Below are positions 1 through 42,668 of a stretch of 42,668 nt of DNA, one piece after another. Every line of letters starts with the position of its first letter. The stretch's first letter is position 1. The notes beneath the pieces were generated by a model. That model made no database searches and was not told the origin of the DNA. It saw only the letters and a program-made list of their open reading frames with translations. Position numbers and translations under genes: made by a program. The DNA is from a virus. The stretch is from IMG/VR virus record IMGVR_UViG_3300045988_131541, positions 1 through 42,668 of that record. One strand, 5' to 3'.

Positions 1-119
1 ATTGCAACAACTATTTTTTTCTCAATTTTCGCTCAAAAATCGACCCTCCACAATCGTTTTTAAGCCTTTTTTATTTTTGATTAGAGTAATTATATTACCT
101 CAAAATGGCAAAAAAAAAT
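1..119. repeat. Direct terminal repeat, copy 1 (identical to 42550..42668)
   Basis: Hand alignment: attgcaacaactattttttt...caaaatggcaaaaaaaaat occurs at both window ends with an offset of 42549 bp. Confidence 0.9.
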
Positions 120-148
120 AGCTAGACAACTTAATGTCTAGCCTTTTT
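111..148 (-). terminator. Rho-independent terminator closing the late/lysis operon (bidirectional shape)
   Basis: 8-bp stem gctagaca (121-128) / tgtctagc (135-142) with a 6-nt loop. On the minus strand it is followed by a 9-nt T run (plus-strand A run 111-119). It lies directly after the endolysin stop at 149. Confidence 0.85.
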
Positions 149-919
149 CTATATTAATCTATTAACTGTATTTATTCCTACAATTCCATCAACATCTATG
201 TCACAATTTGCTTGGAACTCTCTTACTTTTTTCTCGCTTTCGTCTCCATATTTACCATCAACTCCAAAATTGTCTAAACTGTATCCTTTTTCAACTAATC
301 TTTCTTGAACCCATCTAGCAAATTCACTAACACTAAAGTTTCTTACCATATTGTTGTTTACTGCTTTTGTTGTTAATGGTCCTATTATTCCATCTACATC
401 TAAGCCACAATTATAATCTATATTTAACGCTTTCTGTAAAGATTTTACTATTTCTTCTTTTGAATTATTTGGAGAACCAACTTTGCCACTCCTTATTTCG
501 TCCATCGGGAAATTATTTCCTGGACATTCTGAGTTGTCTATATCTCTATGCCCTACTACTTTAGATATATTATACTTTTCTTTTAAATATGCTATTAATT
601 CTTGCCCTGCTTTTAATTGAGGTTGTCCCATTTCTTCCTTTGAAAAGTTTCCTTCAAAACAAATACCTATTGAATTGTAGTTTGCTCCTACCGCATGTGC
701 ACCTACTGTATTCTCTGGGCGTCCTCTATATATAGAACCATCTTTTCTAACATAAAAATGATACCCAATTCCTGCCCAACCTTTTGTATTTTTATGATAA
801 TTATGTATTACTTCTACACTTTGTAAAACAGTTACTCCACTATGGTGGCATACAATTTGTTCTGTTGTATTTCTTATATCCATTGCACCAAACTTAAAAT
901 TATTTTCTATTATTTTCAT
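149..919 (-). CDS. Endolysin: N-acetylmuramoyl-L-alanine amidase (Amidase_2/PGRP fold) with two C-terminal PG_binding_1-like repeats
   Basis: Motifs HHSG, GWAGIGYHFYV, GAHAVGANYNSIGICFEGNF and GHRD..ECPG. Two LDVDGIIGPLT / IDVDGIVGINT repeats. SD GGAGGG upstream. Last gene of the late operon. Confidence 0.9.
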   Translation of the reverse strand: MKIIENNFKFGAMDIRNTTEQIVCHHSGVTVLQSVEVIHNYHKNTKGWAGIGYHFYVRKDGSIYRGRPENTVGAHAVGANYNSIGICFEGNFSKEEMGQPQLKAGQELIAYLKEKYNISKVVGHRDIDNSECPGNNFPMDEIRSGKVGSPNNSKEEIVKSLQKALNIDYNCGLDVDGIIGPLTTKAVNNNMVRNFSVSEFARWVQERLVEKGYSLDNFGVDGKYGDESEKKVREFQANCDIDVDGIVGINTVNRLI

Positions 920-1185
920 TATTTTCCCTCCTTGTATATTAAATTTTTAAACATTTCGTATAGACCTGTAGAAGCTAGTCCACTAAACATTCCCGTTAGT
1001 ATTACTTCTGCATTTATCCCATTTAGGTTCATTAATACATTAATTGCTAAACCTAATATTAGCATGATTAATGGTATGTACTTGTTTGGTATAAAATCAA
1101 GACTATTTTTTATAACAAAACCTACACAAAGGCATATTCCAACAACTACTATACTTAAATATTGTGTTAATACCGATAAATCCAT
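919..1185 (-). CDS. Holin (small protein with several TM helices, phiLC3/Hol44-like)
   Basis: 88 aa with hydrophobic helices and a charged C-terminus. TAATG overlap with the endolysin start. SD AAAGGAGGG. Confidence 0.8.
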   Translation of the reverse strand: MDLSVLTQYLSIVVVGICLCVGFVIKNSLDFIPNKYIPLIMLILGLAINVLMNLNGINAEVILTGMFSGLASTGLYEMFKNLIYKEGK

Positions 1186-1413
1186 TTATCTTTCCCTCCT
1201 TTCATTTTCCAAAATTGATATTCTTGTTTCGTGATTATTAAGCTGATTATGTATCTTGGTTCTATCTTCTTGGCCTTTATGCATTTGGTCCGATAGAACC
1301 TGAATTGTAATATTTAATTTTGTTATTGTATTGTTTAGTTTTACAATTACAGTAAAAATCGGAATCATAGTTGTAATAAAACCCAGAAATAACATTATTA
1401 TATTATCTTGCAT
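1186..1413 (-). CDS. Small membrane-anchored coiled-coil protein of the lysis cassette (function unknown)
   Basis: 75 aa with an N-terminal TM helix followed by a charged coiled-coil tail. Strong SD AGGAGGTG. Position is immediately upstream of the holin. Confidence 0.6.
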   Translation of the reverse strand: MQDNIIMLFLGFITTMIPIFTVIVKLNNTITKLNITIQVLSDQMHKGQEDRTKIHNQLNNHETRISILENERRER

Positions 1414-1424
1414 CTTCTCACCTC

Positions 1425-3281
1425 CTACTCTATTACTTCAACTTGTAGGAAAGTGCTTTGCGAGTATTTTCTTAGCTTTACACTTGTTCCTGATGGTTCA
1501 ATATATACGTGAATTGATACTGTGTCTCCTGCTTTAGCAGGGAATATCATTCCTGGTGCATTATATGTTAGAAAATCCGATGAAGTTCTGATTCCATAAT
1601 TTGTATAAACTTGACTATTCGTTATATAAACTGCTAATCCCATTAGCCTTAAAGAACTTGGAATATATGACATCATAACTTGAGCAGATATTCTAATATA
1701 ATTTACACCCGAACCAATAACGATTTTCCCATTGCTAAGACTTAACTTATTTCCAAACTTAAGGTATTGTTCTCCTAGAGGTACTAATACAGCGTCGTAG
1801 TCTTTAGAAGATGTTATTGTCGTATTATCAGTAGCAAGAATAGCTTTTAGAATATGTTTTTGTTTATCCTGCTTACTATTTATCCACTTTATAACGTCCT
1901 TGTTGTCTAGTTGTAATGGTCCTCCTAATTTTTCATTATAAATTCCCCCAACGCTAATCCCTTTATTCTTTAGTGCTGAAAGTAGCACTTTTCCGCTATT
2001 AAGAGATACTGGTTCTGTGTCTGAACTCAATTCATCTCTAACTTGAACTTCTATGTCATACTCTGTACCTAGAGTGAAGGTTTGTCCTGTAATTTCTTTT
2101 GAGTCACAGCTAAATGTGCCGTTTTCAGTGTTTATTGTAACCAATTGCTTTATTTCAACCCAACTTCCAAATTCGGTCTCTGTCTTGCTCTTTTCTCGAA
2201 ATTGAATGCTTTTGACTGTGTTGGTTTTGGCTCCAAAATTAATATTTGCATATTTGCCAGATAAACTTATTAAGACTGTTTCCCCTACACCTTCTTTTCT
2301 TTCAATCTTAACGCTTTGTAAAACAGTTTCGGAATATTCAACAATATCTAATGCTTTTGTTTTGTCTTTTTGATTTCCTCTACTATCAACGGCAAAAACT
2401 GTTACTGTATTGTCGTCCATATTATTTATAGTTTTTGAAATTTCTGATGTTGAATAATCTAATTTTTCGATTTTGTTGCCAACCACAATATTGTAATATT
2501 TAGGTGTAGCACCGTTCTTGGTAGTCATCTTATTTGCACTTGTTATTGTTACCTTTAAATTACTATACTTTCGTATGTACTTTTGATTACTTCCAGTTAA
2601 AGCTTTAGTTATTGGATTAGTATCTTCGCAATCAAAATTATTAAATACGGGGTCGCTATTTACTACATGACCTGTAAAATCAACAACTGTACTTGTTCCT
2701 ATTCTAGTACCACCACTATAAGTTGTAAGTTCCACTGTACCATTAGCCTGATTTTGATTTGGAATTTTAGCAAATAATTCATTTGTATTCCAACTATATG
2801 AAGCATCTATCCCTGTTTGTGTTCTAACTGTTTGTCCATTGAATTTGATAATTGCTGTATGCGTGAAACTAGCACTTTTGCGGTTAGTATATATTGTTAC
2901 AGTTTCGCCAATGTTGAAATTCTTTTTACTTAAACTTACTTCGGAAGTTCTAGGAATTGTCGTTAATTTTTTGGATGTTGACCCAGTTATTGTTCCTGCT
3001 GATATACCTGTTTGAAACGAGAAACTAGCATAAACGGTTTTCTCTCCTTGATTATTGTGTGTTACATCTAATGTTTTCTCAAAAATTGTTGTAGTTGAAT
3101 TTTGAGGTATATTATGACTAAAATCGTATGTTGTTCCGTCTATTGTGCAAGTACCTGGTTTAGAATATCCATTATACGAGCCTCCTGTCGTTGTTACTTG
3201 TACTCTAACAGTTATATTACTTTTATTGTTTGCTATATTCTGTGAGTTTTGTGTTATTGATATATTACTTGATACTGCCAT
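1425..3281 (-). CDS. Tail fibre / receptor-binding protein (N-terminus resembles the DUF859, ReqiPepy6 Gp37-like family)
   Basis: 618 aa. The N-terminal pattern (ITQNSQNIANNKSNITVRVQVTTTGGSYNGYS..GTCTIDGT) is typical of that family. Last structural gene before the lysis cassette. Confidence 0.65.
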   Translation of the reverse strand: MAVSSNISITQNSQNIANNKSNITVRVQVTTTGGSYNGYSKPGTCTIDGTTYDFSHNIPQNSTTTIFEKTLDVTHNNQGEKTVYASFSFQTGISAGTITGSTSKKLTTIPRTSEVSLSKKNFNIGETVTIYTNRKSASFTHTAIIKFNGQTVRTQTGIDASYSWNTNELFAKIPNQNQANGTVELTTYSGGTRIGTSTVVDFTGHVVNSDPVFNNFDCEDTNPITKALTGSNQKYIRKYSNLKVTITSANKMTTKNGATPKYYNIVVGNKIEKLDYSTSEISKTINNMDDNTVTVFAVDSRGNQKDKTKALDIVEYSETVLQSVKIERKEGVGETVLISLSGKYANINFGAKTNTVKSIQFREKSKTETEFGSWVEIKQLVTINTENGTFSCDSKEITGQTFTLGTEYDIEVQVRDELSSDTEPVSLNSGKVLLSALKNKGISVGGIYNEKLGGPLQLDNKDVIKWINSKQDKQKHILKAILATDNTTITSSKDYDAVLVPLGEQYLKFGNKLSLSNGKIVIGSGVNYIRISAQVMMSYIPSSLRLMGLAVYITNSQVYTNYGIRTSSDFLTYNAPGMIFPAKAGDTVSIHVYIEPSGTSVKLRKYSQSTFLQVEVIE

Positions 3282-3293
3282 ATGCTCTCCTTT

Positions 3294-6200
3294 CTAATAA
3301 AGTAACAGCATATTCTTTGAATTAATTTGTTGAGTTTTCAAAAAATAGTTTCCTACTTCTATACTCTCTGTTGCTTGTATTTTGTAGAAATATGCTAAGT
3401 CTTTATTAATTTGGAATATATTTATTCCTTTATATGTTGCTAGGATTTCGTCCTCATCTATAAACATAGTATTTTGATTTGCTTGAATCCAAAAGCCCTT
3501 TTCGTCCATTTTATAATTCTTGCCATAAACTTCCCCAGGAAATTGAGTCCACTGAGTACACATAGTGTTATATTCGAGCTTTAAATCAGCAATTTCAACG
3601 AATCCTTTAATCGGCACTATGTAATCAAATAGTTCAACACCTAAACTAGCGCCAGTTGGCAATAAACTACTTGGAATATCAAGTGTTTCCCACTCTACAA
3701 AAGTAGTATCATTATATTTTGCTCTCTTAACTAAATTTGTTGTTTTATTGTTCCAATATAACCCTTTGTAAGGTGTAGGCTCTACATTTCCTGTATAGAC
3801 TGCAAATGCAGGATAAAATGTTAATGCCACATAACAACTCTTGATTTCTGCTGTATCGTATATTATTGGTGTTTGATAATAGAATCCGTAGAAATATCTA
3901 TAAGTCCAAACTTCTCTTGAACTTTCGTTATATAATGACATTTTTGTATCTAATATTTCCCACTGTGATGTTTGCGAGTTATATTTTTTAGGTAAGTATA
4001 TCGTTGTATCTAACCAATTCTTGGTTGTATCTGTAGGTGCTGTGTTACTTACAACTACAGGAATAAAATCTGATTTCTTAGGTATTTCGATTATTTGCTC
4101 TATTTTAGTTAAATCTTTTAAATCATCTGGTGTCAGTATAATACCAGGCTCATACAACGAATACGGTTTTTCTACCTCTGTAAAATCTGCCTCATTAAGG
4201 AACATTAATCCTACGCAGACATTTCCTTGTACTATACTGTTTTTGATAAAGTATGATATTGCCATTTTGTTTTCATTTTGATTCAATGTAATAGGTTCTG
4301 TGATATTGAATATATGTGATACTGTATAGTCTTGTCTTCCATCAAGTTTAATAACTCGTCCACTCAGTGTATTTTCATTAGCATTTCTGCCATTTGCCCA
4401 ATATTCGTTAGAAGTTGTATAAGCGAAGTAGTTTTGAGCACTTAACAATGATTTTCTTGAGAGTTCTGATACTTGCCAACCACTACTGTTGTACACATAC
4501 ATTTGATTTTCTATGTAACTTCCACTATTGGCAGTACAATACCAGTATGCTCCTTCAGTAGGATTGTCAGGTGGTGTATCTGACTCTTGATATGGATATT
4601 TAGCGTGTGCTAGCCAGAAATTATTATCATTAATCATTGCACTATTTCTAATTAAATTGTTTCCACCGGTTCTTTTAGTTGCAAATTCTAAACTTTGATT
4701 GGCTAGCTCCAATGTTGCAAGCTTTTCTTGTGTTTGTTCGTTTATTGCTTTGACTGACTCTTTGATTGAGTCTGCTGTTTGACTTATTTGTGAGTCTGTT
4801 TCACTTTTTGTGTAGTGATTTTCTTTTACGTTTCGTTTGGTTTCGTATGTGTCGCTTAACCCATTATCTCTAACATATGTGATTTTCGCATTTGCTGTAC
4901 TTGTTATATTATTAATACCTCTAAATAATGTAAAATGCCTTAATTTCTCCCACGCTTCTTGCTGTGTTTCTGTGTAAGGTACTATTTCTTCTTCAGCTGG
5001 CTCGTATTCTACAATTACTGGTGTGCCATTTGCGTATTGAGTTGCTAACCAAGTTTTAAACTTAGTTATTCTCTGAGCTTTAGTATCACTCGAAATAATT
5101 CCTGTTACAGTCTTATTCATCGTTATACAAAAAACTGTTGTTGCCCAGAACCCTTGTCTACTTCGTGAACCTTTTTTTAAGTGACTACAAATTACACTGT
5201 TTATATTTTCTGTTGTTATACCTACTGTTCTCGTATAAAAATAATCTGTGCTAGTCTCTGATTGCGTGTCCATGTACCAAGCCCTATTATCACTTCCATC
5301 CAGCACAATTTGTTTTCTCTTATGATGTGTTCCGTCATCAGCTAGATAACTACCTTTATATAGCTTTTGCCCTTCTGATAGTGGGAAGTACTCTGCTTGT
5401 TCTTGATATGGAATGTATGGAGCTTGTGAACCTTTATTTAGCATTACATTAAATTCAAAATTATTAAAAGTACAACCAACATTATACTCAACAGATATTC
5501 TACAAATGCTTTCTTCTTCTAATGTAAATGTTTTACTTGTTTCATTTTTCAATTGTATCTTCGCTTTAGTCTTTTTAGGATTTGTATTTCCTGCAACTAA
5601 TGCTAGCGAACCTTCCGTACAACTTCCTTTTACGTTATGGATACTTAAAGTGTATGTTCTTGCTTTTAATTTTATATATTCGATACTAGTATCATATGCT
5701 GAATAATTTGCCGTCCAATTACCTATTATAGAAAACGCATTAGAACCTGCAGCCGCTTCCCCCATTGTTCCATTAAGTTTTACTAATCCATTTGTTATTG
5801 AACGTTCTACATTGTTAACTGTTGCCGAATATTCTCTGGCTTTAATTAAATTTTCTCCTATGTCTAAGAAACCTAAAGAATTATATGGCACATACGGTTT
5901 ATATTCTTCACCTTTTGTAATTTGTGGATATATTGTTACATTCTCTAATACCGCATCTTTATATACTCTAATATACATACCAGCTTTTGTTTCTTCTACT
6001 GTTTCTATCAAAGAAGAGGTATATGTCGTAGCATTATTTTTTAAATAAAATACCTGCGTTGTATATTTTCCGCTCTCATAACTTGATAACATTCTGTATT
6101 TTGAATTTGCTTTCAACAATACTGTCCTTGTATTCGTAGTAGTATTTACGTTAATTGGGTAATTTACTTCTGCTGTTGCAGTTCCATTCATTGTTATTGA

Positions 6201-7529
6201 ACCGTCTTTGTTTTTTGTAAACGTTACTCCATTTATTGTTCTTGTTGTATTCAAAGAAGGGCAAATATTTTCTCCCTCCAAATTCTCTATTTTGCTTAGA
6301 TAATCTGTGCTGGGGCTTGCTCCGTATTGTTCATATGTGTCATCAGCTATTGTTGCTTCTCGTAACATTGGTTTAAATAATAAATTATTTATCGTTAAGC
6401 CTTTCTGAATAAATATAGCTATTTGAACGCTTGTTGTAGTATCTATTGTAAATTCTCCACTGCCATTGCCAATATCTATAGAACCTAAAACACTGTAACT
6501 ACCTGTCTCTTGGATAGCTAATCTATAAGTATTACTAGCACCACCACTCGGACAGCCGTTTAGAATATATGTTCCTGGGCTTAAATCATATCTATTGATA
6601 ATCAAACTGCTGTTAGCAGAGGTATCATTTGTACCATTAACATTTACTGTTTTATCGCTATTCACAGTAAATGTTATTCCGTTTGATATTTTTGTCGTCG
6701 CAGTATTATCAAGTAAGTTCTTCCCACTCCTCGTTGCCTGTTGGCTCTCGCCCTCTAGAATTATATCTATTAATGGTTCCGCAGATGCATCATCTATATA
6801 TATGTTCTTTCCTTCTGCTGTACCTTCTATTTTGGTTATGTTTTCTACTGATTGCTCTACTGATGATACTTTACTGGTTATTCCATTTACGTCTTGCTCT
6901 ACTTTGGTTATCTTTTGTGTGTTCTCTGTGGTTTCTTCGGTTAGTTGAGTTATTTTTCCATCTATCTGATTAATATTTGACTCCACTCTTCTGTTTATAG
7001 TTCTTTGTGATGGTGTTCTAGTAGTTGTTTCTTCTTTTGCTTTACATTGTATTTTGCTTTCAATATTTGCAATCCAACGTCCTGAAAATTGCATTGAACC
7101 TTGGTATATTACATTTTTACCATCTATAACAACGATATCTCCTGTATCTAGTGCTGGGTCTATTATGCTTTCGCCCTCAAAACTGTAAAATTCTAGTCCT
7201 TTTAATGTGTTATAAATATTATTGATTTGATCTTGATCAACTATGTACATATTGTCTTGGCTGATATAAACTGTATTGCCTGTTGTATCTCCTTTTTCAA
7301 ATAGTTGTATTCCATCATCATATCTTACACGTGTTATTTTAAATTTTTCTCCCCATTTAAAAGTCTTAAATAACTTTAATGGAAGTGTAACTGAACTTTC
7401 TCCGATTGTTTTTATATATAGTTTTCCATCTCTACCTATTACTGCTATTCCACCAGCTTGTTCTGCTATATAACTTAAATAAGTTCTTGCTGATACTGTA
7501 TTGTCGTACACTGCTATTTCCTTATTCAT
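3294..7529 (-). CDS. Tail tip / tail-associated host-specificity protein (Tal-like, 1411 aa), possibly the downstream part of a recoded gene
   Basis: Giant ORF after the tape measure protein. The N-terminus (ARTYLSYIAEQAGGIAVIGRDGKLY) resembles prophage-tail proteins. It has a coiled-coil segment and three paralogous modules. There is no SD before its ATG. Confidence 0.75.
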   Translation of the reverse strand: MNKEIAVYDNTVSARTYLSYIAEQAGGIAVIGRDGKLYIKTIGESSVTLPLKLFKTFKWGEKFKITRVRYDDGIQLFEKGDTTGNTVYISQDNMYIVDQDQINNIYNTLKGLEFYSFEGESIIDPALDTGDIVVIDGKNVIYQGSMQFSGRWIANIESKIQCKAKEETTTRTPSQRTINRRVESNINQIDGKITQLTEETTENTQKITKVEQDVNGITSKVSSVEQSVENITKIEGTAEGKNIYIDDASAEPLIDIILEGESQQATRSGKNLLDNTATTKISNGITFTVNSDKTVNVNGTNDTSANSSLIINRYDLSPGTYILNGCPSGGASNTYRLAIQETGSYSVLGSIDIGNGSGEFTIDTTTSVQIAIFIQKGLTINNLLFKPMLREATIADDTYEQYGASPSTDYLSKIENLEGENICPSLNTTRTINGVTFTKNKDGSITMNGTATAEVNYPINVNTTTNTRTVLLKANSKYRMLSSYESGKYTTQVFYLKNNATTYTSSLIETVEETKAGMYIRVYKDAVLENVTIYPQITKGEEYKPYVPYNSLGFLDIGENLIKAREYSATVNNVERSITNGLVKLNGTMGEAAAGSNAFSIIGNWTANYSAYDTSIEYIKLKARTYTLSIHNVKGSCTEGSLALVAGNTNPKKTKAKIQLKNETSKTFTLEEESICRISVEYNVGCTFNNFEFNVMLNKGSQAPYIPYQEQAEYFPLSEGQKLYKGSYLADDGTHHKRKQIVLDGSDNRAWYMDTQSETSTDYFYTRTVGITTENINSVICSHLKKGSRSRQGFWATTVFCITMNKTVTGIISSDTKAQRITKFKTWLATQYANGTPVIVEYEPAEEEIVPYTETQQEAWEKLRHFTLFRGINNITSTANAKITYVRDNGLSDTYETKRNVKENHYTKSETDSQISQTADSIKESVKAINEQTQEKLATLELANQSLEFATKRTGGNNLIRNSAMINDNNFWLAHAKYPYQESDTPPDNPTEGAYWYCTANSGSYIENQMYVYNSSGWQVSELSRKSLLSAQNYFAYTTSNEYWANGRNANENTLSGRVIKLDGRQDYTVSHIFNITEPITLNQNENKMAISYFIKNSIVQGNVCVGLMFLNEADFTEVEKPYSLYEPGIILTPDDLKDLTKIEQIIEIPKKSDFIPVVVSNTAPTDTTKNWLDTTIYLPKKYNSQTSQWEILDTKMSLYNESSREVWTYRYFYGFYYQTPIIYDTAEIKSCYVALTFYPAFAVYTGNVEPTPYKGLYWNNKTTNLVKRAKYNDTTFVEWETLDIPSSLLPTGASLGVELFDYIVPIKGFVEIADLKLEYNTMCTQWTQFPGEVYGKNYKMDEKGFWIQANQNTMFIDEDEILATYKGINIFQINKDLAYFYKIQATESIEVGNYFLKTQQINSKNMLLLY

Positions 7530-7995
7530 GTTTAAAAAAGAAGTAGAACCGAAGTTCTACTCCTGCTTTTGTACATAAGTCTTGTAGTACCTGTATTATT
7601 TTTGCTTTTCCATTATTGCTATTTATTAGTGTTTTTCCATTATAATTAAATTCAAATTTAATCATATTATCGCGTAATTTAAATGTTACTGTGTAATCGT
7701 CTTCTTTGCTTATATCATCCACATTAAATACTCCAACAGGTATTATTTCGCCTGTTATTCCACTCTTGATTTCTACTTTGTTTATAGTTGCAGGTATTAC
7801 TGATTTATATAATTTTAATTCTATGCTTTGTGCTTCTATACAGCCCAATGTAAACTCATCACTTGAGAAAGCTTTTTTCGAGGGTTTACAGTCTAATATA
7901 TATTTAGAATCTATCTCCGTGTCATTTATGTATACTTTTAATAAATGAGTTACATTGTATACTTTAGACTTATAGTTATTACTTGTACTATACAT
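7522..7995 (-). CDS. Tail tip protein N-terminal segment (157 aa), possibly continuous with 3294..7529
   Basis: TAATG-coupled to the upstream gene. It ends ..KAGVELRFYFFFKHE. The +1 frame continues as GSTSFLNMNKEIAVYDN, which runs into the 1411-aa ORF. Confidence 0.6.
   Translation of the reverse strand: MYSTSNNYKSKVYNVTHLLKVYINDTEIDSKYILDCKPSKKAFSSDEFTLGCIEAQSIELKLYKSVIPATINKVEIKSGITGEIIPVGVFNVDDISKEDDYTVTFKLRDNMIKFEFNYNGKTLINSNNGKAKIIQVLQDLCTKAGVELRFYFFFKHE
7534..7560 (-). terminator. Terminator-like hairpin with a UUCG loop inside the end of ORF 7522..7995
   Basis: Minus strand reads GTAGAAC-TTCG-GTTCTAC (7-bp perfect stem, 7543-7560) followed by TTCTTTTTT. Confidence 0.5.
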
Positions 7996-8417
7996 TAACT
8001 ATTTGCCCCCTCTACCGCTGTTTTTTGTGCTTCTGTTAATTCTTTTTGCATTAAATTAAAAGAGCACTTCCATTTTGTTTTGGAAGTACTCTTTTCTTTT
8101 TCTGTACTTATCATTTCGACTTTTCTTTTTGATACTCTAAACTTTGCATTTTCTAAAAAACCTCCATTTACTACTGGAACTTTAACATCCAATATAAATG
8201 GGTTTTTATATGTCTTTTGTATAAGTTGTTCTGCTTCTTCTTCTGTGTTAAAATCCCATGACATAGAAAGCTTTAACATTCCTACAGCTATGGGATTATC
8301 TATTAAAGAACCATCAACAATAGAAGAATAACTGTCTTTGTCTGTATCTTCTATGTCTGCACTATATGTTGACGGTGTCGGTAAATTTCCCGTATCTCCA
8401 TGTTCTTTCCATAACAT
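7995..8417 (-). CDS. Tail component in the distal-tail-protein (Dit) position
   Basis: 140-aa ORF directly after the tape measure gene. SD AGGAGG. The call rests on position only. Confidence 0.4.
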   Translation of the reverse strand: MLWKEHGDTGNLPTPSTYSADIEDTDKDSYSSIVDGSLIDNPIAVGMLKLSMSWDFNTEEEAEQLIQKTYKNPFILDVKVPVVNGGFLENAKFRVSKRKVEMISTEKEKSTSKTKWKCSFNLMQKELTEAQKTAVEGANS

Positions 8418-8421
8418 AATT

Positions 8422-11079
8422 TTATCCTCCTACTAATGCTTCTATATCTTTTCCTGATTGTCTTTTCATATCTCTTAAATTGTCTAATAATATTTGTCCT
8501 AGTTTTGTACTTCCTACGTTTACTGTAAGATTTATAGGTCTATCGCTATTTTCGTTATTATAATTTGATAAAACATCTTCAAACGTTTCTCTCATTATAT
8601 TTTGTGGGGTTGTTATTTCTGGGTTATTGCTTGCTCCTGCATATTCTCCGAAAATTGCTAGTGTTTTTTCATAAGCAACATTCCCCTTTGCTAATCTTGG
8701 TAATGATACTTCACTCATATAGCCGATGTTAAATCCAAATTTTTTTCCGCCCATTCCTGGAACCCAATCTGGAATGTCGAAGCTTAAATTATTCATTACT
8801 GATATTACCTTATTTATTCCTTTTACAACGCCATTGGCCATACCCTCAATTCCACCTAAAATAGAGTTTATAATTCTTTTTATTGTGTTCCATATTCCAT
8901 TGAATATATTGGTTACTGTAGTTTTTAACCCATTCCATACATTATTCCAGATATTTTTTATTCCATTAAGTACGTTTGAAATAGTATTTTTTATTCCATT
9001 TATTGCATTTGATATTATTGTCTTTATTCCATTCCATATTGTATTTGCTAACTGTTTTATCCAGTTCCATACGGTATTCCAGATATTTTTTATTACATTT
9101 AACATGGACACTATACTATCTTTAATAATATTAAATATTGTTGCTACTGCTGTTTTTAAAGCATTCCATATACCTATAAAAAATTCTTTAATTCCATTCC
9201 ATGCTCTTTCCCAATCGCCAGTAAATACTCCTATTATAAAATCTAATAAACCAGATAGTGCATCTATCACATAGCCAATAATTTTAATTATTTCTGTTAC
9301 TGTCGGGGTAACTATATTTAATACAAATTCTATTACCGGGGATAAAAAAGATATTATCGAACTTATGGCCGTAACTAATTTAGAAATGCATCCTAATAAT
9401 TTAGAAAAAGTTTCCCTTCCTCCATTGTCCCATATTTCCTTTAATTTTTGTGTTACTAATTCAAACCATCCTGATAGTGTTTCACATATTCCAATTATTG
9501 AATTTGCAAACTCTTGAAAATTTTCGCTTGAAGTCCACTCTTCTATTGTTCTATAAAAATCTTGAACTATTAAAAGTAAATTATTAAACCCATTCCACAA
9601 TTGTTGTATTATTTCGGTTCCGCCATTGTTTTGCCATGCATTTGCAAACGCAGTATTTATATTTCCTATAATATTAAATATGGATGTCAACGCCTGAAAA
9701 TATATACCTAAAGTTTTTTCGCCCGTTCCATTTAGCCATACTTCTTTAAAACTTTTTCCCATTGTTTTTATTAGTGTTATATTGCTGTTAAATGCATATT
9801 CCATACTTTTCAGTAATGGTTTACCATATTGACTCCATGATTTTTGTATAGGTTTAAATAATAGTAAGAGCTTCTTCTTTATCTTATCAACCCATCCCAT
9901 CATTTGATTATCCATTTTTGATAAATCAAAACTAGGAGCTGTTGTCCCTCCACTTCCACCATCCGAATTATCTTTGTCCGAAATATTATTTATTTCACTA
10001 TGGACACCTGCTAACGCTTTTGTTTCCTGTTTCGCTTTTTTTGCACTTCCAGCCATGTTAGCATATGAACTTGCACTTGCTTTTGCAAATATATTTACTC
10101 CTGTTAATACATAAGCAACACTTTGAATAGCTTTCATTAATTGATATACTAGATTAGTGACAAATTGAATTACTGGTGCTAGTACACTACCCATAGCATA
10201 CTTCATATAATTTATGTTTTCACTTAATTGCTTTGCTCCTGCATTTTGGCTAGATAGCCATGCATTTGCACACCCACTTAATATTGAATAAATTCCTCTT
10301 AATGAAAATAATGCCATTGCATATTTTAAAACATGTCCTAATCCGTTTTTTAAACCTGTTCCCATTCCTTTTATATTATTAGTTATATTTTGAGTGACTT
10401 TAGGTAAACCTTTAAAACTGTTTTTCATCTTTGATATGCTTGGCTTTACTTGGTCTATTTTTTGTTTAAATCCACTAAAAAAGCTAGTCAATTTTCCTTG
10501 ACTAATTGCTGTTTGATTTATTTCTTGTTTTAATTGTGTCATTTTGTTTTTTGCTTCACTAAGTTGTTTATTATACATTTCTATTTCAGTATATAATTTT
10601 TGTGCTTGATTATTTAACACTGTAAAATCTTTATTGTTTCCTAATGCATTATTCACTGTTGTATCCATTGCTTTATCATTAGGGTTTATTCCTTCTGGTG
10701 TTACACTTTTTCTAGTATCATCCACAATTTTATCAATCTGAGGATTTATTACGTTTAATTTCATTTGTCGAGCATTTATTTTTTCTTGCAAACTATCTAT
10801 TTGTTTTTGTACTTGAGATATTTGTTTTTGTGCATCTTTATTATTTACTTTTATTGCTATTTCATTGTTTTCTGAACTTTTCTTTAAATTTTGTATTTTC
10901 TTTTTCATAAAATTAACTGCTTGATGTAACTTACTTGTCATTGCTCTAGTATCTACTTTTGAAAAAGCCTCTTGTGCTTGCCTTATTGTTTGCTTTATAG
11001 CTGGTAAAAACTTTTGAAACTCTTTTAAAGCCTCTTCTACTTGTGCTGTTACAATTATCTCAATTTCTTCTACTGTCAT
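8422..11079 (-). CDS. Tail tape measure protein
   Basis: About 885 aa with an N-terminal coiled coil, hydrophobic central segments and a degenerate W-N-x-x-W-N-G-I-K repeat tract. Start moved to the ATG at 11079 (SD GAGGGTG), because the track start overlaps the upstream terminator. Confidence 0.85.
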   Translation of the reverse strand: MTVEEIEIIVTAQVEEALKEFQKFLPAIKQTIRQAQEAFSKVDTRAMTSKLHQAVNFMKKKIQNLKKSSENNEIAIKVNNKDAQKQISQVQKQIDSLQEKINARQMKLNVINPQIDKIVDDTRKSVTPEGINPNDKAMDTTVNNALGNNKDFTVLNNQAQKLYTEIEMYNKQLSEAKNKMTQLKQEINQTAISQGKLTSFFSGFKQKIDQVKPSISKMKNSFKGLPKVTQNITNNIKGMGTGLKNGLGHVLKYAMALFSLRGIYSILSGCANAWLSSQNAGAKQLSENINYMKYAMGSVLAPVIQFVTNLVYQLMKAIQSVAYVLTGVNIFAKASASSYANMAGSAKKAKQETKALAGVHSEINNISDKDNSDGGSGGTTAPSFDLSKMDNQMMGWVDKIKKKLLLLFKPIQKSWSQYGKPLLKSMEYAFNSNITLIKTMGKSFKEVWLNGTGEKTLGIYFQALTSIFNIIGNINTAFANAWQNNGGTEIIQQLWNGFNNLLLIVQDFYRTIEEWTSSENFQEFANSIIGICETLSGWFELVTQKLKEIWDNGGRETFSKLLGCISKLVTAISSIISFLSPVIEFVLNIVTPTVTEIIKIIGYVIDALSGLLDFIIGVFTGDWERAWNGIKEFFIGIWNALKTAVATIFNIIKDSIVSMLNVIKNIWNTVWNWIKQLANTIWNGIKTIISNAINGIKNTISNVLNGIKNIWNNVWNGLKTTVTNIFNGIWNTIKRIINSILGGIEGMANGVVKGINKVISVMNNLSFDIPDWVPGMGGKKFGFNIGYMSEVSLPRLAKGNVAYEKTLAIFGEYAGASNNPEITTPQNIMRETFEDVLSNYNNENSDRPINLTVNVGSTKLGQILLDNLRDMKRQSGKDIEALVGG

Positions 11080-11106
11080 ATTTTCACCCTCTTTCTTTTT
11101 AGGCAT

Positions 11107-11135
11107 AATAAAAAGCACCAGATTTAATCTGATGC
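11107..11135 (-). terminator. Rho-independent terminator after the moron pair
   Basis: Minus strand reads GCATCAGAT-TAA-ATCTGGTGC (9 bp, one G-U) followed by TTTTTATTAT. Confidence 0.7.
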
Positions 11136-11163
11136 CTTCATAAGTAAGTGTTTTTTTTCTTAA

Positions 11164-11733
11164 TTATTTTAGCAATTCCGCTTTTTTTCTTTCAAATTCT
11201 TCGTTGGTTATTATTCCATCTTCACACAATTGTTTATATTTCCTGATTTCGTCAGCATTTGAAATATTACTGCTTATCTTATTGTTTTTTTGCTCATTTC
11301 TAGCTTTATTTATTGCTTTTTTTATTTCCTCATTCAAACCTTTTCTTAATATTTTTATTATAAAAGTTTCTGTTATTCCATTAACCCTTAATTCTCCTGT
11401 TTTAAATACACTTATGTGTTCATCAATTGATTGTATATCTTCTATTCTTAACTGTTTTTCATTGGTAGTCCCTATTACTGAGTTACAAAAAATTATTCTT
11501 TTATTGGTTATTACAATCACTCCACTTAAAGTATTTTTTATTTGCATAGCTCCACCAAAGAAATTTTTTTGATTTCTAAAACTAGTATCAGTTTTTGGAC
11601 TTATAGAAATATTTGTTACTAATGCATATAATACTTCTTCATTGCTTTCAACTAATTTTTGTGCTTTTATAATTGCACTTCTATTAAGAATGTTATAAGT
11701 CTTGTTATTTTTTACATACTCTTCGATATTCAT
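11164..11733 (-). CDS. Bacterial PH (YokE-like) domain plus C-terminal SHOCT domain protein
   Basis: EEVLYAL..SGVIVITNKRIIF..IEDIQSI is a PH-like pattern. The C-terminal tail DEIRKYKQLCEDGIITNEEFERKKAELL is a SHOCT motif. ATG at 11733 with SD AAAGGAGA. Confidence 0.65.
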   Translation of the reverse strand: MNIEEYVKNNKTYNILNRSAIIKAQKLVESNEEVLYALVTNISISPKTDTSFRNQKNFFGGAMQIKNTLSGVIVITNKRIIFCNSVIGTTNEKQLRIEDIQSIDEHISVFKTGELRVNGITETFIIKILRKGLNEEIKKAINKARNEQKNNKISSNISNADEIRKYKQLCEDGIITNEEFERKKAELLK

Positions 11734-11788
11734 AATCAATCTCCTTTTATAATTATAATAATTTGCAAGTGCTTTTATCAGTTGTTTC

Positions 11789-12160
11789 TTATATATAATA
11801 AGGATTTGGTTTAAATAACAATGCTATAAAATCTATTATTATTCCTACTCCAAATAATCCACAAGTAAATAGATATAATATTCCCATTCCTGTTTTGCCT
11901 TCATAGAACTTGTGTGCACCTAGAAATCCTAAAAATGCACAAAGTATTATTGCCACCCATTTATTTTTTGGTCTACCAGATACTGCTCCAATATTCTTAT
12001 TCATATTGGTGTTAGTGTTTGCATTATTTATTACAACCTGAGGTTGTTCTCCTTTTAATTGTTCAACTTGTCTTCCACAGTGAGTACACATAACCGCATC
12101 TTCTGGAATCTTTTCACCGCAAAATTTGCAGAATTTAGTTTTTATTTGTATATCTTCCAT
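11789..12160 (-). CDS. Zinc-ribbon plus TM2-domain membrane protein
   Basis: CKFCG..CTHCG zinc ribbon, then the TM2 signature LGFLGAHKFYEGKTGMGILYLFTCG with two TM helices. Confidence 0.7.
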   Translation of the reverse strand: MEDIQIKTKFCKFCGEKIPEDAVMCTHCGRQVEQLKGEQPQVVINNANTNTNMNKNIGAVSGRPKNKWVAIILCAFLGFLGAHKFYEGKTGMGILYLFTCGLFGVGIIIDFIALLFKPNPYYI

Positions 12161-12194
12161 CTTCTATATCTCCTTTTATTATATTATATAAAGA

Positions 12195-12240
12195 AGTATA
12201 GCACTTTTATTCATGTATTTTTGTCGAAACTTGTCGAAAA
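12195..12240 (-). promoter_or_regulatory. Putative moron promoter (extended -10 TGcTATACT) with a tandem TTGTCGAAA repeat
   Basis: Plus-strand ttgtcgaaac/ttgtcgaaaa at 12221-12240. Minus-strand GTGCTATACT at 12195-12204. This is an 82-bp non-coding gap inside the tail module. Confidence 0.4.
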
Positions 12241-12242
12241 AA

Positions 12243-12563
12243 TTATTTTTTTTCTTTTATCATAAGAAGTCTCATCTTTTTTGTTATTTCTTCTGGTAAC
12301 TGAATGTATTCTTTTTCTTCATCTTGAAATAAATTTTTATAATTATCTCGAATAGGGATTATTTTTGGATTTCTCGATAAGCTATCTGCTCTTATTAATT
12401 TATTTGTTACCGCTTCCTGTAAATTAATCTCACGTTTTAAATCGTCAGCATTTTTAGCCAAATGAGTTTGGCAATAAATATTGATTTCTGAATATCTACT
12501 ATTCCAAAATTCAAACGGCTTCATACTAAAATAATATGCCAAAGGCTCTGTTGCATAAATCAA
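12243..12563 (-). CDS. Tail assembly chaperone, frameshift-extension (T-like) part
   Basis: No SD and only a TTG start. Its frame stays open upstream to 12764, across the stop of 12608..13054, and is the -1 frame of that ORF. Confidence 0.65.
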   Translation of the reverse strand: MIYATEPLAYYFSMKPFEFWNSRYSEINIYCQTHLAKNADDLKREINLQEAVTNKLIRADSLSRNPKIIPIRDNYKNLFQDEEKEYIQLPEEITKKMRLLMIKEKK

Positions 12564-12607
12564 TTCAATTAAATTATTTGCATTTTTTATTCTTAAAATT
12601 ATATCAT

Positions 12608-13054
12608 TTAGCCCCTGAAGCCTTGAAATTGTTCCTCTGCTATTTTGCTCATTGCATTCTCTGCTGATTTTTGGACTAATTCGTTCATATTCATTGTTGA
12701 TAAAGGATTTGATATCAACTCTTTTAGTTCTTTCTTGGTCATTTTCTTTTTGAAAAAACCCTCTTCATTCAAAGCCTCCGCAATTCTTAAATATAAATCG
12801 TTTACAGTCATTCCTTCTTTTCTGCAATCATCTATGAAGTCATATACTTCATCTATTGAATTAAATGCACTTTTCTCATCTTCTGTTTCTGCTAATTTTA
12901 ATATAATTTTAGCCAAAGCTTCTATATCGCATATAGCATAAGCTTTTGTGAAAGCTTCTTCAAAATTTTTATTTTTTAGTAGATTAGCTATTTCTACTAT
13001 TTTTCTTGTTTTTATTACTAAATTAATTATTTTATTTTTGGTTTCTATTATCAT
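12608..13054 (-). CDS. Tail assembly chaperone (G-like)
   Basis: Acidic, roughly 148-aa ORF between the major tail and tape measure regions. ATG at 13054 with SD AAAGGAGAG. Confidence 0.65.
   Translation of the reverse strand: MIIETKNKIINLVIKTRKIVEIANLLKNKNFEEAFTKAYAICDIEALAKIILKLAETEDEKSAFNSIDEVYDFIDDCRKEGMTVNDLYLRIAEALNEEGFFKKKMTKKELKELISNPLSTMNMNELVQKSAENAMSKIAEEQFQGFRG
12752..12758 (-). other. Candidate -1 programmed frameshift slippery heptamer T TTT TTC
   Basis: Minus strand reads GAG GGT TTT TTC AAA AAG. The heptamer has the X XXY YYZ form in the zero frame. The -1 frame opens just upstream, after a TGA at 12765-12767. Confidence 0.6.
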
Positions 13055-13076
13055 ATTTTCTCTCCTTTGCAAAAGA

Positions 13077-13110
13077 GAGAAGGCTTATTCTGCCTTCTCA
13101 GTATTTTTTT
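13077..13110. terminator. Hairpin/attenuator after the major tail gene
   Basis: gagaaggc (13077-84) / gccttctc (13092-99), an 8-bp stem, with T-rich flanks on both strands. Confidence 0.5.
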
Positions 13111-13163
13111 CTGTTGTGCTAGTTCTCTTTATGGTTCTGCTCCTAGCACTCAATTTTGCAGAA

Positions 13164-13622
13164 CTAGGCTGTGGGAAATCCTTTGCTTTCTGTTATTTCT
13201 GAACTTCTATAGATTGTTAATTTTGATTTTAACATATCATCTATAGCAATTTCACTCATTCCTATATAACATGTACCTGTAAAATACCATGTTAGTGGTT
13301 TTCCACTTTCTGTAGCTGTCTCTTCTGGTAATTGAATTGCCCAATACCCATTTGTCTTAGCTGTTTGAACTGCTTTTAATTCATCATATTGTTCCTCTTT
13401 AAATAGTATTTCTATTTCTAGATTTTCTGCTTTTTGTCTGCCTTCTGTTTGTCTTTCATCTGGTATGTCTAAAGCACTATATGTTATTCCCTCTGGTGCT
13501 TTTAAAAATTCTGGAATACTTTGTACGAAAGCTACTTGTTTTCTTTTAGTTTCATCTTTTAAATCTGCTAAAGTATCAGCATGAAATAATTTTGTTAATG
13601 TACTTGCTTTTGGTTCTGGCAT
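13164..13622 (-). CDS. Major tail protein
   Basis: 152-aa ORF with strong SD AAGGAGG, placed between the connector genes and the chaperones. The call rests mainly on position. Confidence 0.6.
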   Translation of the reverse strand: MPEPKASTLTKLFHADTLADLKDETKRKQVAFVQSIPEFLKAPEGITYSALDIPDERQTEGRQKAENLEIEILFKEEQYDELKAVQTAKTNGYWAIQLPEETATESGKPLTWYFTGTCYIGMSEIAIDDMLKSKLTIYRSSEITESKGFPTA

Positions 13623-13638
13623 TTTTTATTCCTCCTTA

Positions 13639-14028
13639 TTATCTTATAAAATTAAAAGAACTCGTTATAGAATTATAACGAACTTCAAAAGTTATTGTTA
13701 TACCATATTTTTGCAGTATCAGGTCATATACTGCAGGACTGGTATTAGTCCTTATTAAATTTAATTCTTGAAGTCTTGTACTAACTTCATCTGTCATTTG
13801 CATTGCTTGTCTTTGTTTTTCATTCCAACAAGTGATTGATATTTGAAATGTAGAACGAATAGGAAATGCGTTTTCTGTTAGATTTACTGATTTCAAAGGT
13901 GTATGCAATTCCAATATAGGAAATTTACTTTCTGTATTTGGATTACTTAAAATCGGTTTATTCTTATACAAATTTTCTAGCTTTTCATATACTAAATCGC
14001 TAAAGTCCTTTATACTTAAATCTTTCAT
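13639..14028 (-). CDS. Tail terminator / tail completion protein (call by position)
   Basis: About 129 aa. TAATG-coupled to the upstream gene. Confidence 0.4.
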   Translation of the reverse strand: MKDLSIKDFSDLVYEKLENLYKNKPILSNPNTESKFPILELHTPLKSVNLTENAFPIRSTFQISITCWNEKQRQAMQMTDEVSTRLQELNLIRTNTSPAVYDLILQKYGITITFEVRYNSITSSFNFIR

Positions 14029-14567
14029 TATTTGCATACCTCCTTCAACATTTCATCTAATTTTTTCTTGACTATTTCTGTATTTTCATTTCTACTTTCA
14101 AATTCAGCATCTCCCATAAAGTGGTTTGCTTTAGTTCCATGAGCAATATAAAAATCCATACCTTGAATATTTACAACTGGGTATGGCAATGCTTTTTCAA
14201 CTTTACTTACTGGAATAAACCATTCTGTGTAACCACTCTCTAAAAAATGTTTTGATTTTCCAACATGTTCCATCTCAGCATTAGCGCCTGTCCCAAAGTA
14301 TTCAAAAAACAAATAGGATGCTCCATTTGCCATAAATTTAGAAGGGTCAGCAAAAACCCTTCCTTTCACTTCTTTGGTTGACATATCAATCATTTCGACT
14401 AATATGCCTTCTTCATTATGTCCTTTTTCCAACCTTATAGCGTAACCTCTAATGTTTTTTAATACATCTTCTATTATTATTTTTGCAGTTTGTGGTAATT
14501 TTTGAATTATAGCATCTATATTTTTAAAATTATGTTTTACTTTTATATTACAATTGAAATTTATCAT
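14028..14567 (-). CDS. Head-tail joining protein (HK97 gp10-like, by position)
   Basis: 179-aa ORF in the connector block, overlapping its neighbours. Confidence 0.45.
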   Translation of the reverse strand: MINFNCNIKVKHNFKNIDAIIQKLPQTAKIIIEDVLKNIRGYAIRLEKGHNEEGILVEMIDMSTKEVKGRVFADPSKFMANGASYLFFEYFGTGANAEMEHVGKSKHFLESGYTEWFIPVSKVEKALPYPVVNIQGMDFYIAHGTKANHFMGDAEFESRNENTEIVKKKLDEMLKEVCK

Positions 14568-14908
14568 TGTATTTTCTCCATTCTATACACATATGTACTT
14601 CCTATTTTATTTTTATCTAGTACTCTATATTCTGGAATAAACTTCTCTAATTTTGAGATATCTTCAAATGATATTCCATTGCCTTTTTGTATATCATAAT
14701 CTCTAGTCGTACGACCTTTATATGTACTATAATCCACTTCACCTGTAGACTTTCTATCTAACTCGTTGACATCTTGTTGCATGTTCAAATATGCATATGG
14801 CTTTTTTTTGCTCATTGGTTTAAATTTCCATACCTTTTCCGTTTCTCCGTGGTCTTCTATTTCTTCATACTCTGATATATATACTTTTGTTAAATCTCGT
14901 AATAGCAT
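14564..14908 (-). CDS. Head closure / head-tail adaptor protein (by position)
   Basis: 114-aa ORF with 4-nt and 1-nt overlaps with its neighbours. Confidence 0.45.
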   Translation of the reverse strand: MLLRDLTKVYISEYEEIEDHGETEKVWKFKPMSKKKPYAYLNMQQDVNELDRKSTGEVDYSTYKGRTTRDYDIQKGNGISFEDISKLEKFIPEYRVLDKNKIGSTYVYRMEKIQ

Positions 14909-15195
14909 TACTTGAATATCCTTATTGAAGCAACATCAATTTTTAATTTCTTTTCTATATCATTGAATGATGAAGAAATACTTCCTTCATTTCTTGATAA
15001 AAGACCTTCTGCACCTCTTGCATTGTATTCAGAAATAACAGCTTTTTTTATATATGGAAATAATTTTTTATCAGTTTCTTTACGATTAGAAGCATCACAG
15101 GCAATAGAAGTCATATCAGCTATGATGTCTTGTATTATATTATCTGTATCTTCAATATAATTTGCTCCTAATCTTTGTTTTATTTGTTCTAACAT
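14908..15195 (-). CDS. Head-tail connector protein (gp6-like)
   Basis: 95 aa. The N-terminal pattern IKQRLGANYIEDTDNIIQDII..A is typical of gp6-like connectors. It follows the capsid gene. Confidence 0.6.
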   Translation of the reverse strand: MLEQIKQRLGANYIEDTDNIIQDIIADMTSIACDASNRKETDKKLFPYIKKAVISEYNARGAEGLLSRNEGSISSSFNDIEKKLKIDVASIRIFK

Positions 15196-15210
15196 CTATT
15201 GCCTTCCTTT

Positions 15211-16392
15211 CTATCCTTTTGAGATTATTCTTGCTATAGCAATTTCTTTATGGTTATATGTATTTCCATCAGAACCTACTACTAAATCCCAGTTTGCTCC
15301 ATCTGCTAATTCTTCATCTGTTGGTGAATCTGTTGCTTGATTTTTCATTAAGTAACTAACACCATGAGGAGCCATTACTTTTCTTTGTCTTTCATATAAG
15401 TAATCTCTATCATTATCAGCATCTCTATCCATTTCATGAGGTACTTTTGCTCCTAAGTCTTCATAGTCAAATGCTCCTTTTCCGAAAACATAAGTAACAT
15501 ACTTAGAATCTCCATATCCTGAAACTTCATAATAGTTTCCAATATTTTCAACAGAAGGTTCTGCAACTGCTGTATAATTTGTTCCGCTTTTTGTATAATA
15601 TGTTTTTCCTTCTGTTAAAGTTTTATCAGAAGTTTTTGCATATATTGGGTCTCCCTCTTCTTCTGTTATTTCATCATATTCAATTAATAATTTTCCATTC
15701 CATGTATAAACATTTAGTTCTCTTTCAATTCCATTTGGGTCATTATATCTTAAGTTTGTTACTAATTTTTTACCTTCTAGATTTGTTACTATTACAGAGT
15801 TTGCTACTGCTAGTTTGAAGTTTCTTCTTCTATCTCCACATGCTTTTTGTAACGCTGTATTTAATGTTGTTTCAGCTACTGATGACTCAGTTTCTCCTGA
15901 TATATCATATGTGTGTTTTGAAGCAAAAACTTTACCTGCATCTGATTTCATTGAGAATAATGCTTTTGTTATAATTAATAATACATCTTCCCATGCGCTA
16001 TCCCAGTAATCTCCTAGTTGGTCTGCAACTTGACTCATAAAGTCTTTTTTAGATGTTACATCATATGTAAAGTCATCTTCATAAAACTTGTCTTTTCTAC
16101 CAATAACAACAACACCTTGTTTATATGTTGGTAATGTTTTTCCTTCATCATATTTTGTTTTTCCATCATAGTTTACTGGTTTGCCTTTTAATCTTCCTAT
16201 CATTGGAATTATTCCATATTCAGCACCAGTTTGTGATGCAAACATTTCTCTTATTTTATTGTTTCCTTGTAATACTCCTGATTTTATTAATAAATTTAAT
16301 CTTTCTTGTGGAATTGTGTCATAATAAGCACCGAATGCTCTTTCATTAAAATATTTTTTGTTAAATGTTCCTGTACTTGTAAAATCTGCCAT
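15211..16392 (-). CDS. Major capsid protein
   Basis: 393-aa ORF directly downstream of the scaffold gene, with a good SD. Confidence 0.8.
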   Translation of the reverse strand: MADFTSTGTFNKKYFNERAFGAYYDTIPQERLNLLIKSGVLQGNNKIREMFASQTGAEYGIIPMIGRLKGKPVNYDGKTKYDEGKTLPTYKQGVVVIGRKDKFYEDDFTYDVTSKKDFMSQVADQLGDYWDSAWEDVLLIITKALFSMKSDAGKVFASKHTYDISGETESSVAETTLNTALQKACGDRRRNFKLAVANSVIVTNLEGKKLVTNLRYNDPNGIERELNVYTWNGKLLIEYDEITEEEGDPIYAKTSDKTLTEGKTYYTKSGTNYTAVAEPSVENIGNYYEVSGYGDSKYVTYVFGKGAFDYEDLGAKVPHEMDRDADNDRDYLYERQRKVMAPHGVSYLMKNQATDSPTDEELADGANWDLVVGSDGNTYNHKEIAIARIISKG

Positions 16393-16411
16393 TTTTTATA
16401 CCTTCTTTCTT

Positions 16412-16978
16412 TTAATTTTTATATTTTGATAATTTGCAAAGTTCTTCATAAGTCATTTGACTTTCTGGTTTAGAACCTTCAATTGAATCTCCTGTTTGAG
16501 GAGCAGGTTCTTTAGAATACTCATTTATTGCTTTTTCTCTATCTGCTTTTGATACTTTTTCAAATATATCTAATTTTGAATTGATACTTTCAGCAGTTTC
16601 TCTTGAAAAATCAATAGTATCTATATATCCTAATGAGATACCTCTTTGATTTGCTTGACGAATTGTTTCGTCTTTTAATCTGTAAGCATTTAGTTCATTT
16701 TCAGCCTTATTTGCTCTTGCTCTCTCCTGCTCCAATTCGTAAGACTTCTTTTGGTCTTCGTCCATTTTTGCAAGTTTATCAGCCTCTGCTTTTTTGGCTT
16801 CCATTTCTTCTAACATTGCTTGTCTTTCTTTTTGCTTTTCAGCATTAATCATCTTGTTTACTTCATCTCTTGTATAAGTTTTTTCTTTATTTCCTTCGAC
16901 ATTTGATGGTTCAACTTTTTCTACACTCTCGGCAGTAGATTCCATATCTTTTTTCATTTCTTCATCTTTATTATCCAT
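16412..16978 (-). CDS. Capsid scaffolding protein (DUF4355-like)
   Basis: 188 aa, highly charged coiled coil (..TRDEVNKMINAEKQKERQAMLEEMEAKKAE..). SD AAAGGAGG. Confidence 0.8.
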   Translation of the reverse strand: MDNKDEEMKKDMESTAESVEKVEPSNVEGNKEKTYTRDEVNKMINAEKQKERQAMLEEMEAKKAEADKLAKMDEDQKKSYELEQERARANKAENELNAYRLKDETIRQANQRGISLGYIDTIDFSRETAESINSKLDIFEKVSKADREKAINEYSKEPAPQTGDSIEGSKPESQMTYEELCKLSKYKN

Positions 16979-17088
16979 GATGAAATTCCTCCTTTAACTT
17001 TTTCGGCTGAGTTATAACCAAACTATTTTGACTTTTTACGGAAGTCTAACCAAACAAAATAGACAGTTTAAAGCCATATCTAGGGCAT

Positions 17089-17116
17089 AAAAAAAAGAGC
17101 TAGTCGACTTAGCTCT
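17089..17116 (-). terminator. Rho-independent terminator inside the head module
   Basis: Minus strand reads AGAGCTA-AGTCGAC-TAGCTCT (7-bp stem, 17096-17116) followed by a 7-8 nt T run. Confidence 0.7.
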
Positions 17117-17145
17117 TTGATTTATAATTTTAAAATATTAATAAC

Positions 17146-17304
17146 TTATTTATTATCTTTATTCTTTGCTTTCATATATCCTTCTGCATAATTATATTTT
17201 AATACCCACATAGCTGGGCTAAATATTGTAATTACCGTAAATATAATCCAATACCAAGTTGGCATTTGTAATTTAATACTTAATATTAAAACTAATAACC
17301 ACAT
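17146..17304 (-). CDS. Small membrane protein (52 aa; below the ORF-track length cutoff)
   Basis: Hand translation: MWLLVLILSIKLQMPTWYWIIFTVITIFSPAMWVLKYNYAEGYMKAKNKDNK. The ATG lies 1 nt after the upstream stop. Confidence 0.45.
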   Translation of the reverse strand: MWLLVLILSIKLQMPTWYWIIFTVITIFSPAMWVLKYNYAEGYMKAKNKDNK

Positions 17305-17305
17305 A

Positions 17306-17503
17306 TTATTTATCCTCCCTTGTTACTCCTTTTATAACCCAAAATTGTGCTTCTTCTAGTTTAGTTAATGCTAATGATGTTTCTCTACTTGGTTTGCACT
17401 TTAAATCAATTTCATCATAGATAATTGAGAAACATTCTCTTATATGTTGTATTCTGTTGTTTTTTTCTTCATCTACTGCTAAATATTTTGCTCTATCGTT
17501 CAT
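17306..17503 (-). CDS. Small hypothetical protein (65 aa)
   Basis: ATG at 17503 with SD GAAGGTGA. C-terminal pattern SLALTKLEEAQFWVIKG. Confidence 0.55.
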   Translation of the reverse strand: MNDRAKYLAVDEEKNNRIQHIRECFSIIYDEIDLKCKPSRETSLALTKLEEAQFWVIKGVTREDK

Positions 17504-17520
17504 TTTTTCACCTTCTTTCC

Positions 17521-17552
17521 ATAATAAAAGCACCTACTTGTTAGTAAGTGCT
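17521..17552 (-). terminator. Terminator-like hairpin
   Basis: Minus strand reads AGCACTTAC-TAACAA-GTAGGTGCT (9 bp, one G-U) followed by TTTATTAT. Confidence 0.5.
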
Positions 17553-17691
17553 ATTTTTTTAATTCTTTTTCTAAATATTCTTTATACTCTGTAAAACTAT
17601 TCCACTCATCATAATTAAACGGCAATGGTCTTTTGCCTTTTTGTTCTATATATTTATGAATTAAATTCTTTACATCATCTGGTATAATCAT
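17551..17691 (-). CDS. Small hypothetical protein (46 aa; not in the ORF track)
   Basis: Hand translation: MIIPDDVKNLIHKYIEQKGKRPLPFNYDEWNSFTEYKEYLEKELKK. Its ATG overlaps the end of the MuF-like gene. Confidence 0.4.
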   Translation of the reverse strand: MIIPDDVKNLIHKYIEQKGKRPLPFNYDEWNSFTEYKEYLEKELKK

Positions 17692-19273
17692 GATATGCTT
17701 TTACCACCTTTTCTTTAATTTCTTTTAAACCTTGTATATTATCTATTACATATAATGTATCTTTATTGTTTGTTAAACATGCTGACATTATATTTGCTGA
17801 TAATTCTTTCTCCACTCTTGTATTATCTTTTAACCAATAATTATTATCATGCCCATAATTTCCAGTTATTTTACCATTAGTTATGGCAGAAAATATATCA
17901 CTTAATGTCATATTATCTTCATATTTGCTACTTGACAACAGATTAATATATTTATCTTCATCTACATCTATTTGTAATCTTGCTCTTCTCAATTCATTAT
18001 CTATATTCAATTTATCAGATATATTGTTTCGTACATCTATCATATGTATAATCTCATGTGTTAAACTTTTAGATAAGTCATAATATTTAAAATCTGAGTG
18101 GTTTGGATTTATATATATCTTATCATCATCAATACTATATCTCATTGGAACATTTAAGTTATTATCTATTTTTGCATTGTTGCCTGTTAGATATTTATTA
18201 AACAGTCTTTTTACACTGGAATTTAATTTTGTGTTGCTTAAAACTTGTTTAATATCTTTACTTATTTTAGGTATATCAAGATTATACTCTATTTTCCCTA
18301 GCTTTTCAACTGGTGGAACATATCTTATTGTGCTTCTGCACCAGTGCCAATAGTACATAATTGGAGGCAAGTTAATACCAGGGACAAGTCCTTTTACTCT
18401 CACTGGCATAAGCTTAACATCTTTTTTACTATTACCCCAATACCTATCAAACTTATTCTCTTTATTAATATAAAATCGCATCATATTCATTGATTGGCAC
18501 ATTTCGGTACTGTGTTCATCGGTTACTGCCCAAAATTCCACTTGTGCGTCATCATCTGCGTTAGCTTTTATTCCTTCTACTTTTGCTAGATTATTTAATC
18601 CAATCATTTGTAAATCCGCTGCCCCTGATATTTTGTCATTATTTATATTAAGTTTTTGATTATTTTGCCTGTTTATTATCGTTTGAAACTCACTAGAATT
18701 GATTTCTAGGTCTCTTTGTTGTTGTATATTTAAAATTGCCTGTTTGTATAATTGTTGTGTATTATATTGCATTGTAGCTTCAATATACTGTTTCCAATTA
18801 AAGCCACTATAATTTGGTTGATCTAATAATGCAAGAAATAAAGCCATCGCTAATATTGATGGCTTTTTCTTTTTATTTACTTCTTGTTGTCCTTGTTCAT
18901 AGTAATAATTGGCATCTTCATACATTATTTGTTTTTCTTGTTCTTCAAGTTTGCTTTGTTCTTCTATATATGCACTATAAATTAGTAATTCTAATATTTC
19001 ACTATTTTTTACTCTTGTTCTTTTGTAAATATTGTTTGCTAATACAGTAAAGTAATTATTATTTTTTAGTAATCCTTGTTCTTTCCAAGACTCTATATAT
19101 GTATTTATTCTTTTCTTAGTTTTATTATCTATAATATTGTAGATATTTTCTGTTGTAAAATTAAATGTATCAAATAGTTCTTGTAATCTGTTTTGTGTTT
19201 GTCTTGATGTTTTATTGTATAGTTGTTTTAATTGTTTTACATATTTGTCATGTTGCTCCCACATATAAAACAC
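17675..19273 (-). CDS. Minor head protein (Mu F / SPP1 gp7-like) with a C-terminal HExxH extension
   Basis: Follows the portal gene. MuF-like core (..WAVTDEHSTEMCQSM..WHWCRSTIRY). The last roughly 210 aa carry HEIIH (nt 18044-18058). Confidence 0.75.
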   Translation of the reverse strand: MFYMWEQHDKYVKQLKQLYNKTSRQTQNRLQELFDTFNFTTENIYNIIDNKTKKRINTYIESWKEQGLLKNNNYFTVLANNIYKRTRVKNSEILELLIYSAYIEEQSKLEEQEKQIMYEDANYYYEQGQQEVNKKKKPSILAMALFLALLDQPNYSGFNWKQYIEATMQYNTQQLYKQAILNIQQQRDLEINSSEFQTIINRQNNQKLNINNDKISGAADLQMIGLNNLAKVEGIKANADDDAQVEFWAVTDEHSTEMCQSMNMMRFYINKENKFDRYWGNSKKDVKLMPVRVKGLVPGINLPPIMYYWHWCRSTIRYVPPVEKLGKIEYNLDIPKISKDIKQVLSNTKLNSSVKRLFNKYLTGNNAKIDNNLNVPMRYSIDDDKIYINPNHSDFKYYDLSKSLTHEIIHMIDVRNNISDKLNIDNELRRARLQIDVDEDKYINLLSSSKYEDNMTLSDIFSAITNGKITGNYGHDNNYWLKDNTRVEKELSANIMSACLTNNKDTLYVIDNIQGLKEIKEKVVKAYHDYTR

Positions 19274-19275
19274 CT

Positions 19276-20913
19276 CTATTCTTCTTTATTGATTTGTTTA
19301 TTAACTACTTTAGTTTGTTCTTTCTTATTATCTGCTGTTAGTTTTTGTGCTTTTTGTGTGTCTGTTAAGTCTGTCACTTTATCATCTTGTTTATCTTCTT
19401 TATTATCTTGCTCTGCTCCTGCTTGTCCCATCATTTGCATTTGTTGTAAATTCTTTTGAATATTTTCTTCATTTTGTAAGTCCATTTTTGCTAACTCACT
19501 TGTTGCATCTAAATCAAGTCCTAATAAGTTTATGACCGTATCATCACTTACTAATCCTCTTATTTTTAATGCATTAGTAATCATTGTTGCTACATCAGAA
19601 GGTAAATTTCTATTTAGTTTTATTTCAATATCTCTAAAATCATATGTTTTACCTTTTTCTTTATTGAATTTTTCTAATATTATTCTCCATCTTCTTTTTA
19701 AACCTTCTTCGAAATCTCCTTCAAATGTTGCTATATATTGTTGTAAACTAAAGAATTTCTTTTCAAGTGCTGCATTATTATCTGCTTGTGTAAAACCTAA
19801 ATCTGTCATATTAGGGCAAAATGAACACAAACAAATAATATCAATCAATGTCTTTTTGTGATTTTGTAATGCCGTATCGTTTACATTCTTTTCAACCCAA
19901 GCTATATCACTATTTACATCTTTATTTCCATCAAGATATCTTACTCTACTTGTTAATACATACTCATCTTCTTTTTGTCTTGCAGGGTTTATAATATCTT
20001 CGCCTTTTTCATTTTGTATAATCATCGGATTTTCTGGTGTATATCCTCTAACTTTCAATATTGCTTCATCATTATATTTAAATACATTTCTTGAATTTTG
20101 AATACATCTCTCATATGCTCTTATTAAACTGATTACAGGTTCAAAAATTGCTATTCCATCGCAATTTTCTATTGCTGTTGCTGGTATATCATCGTCCCAT
20201 TTTTTAGGTTGTTGTTCTTTTATGTTTTCTTTAAATAATGGTTCATCTTTAAATTTTTGTTCATACGCTGGTGTACCAAATATTTTTCTTTTTTCAGGTG
20301 TATCGTAATAATATCTTTTTCCATCTGCTGTTGTTAATTCTATCATTTGTTGATATTCACCATTTGCCATATATGTACGAATTATTCTGTATATACCTAT
20401 TAAATTCTTTTTAGCTGAATAATCCCATATAGCGATAGTTTCTAATGCATCACTTCTTGCTATTGTTATTTCTCCTGTTTTTTCGTCTTTATAGTATATT
20501 TCATAGCAAGCTCTTTTTATTAAGTAATCTAATACCATATGTAAAAAATGTGAAGCATCATTATTATAGTCATTTATATGTTTAATTAATTCTTTTATTT
20601 CTATTATTTCTTTTTCGTCATTAGTTTCATGATTAAATAGTTCTTTGATTATTTTGTCTTTATCTTTATTAAATGCTTTTACTTTATATGTTGGTGCTTT
20701 TCCTCCAAAATAACCGGCAGACATAACACTTATATATCTCTCAAGTGGTACTTTTATATCTTCATCATCTAAACTTGCTAGTTCTTCATCTGTTAATTTT
20801 CTTCTAAAATTCTCATATAATTCTTTTCTAACATCTAATTCTAGTTGTGCTTTAAAATATATATCTGTTATACTTTTTTCTTCCACTAATCTTTCTTTAC
20901 TATATCTTAACAT
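19276..20913 (-). CDS. Portal protein
   Basis: About 545-aa ORF directly after terL, with an acidic/basic C-terminal tail. ATG at 20913 with SD GGAGG. Confidence 0.8.
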   Translation of the reverse strand: MLRYSKERLVEEKSITDIYFKAQLELDVRKELYENFRRKLTDEELASLDDEDIKVPLERYISVMSAGYFGGKAPTYKVKAFNKDKDKIIKELFNHETNDEKEIIEIKELIKHINDYNNDASHFLHMVLDYLIKRACYEIYYKDEKTGEITIARSDALETIAIWDYSAKKNLIGIYRIIRTYMANGEYQQMIELTTADGKRYYYDTPEKRKIFGTPAYEQKFKDEPLFKENIKEQQPKKWDDDIPATAIENCDGIAIFEPVISLIRAYERCIQNSRNVFKYNDEAILKVRGYTPENPMIIQNEKGEDIINPARQKEDEYVLTSRVRYLDGNKDVNSDIAWVEKNVNDTALQNHKKTLIDIICLCSFCPNMTDLGFTQADNNAALEKKFFSLQQYIATFEGDFEEGLKRRWRIILEKFNKEKGKTYDFRDIEIKLNRNLPSDVATMITNALKIRGLVSDDTVINLLGLDLDATSELAKMDLQNEENIQKNLQQMQMMGQAGAEQDNKEDKQDDKVTDLTDTQKAQKLTADNKKEQTKVVNKQINKEE

Positions 20914-20927
20914 TGTTTCCTCCAATC

Positions 20928-20954
20928 AAAAAACACCTACTTTTTAGTAGATGT
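20928..20954 (-). terminator. Terminator-like hairpin between terL and the portal gene
   Basis: Minus strand reads ACATCTAC-TAAAAA-GTAGGTGT (8 bp, one G-U) followed by TTTTTTG. Confidence 0.5.
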
Positions 20955-22354
20955 TACATATTTATAAAAGACTTATTAGTCATTGTCATATTTGTATTTT
21001 TAGGTTTTGGATTTTCATATACCCCTGTTAAACAGTCTTCAGCATCATCATGTTCATTTTTTCCTGTTCTCACATAATGTTTTAAATGTTTGGCAAATTC
21101 TGGCCATCTATCCTCCCAATTAATTGGAAAATAAATGTTATTCATTACTCCTGTCGAATTACTTAATATTCTTGCAACTTTGTTTTCTCCTTGATGAAAC
21201 CAATTTACTTTTGTGTGAGTATTCTTTAACTCCTTTAACTCTTTTTGCACATTCCTTGCAAACCCTCTACCACCATTATTACTTTCTATATTCGCATTTC
21301 CTACATTATCTTTGGTCATCATTTCTGCTACTGCTGGTTCTGTCACTTCCATTGACTCTTGTGTATAAATAACATCCAAGATATAATATTCACTGTTATA
21401 CATTTGATAGTCTATTGAGCATAAGTAATCGTCGCCCTCATCTGCTGTATCTGTGTAATTCATAATATAGTGTGCTGGTGGTAATTTTTCATAAGTTTTA
21501 AAGGATGTATATAATCTATTTTTTACATCTATTGGTTCTTGTTGATAGTTGGCATATATAATGTCTTTGTTCATATTTTTAGTCTTAAATTCATAATCTT
21601 CTTTACTTAATACATCTTCACACAACATTGAACCATCTTCTTGAACTGCTTTGTAGTTTATATGCCTTACATTAGGATAATTTTCTAGTATATATCCTGC
21701 TAAATCATTACTAGACCATCTTGTCATTATTATAATTAGCTTAAATCCATTTTCTGTCCTTGATAACATTGTATTATTAAACCAGTCTATATGATTTTTT
21801 AATGTATTTTCATTATAGGCTTCTTTAGCATTTTTTATGAGGTCATCTATTATCATTATTGTACATCCAAACCCTGTTGCAGTACCTGTTGGCGACGTTG
21901 CTAAATAATTTGACACCTTACTTCCAGCTAATGCCCACTTTTTTTGTGTAGCTTCGCCATCTTTAATCTTGGTATTAGGAAATATATCATTATATACGAT
22001 TACGCCTTCTGTTTTTTCAGAAGCTATTGTGTCTCTTACTGATTTTGCAAATGAACTCGATAAATCCTCATTGTATGATCCTGTCATTATCTTTTCGTTT
22101 GGATTAGTTCCTAATATCCATTCTACAAATTTTCCTGCAGTTCTTGACTTTCCATGTCTTGGTGGCATATTTATTACACATACTTTTTCATCGCTCTTGT
22201 AAAAATCTTGTAATTGATAGCATAAATCTTTTAAAAAGTTACGTTCTTCTTCGTAAAAATCAGATGCAGTTAATTTACAATATTCAAAAAAATCACGTCT
22301 GGCTAATTCCAAACGTGCTTGTTTTTTTATTTCTTCTTTTAAATTATTATTCAT
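20954..22354 (-). CDS. terL: Terminase large subunit
   Basis: Walker A-like PPRHGKS, Walker B-like MIIDDL, and a C-terminal nuclease-region acidic motif. Overlaps terS. Confidence 0.9.
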   Translation of the reverse strand: MNNNLKEEIKKQARLELARRDFFEYCKLTASDFYEEERNFLKDLCYQLQDFYKSDEKVCVINMPPRHGKSRTAGKFVEWILGTNPNEKIMTGSYNEDLSSSFAKSVRDTIASEKTEGVIVYNDIFPNTKIKDGEATQKKWALAGSKVSNYLATSPTGTATGFGCTIMIIDDLIKNAKEAYNENTLKNHIDWFNNTMLSRTENGFKLIIIMTRWSSNDLAGYILENYPNVRHINYKAVQEDGSMLCEDVLSKEDYEFKTKNMNKDIIYANYQQEPIDVKNRLYTSFKTYEKLPPAHYIMNYTDTADEGDDYLCSIDYQMYNSEYYILDVIYTQESMEVTEPAVAEMMTKDNVGNANIESNNGGRGFARNVQKELKELKNTHTKVNWFHQGENKVARILSNSTGVMNNIYFPINWEDRWPEFAKHLKHYVRTGKNEHDDAEDCLTGVYENPKPKNTNMTMTNKSFINM

Positions 22355-22898
22355 TCAATATCTTTCTCAGTTCTTCTATTGACATTCCTGAAAATGGATT
22401 ATTTGTATTAACATTGCCATCAATTGTTACTTTTTCCTTAAACATTCCTAAATGTTTTCCTAATAATTCAAGAGCCTTTGTTTTATCTAATAGTTTTACT
22501 TTTTGTGTATCTCCTATTTTTTCTCTGTCATCTCCATACCCTTCATATTCTTCTAAAGTTTCTAGTGATGATATTGCTCCTGCTGTATCGCTGTCTATAT
22601 CTGCAACATTTTTTAATTGTCCATTTTCTGTATATAATTTTCTTATATCTAAAAATGCTATTTTGGCTAATTCTTTTATTACCATATCTTGTGTAACTTC
22701 TGTTCTTTTTTCTATTTCTTTTTGCTTTTCAGATATGTATTCTTGAACCTTAACATTTCTTAACATTCTGCTTGATGCTGCATTAGCTGTTTCATCTTCT
22801 TTACATTTTGGATAAGCAACCTTATATGCTCTTGTTGCATTAAGGTCTATTAAATACTCATCGCAAAATCTTTTCTGTGCATTTGTCAATTGAATCAC
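22347..22898 (-). CDS. terS: Terminase small subunit (Terminase_2-like)
   Basis: N-terminal pattern FCDEYLIDLNATRAYKVAYP..SRMLRNVKVQEYI. The true start may be the TTG at 22889. Confidence 0.85.
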   Translation of the reverse strand: MIQLTNAQKRFCDEYLIDLNATRAYKVAYPKCKEDETANAASSRMLRNVKVQEYISEKQKEIEKRTEVTQDMVIKELAKIAFLDIRKLYTENGQLKNVADIDSDTAGAISSLETLEEYEGYGDDREKIGDTQKVKLLDKTKALELLGKHLGMFKEKVTIDGNVNTNNPFSGMSIEELRKILNE

Positions 22899-22922
22899 CT
22901 CTTTTGTCTGTATCTTATTTTT

Positions 22923-23099
22923 CTATTCAGCTAAATAGATATGTTTTCCGTCTCCTAATATATTTCTTTCATCGCATTTTTTTATAACTGACATATAACC
23001 TTTTTTTAATACTGTTGGTCTATCTCCTCTTATTATTGGAATTATAGCTATAATTTCTCTATTATCTTTCTTATAAATTATTAAATCGTCATTCTTCAT
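22923..23099 (-). CDS. Small hypothetical protein (58 aa; not in the ORF track)
   Basis: Hand translation: MKNDDLIIYKKDNREIIAIIPIIRGDRPTVLKKGYMSVIKKCDERNILGDGKHIYLAE. The ATG abuts the upstream stop. Confidence 0.45.
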   Translation of the reverse strand: MKNDDLIIYKKDNREIIAIIPIIRGDRPTVLKKGYMSVIKKCDERNILGDGKHIYLAE

Positions 23100-23408
23100 T
23101 TATGTTCTCCGTACATATTCTTTTATTACTTCATTTATAAAATCATTACTACTTGCAACTACTTCGCATACATCTTCATAGCTGAATGTTTTATCGTCGT
23201 TTTGATTATGTCCGTATTCATATAGCCAAACATGTGTTAGTTCGTGTTTCAATGTCTTTATTATATTAGCTTGGTCTTTTAGTAGCATTATTGTTTGAGT
23301 TCTATATATTGTTACTCCTAATGTTCCATCACTTTTCATTTCGTTATTAATTGTGGCTTCATCTACTTCTTCTATTAACCATTCCGTATTATTTATTTTA
23401 AATTTCAT
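23100..23408 (-). CDS. Small HExxH metallopeptidase-like protein
   Basis: HELTHVWLYEYGH motif. ATG at 23408 with SD GAGGA. Confidence 0.6.
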   Translation of the reverse strand: MKFKINNTEWLIEEVDEATINNEMKSDGTLGVTIYRTQTIMLLKDQANIIKTLKHELTHVWLYEYGHNQNDDKTFSYEDVCEVVASSNDFINEVIKEYVRRT

Positions 23409-23553
23409 CTTTATCCTCACATATATTAAAATATTTGCATTTATCGCATTGTCTTTTCTCGTCTACAATACACTTTTGTCTTTTCTTATTCTCATAAAAT
23501 TTTCTTCTTCTATATTCATTGTCTATGTAGTTTGCTATTATACTACCTCTCAT
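23398..23553 (-). CDS. Small Cys-rich basic protein (51 aa)
   Basis: ATG at 23553 with SD AAGGAAG. Contains C..CDKCKYFNIC. Confidence 0.5.
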   Translation of the reverse strand: MRGSIIANYIDNEYRRRKFYENKKRQKCIVDEKRQCDKCKYFNICEDKDEI

Positions 23554-23584
23554 ATACAACACTTCCTTTGTATAAAACACTATG

Positions 23585-24100
23585 TAATGATACCGGATTA
23601 TACAAGGCGCTACCTCGTATCGTTTGGATTTCTGGTATCAACACAGCCTATAACCTTTAGCTTACGGGCCGAATCTCTTGGAAGTTCTGATATTCCTCTT
23701 CCCTGTGTCGGAATTAATATCTCAACCTTTTGCTCCCATTGCTTTTTTATATCATTACATACTATTTTACTTGGCGACAGAGTGAAGTGTCGAGCCCCAA
23801 GCATTTTACTGCTCCAACTGTTTTCAAGACAGTGTTCAAAGCCGTTTGAATTACTCTGCCATGTAGGGGATTTTAATTTTATTTTCAACGAAGGTTTCCC
23901 CACTTTTTACTCCGCATATCTAGGGGCTACCTAGAACCTGGCGACAACCTATGGACTTGCACCATATACCTTATTAGGTACGCATTTCTTAGCAGGAAAG
24001 CTCCAAACTTTTTGAATTAAGTTGTCATTTTACTAGGTATCGTTAATAGAAAAATAGAGCCAAACATTAAATGTTCAGCCCTGCAAAAGTTTATATCTTT
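23585..24100 (-). ncRNA. Candidate large structured non-coding RNA (about 0.5 kb; class unknown, ROOL/GOLLD-like or a late-operon leader)
   Basis: A 597-bp gap between convincing genes. GC is roughly 40-45% by hand count, against an estimated 30% or less for the genome. Stop-poor ORFs occur on both strands with atypical codons. At least 9 helices were found by eye, and 4 of them contain G-U pairs only if read on the minus strand. Confidence 0.6.
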
Positions 24101-24108
24101 TTTTCTCT

Positions 24109-24172
24109 ATTATAATTATAACTCTTTCAAAACTAAATTTCATCCAAATTTTATCACAATTTTATCACAATT
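24109..24172 (-). promoter_or_regulatory. Putative late promoter: tandem 11-bp repeats plus a perfect -10
   Basis: ttatcacaatt appears twice in tandem (24151-61 and 24162-72). Minus-strand TATAAT at 24109-14 (a second one at 24115-20), with only a weak -35 (TTTAGT at a 17-bp spacing). Confidence 0.5.
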
Positions 24173-24177
24173 TTTCA

Positions 24178-24726
24178 TTATTCACCTATATTTAGTACAT
24201 CAAGCATACTTTTTATTGCTGTGTCTCTTATATTTAATAATTGGTTTATAGATTTTGGTTTTTGGAACTCCATGCAGTATTGTTGTGATACATAATCCCA
24301 TTTAGATTTTTCCATATAATATATCTTTATAACAAACTTTTCTTCTGCTGATAGTTGATTAATCATATTTTCAACTCTTACTATTTTTTTGTCTAACTCG
24401 TCTTTCAATTTGTTTAGTTCTTCTAATTTGGTTTGTAAAAATTGCCTATCTTCTTTGTTTATGTGTCTTTCTTCTCTATGGTAATTCATTACCGTATTTA
24501 GCACTTTATCTGATACTTTGTTTGTATTACTATGTATGCTATCATAAGCTTGTCCAGCTAACTGCATATTTTCTATAATTTCGTTTTCTGTTTCCTCATA
24601 TACCGTTCCAGCATATTCCAATCTTTCTTCGTATTCTTCTTTTTTTAATTGTATTTCCGTCAGCTTTGCTTGATTTTTTAAGTGATCCTTTAACATGGTT
24701 TCAACGTCTTCTTTTATGTATTGCAT
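24178..24726 (-). CDS. Late-gene transcriptional regulator (sigma region 4 / ArpU-RinA-like)
   Basis: 182 aa. Long coiled coil, then an HTH-like C-terminus (KWDYVSQQYCMEFQKPKSINQLLNIRDTAIKSM). Last gene before the packaging module. Confidence 0.55.
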   Translation of the reverse strand: MQYIKEDVETMLKDHLKNQAKLTEIQLKKEEYEERLEYAGTVYEETENEIIENMQLAGQAYDSIHSNTNKVSDKVLNTVMNYHREERHINKEDRQFLQTKLEELNKLKDELDKKIVRVENMINQLSAEEKFVIKIYYMEKSKWDYVSQQYCMEFQKPKSINQLLNIRDTAIKSMLDVLNIGE

Positions 24727-24738
24727 CTTTTGTACCTC

Positions 24739-24894
24739 CTACAAATATTTTTTTAGATCTTCTTTTCGTACTGCTATTAAAAAATTCCCTAAATTAAAAC
24801 TTATTACCTCGTCTTCGTCTATAACACTGAATTTCTTCTTTATTACAGTATCGTTCTTAATTATTACCATTTCTATTGCATCTTCTGTTCCCAT
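24739..24894 (-). CDS. Small hypothetical protein (51 aa; not in the ORF track)
   Basis: Hand translation: MGTEDAIEMVIIKNDTVIKKKFSVIDEDEVISFNLGNFLIAVRKEDLKKYL. SD AAAGGGGGG sits 7 nt upstream. Confidence 0.5.
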   Translation of the reverse strand: MGTEDAIEMVIIKNDTVIKKKFSVIDEDEVISFNLGNFLIAVRKEDLKKYL

Positions 24895-24962
24895 AGATTA
24901 ACCCCCCCTTTATTTGATTTTTATTTTCTTTGTGAGTTCTTCTATTATCTTGTCCTTTTCTT

Positions 24963-25247
24963 CTAATTCTCCCTCTTTACTTTTTTAAGTGCATTAGTCC
25001 AACATTTAGTGCATCCTATACTTTCATAGTTACAAGTATCTTCTTCTTTCTTTTTATCTATTTTTTTTGGTCCGAATATGTCTGATGGACACATATTTAT
25101 TCCTCCATCGCAAAATATCTGATGACATCCCGCTTCTGTTGCATATTCTACTACTATTTGCATTATTTCTTTATATGTGATATTAGTTTCTGTCCCTTCT
25201 TTAAGTATTACTTTCTTTTTGCCTGACATATCATAAACATTACTCAT
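24963..25247 (-). CDS. Hypothetical Cys-rich protein
   Basis: 94-aa ORF in the co-directional array, with a 4-nt overlap with the upstream gene. Confidence 0.6.
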   Translation of the reverse strand: MSNVYDMSGKKKVILKEGTETNITYKEIMQIVVEYATEAGCHQIFCDGGINMCPSDIFGPKKIDKKKEEDTCNYESIGCTKCWTNALKKVKREN

Positions 25248-25504
25248 GATTGTCCCCCTTCTCGTAGTTCTTCATATGCTCTTATTTTCACATCTAATCT
25301 AATTTTAGTTTCTATATCATCACATTTTGCTTTTCTTTGTTTGTATTCCGCAATTTTTAATTTTATTATTGCATTTGGTGTGTAATCTTCTTGTAATTCT
25401 TTAATAATTTTCTTTGCTTGTTCTTTATTTATAATTAATTCTTTTTCAGTACATATATTTTCATCTGAAAAATTCAATATTTTATTTATATATTTTTCTT
25501 TCAT
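25244..25504 (-). CDS. Hypothetical protein
   Basis: 86-aa charged ORF, tightly packed with its neighbours. Confidence 0.6.
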   Translation of the reverse strand: MKEKYINKILNFSDENICTEKELIINKEQAKKIIKELQEDYTPNAIIKLKIAEYKQRKAKCDDIETKIRLDVKIRAYEELREGGQS

Positions 25505-25506
25505 TT

Positions 25507-25935
25507 TTAATTCTCACTTCCTATGCTACCGACATTTGTGTCGCTACCATCTAATAATTCTTGTAAAACATATTGAACTAATTCTGTTATAGTATAATTT
25601 TTTGTATTCATCATATCTTCAAGTTTTTCTGCATAAGATTCAGAATTTAATTTTTCTATCTTGTCTTCTATTTTTGATTTTAAAATGAAGTTTAACTCAA
25701 TTGTTTGTGGAGTATAAATATGTGTTTTGTCATATTCTACTTGTTCTTCTAACCTATTTTTTTCTTTTAATACTCTTTTATAAGCTGATAAAATTGTTTC
25801 TTGAATATTTATTAGTTCATCAGCTCTATTTATTTTTTCTTTATTGTTTTTTTCGTATTCTATCCAATGTTCCATTATTTTTATACTTTCTTCTATATTA
25901 TTTTCCACTACTCGTCCTCCTCTTCTTCGTATCAT
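25507..25935 (-). CDS. Hypothetical coiled-coil protein
   Basis: 142-aa ORF. The ATG overlaps the upstream stop (ATGA). An alternative GTG start at 25908 follows SD GGAGGA. Confidence 0.6.
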   Translation of the reverse strand: MIRRRGGRVVENNIEESIKIMEHWIEYEKNNKEKINRADELINIQETILSAYKRVLKEKNRLEEQVEYDKTHIYTPQTIELNFILKSKIEDKIEKLNSESYAEKLEDMMNTKNYTITELVQYVLQELLDGSDTNVGSIGSEN

Positions 25936-26048
25936 TCAAAATAATCTAAAATTCTATGTGCTAACTCCATTGAATTTTCTTTGCTTATGTGTATTTGAAC
26001 TCCATTAAAACATATAATTGTTTCTTCATCATTAAAATTGATTGCCAT
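25932..26048 (-). CDS. Small hypothetical protein (38 aa; not in the ORF track)
   Basis: Hand translation: MAINFNDEETIICFNGVQIHISKENSMELAHRILDYFE. It fills the gap exactly and is coupled at both ends. Confidence 0.4.
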   Translation of the reverse strand: MAINFNDEETIICFNGVQIHISKENSMELAHRILDYFE

Positions 26049-26049
26049 A

Positions 26050-26274
26050 CTATTTTCTTCCATCTTTACCCTCCTCGAAAATCTTTTCTGCTTTATTATA
26101 ATCAATCATAGTTAATACTGAACACATTGTTTCGTAAGACATTTCATTGATTTCTTTATCTGTTTTACCTAATTTAATACCTTGTGGCATTACCATAGAG
26201 TTTCTTATAACCATAAATAACGCTAATTTATATTTATTTTTCATTTTATTTAATATTTCTTCTCTTTCTTTCAC
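26050..26274 (-). CDS. Hypothetical protein
   Basis: 74-aa ORF. GTG start in a TTAAGTGAAA coupling junction. Confidence 0.55.
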   Translation of the reverse strand: MKEREEILNKMKNKYKLALFMVIRNSMVMPQGIKLGKTDKEINEMSYETMCSVLTMIDYNKAEKIFEEGKDGRK

Positions 26275-26757
26275 TTAAAACACCTTTCTTTCTAATTTTA
26301 TTTTTCTTGCAGTGCATTTATATTCTTTTTCGCTTTTACCATTATCTGAATTTACAATTAAGATTTTACCTAATACATCTTTAACTGGTATTAAATATCC
26401 CACACATAAGCAACTAATAATTATATCGTCTTTAAATTGTTCTCTTACATCATAATAATTTGCTCTTATAAATTTAATGTGGTCTGTTTCTATTGGATTA
26501 CAACCATCTATATTTATATCAATACCTATATAATCAATTCCTGCATTTACAAATAAATAGCCAAATAAATTTAAATTACTTCCAACATCTATTACTCTTT
26601 TAGGTTTATATTCTTTTACTTTTTCTAATATTGCTTGATACCATTCAAAACTTACTGGGCTTTCTGATAATTCATATTCAAGATAATATGGTTCTTTATC
26701 TGTTCCATAATTATTTATCTTTTTAAGATATTCTATGCTATCTTTAAGATTTTTCAC
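26275..26757 (-). CDS. Putative class I SAM-dependent methyltransferase-like protein
   Basis: RVIDVGSNLNLFG (motif I-like), DYIGIDIN (post-I-like) and DDIIISCLCVGYL. This is a weak, motif-level call. Confidence 0.4.
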   Translation of the reverse strand: MKNLKDSIEYLKKINNYGTDKEPYYLEYELSESPVSFEWYQAILEKVKEYKPKRVIDVGSNLNLFGYLFVNAGIDYIGIDINIDGCNPIETDHIKFIRANYYDVREQFKDDIIISCLCVGYLIPVKDVLGKILIVNSDNGKSEKEYKCTARKIKLERKVF

Positions 26758-27033
26758 TTAAAACACCTCAATTTCTTCTGCTTTTTCTATACTAACAGTT
26801 TCACAAACTTTTAAATTAAAGAATGTAAATTTTCCTGTTTGATAATCTATTTTTAAGTCTACTTCACACATTGTTTGTTTTAAACATTCAAATATCCATA
26901 AAGGTAATTTAATATATTTAGGATAGCTATGATACTTTGCAACATAATCATGTATTCTATTATTGACAATACATTGTAATTCTAAATATTCAATGCTATC
27001 TTTAGTTGTTCTTTTATTTATTTTTTCTTTCAC
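26758..27033 (-). CDS. Hypothetical protein
   Basis: 91-aa ORF coupled to its neighbours. Confidence 0.55.
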   Translation of the reverse strand: MKEKINKRTTKDSIEYLELQCIVNNRIHDYVAKYHSYPKYIKLPLWIFECLKQTMCEVDLKIDYQTGKFTFFNLKVCETVSIEKAEEIEVF

Positions 27034-27293
27034 TTAATCAGCTCCCTAATTCTCTTATTTAATATCTTACTTTCTCTTATCATGTCTTGTTCTATTTCAC
27101 TTTCTATATATTTTTTAGTGTCCCAGTTATCTTCTTCTACTAATTGCATTTTTTCTAAACTATCTAATATATCAATTAACCATTCTTCTGTTACCGTTCT
27201 ACCTTTTAGCTTTAATGCATACACTTGTCTTTGAATATTCCATAACATATATCTTTTTCCTATTACTTTTAATGTTTCATCATTTTCTTTCAC
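27030..27293 (-). CDS. Hypothetical protein
   Basis: 87-aa ORF with a 4-nt overlap downstream. Confidence 0.55.
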   Translation of the reverse strand: MKENDETLKVIGKRYMLWNIQRQVYALKLKGRTVTEEWLIDILDSLEKMQLVEEDNWDTKKYIESEIEQDMIRESKILNKRIRELIK

Positions 27294-27309
27294 TATGTAT
27301 CACTCCTCT

Positions 27310-27576
27310 CTAATTTATAGGAAATAAAACTATACATTTTTGTGCTATATCTTTATTAGCTTCATATATTTCTCTCTCAAGTTCATTTTCATCATCTATA
27401 TATTCTTGATTTAAAAATTGTCCGCTCCAAGTATTGTTTGGAATGTAATATCCATTTCCAAAACCTAATGTTCCTTCAAGTGGACTATAATAGTTCCCTT
27501 CCCCATCAGCACTTAGTATAACTTCTGCATTTTCATCTTCTAATTTCAATTTTTCTATTAACTCTTTAACTTTCAT
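27310..27576 (-). CDS. Hypothetical acidic protein
   Basis: 88-aa ORF with an SD upstream. Confidence 0.55.
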   Translation of the reverse strand: MKVKELIEKLKLEDENAEVILSADGEGNYYSPLEGTLGFGNGYYIPNNTWSGQFLNQEYIDDENELEREIYEANKDIAQKCIVLFPIN

Positions 27577-27591
27577 ATCTTATTTACTCCT

Positions 27592-27804
27592 TTACTTTAG
27601 ATTGTTGTTAGTTACTCTATGTAGTGGTTTTATACTTAAATCATTAATTGCTAAATTGTTATATGCTAAGCATCCACACACATGCACCCATATCCATATT
27701 TTTCCCACATCTATAACTTCACATTTGAGTGATATTTTTGAATTGTTTGCTCCAGTTGTATTCCAATATAATATTCTACCAACTTCTATGTCTTTTTTTA
27801 ACAT
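27592..27804 (-). CDS. Hypothetical protein
   Basis: 70-aa ORF with SD AGGAGGAG upstream. Confidence 0.5.
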   Translation of the reverse strand: MLKKDIEVGRILYWNTTGANNSKISLKCEVIDVGKIWIWVHVCGCLAYNNLAINDLSIKPLHRVTNNNLK

Positions 27805-27817
27805 ATCTATTCTCCTC

Positions 27818-28117
27818 CTAATAACTAACTCTTATTATGTAACTGTTAAATTCTGGTTGATAATCTATACTTAGTCTTAAATCTTGCATTTTATCTATTC
27901 CGTATTTTTCTATTTGCATTCCACCTCTTAAATTTCCTATATGATTAGTTATTGCAAACTTTACTATATTTTCTAATTGCCTAGTATAAACACTAGATTC
28001 GATTTGTTTATCTAATTTTTTTCTTAATCTCCTATTTGATAATCTTTCTGTTTCTAAATCATCTCTTAATTTTATAAGTTCTTTATTTAATCTTTTTACT
28101 TTTCCTTTAACACTCAT
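27818..28117 (-). CDS. Hypothetical basic coiled-coil protein
   Basis: 99-aa ORF with SD GGAGGAG upstream. Confidence 0.55.
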   Translation of the reverse strand: MSVKGKVKRLNKELIKLRDDLETERLSNRRLRKKLDKQIESSVYTRQLENIVKFAITNHIGNLRGGMQIEKYGIDKMQDLRLSIDYQPEFNSYIIRVSY

Positions 28118-28126
28118 TTTCTCCTC

Positions 28127-28357
28127 CTACTCCTCAATATCGCTTATTCCTAAATAATCTAGCATATCTGTATAACATTCTTTGCACATATTACATAATT
28201 TTCGTGGTGAGTTTCCATTTTTTGCGACTGAAACAGTTATTCTGTCTAATGTAAAATTTCCACATCTTACACAAAATTTTTTATTGTTGCTTTGTATATT
28301 AAACATAAATTGCTCAAATTCTTTTTTGTTCATGTTCTTTATATCTTCAAAATTCAT
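28127..28357 (-). CDS. Hypothetical zinc-finger protein (CxxC...CxxC)
   Basis: 76 aa with CVRCG and CNMCKEC. SD GGAGGAG. Confidence 0.55.
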   Translation of the reverse strand: MNFEDIKNMNKKEFEQFMFNIQSNNKKFCVRCGNFTLDRITVSVAKNGNSPRKLCNMCKECYTDMLDYLGISDIEE

Positions 28358-28412
28358 CTTCTCCTCCTACTTTATAGCAATTAGCCATATAAATTTCTTT
28401 TGTTAGTATTGT

Positions 28413-28790
28413 TTATATTTCGTCATTCTCACAAGTATCGTCTGGTATCAAATGTGTTTCATCAACAAATATTAGTTTTGGATAATCTGGAAATCCTTCA
28501 AACATAGCAATATGTTTTACTTCTCTTCCATTTACATAGTCTCCAACTTCTATTAAATCTATTAGTTGTTTGCTGTGTTTTAAAAATATTTTATTGTTAA
28601 ATTTTTCTTCGTGCCATTCTGTTTCACTTTTCCATAATTCATTTGGCAAATCTCCGCTCCATAACTCATCTGAAATATCATCAAAAATATATATTTTTTG
28701 TTCTTCACAGCCATCTACTTTCCTTATTTCTATCAATTTTGATATTCCATACTCTGTTCTCACATATTCTCCAATTTCTATCTCACTCAT
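28413..28790 (-). CDS. Hypothetical acidic protein
   Basis: 125-aa ORF overlapping the upstream gene. Confidence 0.55.
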   Translation of the reverse strand: MSEIEIGEYVRTEYGISKLIEIRKVDGCEEQKIYIFDDISDELWSGDLPNELWKSETEWHEEKFNNKIFLKHSKQLIDLIEVGDYVNGREVKHIAMFEGFPDYPKLIFVDETHLIPDDTCENDEI

Positions 28791-28980
28791 CTTTCTCCCT
28801 CCTCAACATATACACCGTATCCTTTAGCGATTCTATTTCTATATCTTTATTCTTTAATTCTTCTGACTTATCCCCTGCTAATATTCCACATACATACCCT
28901 ATCATGAAACACACTATTACTATTATCACCACTCTTATACACTCACTTATTTTATATATTCTCTTATCATATATCTTCAT
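28783..28980 (-). CDS. Small membrane protein
   Basis: 65 aa with one TM helix (VVIIVIVCFMIGYVCGILAG). SD AAAGGAGAG. Confidence 0.5.
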   Translation of the reverse strand: MKIYDKRIYKISECIRVVIIVIVCFMIGYVCGILAGDKSEELKNKDIEIESLKDTVYMLRREKDE

Positions 28981-29157
28981 ACTTCTCTCCTTTATTCTCT
29001 TTTCTATCTATATTTTGGTGGGCGACCTCTTGCTATTTTGTTTGTTATGAGACTTAATTCATCGGCTTTAAAACATTCTTTGTAACCATATATCATTTCT
29101 TTGTATAGATACATATTCTTGTTGCATTGCTGTATCAATATGTACTCATGTCCATCT

Positions 29158-29478
29158 TTACTTATTATCTTCGGTATTCTCATATTCTTTTATCTTTCTA
29201 CCAGAATAATATTCGTTGTACATTTGCATCCAATCATCTAGCCTCATTGTTACCAACCAATCTTTTCTATTTTTTCTGTGAAATACTGTAGGGAACTTAT
29301 TGTCTTTTGTATCTCTTACTGCTTGTTCAATTGCTTTATCTATATTTAACCTTTCAACTCTTTTGCTTTCGATGTGTATATAATCAAGTCCTACTACATC
29401 ATCTGCTTGTCCAGTATTCCCACAAAACTGTTGTGTTCTTCTACATTTATAACCGTATTCTTTTAATTTGTTTGCCAA
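29158..29478 (-). CDS. Putative PD-(D/E)xK Holliday-junction resolvase-like nuclease
   Basis: D..(V)GLDYIHIESK gives a D...ExK arrangement. TTG start preceded by AGGAG at 8 nt. Motif-level call. Confidence 0.5.
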   Translation of the reverse strand: MANKLKEYGYKCRRTQQFCGNTGQADDVVGLDYIHIESKRVERLNIDKAIEQAVRDTKDNKFPTVFHRKNRKDWLVTMRLDDWMQMYNEYYSGRKIKEYENTEDNK

Positions 29479-29507
29479 TTCTCTTTCTCCTGCACTTCCG
29501 TTTCTTT

Positions 29508-29675
29508 TTACTGTTTATTGCCATTTTTCTTTAGCTCCTCTCTTAATTTTTCTTGCCAGTTTTCAACTCCTGGTACAAAGCCTTTACATCTCATTACTGG
29601 CTTATAATTTTCGTTTTCTTGTTTGTTACAACCCATACAATAGTAGCAAAGCGTATTACTCTCTATTTGTTTCAT
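29508..29675 (-). CDS. Small Cys-rich protein (55 aa; not in the ORF track)
   Basis: Hand translation: MKQIESNTLCYYCMGCNKQENENYKPVMRCKGFVPGVENWQEKLREELKKNGNKQ. It fills a gap that has no other annotation. Confidence 0.4.
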   Translation of the reverse strand: MKQIESNTLCYYCMGCNKQENENYKPVMRCKGFVPGVENWQEKLREELKKNGNKQ

Positions 29676-29678
29676 AGG

Positions 29679-29981
29679 CTAGTCCTCTGGCATTTCGTAA
29701 GTTTTAGGTATATTAAATATATTAGGTTGTATATCCATTTGGCCTTGCATTATTGCAGGTCCTCCAGTCAATTGTAAATAACTAGAATACTTTTGTACTA
29801 TTTCTGCTAATACTTTTTTTGCTCTTTCTTCTGTATTATATTTTCCTAGTCCTTCATAAGAATTGTTACAATCTTCATACTGAATATAACAACCTTTGTC
29901 ATCTTCATCAATCGTAATATATATTTGTAATATATTATCAAAATTTATGATTCTATTTTTTTCTTGGCTTACTATTATCAT
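29679..29981 (-). CDS. Hypothetical protein
   Basis: Start moved to the ATG at 29981 (SD AAGGAGG), which removes the overlap with the upstream gene. Confidence 0.55.
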   Translation of the reverse strand: MIIVSQEKNRIINFDNILQIYITIDEDDKGCYIQYEDCNNSYEGLGKYNTEERAKKVLAEIVQKYSSYLQLTGGPAIMQGQMDIQPNIFNIPKTYEMPED

Positions 29982-29991
29982 AACTACCTCC

Positions 29992-30312
29992 TTAAAATGG
30001 TAACGGTTCATTTCGTTTATTCATCTCATCTACTAATTCATTTACTTTTTGAGCTATCAATGTTATCTTATCTCCTGTTAGCCTACCTTTTAAATCTAGT
30101 TTTTCTATTTCCCAAGGTCTCTTTGCTATCTTAAACTCTGTTTCTGTATCACATAAATATCTAGTGTCAAATTCCCCTGGATTCCAATTTAGTTTTTTAT
30201 CTTTATATGTTATATAAGCGATATGTTTTCCTTCTTTTGTCTTTACTTCTATTTTTGTATTCTCCTCTATCTCTTCATTATGTATTCTTTCAAATAATTC
30301 ATTACTTTTCAT
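29992..30312 (-). CDS. Hypothetical protein
   Basis: 106-aa ORF with SD GGAGG upstream. Confidence 0.55.
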   Translation of the reverse strand: MKSNELFERIHNEEIEENTKIEVKTKEGKHIAYITYKDKKLNWNPGEFDTRYLCDTETEFKIAKRPWEIEKLDLKGRLTGDKITLIAQKVNELVDEMNKRNEPLPF

Positions 30313-30321
30313 AACTACCTC

Positions 30322-30654
30322 CTAATAACTTGGTATGTGATTTTCATTTTCAAAAATCATTTTTTCTAAATTTGTTGTTTCTCTATATACTGCAACTTCT
30401 TTGTTTGTAATGCTACATTTCTTTGTTTTTTCTGTTGTTACAAAACCTAAACTTTCTAACTCTGTTATTCTTGGTCTCGCATTGTTTACATCTGCCGTAT
30501 TTGTGTAGTGCTTTTTATATAATTCTTGTACTATCTCCCTTGTTGTCATTTCTTTATTTTCTAATATCTCTAATATTTGCTTATGTCTTTCACTTAAATG
30601 CTCTTGCATATCTTTATAACTCTTATGTCTTGTCATAAATGTTATTGTATTCAT
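30322..30654 (-). CDS. Winged-helix DNA-binding protein (MarR-like fold)
   Basis: HKQILEILENKEMTTREIVQELYK.. followed by a wing-like segment. Motif-level call. Confidence 0.45.
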   Translation of the reverse strand: MNTITFMTRHKSYKDMQEHLSERHKQILEILENKEMTTREIVQELYKKHYTNTADVNNARPRITELESLGFVTTEKTKKCSITNKEVAVYRETTNLEKMIFENENHIPSY

Positions 30655-30669
30655 TTGTTAATCACACTC

Positions 30670-31077
30670 CTATCTAAATAATTCGTACTCTAGTTCTATC
30701 CTTTTGCGTCTGCAAAAATCTTCTATTTGTTTATATTTTTCTATTTTCTGTTCTATTTTTTGCAATTCATTACTTACTTTTTTATTTTGGACCAATTCTT
30801 TATATACTAGCTTTCTTAAGAATTTTTCCGTATCTACTTGACTGTATGTTCTTCCTGCTTTTGAGCTAAAATAGTTTAAAGTTATAATCTTTCCATAATA
30901 GCTCTGTATTGTTTCTAATTTATATCTTCCATTTTCTAATACTCTCTCATATAATGTGGTAGAACTTTCGTAACAATCTGAACTTTCGTGCAATAAGAAT
31001 TTTTTACCTTCATAGTCAAAATATATAGCCCACGCTTTTACTTTTCTTATCTTTATTTTATTCGCTATCATTTCCAT
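30670..31077 (-). CDS. Hypothetical protein
   Basis: About 135-aa ORF. The ATG at 31077 is preferred over the GTG at 31086. Confidence 0.5.
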   Translation of the reverse strand: MEMIANKIKIRKVKAWAIYFDYEGKKFLLHESSDCYESSTTLYERVLENGRYKLETIQSYYGKIITLNYFSSKAGRTYSQVDTEKFLRKLVYKELVQNKKVSNELQKIEQKIEKYKQIEDFCRRKRIELEYELFR

Positions 31078-31082
31078 TTTTA

Positions 31083-31391
31083 TCACACTCCTTTGTTTGC
31101 ATAGAAATTGTTTAAATTGTCATATTGTCTTTGTTCATAATTTTTTGCATTTTTAGGTTTATCATTTTGTTTTTTATTATCATTATATCGCCCTTCTAAT
31201 ACATTAGTTGCTTTGTCGGTCCTCATAAGGAAGTCAAAATTTGCTTTCCAGCCATTATCATTTTCTCCTATAAGGAAATCTGTTGAATTAGCTATTTCGC
31301 ATATGTTTTTAAACTGTTCTTCCGTAAATTCTTCAAGAAATTTGTCTATAGCCTTGTTTCGATTTTCTGTCAATTTTTGAACCTGTGGCAA
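31083..31391 (-). CDS. Phage conserved C-terminal domain (Phg_2220_C-like) ORF, probably the 3' part of a split replisome-organiser gene
   Basis: NGWKANFDFLMRTDKATNVLEGRY motif. Only a TTG start with no SD. Its frame stays open upstream to 31508. Confidence 0.5.
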   Translation of the reverse strand: MPQVQKLTENRNKAIDKFLEEFTEEQFKNICEIANSTDFLIGENDNGWKANFDFLMRTDKATNVLEGRYNDNKKQNDKPKNAKNYEQRQYDNLNNFYANKGV

Positions 31392-31483
31392 TTTTGTGCA
31401 AACAGAATTGTAAATATCTTTTATTTCATTTCTTTTCTCTTCTTTTTCTTTTCTCTTATCTTCTTTTCTCTTAGGAGGTACTG

Positions 31484-31852
31484 CTACTGTATCACTACCG
31501 TAGTAATACTACACCGTTCCGTTTCAAGTCTTGGAAAATCTGTTCCTGTAGGTTTATTGATTGTTTGATGTTTTAGAAAATTAGGGAGATAATAGTAGGT
31601 TTGTTCTTCATATTTATACAAAACTAACATTTTTAATCCGCCTAAGTGGGAAAGCCATTTTTCTAAATCGGAAGCTCGTAAGTCGTCATACGGAAATATC
31701 AAGGACTTTAACAACTTCGGATTTGCTCTGCCGTATCCTTCATCATCAGCATTACTTATTAAACCCATAAACAATAATCTTTCTTGAACAGAACATTCTC
31801 CAACCTTTTCATCTGTCCAGAAATTAGGAGATATCATTCTTTTTCTTGCCAT
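31484..31852 (-). CDS. Phage replisome organiser, N-terminal domain
   Basis: RKRMISPNFWTDEKVGECS..RLLFMGLISNADDEGYGRANPKLLKS pattern. Good SD. Confidence 0.65.
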   Translation of the reverse strand: MARKRMISPNFWTDEKVGECSVQERLLFMGLISNADDEGYGRANPKLLKSLIFPYDDLRASDLEKWLSHLGGLKMLVLYKYEEQTYYYLPNFLKHQTINKPTGTDFPRLETERCSITTVVIQ

Positions 31853-31865
31853 ACTCTCTCCTTTC

Positions 31866-31900
31866 GTAAAAATAAGGGCTAAAACTTATGTCTAGCCCTT
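31866..31900 (-). terminator. Rho-independent terminator after the lipoprotein/membrane pair
   Basis: Minus strand: AAGGGCTA (31893-900) / TAGCCCTT (31874-81), an 8-bp stem with an 11-nt loop, followed by ATTTTTA. Confidence 0.6.
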
Positions 31901-31907
31901 GTTGCTC

Positions 31908-32294
31908 TTAATCTATAATCATTAATCTTGTTTCTATGTCTGTAGGTATATTACCCTCAAAAACGAAACTATTCTTTAGTATATATTCGTTATATGTATT
32001 TGCTGTTTTATTTGCTCTCATCTTTGCTTGCTCTGCCCAACTTTGTTTTTCATCGCTTGTACTATTTTTATATTGCTCATATGTTGCCCTATCTGTCTTA
32101 TAGCTTGCAATCATACTTCTGCAAGTATCTTCTACCTTTTTTATGGTGGAATAACTTGTTCTATCTCCTATTTTTCTATCTATATAATCTACTTTGTTTG
32201 TAAACCAAGTATTAAACCAACCTCCCAATACTCCTATAACTGTTAATATAATAATTAGTATTATTATTCCTATTGTTATTAAAAAACCTTTCAT
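31908..32294 (-). CDS. Membrane-anchored protein (N-terminal TM helix)
   Basis: 128 aa with GFLITIGIIILIIILTVIGVLGGW. ATGA-type coupling to the lipoprotein gene. Confidence 0.6.
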   Translation of the reverse strand: MKGFLITIGIIILIIILTVIGVLGGWFNTWFTNKVDYIDRKIGDRTSYSTIKKVEDTCRSMIASYKTDRATYEQYKNSTSDEKQSWAEQAKMRANKTANTYNEYILKNSFVFEGNIPTDIETRLMIID

Positions 32295-32863
32295 TATTGA
32301 GCCTCCTTATATGTTACTACTGCATCTTTTACTTCAAACGGAATATCACTATATAGATATGTGCCTGACCATTCTACATATTTTCCATCTGGTGTAAAAA
32401 AGAATATTCCATTGTCGTTTGAACCATAAGAACCGTCCACATCTGGTAACCACTTATTTTCTCTTGAATATGAACCACCATAAACTAATTCATAATATTC
32501 GCTATCTGGCGTTAGGAAACTATTTAAACTTGATATTTTACCATCTACAATAAACTTACCTGCACAAGCTCCATTTTCTAAAAATAATGCTATATAACCC
32601 AAAGGTTTTTCTATTTCGCAAACCAATGTGTTGGCTTTTTCTCTTTGACCATTAACCCAATATGTTCTTCTGATCAAGTTATATCTTTCTAAGCTATAAT
32701 CGATATCTGTCGGTGTTGGCTGATTTTCTGCCAATGTGTTCCCCATATTTAAAGTTGCTTCTACATCTTTCTTAGTATTAGTGCTTGCAACCTCTGTACA
32801 ACCAGTTAATGTAACTAATGTAAGTATTAAAATTCCCACCATAATAATTAATTTCTTTTTCAT
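32294..32863 (-). CDS. Lipoprotein (signal peptide plus lipobox LTGC)
   Basis: MKKKLIIMVGILILTLVTLTGC is a classic signal peptidase II signal. Confidence 0.75.
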   Translation of the reverse strand: MKKKLIIMVGILILTLVTLTGCTEVASTNTKKDVEATLNMGNTLAENQPTPTDIDYSLERYNLIRRTYWVNGQREKANTLVCEIEKPLGYIALFLENGACAGKFIVDGKISSLNSFLTPDSEYYELVYGGSYSRENKWLPDVDGSYGSNDNGIFFFTPDGKYVEWSGTYLYSDIPFEVKDAVVTYKEAQ

Positions 32864-33249
32864 TTTTCTTTCCTCCTTAAATAACTTTTTCCTATTAATT
32901 TCATAAATTCTTCTTCTGTATGTGTTTTCATATATTCTTTTTGTGTATCTATTCTTAATTGTTTTATAACATTTTCATTGTCGTGGCATTTTCTACATAT
33001 TAGTTTTACAAATTTATGTTGTATACTTCTTTTTCTATTACTTCCACCATAAACTTCATGTGGGTCTAAATGTCTTGAATAGTTGCCACAAAACTCGCAT
33101 ATTCCTTCTTTTACTAGGTTTTCATCTCTTTGCCTCTCCAGTTTTACTAACTTCTTGCTTTTCTTTTTAATTGTTGTAACTTCTTTTTTCTTTTCTGCCT
33201 TTTTTTTAGGTACTGGATTAAAACTGTTTGATAAATCTGTTACTATCAT
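32860..33249 (-). CDS. Zinc-binding HNH/NinG-like protein
   Basis: CEFCG..HLDPHEV..N..LICRKCH pattern after a lysine-rich N-terminus. Motif-level call. Confidence 0.4.
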   Translation of the reverse strand: MIVTDLSNSFNPVPKKKAEKKKEVTTIKKKSKKLVKLERQRDENLVKEGICEFCGNYSRHLDPHEVYGGSNRKRSIQHKFVKLICRKCHDNENVIKQLRIDTQKEYMKTHTEEEFMKLIGKSYLRRKEK

Positions 33250-33272
33250 TTTTACCTCTTTTCGGGGGTCAT

Positions 33273-33322
33273 GGCACTAATAAATTAGGCTCCTTGCTTG
33301 TCTCTAAACTTCTATTAGTGCC
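33273..33322. repeat. Perfect 10-bp inverted repeat separated by 30 bp in an intergenic gap
   Basis: ggcactaata (33273-82) and tattagtgcc (33313-22). Confidence 0.8.
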
Positions 33323-33328
33323 AATGTT

Positions 33329-33793
33329 CTATATTTCATATCTTATTGCTTCTATTTTCTTTTTTAAGGCATTTTGTTTACTATCTATGCTCTCATACGC
33401 CTTTTTAAATCTAAACAGCCTAGAGCCTAATTCTGTTAACTTCTTGCTATCATCTTTTACAAACTCTTTTGCCATAGCTTCAAAATAACTCATTGCTGGT
33501 GGCTTTTCTTTTTGTGTCTCTTGCCATTGTTTCCTTTGCATATAAATTTGTTTATTTTCTTGTATTGATATATCTGTTTTTAGTGTGTCATATTCTTGTT
33601 GTAATCTTGCTATCATTTCCCCTATTAGATAATTCATATTTGCATATATTTCTATATTTTTTGATACTTCAAATCCCGTGTTCGGATTTTCTATCAATTC
33701 ATTTTGCAATTTGGTATATGTATCTGCTATCTTTTGACTATCTGCGTTTTGAATTGTAAATGGATTAAACATATATAATTTTTCAAATTCCAT
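33329..33793 (-). CDS. Hypothetical protein
   Basis: 154-aa ORF in the recombination module. Confidence 0.55.
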   Translation of the reverse strand: MEFEKLYMFNPFTIQNADSQKIADTYTKLQNELIENPNTGFEVSKNIEIYANMNYLIGEMIARLQQEYDTLKTDISIQENKQIYMQRKQWQETQKEKPPAMSYFEAMAKEFVKDDSKKLTELGSRLFRFKKAYESIDSKQNALKKKIEAIRYEI

Positions 33794-33798
33794 TTTTG

Positions 33799-34434
33799 TT
33801 ACCTTTCTACATGTTGATGCATTAAAACATATTCTGAATTTTTTCCCATGTTATTTAATAAAAATTCACTTGCTTGTTGTTTACTTAAATGACTATCTTT
33901 TGCTCTAAATTCATATACATATTTGCAGTCTTGTTGTTTTTCTTTTATTCTTTCTTCTATCTCATCTTCATCGTAATTACCTTCAACAAGATACAAATCA
34001 TAATTTTTAGCACTTATTCCCTCAACTGTTTTTGTATCTGTCATATAGATTACTTTATAATCATCAAATAGCACTCTATAGCCACATTGTGGTACATCAT
34101 GATATAATTTAATTGGTACAATTTTAAATAGTTTATAATCGTATTTAGTGCCAATTTGAAGTACATCTATATTTTTTCTTTCAACTTCACATTCTAAAAG
34201 TGGTTTTAATAACCATTCACAACAAGCAAATCTTAAAGTTGGTCTTTCTTGTGCTAATTTCTTAATTGTTTCTTTTTTGAAATGGTCTGAATGTATGTGT
34301 GTTAGAAGTACTATTTTTAGTTTCTTATAATACTTCTCTAATTTTTTAAATGTAACTCCACAATCTATTAAAATTATGTCTTTTATTATTGTTGCATTTC
34401 CTGTGCTACAGCTTGATATAATTTTATAGTTCAT
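33799..34434 (-). CDS. Metallo-beta-lactamase-fold hydrolase/nuclease
   Basis: LLTHIHSDH (HxHxDH) motif. Overlaps the end of recT. Confidence 0.75.
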   Translation of the reverse strand: MNYKIISSCSTGNATIIKDIILIDCGVTFKKLEKYYKKLKIVLLTHIHSDHFKKETIKKLAQERPTLRFACCEWLLKPLLECEVERKNIDVLQIGTKYDYKLFKIVPIKLYHDVPQCGYRVLFDDYKVIYMTDTKTVEGISAKNYDLYLVEGNYDEDEIEERIKEKQQDCKYVYEFRAKDSHLSKQQASEFLLNNMGKNSEYVLMHQHVER

Positions 34435-35107
34435 TCATTGATACCTCTTTTGTATTTTCTGTTTGTTCTTCTATTTCAGCTTGTACCTCAATAGGTTCTT
34501 GTTGTGGAATTTCTTGTTGCATTTCTTCTGCTTCATACATTCCTGCTAAATCTTCAACAAATGTTTCTCTTAATGCTCTTACTTTTGCAACTTTCTCAAC
34601 CATTGTTGCTCCTTTACTTCCCCAGTTTGAATTTAATTGTCCTTGTCCTGTTTTTTGTGCTACTTCATTAAAACTTACACTTGAATATGTAGGATGTGTC
34701 CAGTCTTTTCTAAATACCCTAGCCCAACCACCTACAAGTTGTTCATTTCCTAATCTAAATGTTCCTTGTCTTTCTTCTACACTTCCATCTTCTTTTTGGA
34801 CTATGATTCCACTTTCCATTCCGTCATAATTTGGATTGAGTACTGCTCTTTTTAAAATTGCATCTTTTCCCACTACTAATTGTGCAGGTACTCCTGCTTT
34901 ATATTTAATTAAATATGCTTCTCTTAAAAATGGGTTTAATTTCCTAACTTTGCAAAGTTCTGTAAATAACTTAAATTCTTGATTTGTTATTTTTGCGTCT
35001 GTTCCTACTATATACTCTTGCACTATGCTTGGTGTTAATTTTATTTCATTTCCGTCAATATCAAATTTGACCATTAATTCATTATTTTTTTGTACTTCAT
35101 TACTCAT
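34424..35107 (-). CDS. recT: RecT-family single-strand annealing recombinase
   Basis: LNPFLREAYLIKY..QLVVGKDAILKRA..MVEKVAKVRALRETF pattern. ATG at 35107 with SD GGAGG. Confidence 0.8.
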   Translation of the reverse strand: MSNEVQKNNELMVKFDIDGNEIKLTPSIVQEYIVGTDAKITNQEFKLFTELCKVRKLNPFLREAYLIKYKAGVPAQLVVGKDAILKRAVLNPNYDGMESGIIVQKEDGSVEERQGTFRLGNEQLVGGWARVFRKDWTHPTYSSVSFNEVAQKTGQGQLNSNWGSKGATMVEKVAKVRALRETFVEDLAGMYEAEEMQQEIPQQEPIEVQAEIEEQTENTKEVSMNEL

Positions 35108-35924
35108 AATCGTAGCCTCCACTTTCTAAAAATTGTTTTAATTCTCTTAATTTTGTTCTTGTCCCTCTTACTGTAAATTTTAAAGTTAAAATTTCTTCTG
35201 TTTTTTCTTCTACGGATGGTGAAATTAATATTATTTGTTCACTATACTTGTCTGACTCTTTTGCAGTATCCACAACAAATTTTTGAAGTTCTTTTTCTTG
35301 TTCTATTTTTTTCTTTTCTTCTTCAATAGCCTTAAATCTATTTGTCACACTTGTTATTGCTTGTGATACATTTAATATTTGTTTGTATTCAACTAATATT
35401 TCTGTTTTATGCTCTTGTGTTTCAATTAGTTTTAAATCATCCACTATTTTGTCAATAAATTGTTTTGCTTGTTCTTTTAAACTTTTCATACTTGCTGATA
35501 ATGTTATATTTATTCTTGCTTGTTCATATGTAATAAAATCAATATTATTTGCTTCTTTATATTCTTCAAAGTAATCTTTTATTTCTTTTTCTTTTTTTGA
35601 TTTCAATTCATTTTCAACATTATCTATTTTCCCTTTTAGAATTATGTCAGCATTTCTGAATTTATCGGATATACATTCTTTATAGACATTTTCAAAATCA
35701 TTGTAAGGTTTTAATACTTGTTCTTTTACTAATTTTCTTTTGTTTTCAAATTCTTTATAATCTTTATTTAATTCTGCTCTTATTTCTTTTATTGTTTTTA
35801 CTGACTCTTCTGTACATACTAAACTTGTTGCATTTTTCACTCTTTCATCTATAACTGTACTTACACTTCTTAATTGTTCCTCTATTACAGGTAACTGCTT
35901 TACTTCTATTAAGCCCTTTATCAT
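35100..35924 (-). CDS. DUF1351-like protein (commonly partnered with RecT in Firmicute phages)
   Basis: 274-aa coiled-coil ORF directly upstream of recT. N-terminus IEVKQLPVIEEQL. Confidence 0.55.
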   Translation of the reverse strand: MIKGLIEVKQLPVIEEQLRSVSTVIDERVKNATSLVCTEESVKTIKEIRAELNKDYKEFENKRKLVKEQVLKPYNDFENVYKECISDKFRNADIILKGKIDNVENELKSKKEKEIKDYFEEYKEANNIDFITYEQARINITLSASMKSLKEQAKQFIDKIVDDLKLIETQEHKTEILVEYKQILNVSQAITSVTNRFKAIEEEKKKIEQEKELQKFVVDTAKESDKYSEQIILISPSVEEKTEEILTLKFTVRGTRTKLRELKQFLESGGYDYE

Positions 35925-36056
35925 TTAATTTTCTCCTTTCAATTTCTTAATTTTTTCTTTTAATTCATCAGCATATTTATAATCTCTACTGCTCCACGTA
36001 TCTTGCATTTCTAACATAAAATATTTTTCTTCTAATTCTTCTAATGTTTCTGACAT
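35925..36056 (-). CDS. Small acidic protein (43 aa; not in the ORF track)
   Basis: Hand translation: MSETLEELEEKYFMLEMQDTWSSRDYKYADELKEKIKKLKGEN. Its stop abuts the next ATG. Confidence 0.45.
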   Translation of the reverse strand: MSETLEELEEKYFMLEMQDTWSSRDYKYADELKEKIKKLKGEN

Positions 36057-36130
36057 TTTTTTCAATTACTCCCCTTGCATTTTTTTATTTTCTGTGCTAT
36101 TATTTATTTAGTTATGTTTAATTAATAAGT

Positions 36131-36442
36131 TTATTTTGTACTATTTGTTTGAACTGGTTTCGCAAATAGTACATTTTTTATTTTTTCGAAAGTAATAAAA
36201 TAATCTTCTTTGCTTTCTTCTGATTTTTTTATAATGTCTTCTATTTCTTTTATCTTCCTTGCGAAAAATGTTGTTCTTATTTCTGCTATTTCATTATTTT
36301 TAAGCTTGTCCTTATTGTCTTTAAGTTCTTTTTGTAATTCATCTATCGTTGTTATTAACTCGTAATCTTGTCCAAAGCCCGTAACTATCATTACAATAAT
36401 TGCTATAATAAAACCCAGAATTATACCTATAAATACTTCCAC
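36131..36442 (-). CDS. Membrane-anchored hypothetical protein
   Basis: 103 aa with an N-terminal TM helix. SD GGAGGG. Confidence 0.55.
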   Translation of the reverse strand: MEVFIGIILGFIIAIIVMIVTGFGQDYELITTIDELQKELKDNKDKLKNNEIAEIRTTFFARKIKEIEDIIKKSEESKEDYFITFEKIKNVLFAKPVQTNSTK

Positions 36443-36458
36443 TCTCTTTCCCTCCTTT

Positions 36459-36644
36459 CTATCCCAATATTCTATTTAGCTTTCTATCTAACTTGTTCAA
36501 GCCTTTCCATATTTCTTGATATAGATTGATCTTGAAAACTTTATAAACCATAACTTCTGTTACTATTGCTAATATAATTGTTCCTACTAGCTCTGCTACT
36601 ACTACCATACTGCATAAAAATAAATCTACTAAATAACTTATCAT
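36459..36644 (-). CDS. Small membrane protein
   Basis: 61 aa with two hydrophobic segments. SD GAAGGTG sits 6 nt before the ATG. Confidence 0.5.
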   Translation of the reverse strand: MISYLVDLFLCSMVVVAELVGTIILAIVTEVMVYKVFKINLYQEIWKGLNKLDRKLNRILG

Positions 36645-36662
36645 TTGTTACACCTTCTTTCT

Positions 36663-36770
36663 TTATCTTGAATATATACTTTCTAAATATTTTTCTATTA
36701 CCTCTTTTGTTTTTTGCTTTTGCTCTTCTGTTAATGGATTTACCACATTTACTTTTAATTCTTTTTCCAT
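36663..36770 (-). CDS. Small hypothetical protein (35 aa; not in the ORF track)
   Basis: Hand translation: MEKELKVNVVNPLTEEQKQKTKEVIEKYLESIYSR. SD AGAGGTG sits 6 nt upstream. It replaces the overlapping 86-aa track ORF. Confidence 0.4.
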   Translation of the reverse strand: MEKELKVNVVNPLTEEQKQKTKEVIEKYLESIYSR

Positions 36771-36862
36771 TTTTAACACCTCTTGTTTTTATATTATTCA
36801 TATGGCTTGTTTAATTTGTTAATTCTGATATATAATAAACCTGACCTTTAGTTTTTATCTTG

Positions 36863-37066
36863 TTAGGATAATTCATTCTTAAAAAAAATTTCTTCTATCG
36901 GCATTCCTAGTATCTCTGAAATAATTTTGCCCTCTTCTAATGTAAAAGGAACACTTCCGGTCTCTTTTTTATAATAAGCACCTTCAGTTTTTAATCCAAG
37001 TTTGTCAGCTATTTCTTTAGCTTTAATGTTTTTTTCATTTCTAATTTTTCTCAACATTTCAAACAT
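36863..37066 (-). CDS. Cro-like XRE-family HTH protein
   Basis: LRKIRNEKNIKAKEIADKLGL.. is an HTH. Divergent from the repressor gene. ATG at 37066 with SD AGAGGTG. Confidence 0.75.
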   Translation of the reverse strand: MFEMLRKIRNEKNIKAKEIADKLGLKTEGAYYKKETGSVPFTLEEGKIISEILGMPIEEIFFKNELS

Positions 37067-37096
37067 TTTTTTCACCTCTTTTTTCCTGTTGAGATA

Positions 37097-37202
37097 ATAA
37101 TATATTACATCTTTTATCTTGTCAAGATATTTATCTAAATTTTTTATATTTTTTTTCCTAATAGGAAATTATGTTTACTTTCCTATTAAGATAGTTTATA
37201 AT
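37097..37202. promoter_or_regulatory. Lysis/lysogeny switch: divergent promoters and palindromic operators
   Basis: Minus-strand promoter: TTGACA (37120-25), 17 bp, TATTAT (37097-102). Plus-strand promoter: TTTACT (37174-79), 17 bp, TATAAT (37197-202). Palindromes: ATCTTGtCAAGAT (37116-28), TTTCCTAaTAGGAAA (37154-68), and the related half-site TTTCCTATTAAG (37179-90). Confidence 0.7.
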
Positions 37203-37223
37203 ACATAAAGGAGGTAGATTATC

Positions 37224-37832
37224 TTGAATAGAATAAAACAATTGAGAAACGAAAAAAATATAAAGCAAGATGTATTAGCAAATTTATTAAATTTAGAAGT
37301 TGCTGGTGTAAGCAAGTTAGAGACTGGAAGAGTACCTCTAAAAGATGAATATATAATAAAATTATCTGAATATTTTAATGTGTCGACTGACTATTTACTA
37401 GGTAAGTCCAATATAAGAAACTCAGAAAATAATCAAGAACTTAAAATACCAGTTTTAGGAGTTGTAAAAGCAGGTTATAACTGGCTAGCTGATGAAAATG
37501 TTATTGGATATGTTAGTGTTAATGATAAAACTTTAAAAGGAGATGGTTTCTTCGCCGTTCAGGTTAAAGGCATTTCAATGGTACCTGAAATATACGAAGG
37601 CGATATTGCCATCGTTAAAAAACAAAATGATTTTGAGAATGGGGATTATGTTGTTGCCCTAATTAACGGAGATGAAGCAACAATAAAAAAAGCTTATAAA
37701 AACGATACTGGACTTCTATTAAGACCTGCAAACAATTCTGTAGAACCTTTAATATTCACAAAGGAAGATATAGAAACTCTACCAGTTACCATTATTGGTG
37801 TAGTTTATAATATTACAAGGAGTTTTAAATAA
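37224..37832 (+). CDS. CI/LexA-like repressor (XRE HTH plus S24 peptidase domain)
   Basis: N-terminal HTH. C-terminal GISMVPEIYEGDIAIV ... ATIKKA provides the Ser/Lys dyad context. TTG start with SD AAAGGAGG. Confidence 0.85.
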   Translation: MNRIKQLRNEKNIKQDVLANLLNLEVAGVSKLETGRVPLKDEYIIKLSEYFNVSTDYLLGKSNIRNSENNQELKIPVLGVVKAGYNWLADENVIGYVSVNDKTLKGDGFFAVQVKGISMVPEIYEGDIAIVKKQNDFENGDYVVALINGDEATIKKAYKNDTGLLLRPANNSVEPLIFTKEDIETLPVTIIGVVYNITRSFK

Positions 37833-37879
37833 GGAAGCTAGATAAGAAATAGAATTTTAAGATAACAAGGAGAAATGAA

Positions 37880-38143
37880 ATGAGTATAATAACTGAACTT
37901 AAAGCAAAAAAATGTTTAAAATGTGGAGCAGAAACTACTTCTAATGATGAAGAAGAACTGTTTTGTTCTAAATGTGGTGCACCTATTGTAAATCGCTGTT
38001 CTAATTATAATTGTGATAAAATTTTAAAAGAAGATGCACAATTTTGTAAATATTGTGGCGCTCCCTCTATATTTAAAAATTATGGATTATTTGATAATAG
38101 TGCTCCTAAATTTTTAGACAATATAGATAATCTACCATTTTAA
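37880..38143 (+). CDS. Double zinc-ribbon protein
   Basis: CLKCG..CSKCG..C..C..CKYCG. No terminator lies between it and the repressor gene. Confidence 0.65.
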   Translation: MSIITELKAKKCLKCGAETTSNDEEELFCSKCGAPIVNRCSNYNCDKILKEDAQFCKYCGAPSIFKNYGLFDNSAPKFLDNIDNLPF

Positions 38144-38928
38144 TGTATTTACTTTATATAGATGATTCTGGTTCTTGTGATTTAAAAAAAGATGAAATAT
38201 GCATGAAAAATGGGGGCGCAAATTCTAGATATTTTGTTTTAGGTTCTATCTTATTAAAAGCGCATGAGTTAAATAGAATAGAACCACAAATTGAATACAT
38301 AAGGACCTTCTGTTTAGGAGATAATTTAAAAGAACTAAAACATAGTGTTAAGTCTCAATTTATGCAATGTATGACAAATTGCCATAAAAATAAATCCGAC
38401 ATTCCTTGTTATAAGAAAAGTATTGCAAACCTAATAAATTCTTCTAACTGCACAGTTTTTGTTACTTACCAAGATAAATATTTAAATTTCAAGAGTAACT
38501 TGGTAAGTTCTAAAAATGATATTTACAGACTATCTTTTGAGCACTTATTAAAGAGTGTTGATGATTATATGTATTATAAAAATATTCAAGAAGATGTCAT
38601 TGTTTTTATAGACAAAAAAGATGGAGGTCCTGAGAAGGATAAGCTAATATATAAATCATATAAACAAGCATTATCTAATAAAAGATTATTTAAAGCATTT
38701 AATAATACTATTTTCAGCCCTACTATAAACATTGTTTATTCTCAGTTTACTTCTGGCTGTCAATTAGCAGATTTTATTGCTGGTTCAGTATGGAACTTTT
38801 TTGAGAATAAAGATAACAAAGAAAGACAAAGTGAACTAAAAAAATATACTTCATTATATGCTAATAAGGTATATCAAAGAGACGGAAAAATGTTAGGGTT
38901 AAAGTGCTGTGATAGTCTTTTGAAATAA
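38143..38928 (+). CDS. DUF3800-family protein
   Basis: N-terminal LYIDDSGS and C-terminal CQLADFIAG are hallmark DUF3800 motifs. TAATG coupling to the zinc-ribbon gene. Confidence 0.7.
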   Translation: MYLLYIDDSGSCDLKKDEICMKNGGANSRYFVLGSILLKAHELNRIEPQIEYIRTFCLGDNLKELKHSVKSQFMQCMTNCHKNKSDIPCYKKSIANLINSSNCTVFVTYQDKYLNFKSNLVSSKNDIYRLSFEHLLKSVDDYMYYKNIQEDVIVFIDKKDGGPEKDKLIYKSYKQALSNKRLFKAFNNTIFSPTINIVYSQFTSGCQLADFIAGSVWNFFENKDNKERQSELKKYTSLYANKVYQRDGKMLGLKCCDSLLK

Positions 38929-38935
38929 AAAAAGA

Positions 38936-38974
38936 ATGGAACCTACAACCCATAGGGTCGTTTACAGGTTCCAT
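38936..38974. repeat. 9-bp inverted repeat / hairpin upstream of the integrase gene
   Basis: atggaacct (38936-44) and aggttccat (38966-74), 21-nt spacer. There is an A run on the 5' side only. Confidence 0.7.
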
Positions 38975-39114
38975 GTCTGTTAATAATTCTAGTGTTATTT
39001 ATTATAACATATAGAATTGTAGTTTGTCAAATTCGACACTAATATTTTATTCAATTTTATTAAAATTATTCTTGCAATATTTTTATAATATTAATTTAAA
39101 AGGAGCTATAAACA

Positions 39115-40572
39115 ATGATTAAACGAGGTGCTTGTTACATTAGGGTAAGTACGAACGACCAACTAGAGTTTAGCCCTGATGCACAATTAAAAGCTATAAA
39201 AAAATATGCTAAAGATAATGACATAATTATAGATGATGATTATGTTTTTATTGACGAGGGAATTTCAGGAAGAAAGGCTAGTAAAAGACCTGCTTTTCAA
39301 CAAATGATAAAAATAGCCAAAAGTAAACCAAAAAAATTTGATGTTATTTTAGTACATAAATTTGATAGATTTGCTCGTTCTCGTGAAGACAGTGTTGTAT
39401 ACAAATCATTACTAAGGAAAGAATGTGACATTAAAGTTATTTCAATTACTGAGAGTATTGAAGATGATAAGTTTTCAGTCATACTTGAAGCTATGCTTGA
39501 GGCTATGGCGGAATATTATTCATTAAATCTTGCTGACGAAGTAAAAAAAGGTATGACGGAAAAAGCTATAAGAGGGCAATATCAGTCTTCTCCACCCTTC
39601 GGGTACAAAATGGAAAATAAAAAATTGGTAATTATAGAAGATGAGGCTCAAGTCGTTAGAATGATTTTTGACAAATTTTTAAATTATGATCCATCTTTTC
39701 TTAGATTGGCTAAAATGGTTAACGCTCTTGGATATAAAACACATAGAGGAGGACTTTTTGAAAACAGGACAATAGAATATATTTTAAATAATCCTGTATA
39801 TTGTGGAATGGCGCGTTGGACTCCAACGGGTAAAATAAGAAGAAATTATTCATCTTCTGATAGCATTGTTACCAAGTCAGAACATACCCCTATAATTTCC
39901 GAAGAGGTATTCAACCAATGCAAAGAAAAATTAGCCAAAATGAAGGAAATAAACAGAAGATACTATAAAGGAACAAATCCTCAAAACTTGCATTGGCTTA
40001 ATGGTCTTGTTCGTTGTAAAGAATGTGGAAAGACTTTAGTAAGAAGTCAAAAAGACTATTATCAGTGTAGTGGATATGTTAAAGGTGCTTGTTCTACGAG
40101 TCAATTAATTAGGATTGATAAAATTGAGTCTACTATTTTAGAGCAAATCCAAAAAGACTTCGATAGCAAACTAAAATTAAACGTTAAAATCAATTCTAAG
40201 AGCTTTTCAGATAATGAGGTACAAATTATATATAATCAACTAGAAAAATTAAAAGAAAAAGAGTCTCGTATTAAAGAAGCATATATAAACGGAATAGATA
40301 GCATAGAAGAATACAAGGCGAACAAGAAGGATTTACAAGAACAAAAAGAATATTTAAATAATAAGCTTATAGAAAGTAAAAATGGTTTATCAATTAAATC
40401 AAGTGATGCTATTATGAAAGAACAGCTAAGGTCTTATTATGAAATTTTATCTAATCCTAATGTGGAAGTTCAAAGAAAGTATGAGATTTCTCATCTGTTA
40501 ATAGATAGAATAGAGTTCAGTAAAACCGCTTCTACACTGGATTTGCAGTACAAATTATACCAAATGGAGTAA
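39115..40572 (+). CDS. Large serine recombinase (integrase)
   Basis: YIRVSTNDQ catalytic-serine motif, resolvase domain, recombinase domain, zinc ribbon CKECGKTL..C, and a C-terminal coiled coil. Confidence 0.9.
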   Translation: MIKRGACYIRVSTNDQLEFSPDAQLKAIKKYAKDNDIIIDDDYVFIDEGISGRKASKRPAFQQMIKIAKSKPKKFDVILVHKFDRFARSREDSVVYKSLLRKECDIKVISITESIEDDKFSVILEAMLEAMAEYYSLNLADEVKKGMTEKAIRGQYQSSPPFGYKMENKKLVIIEDEAQVVRMIFDKFLNYDPSFLRLAKMVNALGYKTHRGGLFENRTIEYILNNPVYCGMARWTPTGKIRRNYSSSDSIVTKSEHTPIISEEVFNQCKEKLAKMKEINRRYYKGTNPQNLHWLNGLVRCKECGKTLVRSQKDYYQCSGYVKGACSTSQLIRIDKIESTILEQIQKDFDSKLKLNVKINSKSFSDNEVQIIYNQLEKLKEKESRIKEAYINGIDSIEEYKANKKDLQEQKEYLNNKLIESKNGLSIKSSDAIMKEQLRSYYEILSNPNVEVQRKYEISHLLIDRIEFSKTASTLDLQYKLYQME

Positions 40573-40598
40573 GCACCTCCATATTCCGTTTGGTATAG

Positions 40599-40739
40599 TC
40601 ATTTACTTATTATATTATTCAGACATTTCAACCTTCCTGTATGATATGCTTTTACAAAAATTTTAGCAAATAACTTTATAAGAATTATCTCATATTTTTT
40701 AGCGTTTTGGCATATTTCATTTATTATTTCTTTTTCCAT
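40599..40739 (-). CDS. Small hypothetical protein (46 aa; not in the ORF track)
   Basis: Hand translation: MEKEIINEICQNAKKYEIILIKLFAKIFVKAYHTGRLKCLNNIISK. SD GAGGAG sits 7 nt upstream. Confidence 0.35.
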   Translation of the reverse strand: MEKEIINEICQNAKKYEIILIKLFAKIFVKAYHTGRLKCLNNIISK

Positions 40740-40796
40740 ATAAATTCTCCTCTCAGGAGAAACGCGTTTCTTTTATTGATTAATATTATATAAGCC

Positions 40797-40860
40797 ATGT
40801 CGAAAAATGTCAAACAAAATCGTTCGACAAAATACTACTCTTTCTAAAACTGTATATAAT
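40797..40860 (+). promoter_or_regulatory. Putative regulatory region with a TGTCGAA/TTCGACA inverted repeat and a TATAAT
   Basis: tgtcgaa (40798-804) and ttcgaca (40823-29). TATAAT at 40855-60. It lies upstream of the HTH/Spo0E-like gene. Confidence 0.35.
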
Positions 40861-40976
40861 CAAAAAGTCCTTATTTTTCAAGGATTTCAAGCTTTTGGAT
40901 ATGGAGCTGGGAGTTCCATATTGTGTAATGAGAATATTATTATTAAAATTAGAGATAATATATTTGAGGTAATTTT

Positions 40977-41306
40977 ATGATAGTATTTGATATAAAAAGA
41001 ATAAGAAATCGAAAAAACATTACAATTTATGGTTTAAGCAAATTAACAGGCTTGTCTAGAACATATATAAGAAATATTGAGAATAACAAAAATACAAATC
41101 CAACATTAAATTCTCTTTTTTTAATTGCAAATGCATTAGAGATCAACATTAAAGATTTGTTTTATACTTCATTCGATGTATCGGATCTAAGGAAGAAAAT
41201 GCACAGCTATATAGACAAGTATGGATTAGACAGCAAAGAGGTGCTGGAGGTAAGTCAGTTGATAGATTTATTACTTAATATTAATGGCGTAATAAAAAAC
41301 AGCTAA
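40977..41306 (+). CDS. XRE-family HTH fused to a Spo0E-like C-terminal segment
   Basis: N-terminus: ITIYGLSKLTGLSRTYIRNIENNK. C-terminus: LRKKMHSYIDKYGLDSKEVLEVSQLIDLLLN, which resembles the Spo0E signature (..SQxLDxLI). Confidence 0.6.
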   Translation: MIVFDIKRIRNRKNITIYGLSKLTGLSRTYIRNIENNKNTNPTLNSLFLIANALEINIKDLFYTSFDVSDLRKKMHSYIDKYGLDSKEVLEVSQLIDLLLNINGVIKNS

Positions 41307-41321
41307 TAACTAGCTGTTTTT
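41294..41321. terminator. Bidirectional rho-independent terminator between convergent genes
   Basis: aaaaaa-cagcta-ataac-tagctg-ttttt. Confidence 0.7.
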
Positions 41322-41322
41322 C

Positions 41323-42015
41323 TTATTCTAAATCATTATTAATAACAACATTTTGTTCAATTTTTTGAGTTACACTTATATCAAAATTGAAAGCTAAATA
41401 CCAAAGACCTCCAGTTATAATACCAAAGAAAACCAGAAAAATTATAATTCTCTTTTTGAATTTTTCTTGATACAGAGAATAAGTATAGCCAATCATAACT
41501 AATCCAAACGTTATAATGCTTGCTAAAAATGGCAATATATAATTACCGTCAATATGTTCTATTCCAGCTATAGCAGTTGGTATAATTGATATTGCTAGAA
41601 CAATTGATATTATTGTTGTAATAATACTTTTCTGTTCATTTTTTATATCTTCTAATTGCTTTGCTCTATTTGCAGATTCCTTTTCTAGCATTGCTGCTCT
41701 ATTCATTGTTTTCTTTATTTTTTTACTAATTTGATAAGATTCATATTTTAAATTTAGTCTTTGATATTCATATACTAATCTATTAAATTTAGCATTTTTC
41801 TGTATTTGAAATTTTCTCGTTGAATGACACTCTGTAATTATTAAATCTGCTTTTCCTATTATTTCTTTTATTTCTTTTTCATTTTTGTCAGTTATCACTT
41901 CTGATTGCATTTTAATTATCTCGCCCAATATTGCTTTTATATTGGCATTCATTTCTAGAATCGTACTAGTTGTTTCCGTGCTTTGTTCTTCTACTTTTGG
42001 CAGTTTAAGTTTCAT
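41323..42015 (-). CDS. Putative membrane toxin/effector partnered with the Panacea antitoxin (PanT-like)
   Basis: 230 aa. Charged coiled-coil N-terminal half and three predicted C-terminal TM helices. 11-nt overlap with the upstream DUF4065 gene. Confidence 0.5.
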   Translation of the reverse strand: MKLKLPKVEEQSTETTSTILEMNANIKAILGEIIKMQSEVITDKNEKEIKEIIGKADLIITECHSTRKFQIQKNAKFNRLVYEYQRLNLKYESYQISKKIKKTMNRAAMLEKESANRAKQLEDIKNEQKSIITTIISIVLAISIIPTAIAGIEHIDGNYILPFLASIITFGLVMIGYTYSLYQEKFKKRIIIFLVFFGIITGGLWYLAFNFDISVTQKIEQNVVINNDLE

Positions 42016-42496
42016 CTACTATAAAATTCTCCTTAAACCACTTTTTGGTTTGCTCTTTATCGATATAACTAGCTGGTCCATAAACTACTCTTCTATTATT
42101 TTCTTCCCACTTTTTGTACCAAGGTGATCCTACTTGATGTGTTAAGTTTACTAATTGATTTGCACTTAATTTCCCAAAAACACTATACAATTCTTGCAAT
42201 AAATCTTTTTTACATTTATCTATTTGTTCTCCTATGTTAACTTTTTCTTCTGTTAGGTTAATTGGAAATTCACCAAAATTTTTATATTCTTTGTACAGTG
42301 GAATTGCAACTGGACCAAACATCCATGCATTGAAATTACAATCATATAATTTATTTGTATTTTTAACGTTCATATAATAAGCCTCAAAAAAATACATTAA
42401 TTTCTGTATCTGTAATTGCGTAACTTCTCTATGTTCTTGTTTAAACAAACTAATTAAAAAATAAGAATCATGTACTATATTGCTTTCATGGTCCAT
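42005..42496 (-). CDS. Panacea (DUF4065, SocA/GepA-like) antitoxin-domain protein
   Basis: VTQLQIQKLMYFFEAYYM..NAWMFGPVAIPLYKEYKNFG is the DUF4065 core pattern. ATG at 42496 with SD AAGGGAGGA. Confidence 0.75.
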   Translation of the reverse strand: MDHESNIVHDSYFLISLFKQEHREVTQLQIQKLMYFFEAYYMNVKNTNKLYDCNFNAWMFGPVAIPLYKEYKNFGEFPINLTEEKVNIGEQIDKCKKDLLQELYSVFGKLSANQLVNLTHQVGSPWYKKWEENNRRVVYGPASYIDKEQTKKWFKENFIVDET

Positions 42497-42527
42497 AACA
42501 ATTCCTCCCTTCAATCTATTTTTTTAT

Positions 42528-42556
42528 ATTATATTACACTGCATTATAAATTGCAA
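42528..42556 (-). promoter_or_regulatory. Near-consensus sigma-A promoter for the Panacea operon
   Basis: Minus strand: TTGCAA (42551-56), 17 bp, TATAAT (42528-33), about 30 nt upstream of the SD. Confidence 0.6.
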
Positions 42557-42668
42557 CAACTATTTTTTTCTCAATTTTCGCTCAAAAATCGACCCTCCAC
42601 AATCGTTTTTAAGCCTTTTTTATTTTTGATTAGAGTAATTATATTACCTCAAAATGGCAAAAAAAAAT
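42550..42668. repeat. Direct terminal repeat, copy 2 (identical to 1..119)
   Basis: See copy 1. Confidence 0.9.

What the first reader, a model, noticed from the sequence alone, without database searches (positions are those of the whole stretch)
23585..24100. Roughly 0.5-kb GC-enriched, helix-rich, non-coding block at the head of the packaging operon: candidate large structured RNA
A 597-bp stretch between the late regulator (stop at 24178) and the first small gene of the packaging module (ATG at 23553) has no convincing gene. By rough hand count its GC content is about 40-45%, against an estimated 30% or less for the rest of the window. Because stop codons are depleted, long ORFs appear on both strands (193 aa on plus, 97 aa on minus), but their composition and GC-rich codons do not match the rest of the phage. 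Reading the minus strand, I can pair at least nine helices. Coordinates below use plus-strand numbering.
- 23588-94 / 23634-40.
- 23602-07 / 23613-18.
- 23639-46 / 23703-10.
- An 8-bp closing helix, 23776-83 / 23853-60, that encloses three hairpins: 23800-03/23810-13, 23817-21/23829-33 and 23835-40/23845-50.
- 23920-24 / 23930-34.
- 23950-54 / 23962-66.
- 23966-71 / 23976-81.
Four of these helices contain a G-U pair on the minus-strand reading that would be an A-C mismatch on the plus strand; only one shows the opposite. This argues for a minus-strand transcript, co-directional with the late genes and starting near the TATAAT at 24109-14. Large ornate RNAs of unknown function (ROOL, GOLLD) are established to be enriched in prophages of Firmicutes, and ROOL is about this size. 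I cannot match a consensus from memory. The element could belong to one of those classes, be a new class, or be a long cis-acting leader of the late operon.
Basis: partly seen in the sequence, partly recalled or inferred. Interest (0 to 1): 0.85.

Follow-up and report, generated by a model that had tools for sequence, protein, structure and literature searches.

The report
Odd serine tRNAs plus leader RNA
The GC-rich non-coding block is not one giant RNA: it is a swappable cassette at the head of a gut phage's late operon, holding two unusually shaped serine tRNA genes that standard tRNA finders miss and a conserved long RNA hairpin that encloses a small structured RNA of unknown role.

Summary
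The block has 39% GC against 29% elsewhere, all ten listed helices pair, and it is non-coding and read on the minus strand. The ROOL/GOLLD-like interpretation does not hold: no Rfam family matches, and relatives gain and lose the parts independently.

The block is a composite, 5' to 3' on the minus strand:
- A promoter-like site and an intrinsic terminator (24082-24046).
- tRNA-Ser(GCU), 24026-23939.
- A 78-nt spacer.
- tRNA-Ser(UGA), 23860-23772.
- A roughly 22-bp "stalk" helix (23770-23749 with 23593-23572) enclosing a 155-nt structured RNA, ending 19 nt before the first late gene's ATG.

Both tRNAs have the rare 8/4 cloverleaf reported for phage tRNA-Ser by Mukai et al. 2017. On 21 distinct homologues, 99.8% of cells pair and 24 of 29 pairs change on both sides. 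ARAGORN and Rfam miss both window copies.

The stalk occurs in 83 non-redundant gut-phage loci with about 31 unrelated interiors. It has compensatory changes and sense-strand wobble pairs, and I found no description of it.

The same slot in related phages holds ROOL plus tRNAs, skipping-rope RNA, or HicAB-like ORFs. The tRNAs are a new member of a known kind; the stalk is a candidate new motif.

The parts
24150..24171 (-). Tandem direct repeat ATTGTGATAAA x2 just upstream of the promoter-like site. Candidate regulator binding site (inferred).
   Evidence: Read directly from the sequence. Lies in the stretch conserved in relatives, window 24200-24102.
24109..24143 (-). Promoter-like site: ATGAAA, 17 nt, TATAAT (24120-24115), with a second overlapping TATAAT at 24114-24109.
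   Evidence: Consensus scan, 10 of 12 matches. Conserved in all cassette types that keep the regulator gene. Not shown to be active.
24046..24082 (-). Intrinsic terminator: 12-bp stem at 24082-24056 followed by AUUUUUCUAU.
   Evidence: Terminator scan. Hairpin z-score -4.6. Substitutions in L002 and L004 keep the pairs. Only about 20 nt separate it from the first tRNA, so there is no room for another promoter.
23939..24026 (-). tRNA-Ser(GCU) gene with an 8/4 cloverleaf and encoded CCA. Acceptor GACAACUU/AGGUUGUC, D stem UUCAAA/UUUGGA, anticodon loop CUGCUAA, long variable arm, T arm AUGG-UGCAAGU-CCAU, G73.
   Evidence: Covariance model R1 scores 55.8 bits, E 2e-13. Parse; covariation. No variable site among nine close variants. 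Missed by ARAGORN and Rfam.
23861..23938 (-). 78-nt spacer ('module X'): hairpin CUAGG/CCUAG plus a possible small pseudoknot (GCGGAG/CUUCGU crossing GUGGGG/CCCCUAC). Function unknown.
   Evidence: Absent from L039, L004 and L009, where the two tRNAs are 2 nt apart. Present in L111 in another cassette. Variants keep the pairs through one-sided changes. Folding energy is not better than shuffles. Most variable part of the block, 9 of 78 sites.
23772..23860 (-). tRNA-Ser(UGA) gene with an 8/4 cloverleaf and encoded CCA. Acceptor GGCAGAGU/ACUCUGUC, D stem UUCAAA-CGGC-UUUGAA, anticodon loop CUUGAAA, long variable arm, T arm GGGG-CUCGACA-CUUC, G73.
   Evidence: R1 scores 96.4 bits. The minimum-free-energy fold is exactly the 8/4 cloverleaf. 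Homologues in L039, L017 and L024 are called tRNA-Ser(tga) by ARAGORN. Covariation.
23749..23770 (-). 5' strand of the 'stalk': outer helix GUAAAAUA, a G that faces a G, then inner helix UAUGUAAUGAUAU.
   Evidence: RNAfold of nine cassette types gives the same closing helix. Pair counts.
23594..23748 (-). 155-nt structured RNA enclosed by the stalk ('cargo', window type). Helices: Pb 23721-16/23694-89; P3 23709-03/23646-40, which crosses Pb (pseudoknot or alternative fold); P4 23670-67/23662-59; P5 23620-13/23607-00. Function unknown.
   Evidence: 26 distinct homologues, always inside a stalk. Changes on both sides in Pb (2 pairs), P3 (1) and P5 (2). z-score -4.0 with the stalk included. No Rfam match.
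23572..23593 (-). 3' strand of the stalk: GUAUCAUUACAUA, G, UGUUUUAU.
   Evidence: Exact-pattern scan finds it in 90 viral contigs.
23551..23568 (-). Shine-Dalgarno AAGGAAG (23568-23562) and ATG (23553-23551) of the first late gene (51 aa).
   Evidence: Sequence. In nearly all of 83 non-redundant stalk loci a start codon with a ribosome-binding site follows 18-36 nt after the stalk.

Best explanation
The block is a non-coding cargo cassette in the leader of the late (packaging) operon of a temperate phage of uncultured gut Firmicutes. It is not a single RNA. Shown: it holds two serine tRNA genes, with anticodons GCU and UGA, that fold into the rare 8/4 cloverleaf. That shape has an 8-bp acceptor stem, a 4-bp T stem, a 6-bp D stem with a 3-4-nt loop, a 6-bp anticodon stem with one bulge, a long variable arm and G73. 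Also shown: it holds a conserved stalk helix of about 22 bp whose tip carries a 155-nt structured RNA. Inferred: transcription starts at the promoter-like site after the regulator gene and must read through the terminator at 24082-24046, as in lambda-type late control. The tRNAs would then be cut out by the host's tRNA-processing enzymes and charged by host seryl-tRNA synthetase, which recognises the long arm and G73 rather than the anticodon. Together they can read AGU, AGC, UCA and UCG, at least 83% of the serine codons of the late genes, and possibly UCU and UCC as well. They would therefore supply serine decoding during virion production. They might also stand in for host serine tRNAs if a defence system attacks those. 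Inferred more weakly: the stalk is a double-strand-specific processing site, of the RNase III type. Cleavage there would separate the upstream non-coding RNAs from the late mRNA, release the enclosed small RNA, and leave a defined mRNA 5' end just before the ribosome-binding site.
For: tRNA identity:
- Model R1 hits only these two places in the window, at 96.4 and 55.8 bits.
- On 21 distinct homologues from four subfamilies the refined cloverleaf pairs in 99.8% of cells, and 24 of 29 pairs change on both sides. Slid controls give 34-46%.
- The eighth acceptor pair is U-A in 15 sequences and A-U in 6. The rival fifth T-stem pair fails in those 6.
- U33, a purine at 37, C56 and a D-loop G are present.
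- ARAGORN calls the L039, L017 and L024 copies tRNA-Ser(tga).
- In phages of about 95 kb the same two genes sit inside tRNA arrays. In L003, ARAGORN tRNAs there and none for serine.
- The class was reported in phages and rumen Clostridia (PMC5389517).
- The tRNA genes are the most conserved parts of the block, with 0 and 2 variable sites.

Codon fit: AGT 37%, TCA 31%, TCT 15%, AGC 11%, TCG 4%, TCC 2% of late-gene serine codons.

Modularity: relatives lack the spacer, add a 98-nt piece, or carry HicA/HicB-like ORFs, ROOL plus tRNAs, or skipping-rope RNA in the same slot.

Stalk:
- The same closing helix forms in nine cassette types.
- 90.7% of cells pair and 14 pairs change on both sides.
- A U-G pair is invariant and a G-U pair is present in 30 of 34 sequences. 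Both would be mismatches on the other strand.
- There are 83 non-redundant loci with about 31 unrelated interiors, from a plain 10-nt loop to about 190 nt.
- A start codon follows 18-36 nt later.

Not coding.
Against: - No expression, processing or charging data exist. All function is inferred.
- ARAGORN and the Rfam tRNA model both fail on the two window copies.
- The window's tRNA-Ser(UGA) has a private T-stem change (CUUC for CCUC) and C54. The tRNA-Ser(GCU) has G55 in the T loop. One or both could be impaired.
- For the two window sequences alone, a 7/5 reading is also possible. The 8/4 call rests on the family.
- The covariation alignment was fitted to the model, and its four subfamilies give few independent events.
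- A terminator lies between the promoter-like site and the tRNAs, and no antiterminator was identified. The regulator matches only PHROG 36, 'transcriptional regulator'.
- RNase III cleavage of the stalk is untested. The stalk's conserved sequence could equally mean binding by some other protein.
Confidence: 0.8

Rival explanations
1. The whole block of about 0.5 kb is one large ornate RNA of the ROOL/GOLLD kind, or a new class of that size, that folds and acts as a unit.
For: The block is GC-enriched, helix-rich and non-coding. ROOL RNAs occur in the same slot of related phages L009 and L138. ROOL and GOLLD are known to lie near phage tRNA islands (PMC12286853).
Against: No Rfam family reaches gathering score in the window, and ROOL and GOLLD do not appear even at E up to 10. 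The same ROOL model scores 322-330 bits on L009 and L138. The parts occur independently. The two tRNAs occur next to other stalk cargos (L004, L009). The window-type cargo occurs without these tRNAs in L110, L115, L160 and L162-L164. The spacer is missing in L039. 177 of the block's nucleotides are two tRNA cloverleaves.
Confidence: 0.03
2. The two tRNA-shaped RNAs are not used in translation. They would act as decoys or regulators, for example by soaking up a host nuclease or toxin that attacks serine tRNAs, or they are decaying pseudogenes carried along with the cassette.
For: Mukai et al. found allo-tRNAs that are inactive in translation and lie near toxin-antitoxin systems (PMC5389517). 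The alternative cargo in the same slot encodes HicA/HicB-like ORFs (my reading of the ORF sequences, no domain search run). The T loops deviate from the norm (C54, G55), and standard tRNA finders miss both window copies.
Against: The anticodons are true serine anticodons with U33 and A37. CCA is encoded and G73 and the long arm are kept. All stems are kept through compensatory changes. Both genes are nearly invariant among close variants. In the large phages they fill the serine gap in an otherwise broad tRNA set. 8/4 allo-tRNAs inserted serine efficiently in E. coli (PMC5389517 abstract; PMC7609411).
Confidence: 0.14
3. The stalk region acts at the DNA level, as an invertible switch, a recombination site for swapping cassettes, or a packaging site, rather than as an RNA helix.
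For: It is a long inverted repeat with a hypervariable centre, placed just upstream of the packaging genes. The sequence of the arms is conserved, not only their pairing. Several contigs end inside it.
Against: No interior type matches another in either orientation, so there is no sign of inversion. An invariant U-G pair and a G-U pair present in 30 of 34 sequences would be A-C mismatches on the other strand, which points to selection on the transcript. The stalk keeps a fixed distance to the ribosome-binding site whatever gene follows. Contig breaks at a conserved repeat with a variable centre are expected from metagenome assembly.
Confidence: 0.1
4. One of the long ORFs (193 aa on plus, 97 aa on minus) is a real gene.
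For: The ORFs exist.
Against: Neither has a Pfam hit. Variable sites show no third-position excess. L039 replaces the 78-nt spacer by 2 nt; this net 76-nt loss would shift both frames (my arithmetic). Both ORFs run through two tRNA genes.
Confidence: 0.01

Closest known systems
(8/4) tRNA-Ser, part of the allo-tRNA group (Mukai et al. 2017, Nucleic Acids Res 45:2776; PMC5389517)
   Same: 12-bp acceptor branch split 8/4, long D stem with a short loop, 6-bp anticodon stem, long variable arm, G73, serine anticodons, and occurrence in phage tRNA clusters and in Clostridia. All sequence-level features were tested here and met.
   Different: Here the genes sit as a pair in the leader of a temperate phage's late operon in human-gut samples, with encoded CCA. 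I could not compare them with the published sequences because the supplement is not held. The anticodon stem has a bulged nucleotide on its 3' side. Charging was not tested.
tRNA genes placed directly after the late promoter and terminator in Shiga-toxin phages (ileZ-argN-argO between pR'/tR' and stx in 933W; recalled from memory, not checked here)
   Same: Non-coding cargo genes sit between a late promoter with an early terminator and the late genes, so they would be expressed only with late transcription.
   Different: Different phages and hosts, canonical tRNAs there, no stalk element. The antitermination step is only inferred here.
ROOL and GOLLD RNAs (Rfam RF03087; Weinberg et al. 2017, PMC5737381; Kretsch et al. 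2025, PMC12286853)
   Same: Phage-borne non-coding RNA next to tRNA genes. A true ROOL occupies the same slot in related phages L009 and L138.
   Different: The window has no ROOL or GOLLD. Its structured parts are much smaller and modular.
RNase III processing stalks: helices flanking 16S and 23S rRNA, and RNase III sites in T7, lambda and SP82 phage transcripts (from general knowledge, not checked here)
   Same: A long helix of 20 bp or more, formed by sequences on both sides of a structured RNA, or placed in a phage mRNA leader. It has a small internal mismatch, and in phage sites the sequence is conserved.
   Different: No cleavage data. No other case is known to me of one conserved stalk carrying about 30 unrelated small RNAs at the head of late operons.
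tRNA-Sec
   Same: 8-bp acceptor stem, 6-bp D stem with a tetraloop, 6-bp anticodon stem, long variable arm.
   Different: The acceptor branch is 12 bp (8/4), not 13 bp (8/5). The anticodons are UGA and GCU, not UCA. No match to the Rfam tRNA-Sec model.

Membership tests
(8/4) tRNA-Ser / allo-tRNA | 8-bp acceptor stem | tested here: met
   Columns 1-8 with 79-86 pair in 100% of cells, and 7 of 8 pairs change on both sides. The eighth pair is U-A in 15 and A-U in 6.
(8/4) tRNA-Ser / allo-tRNA | 4-bp T stem, giving a 12-bp acceptor branch (not 7/5) | tested here: met
   The four T-stem pairs are 100% paired. The extra pair needed for a 7/5 reading is unpaired in 6 of 21 sequences. For the two window sequences alone both readings are possible.
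(8/4) tRNA-Ser / allo-tRNA | Long D stem with a tetraloop, as in tRNA-Sec | tested here: met
   6-bp D stem, all 6 pairs changing on both sides. The loop is CGGC in the UGA tRNA and 3 nt (AAG) in the GCU tRNA.
(8/4) tRNA-Ser / allo-tRNA | Anticodon stem longer than the canonical 5 bp | tested here: met
   6 bp with one bulged nucleotide on the 3' side, 100% paired, 5 of 6 pairs changing on both sides. The plain 5-bp reading leaves the top pair unpaired in 17 of 21 sequences.
(8/4) tRNA-Ser / allo-tRNA | Long variable arm and G73 or U73, the elements seryl-tRNA synthetase recognises | tested here: met
   5-bp variable stem with a 6-nt loop in the parsed sequences, 99% of cells paired. The discriminator is G in 18 of the 19 parsed sequences, including both window genes.
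(8/4) tRNA-Ser / allo-tRNA | Serine anticodon, which separates tRNA-Ser from other allo-tRNAs | tested here: met
   Anticodon loops CUUGAAA (UGA) and CUGCUAA (GCU), with U33 and A37.
(8/4) tRNA-Ser / allo-tRNA | Charged with serine and active in translation | not testable with these tools
   Needs an aminoacylation assay or a reporter assay.
Canonical tRNA (Rfam RF00005, ARAGORN) | Detected by the standard models | tested here: not met
   ARAGORN finds no tRNA in the window. Rfam gives no tRNA hit even at E up to 10. Close homologues in L039, L017 and L024 are called tRNA-Ser(tga) by ARAGORN.
ROOL RNA (RF03087) | Match to the covariance model at or above its gathering score of 99.1 bits | tested here: not met
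   No hit in the window. The same model gives 322 bits on L009 and 330 bits on L138.
GOLLD, HEARO, group I and II introns, RNase P RNA, tmRNA | Match to the Rfam models | tested here: not met
   No hit at gathering score in the window. None of these appears among the matches with E up to 10 over 23300-24400. ARAGORN finds no tmRNA.
tRNA-Sec | UCA anticodon and a 13-bp acceptor branch | tested here: not met
   Anticodons are UGA and GCU. The branch is 8/4, or 12 bp.
Intrinsic terminator (24082-24046) | Stable stem followed directly by a U run | tested here: met
   12-bp stem followed by AUUUUUCUAU; z-score -4.6. Termination itself was not tested.
RNase III-type processing stalk | Continuous double-stranded helix of about 20 bp or more in the transcript | tested here: met
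   8 bp, a G/G mismatch, then 13 bp in the window. The helix is kept with compensatory changes.
RNase III-type processing stalk | Cleavage by RNase III | not testable with these tools
   Needs an in vitro cleavage assay or end mapping in an RNase III mutant.

The most novel reading that the evidence does not exclude
The stalk would be a general docking helix for RNA cargo. One conserved helix of about 22-27 bp sits at the head of the late operon in many gut Firmicutes phages. At least 30 unrelated structured small RNAs have been inserted into its tip, and tRNAs, ROOL or skipping-rope RNAs are placed just in front of it. Cleavage of the stalk would release a phage-specific small RNA at the time of late gene expression. 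Such RNAs could act as counter-defence or host-takeover factors. The window's 155-nt cargo, which appears to contain a pseudoknot, would be one new RNA class among many.
Probability: 0.3. Interest if true: 0.75.

Novelty: new member of a known kind. Interest (0 to 1): 0.55.

Why it matters
- Standard annotation misses both serine tRNAs, so gut phage genomes probably carry more tRNA genes than reported. A GC-rich 'orphan' leader like this one is easily taken for a giant RNA or a gene.
- The 8/4 serine tRNAs are here tied to a defined place: the leader of the late operon of temperate phages from the human gut. They are also tied to the same cassette that carries ROOL in relatives. That gives a tractable setting to ask why ROOL and tRNAs travel together.
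- The stalk with its many unrelated cargos is, as far as I could find, undescribed. If it is a processing site, it points to a large and unexplored set of phage small RNAs.

Tried and rejected
- Rfam 15 on the whole window at gathering score, and on 23300-24400 at E up to 10: nothing real (RAGATH-19, SNORD20, mir-7371 and HrrF at chance level).
- ARAGORN on the window: nothing.
- blastn against isolated phages: one 85-nt hit, which led to the tRNA array of bajarodcaudo virus 1. The stalk has no credible match in isolated phages.
- Exact tRNA pattern in species-representative genomes: no hit. The regulator protein finds only four metagenome-assembled genomes of uncultured Clostridia, Bacilli and Firmicutes, so the host stays imprecise.
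- MAFFT of the four tRNA subfamilies put the length difference at the 5' end instead of the D loop. I replaced it with a model-based alignment.
- Inverton idea for the stalk: rejected, because no interior matches another in either orientation.
- Stalk cargos as tRNA-Ser relatives: rejected. R1 finds nothing inside stalks in 54 loci, although two cargo types end in a T-arm-like hairpin.
- Stalk cargos as known families: none in Rfam.
- Integron attC-like site and Y RNA/YrlA-like RNA were considered for the stalk by eye only. No consensus boxes or Rfam hits support either.
- Literature search for the stalk sequence: no paper. The supplement of Mukai et al. is not held, so no direct sequence comparison was possible.
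- Pfam and PHROGs on the two long ORFs and the neighbouring genes.
- I ran no further search on the two spurious ORFs.
Full report
**1. Checking the observation**

- GC of 23585-24100 is 0.39 against 0.29 for the rest of the window. Only 2 of 844 windows of the same size reach that value.
- The 193-aa and 97-aa ORFs exist.
Four contain a G-U pair that is a mismatch on the plus strand.
- The minus strand folds better than shuffled sequence (z = -3.3). The plus strand does not (z = -1.4).

**2. The ROOL/GOLLD proposal**

Rfam 15 gives no match at gathering score anywhere in the window. Over 23300-24400 it gives only chance-level hits at E up to 10. ARAGORN finds no tRNA or tmRNA. The block is therefore not ROOL, GOLLD, HEARO, an intron, RNase P RNA or tmRNA.

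**3. The lead to tRNAs**

A sensitive blastn search against isolated phages gave one 85-nt hit, in bajarodcaudo virus 1. The hit lies inside a tRNA array, between tRNA-Arg and tRNA-Pro, in a piece that neither ARAGORN nor Rfam calls.

Read as a cloverleaf, the matching window segment 23860-23772 has:
- an 8-bp acceptor stem, GGCAGAGU/ACUCUGUC;
- a 6-bp D stem with loop CGGC;
- the anticodon loop CUUGAAA (anticodon UGA, serine);
- a long variable arm and a 4-bp T stem;
- G73 and an encoded CCA.

Segment 24026-23939 has the same plan with the anticodon loop CUGCUAA (GCU, serine).

Two further listed helices are the T arm and variable arm of the second tRNA.

**4. Testing the cloverleaf**

- An exact-pattern scan of viral contigs found 32 contigs with the UGA gene.
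- I built a covariance model with the 8/4 structure (R1). In the window it hits only these two places, at 96.4 and 55.8 bits. Canonical tRNAs of the same arrays score below 40 bits.
- The alignment holds 21 distinct sequences in four subfamilies: the window family and the roughly 95-kb phages, each with a UGA and a GCU gene.
- On it, 96.9% of cells pair and 22 of 28 pairs change on both sides. Slid controls give 35-47%.
- The eighth acceptor pair is U-A in 15 sequences and A-U in 6. The fifth T-stem pair that a normal 7/5 tRNA would need fails in those 6.
- Redrawing the anticodon stem as 6 bp with one bulged nucleotide raises pairing to 99.8%, with 24 of 29 pairs changing on both sides.
- The minimum-free-energy fold of the window's UGA tRNA is exactly this cloverleaf.

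Caveats: the alignment was fitted to the model. Four subfamilies give few independent events. For the two window sequences alone, a 7/5 reading cannot be excluded.

**5. What these tRNAs are**

Mukai et al. 2017 defined allo-tRNAs and (8/4) tRNA-Ser by these features: a 12-bp acceptor branch split 8/4, a long D stem with a tetraloop, a longer anticodon stem, a long variable arm, and G73 or U73. They reported (8/4) tRNA-Ser in phages, proteobacteria and rumen Clostridia (PMC5389517; review PMC7609411). Every sequence-level feature is met here.

Further support that they are working serine tRNAs:
- ARAGORN calls the L039, L017 and L024 homologues tRNA-Ser(tga).
- In the large phage L003, ARAGORN tRNAs and none for serine. 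The two 8/4 genes sit between tRNA-Asp and tRNA-Pro.
- Among nine close cassette variants, the two tRNA genes have 0 and 2 variable sites, the fewest of any part.
- The late genes' serine codons are AGT 37%, TCA 31%, TCT 15%, AGC 11%, TCG 4% and TCC 2%. The pair can therefore read at least 83% of them.

Points against: the window's UGA copy has a private T-stem change and C54, and the GCU copy has G55. Charging and use in translation are inferred, not shown.

**6. The block is a swappable cassette**

Relatives found through the regulator protein are nearly identical on both sides but differ between window 24102 and 23597.
- Some carry 1135 bp with HicA/HicB-like ORFs instead. I identified these from their sequences and ran no domain search on them.
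- Some have an extra 98 nt before the first tRNA.
- L039, L004 and L009 lack the 78-nt spacer, so their two tRNAs are 2 nt apart.
- L061 carries a skipping-rope RNA.
- L009 (as also L014, L023 and L028) is a phage with a different backbone. Its cassette runs: a tRNA, a ROOL RNA of 322 bits, tRNA-Arg, irregular tRNA-like pieces, then the same two serine tRNAs.
- L138 also carries ROOL (330 bits) and tRNAs in front of its stalk, but R1 finds no 8/4 serine tRNA there.

ROOL and GOLLD are known to lie near phage tRNA islands. The window holds the ROOL-less form of a cassette that carries ROOL elsewhere.

**7. Not coding**

Neither long ORF has a Pfam hit. Variable sites show no third-position excess: 6/7/4 and 9/7/5 by codon position. 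L039 replaces the 78-nt spacer by 2 nt, a net loss of 76 nt that would shift both frames.

**8. The last third of the block: the stalk**

Window 23770-23749 pairs with 23593-23572. The helix is 8 bp, then a G facing a G, then 13 bp. It encloses 155 nt.
- The same closing helix forms in every cassette type, with or without tRNAs.
- A scan with its 3' strand found 90 viral contigs.
- They yield 83 non-redundant loci and about 31 interior types, from a plain 10-nt loop (L143) to about 190 nt.
- The interiors are unrelated to one another in either orientation, so this is not an invertible switch.
- On 34 stalks, 90.7% of cells pair and 14 pairs change on both sides.
- A U-G pair is invariant and a G-U pair is present in 30 of 34. 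Both would be A-C mismatches on the other strand, which argues for selection on the sense transcript.
- A start codon with a ribosome-binding site follows 18-36 nt later, whatever the gene.
- Homologues of the window's small terminase lie downstream in 33 of 95 loci. Homologues of its regulator lie upstream in 34 of 89.
- No Rfam family, paper or isolated phage matches the stalk.

**9. The window-type cargo**

It has 26 distinct homologues, including human-gut metagenome contigs. All sit inside a stalk, and several lack the serine tRNAs. Helices Pb, P3 and P5 have changes on both sides. Pb and P3 cross, so the RNA has a pseudoknot or alternative folds. With the stalk included, the fold has z = -4.0. 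Sequence diversity is limited to two or three clades, so this support is modest.

**10. The upstream end**

After the regulator's stop codon come, in order:
- a tandem repeat, ATTGTGATAAA twice;
- a promoter-like site;
- a clean intrinsic terminator at 24082-24046.

Only about 20 nt separate the terminator from the first tRNA. The tRNAs and late genes therefore need read-through of this terminator. That resembles lambda-type late control, but it is an inference. The regulator matches only PHROG 36, 'transcriptional regulator'.

**11. Proposed mechanism**

Shown: two 8/4 tRNA-Ser genes, a conserved stalk with a structured cargo, the modular nature of the cassette, and the absence of coding.

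Inferred:
- late transcription reads through the terminator;
- host enzymes release the tRNAs;
- host seryl-tRNA synthetase charges them;
- they support serine decoding during virion production, or replace host serine tRNAs under attack.

Inferred more weakly: the stalk is cut by a double-strand-specific nuclease such as RNase III. Cleavage would free the cargo RNA and set the 5' end of the late mRNA.

Rivals considered:
- one large RNA (contradicted);
- non-translating tRNA mimics (possible);
- a DNA-level role for the stalk (less likely because of the wobble pairs);
- coding (contradicted).

**12. Verdict**

The finding is real but was misread. The tRNAs are new members of a known, rare class. 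The stalk with its many cargos is the part that may be new.

Noticed in passing
L009 5055-5619 (minus strand); L138 1812-2376 (minus strand): True ROOL RNAs (322 and 330 bits) with flanking tRNAs lie in the same cassette slot, upstream of the stalk. In L009 (as also L014, L023 and L028) the same two 8/4 serine tRNAs lie between ROOL and the stalk, in a phage with a different backbone.
   Followed up: partly
L061 2722-2838: A skipping-rope RNA (55 bits, gathering score 36.7) sits directly after the regulator gene's terminator, in place of the tRNA cassette.
   Followed up: no
L036 3625-4750 (also L037, L038, L077 and others): Phages whose regulator is 99% identical carry 1135 bp with ORFs of 56 and 115 aa that look like HicA/HicB (my reading of the sequences, no domain search), instead of the tRNAs. 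They still have a stalk, with a different interior.
   Followed up: partly
L002 5731-5830; L009 about 4710-4985 (minus strand): Extra non-coding modules lie in front of tRNA-Ser(GCU). One is a 98-nt piece. In L009 there is also a piece of about 110 nt that ends in a T-arm-like GGGUGCAAAUCCC and GCCA. It looks like another irregular tRNA that no tool calls.
   Followed up: no
L099 about 1944-2087; L107 about 1804-1928: Two stalk cargo types end in a T-arm-like hairpin right next to the 3' strand of the stalk (GUUGG-UUCGAGU-CCAAC and GUAGG-UGCAAGU-CCUAC). They may be tRNA-like RNAs that use the stalk as an extended acceptor stem. The R1 model does not hit them.
   Followed up: partly
L137, minus strand, elements starting at 4117 and 4335: One contig carries two stalk elements in tandem, about 220 nt apart, with different interiors.
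   Followed up: no
L145 and L154, 17 nt and 171 nt upstream of their stalks: ARAGORN calls a tRNA-Ser with the unusual anticodon ACT. The R1 model gives weak hits (26-28 bits) on the same two contigs, but I did not check that they are the same places.
   Followed up: no
window 24150-24171: Tandem repeat ATTGTGATAAA x2 between the regulator's stop codon and the promoter-like site. Possibly the regulator's binding site.
   Followed up: no
window 23786 and 23795 (within 23772-23860): The window's tRNA-Ser(UGA) has a private C-to-T change that turns a G-C pair of the T stem into G-U (23786). Like most relatives it has C54 (23795). Only L039 has the canonical TTCGA.
   Followed up: partly
L005 8878-9263 (minus strand): One of the viral contigs of 70-100 kb that carry tRNA arrays (L005, a 70,914-bp contig) also encodes a tmRNA, with tag peptide GNTSYRVAA.
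   Followed up: no
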